The position numbers and the translations under genes are program-made. The notes beneath the pieces were generated by a model. It had not been told where the DNA came from and did no database searches. It saw nothing but the letters and a program-made list of their open reading frames with translations. DNA of 20,000 nt from an uncultured virus (IMG/VR IMGVR_UViG_3300025066_001240) (taxonomy: Duplodnaviria; Heunggongvirae; Uroviricota; Caudoviricetes): the IMG/VR virus record IMGVR_UViG_3300025066_001240; one strand, 5' to 3'. This document shows positions 1 through 20,000 of the stretch, in pieces. The first letter of the stretch is position 1; each line of letters begins with the position of its first letter.

Positions 1-25
1 CTTCTATTTTACTCTTCATACCAAG

Positions 26-98
26 CGACTCCGACCGGATTCGAACCGACATTTTCCACATCGACAGTGTGGGGCATTAACCATTATGCTACAGAGCC
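26..98 (-). tRNA. tRNA-Asp (GTC)
   Basis: Reverse complement folds as a cloverleaf: GGCTCTG/CGGAGTC acceptor, CCACA-CTGTCGA-TGTGG anticodon arm, TTCGAAT T-loop, G73; no encoded CCA. Confidence 0.93.
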
Positions 99-101
99 TT
101 A

Positions 102-317
102 TCATCTAAAGTATCTTCTTGTTAAGTTAGCGAGTGTTAAAACCGCGAAGAAGGCCGATAACAAACATGTCAACACAGCCATAACCGCGTTGTGATGATA
201 AGCACTAAGAAAGAAGAGGAATAAGTAGATTACTAAGCATATTATGCTCATAATCAGTTCTACTACGTTGGATGTATCTGGACCCTGTTCATACTTAGGA
301 GGGTCATATGGACTCAT
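102..317 (-). CDS. small membrane protein (two hydrophobic segments)
   Basis: 71-aa ORF, ATGA overlap with the upstream gene, two hydrophobic stretches, basic C-terminus. Confidence 0.7.
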   Translation of the reverse strand: MSPYDPPKYEQGPDTSNVVELIMSIICLVIYLFLFFLSAYHHNAVMAVLTCLLSAFFAVLTLANLTRRYFR

Positions 318-895
318 TCCAGAAACTTCTTAATTGTACTGAGGCCAGCCCCATTGATCATTTGGGGTGTTCCACCCGATTGTACGGCAACTATAGCACC
401 CTTATATTGAGCAGATGCTCCAGATAATCCATTTACAGCCTTTCCATGTGCCGTCCATAGATGCTCACCATCAGTTGTCGTCCACCCCTTATCGTAAGTG
501 GTGTAGTTGTGTTTTTGTTTGTCTAAGTAATGATAACCCGTAACATTTACCGTGGTGTATTTTTGCGGCTCTTTATCTGCGAGGGGAACCGCCTCCACCT
601 CTATTTTACCCTTGACCTCCACCAACGCTAAGTCCCACACCTTATGCTGCTTCAGTAACTTTGCTGGAAATGAACACTCATTCCCTTTGTGGTAGAAAGA
701 TACACTTGTTGTTTGGTTTGGTATTAGAAAAAATCCGCGACCACATGTTAATATGAGGGTTTTTTCATCGTCTGATTCTATCACGGTCCCAGAGAACGAA
801 GCACCCTCCTCACGGTGGACCCTTACAACTGAGTCAAAATCTTCAGCCACGATGGGCATCAGGAGTAAGAAAAACGTGATTAGACTCTTGAACAT
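314..895 (-). CDS. exported trypsin-like serine protease homologue (catalytic His position is Arg)
   Basis: Start re-assigned to MFKSLITFFLLL (signal-peptide-like) because the longer ORF overlaps a tRNA-like element; motifs SGTVI, LILTCGR, WDLALV, GLSGA. Confidence 0.7.
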   Translation of the reverse strand: MFKSLITFFLLLMPIVAEDFDSVVRVHREEGASFSGTVIESDDEKTLILTCGRGFFLIPNQTTSVSFYHKGNECSFPAKLLKQHKVWDLALVEVKGKIEVEAVPLADKEPQKYTTVNVTGYHYLDKQKHNYTTYDKGWTTTDGEHLWTAHGKAVNGLSGASAQYKGAIVAVQSGGTPQMINGAGLSTIKKFLE

Positions 896-933
896 ATTAT
901 GGTTTCCTTTACTATCCTTTGTTTTGAAAAAAC

Positions 934-1056
934 TTAACGCAATGGGATTTGAACCCATAACACCATCACCCAACCTATCACAGCCAGTCACTGGCACCGT
1001 CTCAGGACGGCGTGTCTACTAACAGGAATCGCTTCCGGTATTTCCACCATGCGTTA
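934..1056 (-). ncRNA. aberrant tRNA-Leu-like RNA (4-nt anticodon loop, D-loop hairpin insertion, extended variable region)
   Basis: Perfect TAACGCA/TGCGTTA acceptor, A73, ATGGG-TTCAAAT-CCCAT T-arm, Leu-type GTGGAA...GTAGACAC D region, CCGTC-CTGA-GACGG arm. Confidence 0.7.
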
Positions 1057-1057
1057 A

Positions 1058-1131
1058 TAGCACCGACAGGAGTCGAACCTGCAACATTTGCATTCTAAGT
1101 GCAACGCCTCTGCCAGTTGGGCTACGATGCC
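1058..1131 (-). tRNA. tRNA-Leu (TAG) with short variable loop
   Basis: GGCATCG/CGGTGCT acceptor, TTGCA-CTTAGAA-TGCAA anticodon arm, 5-nt variable loop ATGTT, GCAGG-TTCGACT-CCTGT T-arm, A73. Confidence 0.88.
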
Positions 1132-1137
1132 ATGTTT

Positions 1138-1386
1138 TTAGTCTGAGTTATCAACACTCGCGACTAGTTTGTAAGTAATATCATCCTCTTTTACCAAGAG
1201 TTCATTTGAACCCAAGAATCCACGGCCCACAAAACCCACTTGAATTCCCACGGCTTCTAAAGCCTGACGAACCCTGATATCCAGAAACCCACGGGCCAGC
1301 TTACCGTCCATCTCCCGCTTATTTGCCGCCTCCAGATCTCGTTCACGTTCCGCGTCTGTACGTCTATCCTGAAAATCACCGAACAT
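1138..1386 (-). CDS. hypothetical protein
   Basis: 82-aa ORF packed between neighbours on the coding strand. Confidence 0.7.
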   Translation of the reverse strand: MFGDFQDRRTDAERERDLEAANKREMDGKLARGFLDIRVRQALEAVGIQVGFVGRGFLGSNELLVKEDDITYKLVASVDNSD

Positions 1387-1389
1387 AGT

Positions 1390-1734
1390 TTATTCCCTTT
1401 CCATTGTAATACTTGTTGCCGCAAAAACTAAACCAAACATTTCCTTACGCCAAATGGTTTCTCCGTGACCAACAGGGATGAGGTCAATATCAGACAGCAT
1501 CCACTCATCAAGAATGTCGTCATAGGTCTTACCTAGTTCTGCCCACTCTTCTGTTTGAAAGCAAGACCACACTATTGTACGGTCTTCATAGATCGTGGTC
1601 AATTCAATTGACTGAGGAAATCTCTTTGAACCAGTTGAGCTACACACGCTTGTAATCATATTCAACAAAGGGTCAAGATTCCAAGTCGTCTGGAGTTCTA
1701 CTCTGTCTGGTCTTCCTAGTGTCATCTTGGTCAT
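1390..1734 (-). CDS. hypothetical protein
   Basis: 114-aa ORF, ATGA overlap with the HNH gene. Confidence 0.7.
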   Translation of the reverse strand: MTKMTLGRPDRVELQTTWNLDPLLNMITSVCSSTGSKRFPQSIELTTIYEDRTIVWSCFQTEEWAELGKTYDDILDEWMLSDIDLIPVGHGETIWRKEMFGLVFAATSITMERE

Positions 1735-2039
1735 ATTCTACCTTTATACTTACTGTTAAACCGTTTGAACTTAACCAGTCTCATCATATGCCTGAACATA
1801 GGCACAAACTTCTTCCAGTTCGACAAGTCGAACGTATTACTAGCGTGAACACTTATGATATGACAACACCTACACAAGCTCACACCGTTGTCTAAATCAT
1901 ACGCCTTATCTGGATACAAACTCTTTGGGTAAATGTGGTGTGCTTCTATTGTACCCACCCGACCGCACATTTGACATGTGTTTTTGTCTCTAATCCTTAC
2001 GGCCTTAGACCATTTTCTTAGTGAGTAAGTATTGAACAC
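1731..2039 (-). CDS. small HNH endonuclease
   Basis: RD..TCQMCG...EAHHI...NGVSLCRCCH zinc/HNH signature; GTG start with GAGGA upstream. Confidence 0.88.
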   Translation of the reverse strand: MFNTYSLRKWSKAVRIRDKNTCQMCGRVGTIEAHHIYPKSLYPDKAYDLDNGVSLCRCCHIISVHASNTFDLSNWKKFVPMFRHMMRLVKFKRFNSKYKGRI

Positions 2040-2057
2040 TCGTTCCTCGTGCTAAAG

Positions 2058-2130
2058 TGCGAGTGACAGGGATCGAACCTGCGACATCCACGTTGGCAAC
2101 GTGACGCTCTACCAACTGAGCTACACACGC
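2058..2130 (-). tRNA. tRNA-Gly (GCC)
   Basis: GCGTGTG/CACTCGC acceptor (one T-T mismatch), TCACG-TTGCCAA-CGTGG anticodon arm, canonical D and T arms. Confidence 0.92.
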
Positions 2131-2133
2131 ATA

Positions 2134-2421
2134 TCATCGCCCATGATACTGCCACATGACTGCGTTACAGAGAGTATGGACGGCACCCTCTGTCATATGT
2201 GTCTTGTGACAATGTTGCAAGTGAACAGGAGTATTCAGGAATCCTGTGGGGAACAATTGCCAATTGATCTCCCGTGCCTGAATATGCTCTGGTGGTTCTT
2301 CCTCAAGGGAACAGCCACACCAATAACACTTGCCCTCTTGCAGTAGAACATATTCATTACGAACACGAGCGTTATCGCCCTTTCGCCAATCCAACGTTCT
2401 GTAATCTACTGGTAAATCCAT
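2134..2421 (-). CDS. endonuclease VII-like (His-Me finger) protein
   Basis: QEGKCYWC...VHLQHCH...GAVHTLCN resembles the endonuclease VII Q.G.C.IC...DHCH..G....LCN pattern. Confidence 0.65.
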   Translation of the reverse strand: MDLPVDYRTLDWRKGDNARVRNEYVLLQEGKCYWCGCSLEEEPPEHIQAREINWQLFPTGFLNTPVHLQHCHKTHMTEGAVHTLCNAVMWQYHGR

Positions 2422-2435
2422 CTTTGTTTCCTAAG

Positions 2436-2461
2436 CACCGCAGCTAAGAATCGAACTTAGT
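2436..2461 (-). pseudogene. tRNA 3' remnant (T-arm plus orphan acceptor strand)
   Basis: CTAAG-TTCGATT-CTTAG hairpin followed by CTGCGGTG; no matching 5' acceptor strand seen. Confidence 0.55.
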
Positions 2462-2492
2462 ATTTTTCTCTACCCACGTTCTACTTTCTAAG

Positions 2493-2575
2493 TGACAGAA
2501 GAAGGAATCGAACCTAAAATGCCGAAAGGCGAGAGATTTACAGTCTCCGGGGCACACCACCTGCCCAATTCTGCC
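2493..2575 (-). tRNA. tRNA-Tyr (GTA), weakened T-stem
   Basis: GGCAGAA/TTCTGTC acceptor, GGAGA-CTGTAAA-TCTCT anticodon arm, long variable arm GCC-TTTC-GGC; T-stem TTAGG/CCTTC has two mismatches. Confidence 0.82.
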
Positions 2576-2632
2576 ATATCTTCCCGAACGGGAATATCAT
2601 ATCCGTTTGTTCCCATGAACCTATCTTCCAAG

Positions 2633-2696
2633 AGGTACCTGAGGGAATCGAACCCCGTTACAAAGGTGCTGCTCTACCTAATTGAGCTAAGGTACC
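2633..2696 (-). pseudogene. tRNA-Thr (TGT)-derived element with internal deletion
   Basis: Perfect GGTACCT/AGGTACC acceptor and D-arm; GCACC-TTTGTAA runs directly into the T-arm, so the 3' anticodon strand and variable loop are missing (64 nt total). Confidence 0.75.
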
Positions 2697-2713
2697 AAGT
2701 TAGGCTAAAAGCC

Positions 2714-3121
2714 TCACAAATCACAATTCTTCTTCTCATCGAGGAACTTCTGGATTAGTTGTCCAGCGACCCCTTTCATCGTGGTCTTTCCCCTATCAGT
2801 TAGCTCGTAGTGGAATTCACCTTCCGGACCAATCAACTGATCAATCAAACCCTTCTCCATGAGACCTTTAAGGGTTTCGTCCACCGCGTTGGAGACAGAA
2901 TCATATGTTAGAGTCATTTGTTTCAAACCAATAGGGTCAGCATCAACCTCGTACTCAAGGGCCTCAAAAATCACTTCGTCTGGATTAACGTTTAGTTTTT
3001 CTAGCCTCTCAATCCACTCCATAGCCAACTCAGCATCCTCGTAAACCCCAAGGGGATCAACGCTGACGGTAAGACCGTTGTCCTCTATCTTCACAAGAAT
3101 GTAGACAATTTCTCCTGACAT
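2714..3121 (-). CDS. acidic protein with C-terminal winged-helix-like segment
   Basis: TLKGLMEKGLI....YELTDRGK resembles the end of a winged HTH; AGGAG upstream. Confidence 0.6.
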   Translation of the reverse strand: MSGEIVYILVKIEDNGLTVSVDPLGVYEDAELAMEWIERLEKLNVNPDEVIFEALEYEVDADPIGLKQMTLTYDSVSNAVDETLKGLMEKGLIDQLIGPEGEFHYELTDRGKTTMKGVAGQLIQKFLDEKKNCDL

Positions 3122-3156
3122 TATTATAATCTCCTAAGAAATTCACGTCTGCCGTA

Positions 3157-3171
3157 TGTTATACACAAAAA
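3157..3171 (-). promoter_or_regulatory. class B promoter motif TTTTTGTGTATAAC
   Basis: Recurs at 3888-3902 and 4578-4592 upstream of gene starts. Confidence 0.6.
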
Positions 3172-3214
3172 CCACTAAGAATCGTCAATTTACCTAAAAA
3201 AGACAAAGTACCCT

Positions 3215-3838
3215 CTAACTGCCTGTTGTCAAGTGTCTCGCATGAATCCTTTGTACCATTGTTAAAAATTGCGAAGTCGTCAAGCCCCTCTTCGCCAGAT
3301 TGCAATCCTCACAAGAAGTTCTACAATTACCTTCTACATACCCCTTAGAGTTATCGATCCTGTCTATGCCGGATAGACTCCTCCTTGAATAACTAGCACC
3401 TCCAGTTTGTCTGGATCTATTATTAGAAGGCTCTAGTCCACAATACCAGCAATCTTTAGTTACAAATGATTTAAACTGATCAAACGATAATTCAAAGTCC
3501 CAGCCCTTCTTTTTACATTTACTCTTGTAGTTGGAATATACTATTGCTGTATGTCTGTCAATGTCGTTGTCGTATTTTAGTCCGTTTTGGTTCCCAAGAA
3601 GCCTACTAGACTTACAATCGTTACAACATATTGTATTTCTACTCACGGTTGCCTTAGCTATAAGGACTCGACGGGTGAACTCTTGACACTTGCCACAAGA
3701 GCACCTACATAAGTACAAATAGTCGTACCTGTGTTTTCCCCATGTTGCTTTGGGACGGACCGCACCTACGTATGTTTCTACGGTAAGTTCTCCAACGGTG
3801 AAACCAAGTAACTCTTCAGCCTTTTCGTTGTCCAACAT
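3215..3838 (-). CDS. free-standing HNH-type homing endonuclease-like protein
   Basis: N-terminal G.LTV...YLCRCSCG module plus CWYCG...GIDRIDNSKGYVEGNC..C..CN, typical of phage homing endonucleases. Confidence 0.82.
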   Translation of the reverse strand: MLDNEKAEELLGFTVGELTVETYVGAVRPKATWGKHRYDYLYLCRCSCGKCQEFTRRVLIAKATVSRNTICCNDCKSSRLLGNQNGLKYDNDIDRHTAIVYSNYKSKCKKKGWDFELSFDQFKSFVTKDCWYCGLEPSNNRSRQTGGASYSRRSLSGIDRIDNSKGYVEGNCRTSCEDCNLAKRGLTTSQFLTMVQRIHARHLTTGS

Positions 3839-3887
3839 ATCAGCAATTCCTCGTGTTTAATACAGTTTTAAATATGTGATGTTACTG

Positions 3888-3902
3888 TATTATACACCAA
3901 AA
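3888..3902 (-). promoter_or_regulatory. class B promoter motif TTTTGGTGTATAATA
   Basis: Lies between the thyX stop and the endonuclease start. Confidence 0.6.
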
Positions 3903-3904
3903 TA

Positions 3905-4540
3905 TCACGAATTTCGCTTAGAAAATGCTTCTAAAGTGAATTTGAAGGGATTTCCCTCAATTTTTTCTACCAAACTAAGCATTTCTTGAGCTACCCCTCT
4001 TATCTCTAATTGGGCATGTTCAGAGTTTCTTAACTTTTGGAAATTCGCGAAACTCCGCATGTTAAACGTCACGTCAGCCTGAATCTGGCTATTGTACGTC
4101 TTAAAAAACCGTGCCGACTCTTTAGCTCGCTTGCGACCCAACTCTTCCGTTAGTTCCTCCAAACAGTGGTGGTACAGTTCATTACCGGCATCCGTGTAGT
4201 CCTTGAGCGTGTCCTGCCACTTCTGAGGCCAATCCTCCGGGATGTAGCACTTATCCTCCTTTAACTCTTTGTAACGTGCTGATTCTCCGTTAAAACTGCT
4301 GATGCGATGTTTTAGCAGATGAATGTGCGTAGCCTGCTCTACATTTACTAGGAAGTGAACGATACCCTTTTCGAATGGAGTTTCATGTCCGTTGGCCCAA
4401 AGCGTCTCTATCATAGCTGGTATTCTTGCTTTCTTTTCGTCCGTCAAATTTCTACTAGTGCTTGTCCAAGCCGAACACGCTATCACCTCGTCAGAACCGT
4501 AGTGTCCAAGTAGTTCTACTTTGTTTTTAAGCTGTCCCAT
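3905..4540 (-). CDS. thyX: flavin-dependent thymidylate synthase
   Basis: GHETPFE, KHRISSFNGESARY (RHRxxSxxxxSxR motif), N.RS..NF..LR...HAQ.EIR. Confidence 0.95.
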   Translation of the reverse strand: MGQLKNKVELLGHYGSDEVIACSAWTSTSRNLTDEKKARIPAMIETLWANGHETPFEKGIVHFLVNVEQATHIHLLKHRISSFNGESARYKELKEDKCYIPEDWPQKWQDTLKDYTDAGNELYHHCLEELTEELGRKRAKESARFFKTYNSQIQADVTFNMRSFANFQKLRNSEHAQLEIRGVAQEMLSLVEKIEGNPFKFTLEAFSKRNS

Positions 4541-4577
4541 TCTATTTTATATTCCTCTGTTTCTTTGTTAAAGGTAA

Positions 4578-4592
4578 TATTATACACAAAAA
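4578..4592 (-). promoter_or_regulatory. class B promoter motif TTTTTGTGTATAATA
   Basis: Upstream of the thyX RBS (GAGGA). Confidence 0.6.
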
Positions 4593-4626
4593 TGGCCTTC
4601 AACCCGAATCTGCTGTACTCATATCT

Positions 4627-5226
4627 TCAGACATTCCACTTCTCCTGAATAAACCAGTTGTCAAACTCACTCTGAACCATAACCACGCCCGGCTTGTTAC
4701 CCATATAGTATATCGGCTTGATCAACCGTTCAACTTTAGCATAATTATAGAATTCTTCAACTTTATCGGGAAACATGATTCCCCATTTGATTTCTCCAGC
4801 ATTTACCTTCGCCTCAATCCTGACCAAGTGCTTATCTAAGTCGTGATCCTTGGGTTTTCTCAAGTCCACCCCACACCGCACAGAGTTGTAGATAAACAGA
4901 ATAGCGGCTCCCTCTCGGATATACGCCTTCAGGTCATTCTCTTTGAGGGTGAACTTCCCCGCCGTTGGAACCCACTTCATTTCGATTGGCAGATCTGATC
5001 GCTTGCGGAAGTCATATTTAATATCCGCCATGAAATCGGCTCCTGCGGTATTGCCGCTCGCGATAAACTCACCGCCGTTCCCACATCCATTATCCCTTGG
5101 GTTCTCCACGACGCCGTCGTCAAGTTGATCCAACCAAGCGTTCCACCAATAGTTCTCCAACAGTGTTGTAAATTTGATATCACGTTTAAAGGTATCCTTT
5201 GTTCTGTTGTCAAATCTACTATTCAT
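4627..5226 (-). CDS. putative PD-(D/E)XK nuclease-fold protein
   Basis: Start re-assigned to MNSRFDNR, overlapping the upstream stop; GADF...PIEMK resembles (P)D...ExK. Confidence 0.55.
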   Translation of the reverse strand: MNSRFDNRTKDTFKRDIKFTTLLENYWWNAWLDQLDDGVVENPRDNGCGNGGEFIASGNTAGADFMADIKYDFRKRSDLPIEMKWVPTAGKFTLKENDLKAYIREGAAILFIYNSVRCGVDLRKPKDHDLDKHLVRIEAKVNAGEIKWGIMFPDKVEEFYNYAKVERLIKPIYYMGNKPGVVMVQSEFDNWFIQEKWNV

Positions 5227-5437
5227 CCCATTTCTCCGGGTCCATACATTCTTCGTAGCCGTCCTGCCACCTCTGAAACATAACATCATCATCTTCTTCG
5301 ATGAAGCAGACCATAAACTCCTGCTCAAACGCTGACCAGAGTTCTTCGGGGAATGTTATATGCACTCCATTGTCATCGACAACATGCGTATGCTTCTTTA
5401 GCATTTCTTGGTACGCTTCTTTGAGATCATGAAACAT
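5219..5437 (-). CDS. hypothetical acidic protein
   Basis: 72-aa ORF, GAGGA upstream, overlaps both neighbours. Confidence 0.7.
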   Translation of the reverse strand: MFHDLKEAYQEMLKKHTHVVDDNGVHITFPEELWSAFEQEFMVCFIEEDDDVMFQRWQDGYEECMDPEKWDE

Positions 5438-5699
5438 TTTTAGTTTCCTCTGCTAATGTATCGCGAATGGCACATTGATATAGAACACCCTGCTCCCAAC
5501 CATTCCAGTGGCGACGGTTTCGCGTACCATTTAGTATCATCTCTTCAATTTTTTCAAGGAACCCCGCAGTGAATTTCTCCATCAGGTTGGCTATGTCTTG
5601 AGTTGAGTCGCTCCAGCCCTCGCCTCTTTCGTCATCACGCTGTTTGATGCAGTCCACTGCTAGTTTGTTTAAGACCGTTTGTTTTGGTATTTTAGACAT
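5427..5699 (-). CDS. hypothetical protein
   Basis: 90-aa ORF, TAATG coupling, GGAGG upstream. Confidence 0.75.
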   Translation of the reverse strand: MSKIPKQTVLNKLAVDCIKQRDDERGEGWSDSTQDIANLMEKFTAGFLEKIEEMILNGTRNRRHWNGWEQGVLYQCAIRDTLAEETKNVS

Positions 5700-5884
5700 T
5701 ATTCCTCCCAGTCAACGGCTATTTGTAAGTAAACTTCAATTTCCTCAACATCTTCGTTCTCATGGAGGTATCTGGCATAATCGACAGCTTCATCCTCACA
5801 TAAGAAAGAGCGTTCTTTTGTTTCCCAATCGGCTCCTGCTAACCCAGCATCAAACCAATCGTGCCACTTAACTAAGTATTTCAC
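5699..5884 (-). CDS. hypothetical acidic protein
   Basis: 61-aa ORF, GTG start, GGAG upstream. Confidence 0.7.
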   Translation of the reverse strand: MKYLVKWHDWFDAGLAGADWETKERSFLCEDEAVDYARYLHENEDVEEIEVYLQIAVDWEE

Positions 5885-5933
5885 GTTATTTCATCTCCAA
5901 ATGCTACTCATAGTCAAACCACTCCTTTAAACA

Positions 5934-6146
5934 TTACCAACCCCTTTTCTTTCCAGTGACTTCTTTGAGGGCGTTGATAGCATCTCCGAAGTATTTGAAC
6001 TGAGTTTTTGTTAGGGCAATCTGTTCACCCAACTTTTCCAGATCCTGCATAGCCTTGTCAACCAAGACCAGCCCAGTAGAGAGACCTGCTCTCCACTCTT
6101 GTATCTCTGCTTCTTCCAGTGCTTGTGCTTTTCTACCGCAACCCAT
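5934..6146 (-). CDS. hypothetical coiled-coil-like protein
   Basis: Likely start at MGCGRK (ATG 6146) with GGAGA upstream. Confidence 0.65.
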   Translation of the reverse strand: MGCGRKAQALEEAEIQEWRAGLSTGLVLVDKAMQDLEKLGEQIALTKTQFKYFGDAINALKEVTGKKRGW

Positions 6147-6227
6147 TAGTCTCTCCAAAAATTGACAACTTCAACACCCAACTTTTTTGCTTCCCCAACG
6201 GTATACAGTCTTCGGGACACTCACTAC

Positions 6228-6255
6228 AGTATAACACTCATATCGGCTTTGTCAA
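6228..6255 (-). promoter_or_regulatory. class A promoter TTGACA-N16-TATACT with CGATA box
   Basis: TTGACA AAGCCGATATGAGTGT TATACT. Confidence 0.75.
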
Positions 6256-6387
6256 GAAGTTAAATCCACAAAACTTGGCAAAATGCAAAGTATTATCAGG
6301 ACTTGTCGGACCCATCCACAGTTGACCCTCACTATCTACCCACATTGCCGGGTCTTCGTATGTGGTATTGTCTTTAAACTTCCTCAC
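6238..6387 (-). CDS. possible 49-aa protein not in the ORF track
   Basis: GTG start with GAGG upstream; MRKFKDNTTYEDPAMWVDSEGQLWMG...; fills the intergenic gap. Confidence 0.4.
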   Translation of the reverse strand: MRKFKDNTTYEDPAMWVDSEGQLWMGPTSPDNTLHFAKFCGFNFLTKPI

Positions 6388-6607
6388 GGTCTGCCTCGGT
6401 GTATTCCAGTTTCCTAACCCATTCAGCTACGTGGGTATCCTCAGGGTCAGCATGATCACGAATCCAATCGACAGCAGCACTAATAGCTGCGTTCCACGTT
6501 TCAATACAAAGGGTTCCCTCGCTCAGACCCGTCTCTGGCGTTGGGTTCAGAGGGCCACGCCAGCCGCTATCTTCTCGCCAGAACTTATTAAGTGGGTGCT
6601 CATTCAT
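6374..6607 (-). CDS. hypothetical protein
   Basis: 77-aa ORF, ATGA overlap. Confidence 0.65.
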   Translation of the reverse strand: MNEHPLNKFWREDSGWRGPLNPTPETGLSEGTLCIETWNAAISAAVDWIRDHADPEDTHVAEWVRKLEYTEADREEV

Positions 6608-7086
6608 TTTAATTCACCTTTCATCCATTCGCCCCTCGTTACCTTAGCGGCGACCTTGTTTCTGTAATTACTCCAGTCGTAATCGTCTGTTGGAGTTTCA
6701 ATGAAGTACAACTCGTCACCCATAAATAGGTAGTCATCAGGTTTGATCATCGCGGCTTCCGTTAGGGTCACATTACACATGCGAACATGACCCCATAGAC
6801 TGACATATCTTTGACCTGCAAACATTGACGAACCTCCCTCTGTTACTATACCGTCGTGAAAAACTTTACCGCTAGGGTCAACATGAACCCTGCCGGTAAT
6901 CCCAGCCATCCCAGATTCCACTATGTCACCGGCTAGGTGTTTGATAAGCACAGTACGAGGCCCAACTACGTGAGCACCGTGAGCAACAATATAAGCGTCG
7001 ATTGCTGTCGCCACCTCGTCAGCACTTAGATGGATATCAACTCCGGGACCATATGCGGACACCCCTTTACCTTGTTCAATTTTCAT
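6604..7086 (-). CDS. hypothetical protein (probably leaderless mRNA)
   Basis: 160-aa ORF whose ATG begins 7 nt after TATAAT. Confidence 0.75.
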   Translation of the reverse strand: MKIEQGKGVSAYGPGVDIHLSADEVATAIDAYIVAHGAHVVGPRTVLIKHLAGDIVESGMAGITGRVHVDPSGKVFHDGIVTEGGSSMFAGQRYVSLWGHVRMCNVTLTEAAMIKPDDYLFMGDELYFIETPTDDYDWSNYRNKVAAKVTRGEWMKGELK

Positions 7087-7092
7087 ACCCTT

Positions 7093-7120
7093 ATTATACC
7101 TTTCGTTTGGTGAATGTCAA
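7093..7120 (-). promoter_or_regulatory. class A promoter TTGACA-N16-TATAAT
   Basis: TTGACA TTCACCAAACGAAAGG TATAAT; lacks the CGAT box. Confidence 0.78.
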
Positions 7121-7161
7121 CCCTGACTCTTTATGGATCAACTACCACATGTTCCACTTGC

Positions 7162-7401
7162 TCATTTCTTAATCCCAATCTTTGCTAGTATGTTGTTCTT
7201 AAATGAAACCGTCAAATGTCTCTGGTCATCAACTACATAACCAATCACACAACCGTAGTAGTAGTCGCAATCGTTCTTCTCGTTGTAGATCTTCTCAGCC
7301 TCACAAGGGTCTTCAGCGTCAATCAGTTGACCGTGACTGTACTCAATTCTTGGGTGTTCCATTGCACCGCCCGTCTGTAATGCTACGATGTACTTAGTCA
7401 T
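7162..7401 (-). CDS. hypothetical protein
   Basis: 79-aa ORF with AAGGG upstream. Confidence 0.7.
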   Translation of the reverse strand: MTKYIVALQTGGAMEHPRIEYSHGQLIDAEDPCEAEKIYNEKNDCDYYYGCVIGYVVDDQRHLTVSFKNNILAKIGIKK

Positions 7402-7441
7402 TCGTATTTCCCTTTCAGTTCTTCAAGTTGTTTGAGTTCGC

Positions 7442-7918
7442 TCATAATATAACATCTTTCCAGTCAGTACAATACTGACCCCAATACTGACGACTATCAA
7501 CATCGATTATTTGTACGTCCCACTGGTTAACGTCTGGCGAAGGGTATTCCTCATATAGAGACTCACAGTAATCAACCTCTTCAACAAGATGGCACATGAT
7601 GTTCTCCATGAAGAACTCAATCTCGTTCTCATAGTTTTTTAGTGAGCAGGAGAATGTCCACCACTCACCGTCAAACTCAGAGCCGCCCTCTTTAGGTCCG
7701 TACTCGTCTCGTGAAGGCTCGAAGGGTTCCCCGAAGTCATCTGGCATGTACGCCAGCACCCCAAAAGGAATGAACCCACAGCGACCGTGCATGATCCAGT
7801 CGATGACGTTGGGAACACTTACGACGGTCCAATCACCATAATCGTGTAGCTTTTTGATCGCATCACGATGCTCTGGCTTGATCTTGACCCTCGACCTTAC
7901 ACCCGTATACATTCCCAT
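7442..7918 (-). CDS. phage hypothetical protein (MGMYT...CSLKNY pattern)
   Basis: 158-aa ORF, GGGAG RBS; N-terminal MGMYT and SLKNY..EIE.F pattern recalled from other phage hypotheticals. Confidence 0.75.
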   Translation of the reverse strand: MGMYTGVRSRVKIKPEHRDAIKKLHDYGDWTVVSVPNVIDWIMHGRCGFIPFGVLAYMPDDFGEPFEPSRDEYGPKEGGSEFDGEWWTFSCSLKNYENEIEFFMENIMCHLVEEVDYCESLYEEYPSPDVNQWDVQIIDVDSRQYWGQYCTDWKDVIL

Positions 7919-7949
7919 TAATTGTCTCCCTTGTGAAACCTATATCTAA

Positions 7950-8360
7950 TTCCGAAACAAATCCTCTGTGCGTACCGACTACGTTTATACCTGTGAAGAA
8001 CTAGGTAGCCCCCACAGATACATTGGTAGTGTTAGTGAACAGTGTGGTCTTTAATACTGGTGGAATACGGTGCTAACAGCGAAACAATGCTTTTCTTCAC
8101 AGGTCTAGGGTGTCACGCTAAGACAGTGCCTAGTTTTTAGGGTTGCCACACCTTGGAGCGGTCGGTCGCTCTCCGGTTATTCACTCTTTCACAATGGGTA
8201 AGAACGAGAAACTTCACCCTATTACGTTTTTGGTACGAATTCTTGTGAATCGATAATTCGGGACTACCATAATTATCTAATACCGCTTGAGGATTATAGT
8301 GCCGAGACACCTATTCCCCAAACGATACTTATCACTTAGACAGAACTGTGACAAAGTATG
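7950..8360 (-). ncRNA. candidate large structured non-coding RNA (boundaries approximate)
   Basis: 478-bp gap without a long ORF, containing about ten helices including a 12-bp perfect stem (7989-8000/8093-8104), a crossing helix and a long-range closing stem; G-U pairs favour the minus strand. Confidence 0.65.
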
Positions 8361-8396
8361 CCCTGAAGACATGTCTGTGACACAACTTTGACATTA

Positions 8397-9098
8397 CTAT
8401 ACCTCTAAGATGTTGCCATTACTACTTAATTCCCCAATTTTATCATCGGTAACACAACTGCCGTTGCTGAAGGTAGTTATTAATTGAGGTAACTTCATAG
8501 TTCCGGCATTATTGATCAACTTCATAGTTCCGGCATTATTGATCAACTTCGCATTGTGAACGTGACCGAAGCAGTGAGCTATCGGCTCGACCTCCCAGAT
8601 TCGCCTCAGGAGGCTCTTACAGCCAACCTGTACCAAACCACCCTCCATCGCTTCTGTGAGGTCTAAGACCGTCTGTGGAGGCCCGTGACTGATTACAACG
8701 TCCGAATCAAGAGGTATGGTATTCCAAACCCTCCCAATCTTGTGACGTGCCATCATAAAGTGCCAGTCCCCAAATGTGGGAGTGTAAGGACTGCCCCAAA
8801 TCTTGAGACCCTCGATTTTACGGAAGTCATTTTCAAGATAAGTAATTCCCAACTTCTCTATGTCTTCAGCGTAGACCATGCGTTGGGCGACTGCCGCATC
8901 ATGGTTGCCAGCCACGAGCACCTTGTGCTTAATGGGCAGCATCTGAAACCAATCCAAGAAAGGCCACAGTTCCACGCTATTGGGAATCTTATTCCTGTTG
9001 TCGGTAAAGTCTCCACTGTGGATAACCATACCAACATCGGGCGGCACACTCAGTCTCCCGTGGACCCCGTGCGTGTCTGAAATGTGCCAGATTTTCAT
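8397..9098 (-). CDS. calcineurin-like metallophosphoesterase
   Basis: SDTH, HSGD, AGNHD, SHGPP and FGHVH metal-binding motifs. Confidence 0.93.
   Translation of the reverse strand: MKIWHISDTHGVHGRLSVPPDVGMVIHSGDFTDNRNKIPNSVELWPFLDWFQMLPIKHKVLVAGNHDAAVAQRMVYAEDIEKLGITYLENDFRKIEGLKIWGSPYTPTFGDWHFMMARHKIGRVWNTIPLDSDVVISHGPPQTVLDLTEAMEGGLVQVGCKSLLRRIWEVEPIAHCFGHVHNAKLINNAGTMKLINNAGTMKLPQLITTFSNGSCVTDDKIGELSSNGNILEV
8491..8550. repeat. perfect 27-bp tandem duplication (2.2 copies)
   Basis: AACTTCATAGTTCCGGCATTATTGATC x2 plus AACTTC; encodes KLINNAGTM twice. Confidence 0.95.
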
Positions 9099-9206
9099 TT
9101 TTTGTTTCCAATCTCATAATTTTTAACACAAGACAAGATCATATTAATCTATTTCTCTACATGATCTGTATAGTAGAATAACCAATTTTTACCTGTCCTA
9201 CAGCAA

Positions 9207-9458
9207 TTAGTTTGTACTCACAAAAGCGTCCCAGAAAACATTATCCTCACCCATTCTGATTTGTTTCATGTAGCCCAATTCAATCAGGTGTAGGGCTATG
9301 TACTTTTCAGAATCAGTCGCGTTTTCAACATCCATGAAATTCAGTTCAGATACTATACGTTGAAACTGGTCATGGATAGCTTCCATATGACTAGTCTCAA
9401 TACTTGCAGTATCACGAGCCAGCATTAGAGAACCGATAATACTTTGTTTAATCGTCAT
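9207..9458 (-). CDS. hypothetical protein
   Basis: 83-aa ORF, ATGA overlap. Confidence 0.7.
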   Translation of the reverse strand: MTIKQSIIGSLMLARDTASIETSHMEAIHDQFQRIVSELNFMDVENATDSEKYIALHLIELGYMKQIRMGEDNVFWDAFVSTN

Positions 9459-9868
9459 AGTTCACATTCTACATATGTTGCGTACAAGAAGTTAATAGCA
9501 AACGTGCATTCACGATCAAGCTTCTTGCCGTCCTTGACCATCATGATTCGTCCAGCCTCTGACTCCATCGGCAATGACAGAACATAATATTCAAGTGATC
9601 CAGCATGACTATCAGCTAACTGAACCTTACCACCCTTCTCCATTATAGCAAGTGCTTGTGACCAGTCAAGTCTTTCCTGATAAATTTCCCAGTTTCCTTC
9701 GTGAATAGAGTCATACGGAAACCCACAATCGTTCTCGTCGTAGAAACACCCCTGATCATTATCAAAACCTACCCATTGATCTGTATCCCACGACTCTAGT
9801 CGTACCTTGTGTCCATCCAATGCTTTGTGTAGTGCTTCTTTTTGGCTCATACTCGCTTTACGTGTCAT
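9455..9868 (-). CDS. protein with two tandem DUF2829/Tad2-like units
   Basis: MSQKEALHKALDGHKVRLESW...NWEIY followed by LDWSQALAIMEKGGKVQL. Confidence 0.5.
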   Translation of the reverse strand: MTRKASMSQKEALHKALDGHKVRLESWDTDQWVGFDNDQGCFYDENDCGFPYDSIHEGNWEIYQERLDWSQALAIMEKGGKVQLADSHAGSLEYYVLSLPMESEAGRIMMVKDGKKLDRECTFAINFLYATYVECEL

Positions 9869-9870
9869 AG

Positions 9871-10065
9871 CTATTCTCCTGTTCGGTATCGGTAATCGTC
9901 TGGTGATTCATCGTCTGTTGTGTCCATCGGGGTGTATTCCACGCAACTTCCGTATCGCTTATGGAAGTCTTCGTATGGGTCACCCGATGTTTCGACCTGT
10001 CCAATTTGCTTACGCTCACAGGTGGACTCGTCCTCCTTCACAACGGCGTATTTGGTATTCGGCAT
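9871..10065 (-). CDS. hypothetical acidic protein
   Basis: 64-aa ORF, GGAGG RBS, TAATG coupling. Confidence 0.7.
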   Translation of the reverse strand: MPNTKYAVVKEDESTCERKQIGQVETSGDPYEDFHKRYGSCVEYTPMDTTDDESPDDYRYRTGE

Positions 10066-10274
10066 TATGGTCCTCCCGCTTCTTCGAGTGCCATCTTCAG
10101 TGCGGCAAGCCGTGCAACCGCTCTAGTCTTCTTGTTGTTGCCAGTCGCAAGAGACAGTACTCGCTTAACCTCATCGCGGGATGCTGTTGTGTGAAAAAGA
10201 AACGACCCTTTGTTGTGGTGTAGCGTGACTCTTGTGACGCCGTCGATTCTGATGATATCGGTTTCTGTTGCCAT
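10065..10274 (-). CDS. hypothetical protein
   Basis: 69-aa ORF coupled to the next gene. Confidence 0.65.
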   Translation of the reverse strand: MATETDIIRIDGVTRVTLHHNKGSFLFHTTASRDEVKRVLSLATGNNKKTRAVARLAALKMALEEAGGP

Positions 10275-10353
10275 TATTTTGTCTCTTCCTGTTAAGCCCG
10301 CACCATCGCGGGACTCTGCCCACCCTTTCGGAATGAGCAGCGTCTCATGATGG

Positions 10354-10578
10354 TTATTCGATCACTTCTACGCTATCGTCGATCTCGGCTTCCCTCGCAT
10401 CCACAACATCTGCTTCCTCCGCTGAGAGGTACTGATTGTTGTAGACTGTCACCCGTTCAGCGGCCCTTGCCTTAGCGTCATCCGCAGATTCCGCTTCCAC
10501 AGTAGCCACATGGACAGGTTCAAACGTCATTGACTGGTTGGCTGAGTTTGACCCAGTTCTGTACACGTAGTATCGCAT
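10354..10578 (-). CDS. hypothetical protein
   Basis: Start re-assigned to MRYYVY (AAGGAG RBS). Confidence 0.75.
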   Translation of the reverse strand: MRYYVYRTGSNSANQSMTFEPVHVATVEAESADDAKARAAERVTVYNNQYLSAEEADVVDAREAEIDDSVEVIE

Positions 10579-10655
10579 TGCATTCTCCTTGTGGGTGGTG
10601 GTCACTCACCGTGAATGACCAATCGCCTTTCGGCATCTACGCATCGCGAGATGGT

Positions 10656-10997
10656 TTACATTTCTGCAAGCTCAACACCTTTCCCCACAGCCTCCTGTAC
10701 GCTCTTCGGCAGTTCCTCAATCCCGTCATCGTCAACGCAGCACTGTTGTATCAGCCAGCGGATGGCAAACATCTCAGTTACTTCGGTGTAGCAATCGGTT
10801 GACCCTTGCCACTGTGACCATTCCCACAACACCCAACTGCCGCCTTTCGTGTAGTGCAGTTGCTGGTGGTCCCACTGGCTCCCAGTGGCCTTGCTGATGT
10901 GGTTGTTGCCGTCCCAGTCCGTGTCTTCGCTGAAGTCGATGGTCTTGTCGCCATCGAACCACTTGCCTGAGTCGTCTGTTAATACAATTCGTTGCAT
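10656..10997 (-). CDS. hypothetical Trp-rich phage protein
   Basis: 113-aa ORF, GGAG RBS. Confidence 0.78.
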   Translation of the reverse strand: MQRIVLTDDSGKWFDGDKTIDFSEDTDWDGNNHISKATGSQWDHQQLHYTKGGSWVLWEWSQWQGSTDCYTEVTEMFAIRWLIQQCCVDDDGIEELPKSVQEAVGKGVELAEM

Positions 10998-11052
10998 CGT
11001 TTATCTCCATGTCTAGGTATTCAAATTAGGCCAGCCGCAACATAGCGGCCAG

Positions 11053-11229
11053 TTATTTCGGCAGTAACTCAGCATTTGATTGTGCTGAACGAATCACCTC
11101 CGTTGGCAATGGCAGGTCTTCCATGTTCCGCATCATTTGGTCACGCATGACCACATCACCGGCAGAGTCTCGTGCTTTAGCTTGGTCGATCATGCCGACC
11201 AGTGTTCGCATTGCGTTTTCGTTGTCCAT
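11053..11229 (-). CDS. 58-aa hypothetical protein not in the ORF track
   Basis: AGGAGG RBS; MDNENAMRTLVGMIDQAKARDSAGDVVMRDQMMRNMEDLPLPTEVIRSAQSNAELLPK. Confidence 0.7.
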   Translation of the reverse strand: MDNENAMRTLVGMIDQAKARDSAGDVVMRDQMMRNMEDLPLPTEVIRSAQSNAELLPK

Positions 11230-11296
11230 CATTCATCCTCCTGTGTATAGAAACCGCTGTCGCCTTTCACACTGTGCAGGTGGCGACCCGGAAGGT

Positions 11297-11671
11297 TCAG
11301 GCAAGACAGAACTCATAAACTCGCCTGAACATGTAAAAGAAATCCTCGCCAAAGAGATTTCTGTCAGCATAGAAACTTAGGTAGAACAATAAGAAACACT
11401 GGAAAATAAACACTGGCACGATAGCGATGTAGTATTTGGAGTACACAAGCCTGACCATGATGACTGAGGCGATGAGGGTTCCCAACGCTTTCAGGACGAC
11501 CAAGCCCGCCACGCCTAATTCTTTAATGATCATCAATGCCATCGGGTTCTGTTCTTCCTCTTCGAGCGTGTCGATAGTAACACAGCATAAAACGTTATCG
11601 TATGCTGAGATGACCCCAATAGAGAAGATCATGAACAGCAGTGTAAGCCTTACTGGTCTCGGTTGGAGCAT
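11297..11671 (-). CDS. membrane protein, DUF5658-like
   Basis: Three hydrophobic segments with a D...E.NP motif between the first two. Confidence 0.6.
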   Translation of the reverse strand: MLQPRPVRLTLLFMIFSIGVISAYDNVLCCVTIDTLEEEEQNPMALMIIKELGVAGLVVLKALGTLIASVIMVRLVYSKYYIAIVPVFIFQCFLLFYLSFYADRNLFGEDFFYMFRRVYEFCLA

Positions 11672-11835
11672 GAGTCACGCTTCCTCTCAAGGGCTTGTAG
11701 TTGGGCCTGTAGGCTCTTGATGGTTATCATGTGTACTTCCTCGGTTTGACTGAACAACGCTCTGTCAGCCTCTCTCTCGTGATACTCAATCGCTGTCGTC
11801 AACTGTTGTATTAGGTGGTCTGTATTCTTTTTCAT
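11650..11835 (-). CDS. hypothetical helical protein
   Basis: 61-aa ORF, GAGGGTG upstream. Confidence 0.65.
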   Translation of the reverse strand: MKKNTDHLIQQLTTAIEYHEREADRALFSQTEEVHMITIKSLQAQLQALERKRDSCSNRDQ

Positions 11836-11847
11836 ATCACCCTCACT

Positions 11848-11887
11848 AAAAGAAAAAGGGGGCAGGCGGCATCAGCAACCCGCCCCC
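11848..11887 (-). terminator. Rho-independent terminator after rIIB-like gene
   Basis: GGGGGCGGG...CCTGCCCCC stem followed by TTTTTCTTTT. Confidence 0.85.
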
Positions 11888-11923
11888 TAAGAGTCTAATC
11901 AACCACGATTAGGGTTCCCTTAT

Positions 11924-12763
11924 CTACGCCCAGGCTTCGTCATAGTCAGCGTCATCTTCATAGTACTCATCCTCATCGTCTCCTTCGAAGACTTCTGATT
12001 CGACCAGTTCTTTGGCGATTCCGATAACTTCGTAACGACTGACGCGGATCTTCTGACATTGACAGTCGCTAGGCACGCTGACAATATCAGCAGGGTTGAA
12101 CTTCACCAGAACAACCGCACCACCGCAACCAGCCCAGCCTTCAGCGTACTCGTAAGTACCAACGTGAAGACCACCTGAACACCCAATAGTATGGTCATCG
12201 CACACCATACGACGAGGCATCTTATTCTCGTCCCCAACGTTGTTGCGGAAAGAATTACCAGTGTACTTGTCAACCATACAACCAGCCACCAACTGCCGGT
12301 TCATCTTGTCCTGACGGGGTTCTCCACGGTAGATAGCTACACCCTTGTAGCCAACCATACACCCATCTTCAGTGATAGGCAGACCCTTATGAGAGGACCA
12401 CTCGTAGGACTCCTGAACTGCCCGCTGAGATACGTTGTCGTACAGGTTATCGAGATACTTCAGCATAGGCTGATGATCCCAACCTGAACGAATCATACCA
12501 ATGATACGCTCAGTAGGCTGGCTAGCGATCTGCTCGTCATCACCAAACCACAGGTAACCGTCTCGGTACTCGAAGTTGCCTTCGCTCCACCCTTCAATCA
12601 GAGTTCCGACCTCGAAGAGATCAAGAAATCCCTCAGCATCAGAGCATCTAACACACTCGACCAGACCGTCATACTCAGGGTGAGCAGGATCAAACTGACG
12701 AGGGCTGCCGTCGAGAACTACAGTCCAGTGATTCTTGTTGTCTTTGATGTGTAAAAGTGCCAT
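11924..12763 (-). CDS. rIIB: rIIB-like protein
   Basis: LPITEDGCMVGYKGV, CSGGLHVG, VKFNPADIVSVPSD...KIRVSRYEV; likely start MALLHIKD. Confidence 0.88.
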   Translation of the reverse strand: MALLHIKDNKNHWTVVLDGSPRQFDPAHPEYDGLVECVRCSDAEGFLDLFEVGTLIEGWSEGNFEYRDGYLWFGDDEQIASQPTERIIGMIRSGWDHQPMLKYLDNLYDNVSQRAVQESYEWSSHKGLPITEDGCMVGYKGVAIYRGEPRQDKMNRQLVAGCMVDKYTGNSFRNNVGDENKMPRRMVCDDHTIGCSGGLHVGTYEYAEGWAGCGGAVVLVKFNPADIVSVPSDCQCQKIRVSRYEVIGIAKELVESEVFEGDDEDEYYEDDADYDEAWA

Positions 12764-12819
12764 TAGAGTACCCTTTTCTGTGAAATTGTGTGTAATACTG
12801 ACAGGTTTTGTTTCCACCT

Positions 12820-12847
12820 ATTATAGTCTATTATCGGCAGAAGTCAA
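12820..12847 (-). promoter_or_regulatory. class A promoter TTGACT-N16-TATAAT with CGATA box
   Basis: TTGACT TCTGCCGATAATAGAC TATAAT. Confidence 0.8.
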
Positions 12848-12876
12848 GTGGCAACCCACTCTTTTTTGGATTTTCT

Positions 12877-13200
12877 TTAGATTGTTTTATCCGTGATCAC
12901 AGAGAACTCGCGATCATAACAAACAAAGAAACTCCGGAGAACGTAGCGGCTGGGGCAGAAACTCTTTGCTGAACTATCTTTAGCCCATACATTAATACGC
13001 CAATATTCCGTATTGATCTCATTCCACAGATAGTGTCGGGCTACCTGATTGATCTTCGCGGCTTCTCCGAGGGTTAACTTTTCCTCAAGAAACTTTGTTA
13101 ACACTTCACTTGGGATATGTGGTCCTACGTCTTTCTTAACAGGCTTCTCATCTTCTCGTATTGGTGTTAACTTTGACGGGCGAGCGTTAGCCAATGGCAT
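12877..13200 (-). CDS. hypothetical protein between rIIA and rIIB
   Basis: 107-aa ORF, AGGAG RBS. Confidence 0.75.
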   Translation of the reverse strand: MPLANARPSKLTPIREDEKPVKKDVGPHIPSEVLTKFLEEKLTLGEAAKINQVARHYLWNEINTEYWRINVWAKDSSAKSFCPSRYVLRSFFVCYDREFSVITDKTI

Positions 13201-13225
13201 TGTATTGTCTCCTGATTAGTGGTTG

Positions 13226-13252
13226 AAAGAGACGCCCCCCTAAGGGGGCGTC
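13226..13252 (-). terminator. GC-rich hairpin / weak terminator after rIIA-like gene
   Basis: GACGCCCCC-TTAG-GGGGGCGTC perfect 9-bp stem followed by TCTTT. Confidence 0.75.
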
Positions 13253-13264
13253 GTATCGAGTCGT

Positions 13265-15175
13265 CTACTTGACCGCCGCATCGATGTAGCGAGCTACCTT
13301 CTGCTTTGCGTTGGAAATATTCCAGTTACTCAGCAGTGTCAGCATCTCATACTTCACGAAGAACGCATCCATCCACGCTTGCAGGGTATGGTCTTCCTTG
13401 ATATCACCCTTAATACCCAAACGCTTACAGATCCCGGCGGTCTTGTCATTCTTACTGGTATCACGCATATTGGTGAATTCATCCAGTTCATCACTCCCCA
13501 TGAGTTCCTCAATATGCGATAGAGTAGATGCCTGTCCCCTATCGAACTTGTAATAAGTCGTAGGCTTAATCTTCTCGTACTCACGTTCAGCAAAATCACG
13601 TAGTGTGATAAACTTTCCACTCTTGAAAGCGGCAGTCTTAGTGAAAGCCGTCTTCAATCCAAACACCTTAGGTACGGTGATACCACACTCCTTCATAGTT
13701 TTAATACTACTGGAGACATTACCATTACATCCTTCAACGAAACAGTTGTCGTTAACAGGGTGCCATCGAGAGATCTCAACGTACACAATCTCCTGACCAT
13801 TGTCATCCAGTTCCTCTTCCAGCCAGTAACCCTCTGGACTGTAGTAGGAATTCTTATTATTGAATGAAAATACCTTACACGTAGATGTAGTCCCGTTCCT
13901 GGCTTTCTTCTCAACTTTGGGAAGATCCTCCAAGTCCAGCAGAACGTCCCGGTCGAGAAGTACTTCGTCAACCTGTTCGTCTGTCAGGACAACCAGTTGA
14001 GTCTTTCGGGTGGCCTGCGGCCCCCTCATGTGCTGCTTAATACGACCCTGCATTCTGTCTTTATGAAGGTAGTATACTACCTCATCTCCAACAGGACACG
14101 ATCTAGTCGTATTTCGCTTAGTAGCTTGCCAATTCCACCCTCCCCAGTAGACAATCTCGGTGGTAGCTTCAGGCAGAAAATAAGGGCGGAGGGTATTACT
14201 ATCAATCAATCGACCAATCTGTCCCTGTCTCAGTTTCTCCGCCAGCACCGCCTGTTTGAACGGAGTAGGCTCTGCTTCCACCCTGGCGATAGCTTCCTCA
14301 CGAATCTCGTCCTTGATCTTTCCCATCTTATCCGCAATTGCTTTACGAGTCTTATTGTCTAACGACAGGTTCTCACGAGCAGTATCGAAGCTAATCTCAC
14401 CCAGTTCAAACTTGATCAGACCACTACAGTTGAGGGTATCGATCTCGTCAGGAATACGGTAGGCAATGTTACCCATAAGGGCGACCATGCTACCCCAAGA
14501 ACTGTTCAGGGAATAAAATTCCCCCTCGAAATCATACTTTTTGCGTGCCTCATTAATCCTACGTACAATGGAATGGCTATTGATATCGGGAGTTTCATCC
14601 CACCAATGGAACACATTGATAGCTTCCTGCTCAAATGCTTCAACGCGACCCTCCACATTCACAATAACTTCGACGCCGTTAGGCTCGTCGGAATCTACCT
14701 GTGAGAGCAGAGCTACGACTGGCTTTCGCTCAGGGTCACGATAGCATGAGTACGTACTCACTTTACCGTTTTTCCAACTCTTCACCGTGAAACTATCACA
14801 CAGTGAGTATGGAGACAGGCTACCAATCCCGAAACACCCAATCACGTTGTTATTGTCACGCTTGGTAGACACACCGATACCAGCGAAGGTACTGCGAACT
14901 TTCTGCTCGCCCATACCCAGGCCGAAGTCACGAATACTGAACCACCCCTCCAGATGAGTGGGTAGGTGGATCTTGAATTTCTTATCCAGAGTACCCGCCA
15001 TAACATGTGAGTCATAGGCATTACAACTCAACTCACGGATGACCGCACGTTCTTTATGGGTGTATACCTTATCTGCGAACATGTCCACGATAAAGGCAAT
15101 ATCACCGACAGCGTAGTCGGAAGTTGCGAAGTCGCCCTGAATAGATACGTCTTGCTTTGGAGTTTCGAGTTTCAT
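13265..15175 (-). CDS. rIIA: rIIA-like protein with N-terminal GHKL ATPase-like domain
   Basis: VY....AVIRELSCNAYDSH, IRDFGLGM, STK...IGCFGIGSLSPYS; upstream of an rIIB-like gene. Confidence 0.88.
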   Translation of the reverse strand: MKLETPKQDVSIQGDFATSDYAVGDIAFIVDMFADKVYTHKERAVIRELSCNAYDSHVMAGTLDKKFKIHLPTHLEGWFSIRDFGLGMGEQKVRSTFAGIGVSTKRDNNNVIGCFGIGSLSPYSLCDSFTVKSWKNGKVSTYSCYRDPERKPVVALLSQVDSDEPNGVEVIVNVEGRVEAFEQEAINVFHWWDETPDINSHSIVRRINEARKKYDFEGEFYSLNSSWGSMVALMGNIAYRIPDEIDTLNCSGLIKFELGEISFDTARENLSLDNKTRKAIADKMGKIKDEIREEAIARVEAEPTPFKQAVLAEKLRQGQIGRLIDSNTLRPYFLPEATTEIVYWGGWNWQATKRNTTRSCPVGDEVVYYLHKDRMQGRIKQHMRGPQATRKTQLVVLTDEQVDEVLLDRDVLLDLEDLPKVEKKARNGTTSTCKVFSFNNKNSYYSPEGYWLEEELDDNGQEIVYVEISRWHPVNDNCFVEGCNGNVSSSIKTMKECGITVPKVFGLKTAFTKTAAFKSGKFITLRDFAEREYEKIKPTTYYKFDRGQASTLSHIEELMGSDELDEFTNMRDTSKNDKTAGICKRLGIKGDIKEDHTLQAWMDAFFVKYEMLTLLSNWNISNAKQKVARYIDAAVK

Positions 15176-15227
15176 TTTGTCATTCCTAAATGTGGTTGAT
15201 TGTTTGAGCGGCGTTGCTCATGACCCA

Positions 15228-15255
15228 ATTATACATTACTTATCGTCAAAGTCAA
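15228..15255 (-). promoter_or_regulatory. class A promoter TTGACT-N16-TATAAT with CGATA box
   Basis: TTGACT TTGACGATAAGTAATG TATAAT. Confidence 0.8.
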
Positions 15256-15256
15256 G

Positions 15257-15319
15257 TCACATCTTTAACAATTCTGACAGAATCATACAGATGTTGAACC
15301 CGCGATCAGTCTTTTCCAC
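15257..15319 (-). CDS. possible 20-aa peptide
   Basis: GGGAG RBS 5 nt before GTG; MEKTDRGFNICMILSELLKM. Confidence 0.35.
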   Translation of the reverse strand: MEKTDRGFNICMILSELLKM

Positions 15320-15335
15320 AATTGCTCCCTAGTCC

Positions 15336-15374
15336 AAAGAAAAAGGCGACACCACACCGTAGTGTAATCTCGCC
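15336..15374 (-). terminator. Rho-independent terminator with cUACGg loop
   Basis: GGCGA-GA-TTACAC-TACG-GTGTGG-TG-TCGCC followed by TTTTTCTTT. Confidence 0.8.
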
Positions 15375-15399
15375 AAGCGTTTGTTTGCTTGACACTCCA

Positions 15400-15427
15400 A
15401 TTATAGTATACTAATCGGCAATGTCAA
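15400..15427 (-). promoter_or_regulatory. class A promoter TTGACA-N16-TATAAT with CGAT box
   Basis: TTGACA TTGCCGATTAGTATAC TATAAT. Confidence 0.8.
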
Positions 15428-15443
15428 GGGGAAACTTTAGGAA

Positions 15444-15836
15444 TTAATGCCAAGTTTTCATGTTTTTGAACTTCTCCAGTAATTCCTTGTCGGCTTCCAA
15501 CATTTCCATTGCACGCTGATGAGTTATCTCATTATGCCTCTGCTTTCTCAGGATGCCCGCCATACGTCTCAATGTCTCTCGGTCCACTGGTTCCTCATCT
15601 TCTTCAACGGAAGGTTCTGAGGGGGACAGGGGAGCCACAGGGACAGGGTCCAAAACAGGCTCAGGCTCAGGGTCACGTTCAAACACAGGCTCAGGCTCAG
15701 ACACAGACTCGGCGGGCACATCTTCCCCAGACTCCAGCACAGTATCAGTGATATTATCAGGTTCAGGTGATACAGCGTCTTCTGGAACCAAGTCCATACC
15801 ATGCCAGTGGTCAATCGTTTCTTCATCGTCGTTCAT
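15444..15836 (-). CDS. acidic, Pro-rich low-complexity protein
   Basis: 130-aa ORF, AAGGAG RBS, EPEPV repeats. Confidence 0.75.
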   Translation of the reverse strand: MNDDEETIDHWHGMDLVPEDAVSPEPDNITDTVLESGEDVPAESVSEPEPVFERDPEPEPVLDPVPVAPLSPSEPSVEEDEEPVDRETLRRMAGILRKQRHNEITHQRAMEMLEADKELLEKFKNMKTWH

Positions 15837-15846
15837 CTTTTACTCC

Positions 15847-16194
15847 TTAATAGTTCATCCACTCTTGTAGTAGAGTGGAGTCTTGGGATAGAAGTTCTGC
15901 CGCGTCCGCTTGGGAGATACTGTGGGTTTTCCCGTATCGGATGGCAGCAACACGTCGTTGGTCAATCTCTATATCGCTAAGTTCTTGTGTTACATTTTTA
16001 ACCTCGGCGTTGATTTTAGCCACGGACGACGGTTTCCTCTGCTTCCAGAAATTATGGTCGCCAATCATTGTTATATCCTCGTCAGTTCTGGGATCTTCAG
16101 GATAACCCTCAGTGATTCCACTCAGCGTCACCTCTACATTTTCAAAAGGATTCTCACCTCGTAGTATCTGCTTACGAATGTCGTCGTCAGTCAT
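15847..16194 (-). CDS. hypothetical protein
   Basis: 115-aa ORF, AGGGTG upstream. Confidence 0.75.
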   Translation of the reverse strand: MTDDDIRKQILRGENPFENVEVTLSGITEGYPEDPRTDEDITMIGDHNFWKQRKPSSVAKINAEVKNVTQELSDIEIDQRRVAAIRYGKTHSISQADAAELLSQDSTLLQEWMNY

Positions 16195-16278
16195 TTATTC
16201 ACCCTTTGTTTTTGTACCATGAGGTTTTCGACCCTTGGACAGGTTGTAATCGCACTTAGAACATATCTTTGTAGTCAT
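16195..16278 (-). CDS. possible 27-aa CxxC mini-ORF or gene remnant
   Basis: MTTKICSKCDYNLSKGRKPHGTKTKGE exactly fills the gap, with TAATG coupling. Confidence 0.4.
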   Translation of the reverse strand: MTTKICSKCDYNLSKGRKPHGTKTKGE

Positions 16279-16535
16279 TATTTGTTTTTCCTCCACGAGA
16301 ACAGATTATTAAGGAATTTCTTACGCTCTTTACACGAGCATTCCCTTAACCCAAACCACGCCTTAAATCTCTCTTCTGTTACCCCAAACTTATTAAGGGT
16401 AGACTCCAATACATCGCCCAGACCTACAATTTCCTGTTCTGTTGAGTTATGGGTAAGACCCTGTTCTTTGAGCGAATCTATCACAGGTTGCATTTCTTGC
16501 TTAATTCGGTCGTTTTCAGCACCGTTTAAAGGCAT
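16278..16535 (-). CDS. phage hypothetical protein (GLGD...CxC..R...LN pattern)
   Basis: GLGDVLESTL...ECSCKERKKFLN; GGGAG RBS. Confidence 0.75.
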   Translation of the reverse strand: MPLNGAENDRIKQEMQPVIDSLKEQGLTHNSTEQEIVGLGDVLESTLNKFGVTEERFKAWFGLRECSCKERKKFLNNLFSWRKNK

Positions 16536-16803
16536 TTTTTCTCCCTAAAAGCAATTTTTTCTCTCAGGGTTCTCAGATAAGCTATCGCGGCAGCGTTTTA
16601 CAGAGAAAGTAAGAGACGTGTAAGTTAGTGCTTGACTTCACATTACTATACACTATTCAGGGAGTTGGTGTGCGTTTAACCAATGAATACCTTAATGTAA
16701 TACAATATATAATACTAGTACTACAATACAATGGGGAGGGTTGTGATTTTACTGCTACATTTTGTAGGGTCCACATCTCTTAGTAAGCAAAAGTTAATTT
16801 GTC

Positions 16804-16885
16804 AAAAAACCCAGTGTTTTTGGCACTTTTCGCCTCCTTTAGCCCCAAAATGAACCAAAATAGCCCCTAATATCACACCCTAAAA
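16804..16885. other. helically phased A/T tracts (predicted bent DNA)
   Basis: A/T runs ending at 16809, 16821, 16830, 16840, 16850, 16860 and 16870. Confidence 0.6.
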
Positions 16886-16940
16886 TAGGTCAATATTGGG
16901 GCTTCGTTGGACGTTCAGGGCTGGATCTGGGCCACAACCG

Positions 16941-16985
16941 GCTGGCTATAGGCATCTTGGCGACTCGGCTAGATAGGGCTGAGAC
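16941..16985. repeat. tripartite repeat copy 1 (GCTGGCTAT-N10-GCGA-N17-GAGAC)
   Basis: Same box geometry as the copies at 19120, 19829, 19900 and 19967. Confidence 0.7.
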
Positions 16986-17088
16986 TCAGGGTATGCCTTT
17001 TTAGTTTAGGCAAGACTTAATAAGTCCAGTATTTGGGACGGATTCGGACCAGCAGATTCTTAATTGCTCTCGACTCCGCCCGCCGCCC

Positions 17089-19026
17089 TCATTCTATGTC
17101 TCCTTCATCAGTCAAATCTACCAATTCACACGTATTTCCTGTACAAGCTAATGTTTTCATCCCTTTTGTTGAATCGCGGAGTTCGAAATCTTCGATTCTA
17201 GCCCAGTTAACAGACTTGGGCATGGCAGAGGCAGCCTCGTTATAGGTGTTTTTATCACAATCTTCGTAAGGAGCTTGTTGATATGCGTGGTCGGAGTGTG
17301 GTAAGAATGATACACCGCTCACCTCATCGAAGTGTTCGTATACCCAAGCACCCACCTCCATCCACTCGTGTTCTTTAACACTAATAGTGACACTAGGTTT
17401 ATGCTCACAATAGTGTCTTTGATACACTAACCATAACTCTAGCTGTTGTATAGCTGTCTTATCATCTCTAAGCATTGCACCCTTTGGAGCTTTCATAGGG
17501 AATGTAAACACTTGAACACTATCAGGTTTCATTGCATCAGGTTCACAAGGCACACCCTCATCTTTCATCAACTGTGCGATAGGGTCTTTAACATCTGCTC
17601 TGACTCTCCTCAAGTAATAGTCACTGTGTCTAGTATGAATACCACTAGCACTATCAACTAATTGACTAACAGTCCCGCTAGGTTTAATAGCAGTAGTAGC
17701 AGTGGCTTGATTGATACCTAACTTCTTCGACCATATCTTGTTGGTATGTATAGACATTAATTTACAAGTCTTTAATACGCCCTCTAACTTGTCTGTCGGT
17801 TTGTTCATCAAAGAGTTGTCCATAAGACCAGTCAATGACACACCGAGCAGTGCCTCCTCCTCTGTGTTATGTAACCACTTGGCACGTAACCTGCGTATGT
17901 TAGTTAAACTAGCTTGAAATGTTCCTAGTATAGTAGCTAACCTTATCTTCTCTACTATATCTACGTCACTATCTCCACTACGTACTACCACTTCAGTTAG
18001 GTTGCAGAACTGCCCGTCCCTCAATATGATTTCACTACAAGGGTTACACCCGAACTGATGGTTAGTGTCTCTCCTACCAGTCTTTTCTACTTGTGCAACT
18101 GCGGCCTCCCTGTTAAATATACCTCTCTCACCTGACTTACTTTCATACAATCCTAACCATTCAGACATAAATATTCCTATGTCGGGTTTCTCTGTGTAAC
18201 ATACACTGTTGTTAGCTAGTGCCATCTCAGGTGTATCGCTCCACCATTGGCCCGACTTAGCGTGCCTCATTCTTTCGTCTGTTAGATTAGATAGTGAGAT
18301 GAGTGCTGACCTACGTACACCACCAACTACTACTATCTCTGCTATCTTACACATCAGTCTATGACACTCATAGCTCGTCAGCTTACGACCCGATGCTCTC
18401 TTAAATAAATCTATAGAGAAATGGAACAGTTCATTCAGAGGTTCAGGGCCGCTAGCCCTACCGCCAAAGGTCTTAAGTCTTGAACCCTTGGGTCTGATAT
18501 TAGACATATCCCATTGAGGTACACTACCCTTCCATATACTAGTTAGTAGTTCTTTGTATGCTTGTTGCCAACCCTCTTTACTGTCAGCAACCCTGATGAC
18601 CTTATCATTCTCTGTGAACACAGTAGAGACTTCAGGTAGTTTATTGATGTGTTGTCTCTCTACACTGAACCCAACTCCTGTGCCGTGCATCAATATGTAT
18701 AGACACTCATCAAATGCGTGAGGACTATCCACACTTAAGTAAGCACAGTTGTATCCTGCTATGTGGTTCTTCTCCAGGGCTGGACCCGCAGTCATCAGTG
18801 CTCTCATACTAGGCATTATCTTTAAGTTAACTACTGCATTCTCTAGTTCTTTCCTGGTCGTGGGTGTCAGCTTATACTTGGTGTTCTCTTCTAGGTGTTT
18901 CTCCATAAAATCGAAGTACCTACATACTGTCTCCCTCCAAGTCTCTCTTCTTTTCTTTTCAGGCAACCACTTGGCATACCTACTTAATGCTATGAAGTTC
19001 TGATAATCTGTTGGCAATTGGTTCAT
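17089..19026 (-). CDS. nrdJ: class II (adenosylcobalamin-dependent) ribonucleotide reductase, monomeric type
   Basis: YNCAY, GTGVGF, VVVGGVRRSA, GCNPCSEI, CNLTEV, TAIKPSGT, C-terminal CTGNTC and no class I tyrosine pair; start re-assigned to MNQLPTDYQ with GGAG upstream. Confidence 0.92.
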   Translation of the reverse strand: MNQLPTDYQNFIALSRYAKWLPEKKRRETWRETVCRYFDFMEKHLEENTKYKLTPTTRKELENAVVNLKIMPSMRALMTAGPALEKNHIAGYNCAYLSVDSPHAFDECLYILMHGTGVGFSVERQHINKLPEVSTVFTENDKVIRVADSKEGWQQAYKELLTSIWKGSVPQWDMSNIRPKGSRLKTFGGRASGPEPLNELFHFSIDLFKRASGRKLTSYECHRLMCKIAEIVVVGGVRRSALISLSNLTDERMRHAKSGQWWSDTPEMALANNSVCYTEKPDIGIFMSEWLGLYESKSGERGIFNREAAVAQVEKTGRRDTNHQFGCNPCSEIILRDGQFCNLTEVVVRSGDSDVDIVEKIRLATILGTFQASLTNIRRLRAKWLHNTEEEALLGVSLTGLMDNSLMNKPTDKLEGVLKTCKLMSIHTNKIWSKKLGINQATATTAIKPSGTVSQLVDSASGIHTRHSDYYLRRVRADVKDPIAQLMKDEGVPCEPDAMKPDSVQVFTFPMKAPKGAMLRDDKTAIQQLELWLVYQRHYCEHKPSVTISVKEHEWMEVGAWVYEHFDEVSGVSFLPHSDHAYQQAPYEDCDKNTYNEAASAMPKSVNWARIEDFELRDSTKGMKTLACTGNTCELVDLTDEGDIE

Positions 19027-19057
19027 TCTCTTACTCCTCTCTTTTTTTGTTTCTTCC

Positions 19058-19076
19058 TTCGACTTTTTACACGTAG
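19058..19076. repeat. 19-bp direct repeat TTCGACTTTTTACACGTAG (second copy 19681-19699)
   Basis: Identical 19-mer at two sites. Confidence 0.85.
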
Positions 19077-19119
19077 TCAAGCGTTGGTCTAATAGTATAC
19101 TCACATTTACCCATATTTC

Positions 19120-19163
19120 GCTGGCTATACGTTAACGGGCGATCTTAGTGGTTTAGAAGAGAC
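19120..19163. repeat. tripartite repeat copy 2
   Basis: GCTGGCTAT ACGTTAACGG GCGA TCTTAGTGGTTTAGAA GAGAC. Confidence 0.85.
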
Positions 19164-19201
19164 GCCCCCTGGCAAGAATAATTAATGCACACTCTTCGTC
19201 T

Positions 19202-19229
19202 ATTATAGTATAATATCGACCATTGTCGC
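19202..19229 (-). promoter_or_regulatory. class A promoter variant upstream of nrdJ
   Basis: GCGACA ATGGTCGATATTATAC TATAAT; shares GACAATGGTCGATA with the 19780-19807 copy. Confidence 0.7.
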
Positions 19230-19274
19230 GGGGTTCCTTTGGGTTTTTTCATATTTTCCCAGAATTGGCGGGCT

Positions 19275-19502
19275 TCATTCCAAGATCCTGATCTCGAATT
19301 GACCTATGCTGTACAGATCCAGAATTTGACCGTCGCCGTAAATCAGGTCGCCGGTGAACGTAGCGTCCCCGTTCTGATCAAACGTGATAGCCGCCTTTCC
19401 CGGCGACTTCACAACACACGGTGGATCTGCCGTAGTCGTGGGCATCACTTTCAAGGCTGTAAACAGTCCTACGAACGATTGCAGCAGTGCTCTTCTTTTC
19501 AT
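19275..19502 (-). CDS. small protein with twin-arginine-like signal peptide
   Basis: MKRRALLQSFVGLFTAL N-terminus. Confidence 0.65.
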   Translation of the reverse strand: MKRRALLQSFVGLFTALKVMPTTTADPPCVVKSPGKAAITFDQNGDATFTGDLIYGDGQILDLYSIGQFEIRILE

Positions 19503-19517
19503 CGCTTCTTTCCATGT

Positions 19518-19721
19518 CTAATTAACCCTCTCAACACAAACCCTCTTGTCCATCAGCCCAAAATACGCATCGTCGCCGCCACTGTGCCCATTCCACTCAA
19601 AACCCTTAGTTTCCAGCTTCAGAGCATTCTCATCAGTTAACCCATAACACAGGTGCATTAACAGGTTATCAATTTGTTCTTTCGACTTTTTACACGTAGC
19701 CTCGACGGTGATCTTAAACAT
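19518..19721 (-). CDS. hypothetical protein
   Basis: 67-aa ORF, AAGGA upstream. Confidence 0.65.
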   Translation of the reverse strand: MFKITVEATCKKSKEQIDNLLMHLCYGLTDENALKLETKGFEWNGHSGGDDAYFGLMDKRVCVERVN

Positions 19722-19779
19722 GATTAGTTATCCTTAATTTGGGTCCAATTCACAGTAGTAGTCTAGTAAGCATACCTCC

Positions 19780-19807
19780 ATTATACCATATTATCGACCA
19801 TTGTCAA
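19780..19807 (-). promoter_or_regulatory. class A promoter TTGACA-N16-TATAAT with CGATA box
   Basis: TTGACA ATGGTCGATAATATGG TATAAT. Confidence 0.8.
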
Positions 19808-19828
19808 CACATACTTTAGCCGATTTTG

Positions 19829-20000
19829 GCTGGCTATTAGTTAACGTGCGATCTTAGTGGGTTGGGGGAGACACTCCTATTCTCCTTGGCTGGATTTTGG
19901 CTGGCTATACGTTATGGTGCGACTCGTTTATATTGAGTGAGACAGCGACGAAAAGGGTCATTTTTCGCTGGCTATTAGTTAACGTGCGATGGGCGTGGAT
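19829..20000. repeat. tripartite repeat copies 3-5 (starting 19829, 19900, 19967; last truncated by window edge)
   Basis: GCTGGCTAT at 71- and 67-bp intervals, GCGA at +19, GAGAC at +39. Confidence 0.85.

What the first reader, a model, noticed from the sequence alone, without database searches (positions are those of the whole stretch)
7950..8360. Candidate ~400-nt pseudoknotted phage ncRNA in a gap with no long ORF
Seen: the 478 bp between the phosphoesterase and the MGMYT gene are full of helices. These include a perfect 12-bp stem (7989-8000/8093-8104) enclosing nested stems (8021-8025/8085-8089 and 8030-8035/8073-8078), and two helices that cross it (7965-7970/8013-8018 and 7977-7982/8005-8010), implying a pseudoknot or switch. 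There are also hairpins at 8105-8133, 8155-8174, 8231-8269 and 8325-8359, a stem 8138-8143/8216-8221 and a long-range closing stem 7960-7966/8289-8295. G-U pairs work on the minus strand, the direction of transcription. I see no RNase P, tmRNA or intron hallmarks, and both flanking genes look complete. Known: tRNA-rich phages carry large structured RNAs of unknown function such as GOLLD and ROOL. Inference: this is a divergent member of such a class or a new one.
Basis: partly seen in the sequence, partly recalled or inferred. Interest (0 to 1): 0.82.

Follow-up and report, generated by a model that had tools for sequence, protein, structure and literature searches.

The report
New pseudoknotted RNA of T4-like phages
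The gap holds a gene for a roughly 300-base, intricately folded RNA of a previously undescribed family that uncultured T4-like phages carry beside their tRNA and tmRNA genes; its function is unknown.

Summary
The 478-bp gap (7919-8396) holds a real structured-RNA gene on the minus strand. Its conserved core is 8277->7974 (304 nt).

I found 24 distinct homologues, the window included, with a median pairwise identity of about 60% (measured on 21 of them). On the 24-sequence alignment a model of 9 helices plus 3 pseudoknot pairings holds as follows:
- 93.0% of cells are paired, against 33-44% when the partners are slid.
- 45 of 71 pairs changed on both sides, against 11-19 when slid.
- 0 of 500 shuffles reach these values.

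Single-sequence folding energy is not better than shuffles (z -0.96), so the support comes from covariation, not thermodynamics.

Six others pair no better than shuffles.

Rfam gives nothing inside the element in the window or in 13 homologous loci. No reading frame is conserved.

The RNA follows either a promoter-like -10 box or, in 10 loci, the 3' end of a tRNA gene. Two-piece tmRNA genes lie in the same cluster in 5 loci. Three complete ~170-kb phage genomes carry two paralogues whose tertiary pairings differ in matched fashion.

Verdict: a new class of phage stable RNA. It resembles GOLLD and ROOL in context only, and its function is unknown.

The parts
7974..8277 (-). Conserved core of the structured RNA (304 nt, first base of H1 to last base of the 3' tail pairing)
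   Evidence: The nhmmer family profile matches window 8277-7973 at E 1.2e-80. The core is 284-324 nt in the homologues.
8293..8298 (-). -10-like box TATAAT, 15 nt upstream of H1
   Evidence: Read from the sequence. -10-like boxes stand at the same place in L104, L116, L117, L121, L131 and the type-2 copies. The promoter scan did not flag it. Function is inferred.
8316..8321 (-). Weak -35-like hexamer TTGGGG, 17 nt from the -10 box
   Evidence: Read from the sequence. It matches the consensus at only 3 of 6 positions. Function is inferred.
8252..8277 (-). H1 hairpin (8277-8271 with 8258-8252); the loop starts with the invariant AUGG
   Evidence: All 7 pairs changed on both sides; 95.2% paired.
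8264..8269 (-). PK-A 5' strand (in the H1 loop), pairs with 8029-8024
   Evidence: 3 of 6 pairs changed on both sides; 92.4% paired. The variants are GGUAG/CUACC, GGCUG/CAGCC and GGUUG/CAACU.
8024..8029 (-). PK-A 3' strand
8243..8249 (-). H2 5' strand, pairs with 8194-8188
   Evidence: 6 of 7 pairs changed on both sides; 77.4% paired on the MAFFT alignment. With a one-column register shift, 6-7 of 7 pairs form in each of 8 sequences.
8188..8194 (-). H2 3' strand
8196..8219 (-). H4 hairpin with a bulged G (8219-8216/8199-8196 and 8214-8212/8202-8200)
   Evidence: 88-96% paired; 3 of 7 pairs changed on both sides. L090/L097 carry an extra inserted hairpin capped by GCAA, and L121 an insertion at the same place.
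8179..8185 (-). H5 5' strand (long range), pairs with 8040-8034
   Evidence: 6 of 7 pairs changed on both sides; 98.2% paired.
8034..8040 (-). H5 3' strand
8156..8171 (-). H6 hairpin (8171-8167/8160-8156). Its loop 8166-8161 is the PK-B 5' strand.
   Evidence: 3 of 5 stem pairs changed on both sides; 98.3% paired.
7974..7979 (-). PK-B 3' strand (the 3' tail), pairs with the H6 loop
   Evidence: The 4 core pairs form in 24 of 24 sequences, and 2 of them covary: CGAC/GUCG, CGAG/CUCG and CAAG/CUUG. The two outer pairs mostly do not form.
8146..8152 (-). H7 5' strand, pairs with 8047-8041
   Evidence: 4 of 7 pairs changed on both sides; 99.3% paired.
8041..8047 (-). H7 3' strand
8105..8133 (-). 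H8 hairpin (8133-8129/8109-8105) with inner helix H8a (8125-8122/8114-8111)
   Evidence: H8: 4 of 5 pairs changed on both sides. H8a: 3 of 4. Both are 97-99% paired.
8094..8103 (-). It crosses H5/H7, which makes a pseudoknot.
   Evidence: 4 of 10 pairs changed on both sides; 98.8% paired.
7990..7999 (-). H9 3' strand
8015..8021 (-). H10 5' strand. This alternative local helix pairs with 7993-7987 and competes with H9 for the CAGG at 7993-7990.
   Evidence: 90.3% paired; 3 of 7 pairs changed on both sides. All three strands changed together in L121, L119 and L131.
8299..8396 (-). Upstream block shared only with the closest relatives (L001/L125, L092). It is not part of the family core. It includes a 54-nt stretch identical between the window and L001, with TGTCA(A/C)AG repeats.
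   Evidence: homologues outside this lineage align only from just after the -10 box.

Best explanation
The gap encodes a stand-alone, non-coding, stable RNA of about 300 nt, read from the minus strand. It belongs to a previously undescribed family found so far only in uncultured T4-like phage contigs.

The RNA folds into two domains. The 5' domain holds H1, H2 and H4. The 3' domain holds H5 to H9. Three crossing pairings lock them together: H9 across H5/H7, the H1 loop with a strand of the 3' domain (PK-A), and the H6 loop with the 3' tail (PK-B).

It is made in one of two ways: from its own sigma-70-type promoter, as is likely in the window, or as the 3' trailer of a phage tRNA gene. In the second case, tRNA 3'-end processing would free its 5' end.

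I infer that it acts in trans through its folded shape, as part of the phage's set of translation-related RNAs (tRNAs and two-piece tmRNA). I also infer that a four-base strand exchange (H9 versus H10) lets it take two conformations.

What is shown: conservation, the strand, the structure, the absence of coding, and the genomic contexts. What is inferred: expression, processing, action in trans, and the switch. The molecular function is unknown.
For: Homologues:
- There are 24 distinct sequences, the window included, gathered by protein-neighbour and DNA-pattern scans and confirmed by nhmmer at E 1e-37 to 1e-98.
- The 21 type-1 sequences fall into 17 lineages at 90% identity, with a median pairwise identity of 60%.

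Structure:
- 24 sequences: 93.0% of 1661 cells paired; 45 of 71 pairs changed on both sides; slid controls give 33-44% and 11-19; 0 of 500 shuffles reach these.
- 19 and 21 sequences give similar figures.

Strand: 90 G-U cells against 14 A-C cells.

Not coding:
- Indels between the window and L001 are 11, 5, 1, 3, 1 and 1 nt.
- No frame stays open through the core in any of 21 sequences; the longest open stretch is 72 codons.
- Pfam and PHROGs give only chance-level hits, and the one PHROG hit recurs in 0 of 72 stop-free stretches from 18 homologues.

Independent unit:
- TTGAAA-17-TATAAT ends 6 nt before H1 in L116 and L117.
- -10 boxes precede the copies that have no tRNA upstream.
- A TTGACA-17-TATAAT promoter follows the RNA by about 25-35 nt in most loci.

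Link to tRNA genes:
- An ARAGORN-called tRNA ends 1-28 nt before H1 in L113, L114, L115, L118, L119, L120, L127, L142 and L150. A cut-off tRNA 3' end does so in L088.
- Permuted tmRNA lies within 1.5 kb in L116, L117, L118, L119 and L150.

Paralogues:
- Complete genomes G002, G003 and G004 each hold two copies about 20 kb apart.
- The loop and tail sequences of PK-A and PK-B differ between the two copies in a matched way.

Switch: the two 5' strands and the shared 3' strand changed together in L121, L119 and L131. In L131 the H10 loop is only 5 nt and is itself part of the H9 strand, so the two helices exclude each other.
Against: - No expression data.
- Single-sequence folding is no better than shuffles.
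- No intrinsic terminator follows the RNA.
- The window's own -35 is weak (3 of 6), and the promoter scan did not flag it.
- In the window, L090/L097, L104 and L088 an ORF with a ribosome-binding site starts 25-55 nt after the core with no obvious promoter between. A leader role is therefore not excluded there.
- The structure was derived from these same related sequences and from MAFFT alignments. This favours it over the slid and shuffled controls.
- H2 pairs in only 77-81% of cells without a register correction.
- The outer two pairs of PK-B mostly do not form.
- Covariation cannot tell whether PK-A and PK-B form within one molecule or between molecules.
- Nothing found here indicates a function.
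Confidence: 0.7

Rival explanations
1. It is a cis-acting 5' leader (a riboswitch, ribozyme or translational control element) of the gene that follows. In the window that gene is the PHROG 4438 ORF at 7442-7918.
For: In the window, L090/L097, L104 and L088 an ORF with a Shine-Dalgarno sequence starts 25-55 nt after the core with no obvious promoter between. The H9/H10 alternative pairing is the kind of feature that switches have.
Against: The downstream gene differs between loci: the PHROG 4438 ORF, a 149-aa ORF, UvdE, an HNH endonuclease, a 187-aa ORF, and others. In most loci a consensus TTGACA-17-TATAAT promoter lies between the RNA and the next gene. H10 is not followed by a U-run, so it is not a terminator. 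No Rfam riboswitch matches.
Confidence: 0.1
2. It is a very divergent or degenerate member of a known catalytic or housekeeping RNA: a group I intron remnant, RNase P RNA or tmRNA.
For: Its size (about 300 nt), pseudoknotted core and position among tRNA and tmRNA genes are what one would expect of RNase P RNA or of an intron in a T4-like phage. An HNH endonuclease gene follows it in L088.
Against: No Rfam hit for any such family at E<=10 lies inside the element in the window or in 13 homologous loci, while the tRNAs and tmRNAs in those same loci are found. The flanking genes are complete and differ between loci, so there are no exons. The 5' and 3' ends do not pair with each other (model). ARAGORN finds no tmRNA in the element.
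Confidence: 0.07
3. The conservation reflects a DNA-level element, such as a cluster of promoters and operators or a replication origin, and the helices are incidental.
For: -10-like boxes occur at both ends, and one (GGTATAAT in several homologues) lies inside the 3' part. The block just upstream in the window has repeated TGTCA(A/C)AG motifs.
Against: 45 of 71 pairs show compensatory changes on both sides. G-U pairs outnumber A-C by 90 to 14, which matters only for RNA of this strand. The long-range pairings covary in step.
Confidence: 0.03

Closest known systems
GOLLD RNA (Rfam family; passages of PMC12286853 read)
   Same: A large, pseudoknotted RNA of unknown function encoded by phages and prophages, often near tRNA islands. 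One GOLLD studied in that paper lies downstream of a tRNA-Met gene. Tertiary pairings are conserved by covariation.
   Different: No match to the Rfam model at E<=10. About 300 nt, against more than 800 nt. Different helices. Found here in T4-like contigs. Whether it forms multimers is unknown.
ROOL RNA (Rfam family; passages of PMC12286853 read)
   Same: A phage and prophage RNA near tRNA islands, with multiple pseudoknots, no known protein partner and unknown function.
   Different: No match to the Rfam model. About half the size. No sequence or helix correspondence was seen.
Stable RNAs of unknown function in the tRNA gene cluster of phage T4 (recalled from the T4 literature; not checked in any call)
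   Same: Non-tRNA stable RNAs encoded within and co-transcribed with the tRNA cluster of a T4-type phage.
   Different: As I recall, they are much shorter (about 120-140 nt). I had no sequence to compare, so no relation was tested.
Group I introns of T4-like phages
   Same: Similar size, a core built on a long-range pseudoknot, and GNRA-capped peripheral hairpins in some members. A homing-type HNH gene lies beside it in one locus.
   Different: It interrupts no gene and has no exons. No Rfam match. I could not map the order of strands onto P3-P8/P7.
Bacterial RNase P RNA
   Same: A 300-400 nt pseudoknotted RNA tied to tRNA biology. It would be a logical companion of tRNA and tmRNA genes.
   Different: No Rfam RNase P match. 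There is no terminal helix joining the 5' and 3' ends. As far as I could see by eye, the conserved P4-forming regions are absent; that check relies on recall.

Membership tests
GOLLD RNA | Match to the family's covariance model (Rfam) | tested here: not met
   No hit inside the element at gathering score or at E<=10, in the window or in 13 homologous loci.
GOLLD RNA | Length above about 800 nt, with a universally conserved 3' region (PMC12286853, passages) | tested here: not met
   The core is 284-324 nt in 18 sequences.
GOLLD RNA | Encoded by phages or prophages, often next to tRNA genes | tested here: met
   T4-like gene content in the window. A tRNA ends 1-28 nt upstream in 9 loci, and a cut-off tRNA 3' end in a tenth.
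ROOL RNA | Match to the family's covariance model (Rfam) | tested here: not met
   no hit.
ROOL / GOLLD | Homo-oligomeric RNA-only assembly | not testable with these tools
   This needs biophysics or cryo-EM. Covariation of PK-A and PK-B fits pairing within one molecule or between molecules equally well.
Group I intron | Interrupts a gene or tRNA, with exons on both sides | tested here: not met
   The Metallophos gene and the PHROG 4438 ORF are full length. The upstream tRNAs are complete. The neighbours differ between loci.
Group I intron | Match to Rfam Intron_gpI (conserved P3-P9 core) | tested here: not met
   no hit at E<=10.
Bacterial RNase P RNA | Match to the Rfam RNase P models | tested here: not met
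   no hit at E<=10.
Bacterial RNase P RNA | Terminal helix pairing the 5' and 3' ends | tested here: not met
   In the covariation-supported model the 5' end is a local hairpin (H1), and the 3' tail pairs with the H6 loop.
tmRNA | tRNA-like domain and tag reading frame, as found by ARAGORN or Rfam | tested here: not met
   No call inside the element, while genuine permuted tmRNAs are called 0.7-1.2 kb away in the same loci.
Riboswitch / cis-regulatory leader | Stands in the 5' UTR of one conserved class of genes, in the same transcription unit | tested here: not met
   The downstream genes vary, and a consensus promoter lies between the element and the next gene in most loci.

The most novel reading that the evidence does not exclude
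A new class of large functional RNA made by T4-like phages together with their tRNAs and tmRNA. It could be a ribozyme or an RNA-only assembly with a built-in two-state switch (H9 versus H10). Some phage genomes carry two paralogues whose loop-tail and loop-strand pairings have diverged in a matched way, so the two RNAs would fold or assemble without cross-pairing. It would act on the host's translation or tRNA metabolism during infection.
Probability: 0.3. Interest if true: 0.9.

Novelty: new variant of a known kind. Interest (0 to 1): 0.72.

Why it matters
Large structured RNAs without a known function are rare, and such RNAs have included ribozymes, riboswitches and RNA-only nanocages.

This one has unusually clear comparative support for its size: 45 of 71 pairs covary and three crossing pairings are supported. 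It sits in the RNA-gene cluster of a phage group with no cultured member (tRNAs, two-piece tmRNA). It also shows two unusual features:
- Evidence for two mutually exclusive helices, both kept by selection.
- Two paralogues per genome with matched changes in their tertiary pairings.

Together with GOLLD and ROOL, it adds a third, unrelated example of large RNAs tied to phage tRNA islands. That strengthens the case that such RNAs serve a general but still unknown need of phages that bring their own translation RNAs.

At about 300 nt, the RNA is small enough for direct structural and biochemical study.

Tried and rejected
- **Rfam.** Gathering-score search on the window. Searches at E<=10 on the gap, on 6 homologous loci and on 7 more. 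Nothing inside the element.
- **GenBank phages by DNA.** The window flank plus gap and two divergent homologues gave no match. At E<=10 there were only 25-29-nt A-rich hits in SPO1-like phages and a Helicobacter prophage. nhmmer finds nothing there, and the matched stretch is low-complexity. Rejected as chance.
- **Coding remnant.** Pfam and PHROGs on 7 gap ORFs. tblastn of the 57-aa ORF (one hit at E=7). PHROGs on 72 stop-free stretches from 18 homologues (two unrelated hits at E about 0.006-0.009). Rejected.
- **Prokaryote genome collection.** One pattern scan gave 4 hits. nhmmer shows that all four match only the pattern itself. So I found no bacterial or prophage copy, but only one 3'-end pattern was tried.
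- **Pattern scans, chance hits.** 15 of the 22 metagenome hits are chance. In one search, 8 of the 27 viral hits are true full-length family members; 18 gave no profile match at E<=0.01, and L145 matched only 45 profile positions (E 0.0014). L134, L145 and L154 looked protein-coding.
- **A wasted scan.** One viral scan went on a pattern with one N too many. It was corrected after a local test.
- **The 80 loci around phosphoesterase homologues.** Only the L001 and L002/L003 contigs hold the element.
- **Covariance model.** Not attempted. The core of about 300 positions exceeds what the calibration limit allows.
- **Earlier notes of this scan.** Nothing.
- **Literature.** Searches listed no description of this RNA. 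I read passages of PMC9004378, PMC12286853 and the preprint 10.64898/2026.09.22.753630. None mentions it. Supplements were not opened.

Full report
**The region.**
The window is an early-gene region of a T4-like phage, with every gene on the minus strand. It encodes RIIA, RIIB, ribonucleotide reductase, thymidylate synthase, an endonuclease VII/HNH-like protein and five tRNA genes.

The gap 7919-8396 (478 bp) lies between two complete genes:
- a calcineurin-like metallophosphoesterase gene (8397-9098);
- an ORF of PHROG 4438 (7442-7918).

The longest ORF in the gap is 57 aa.

**Check of the observation.**
Folding energy alone does not mark the region:
- Whole gap: z = -1.78 on the minus strand (5 of 100 shuffles as good) and -0.52 on the plus strand.
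- Conserved core: z = -0.96 and -0.75.

The decision had to come from homologues.

**Homologues.**
- GenBank phages hold nothing similar at the DNA level.
- Neighbour-protein scans of viral contigs gave one close relative, L001. It is 81% identical over 435 nt of the gap. A profile search then found a distant relative, L002/L003.
- A pattern from the 3' end found 7 true loci (5 distinct sequences) among 22 metagenome hits. It found no true copy among 4 hits in the prokaryote genome collection.
- A degenerate pattern over the H6-H7 region found 16 viral loci, all true.
- A third pattern added L142, L150 and the divergent L131.
- Searching five long viral records showed that three complete ~170-kb genomes (G002, G003, G004) each hold a second, divergent copy about 20 kb from the first.

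In all there are 24 distinct sequences, the window included. The 21 first-type sequences fall into 17 lineages at 90% identity, with a median pairwise identity of 60%.

All homologues outside the window's own lineage align only from just after the window's TATAAT (8298-8293) to just after 7974. The family core is therefore 8277->7974 (304 nt; 284-324 nt elsewhere). The 98 nt upstream (8299-8396) belong to the window's lineage only.

**Not coding, and the strand.**
- Indels between the window and L001 are 11, 5, 1, 3, 1 and 1 nt.
- No frame is open through the core in any of 21 sequences.
- Pfam and PHROGs give only chance-level hits.
- In the structure below, G-U cells outnumber A-C cells 90 to 14. 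The RNA is therefore read from the window's minus strand.

**Structure.**
I built the model by eye from compensatory changes and then counted it with the pair-counting tool.

| Element | Window coordinates |
|---|---|
| H1 | 8277-8271 / 8258-8252 |
| H2 | 8249-8243 / 8194-8188 |
| H4 (with a bulged G) | 8219-8212 / 8202-8196 |
| H5 | 8185-8179 / 8040-8034 |
| H6 | 8171-8167 / 8160-8156 |
| H7 | 8152-8146 / 8047-8041 |
| H8 | 8133-8129 / 8109-8105 |
| H8a | 8125-8122 / 8114-8111 |
| H9 | 8103-8094 / 7999-7990 |
| PK-A (H1 loop with a 3'-domain strand) | 8269-8264 / 8029-8024 |
| PK-B (H6 loop with the 3' tail) | 8166-8161 / 7979-7974 |

H9 crosses H5 and H7. PK-A and PK-B cross further helices.

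Counts for this model:

| Sequences (call) | Cells paired | Pairs changed on both sides | Slid controls | Shuffles reaching |
|---|---|---|---|---|
| 19 | 94.4% | 39 of 71 | 34-48%; 7-13 pairs | 0 of 500 |
| 21 | 93.0% | 43 of 71 | 33-47%; 9-17 pairs | 0 of 500 |
| 24 | 93.0% | 45 of 71 | 33-44%; 11-19 pairs | 0 of 500 |

The shuffle figures refer to percent paired, pairs changed, cells changed and the covariation score. The measure 'further pair types' is weaker: 54, 1 and 1 of 500 shuffles reach it.

Points against the model:
- The structure was derived from these same sequences, which are related to each other. The controls therefore flatter it.
- H2 is only 77-81% paired on the MAFFT alignments, because three to four rows sit one column out of register.
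- The two outer pairs of PK-B mostly do not form.

For the crossing pairings the type-2 copies are the most telling. PK-B reads CGAC/GUCG in most sequences, CGAG/CUCG in L121 and L131, and CAAG/CUUG in all three type-2 copies. PK-A reads GGUAG/CUACC, GGUGU/ACACU, GGUUA/UAACC (L088), GGUC/GACC, GGCUG/CAGCC and GGUUG/CAACU.

- Three of the eleven are in this model: the 12-bp stem (H9) and the hairpins 8105-8133 (H8) and 8155-8174 (H6).
- Six others pair in 57.4% of cells, against 57.7% in shuffles. They are not conserved.
- Two lie outside the alignment and were not tested.

**An alternative helix.**
The four bases CAGG (7993-7990) can pair with CCUG of the H9 5' strand. They can also pair with the local strand 8018-8015, as part of a 7-bp helix H10 (8021-8015 / 7993-7987). 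H10 is 90.3% paired, with 3 of 7 pairs changed on both sides.

In L121, L119 and L131 both 5' strands and the shared 3' strand changed together. In L131 the H10 loop is five bases that themselves belong to the H9 strand, so the two helices cannot coexist. I read this as selection for two conformations: either a folding intermediate or a functional switch. This is an inference.

**Two domains.**
L090/L097 are mosaics:
- Their 3' domain is 92.5% identical to the window's, and 55.6% to L121's.
- Their 5' domain is 45% identical to the window's, and 70.5% to L121's.

Peripheral parts vary. GNRA- or UUCG-capped hairpins are inserted or replaced in H4 and after H9.

**Context.**
- *Upstream, tRNA.* In 9 loci an ARAGORN-called tRNA (Leu-UAA, Arg-UCU or Arg-ACG) ends 1-28 nt before H1. 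L088 starts with a cut-off tRNA 3' end about 17 nt before H1.
- *Upstream, promoter.* Where no tRNA precedes, a -10-like box does. L116 and L117 have a full TTGAAA-17-TATAAT ending 6 nt before H1. The type-2 copies have -35/-10 pairs with 17-nt spacing. The window has TATAAT with a weak TTGGGG.
- *Downstream.* Most loci have TTGACA-17-TATAAT 25-35 nt after the core and then a gene. That gene is often UvdE: Pfam-confirmed in L002, and recognised elsewhere by the shared N-terminal sequence in L088, L112, L113, L114, L119, L120 and L150.
- *No promoter downstream.* In the window, L090/L097, L104 and L088 an ORF follows directly.
- *tmRNA.* Permuted (two-piece) tmRNA genes lie in the same cluster in L116, L117, L118, L119 and L150.
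- *Type-2 copies.* They stand alone, in L160 and L166 (and L131) near a gene that I judge by eye and recall to resemble the T4 late sigma factor gp55. That assignment was not tested.

Two-piece tmRNA in phages related to pelagimyophages is described in PMC9004378 (passages read). The phages here have no close cultured relative: at most 48% aa identity for the phosphoesterase and 31% for UvdE. I draw no conclusion about the host.

**What it is.**
It is a gene for a stable, non-coding, pseudoknotted RNA of a family that Rfam 15 does not hold. My literature searches did not list it either.

It is expressed from its own promoter or as a tRNA trailer. In the second case tRNA 3' processing would set its 5' end.

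The closest known things are GOLLD and ROOL: large pseudoknotted phage RNAs near tRNA islands, of unknown function, which form RNA-only cages (PMC12286853, passages). The likeness is in context and kind. The membership tests fail on the covariance model and on size.

Group I intron, RNase P RNA, tmRNA and riboswitch readings were each tested and not met (see the membership table).

**How it works.**
This part is inference. The RNA most likely acts in trans through its compact fold, during early infection, alongside the phage's tRNAs and tmRNA. The likely target is translation or tRNA metabolism, or a host factor that attacks them.

The matched divergence of PK-A and PK-B between the two paralogues of one genome fits two readings: each RNA folds only on itself, or each assembles only with its own kind. 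I cannot tell ribozyme, scaffold or decoy apart with these tools.

Noticed in passing
window 8491-8550: A perfect 27-bp tandem duplication (2.2 copies) inside the 3' part of the phosphoesterase gene. It repeats nine residues of the protein. The L001 homologue is 10 aa shorter (223 against 233 aa).
   Followed up: partly
window 8299-8396: A block shared only with the closest relatives, including a 54-nt stretch identical between the window and L001 although the surrounding DNA is about 81-86% identical. It holds repeated TGTCA(A/C)AG motifs (2 exact TGTCACAG in the window, more in L001) and a long imperfect hairpin. It could be a regulator-binding or terminator region.
   Followed up: partly
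window 2633-2696: Rfam calls a fifth, short (64-nt) tRNA at 35 bits that ARAGORN does not report. The other four tRNAs (Asp, Leu, Gly, Tyr) are called by both tools.
   Followed up: no
L160 1471-1759, L161 1244-1527, L166 1500-1787: A second, divergent paralogue of the RNA in three complete ~170-kb phage genomes, about 20 kb from the first copy. It has its own promoter and no tRNA nearby. In L160 and L166 a gp55-like gene (judged by eye and recall only) lies nearby.
   Followed up: partly
L090 2487-2810 and L097 1879-2201: Mosaic copies. The 3' domain is 92.5% identical to the window's, but the 5' domain is of the L121 type. This points to recombination between the two domains. Here the RNA lies after a type I restriction R-subunit gene (EcoEI_R_C).
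   Followed up: partly
L088 393-896: An HNH endonuclease gene sits between the RNA and the UvdE gene. In L002, L112-L114, L119, L120 and L150, UvdE follows the RNA directly. This looks like a free-standing homing endonuclease insertion.
   Followed up: no
L116 3536-3850, L117 3544-3858, L118 3008-3327, L119 about 3102-3296, L150 3368-3684: Permuted (two-piece) tmRNA genes in the same RNA-gene cluster as the element. Rfam scores them under tmRNA_permuted, with alpha- or beta-type tmRNA as overlapping hits.
   Followed up: partly
L112, about 2634-2660 (just upstream of the element): A T-arm-like and acceptor-like tRNA 3' end precedes the element, but ARAGORN calls no tRNA there. It may be a decayed tRNA gene.
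   Followed up: no
L128 2339-2874 (Bacillus phage phi18, MZ751040.1): A 536-bp unannotated gap between phoH and a tRNA-Arg gene in an SPO1-like phage. It came up only through a chance A-rich match and is unrelated to this family by nhmmer.
   Followed up: no
L001 5190-6399: Relative to the window, the closest relative carries four extra small ORFs (149, 121, 71 and 62 aa) and a consensus promoter between the RNA and the PHROG 4438 ORF.
   Followed up: no
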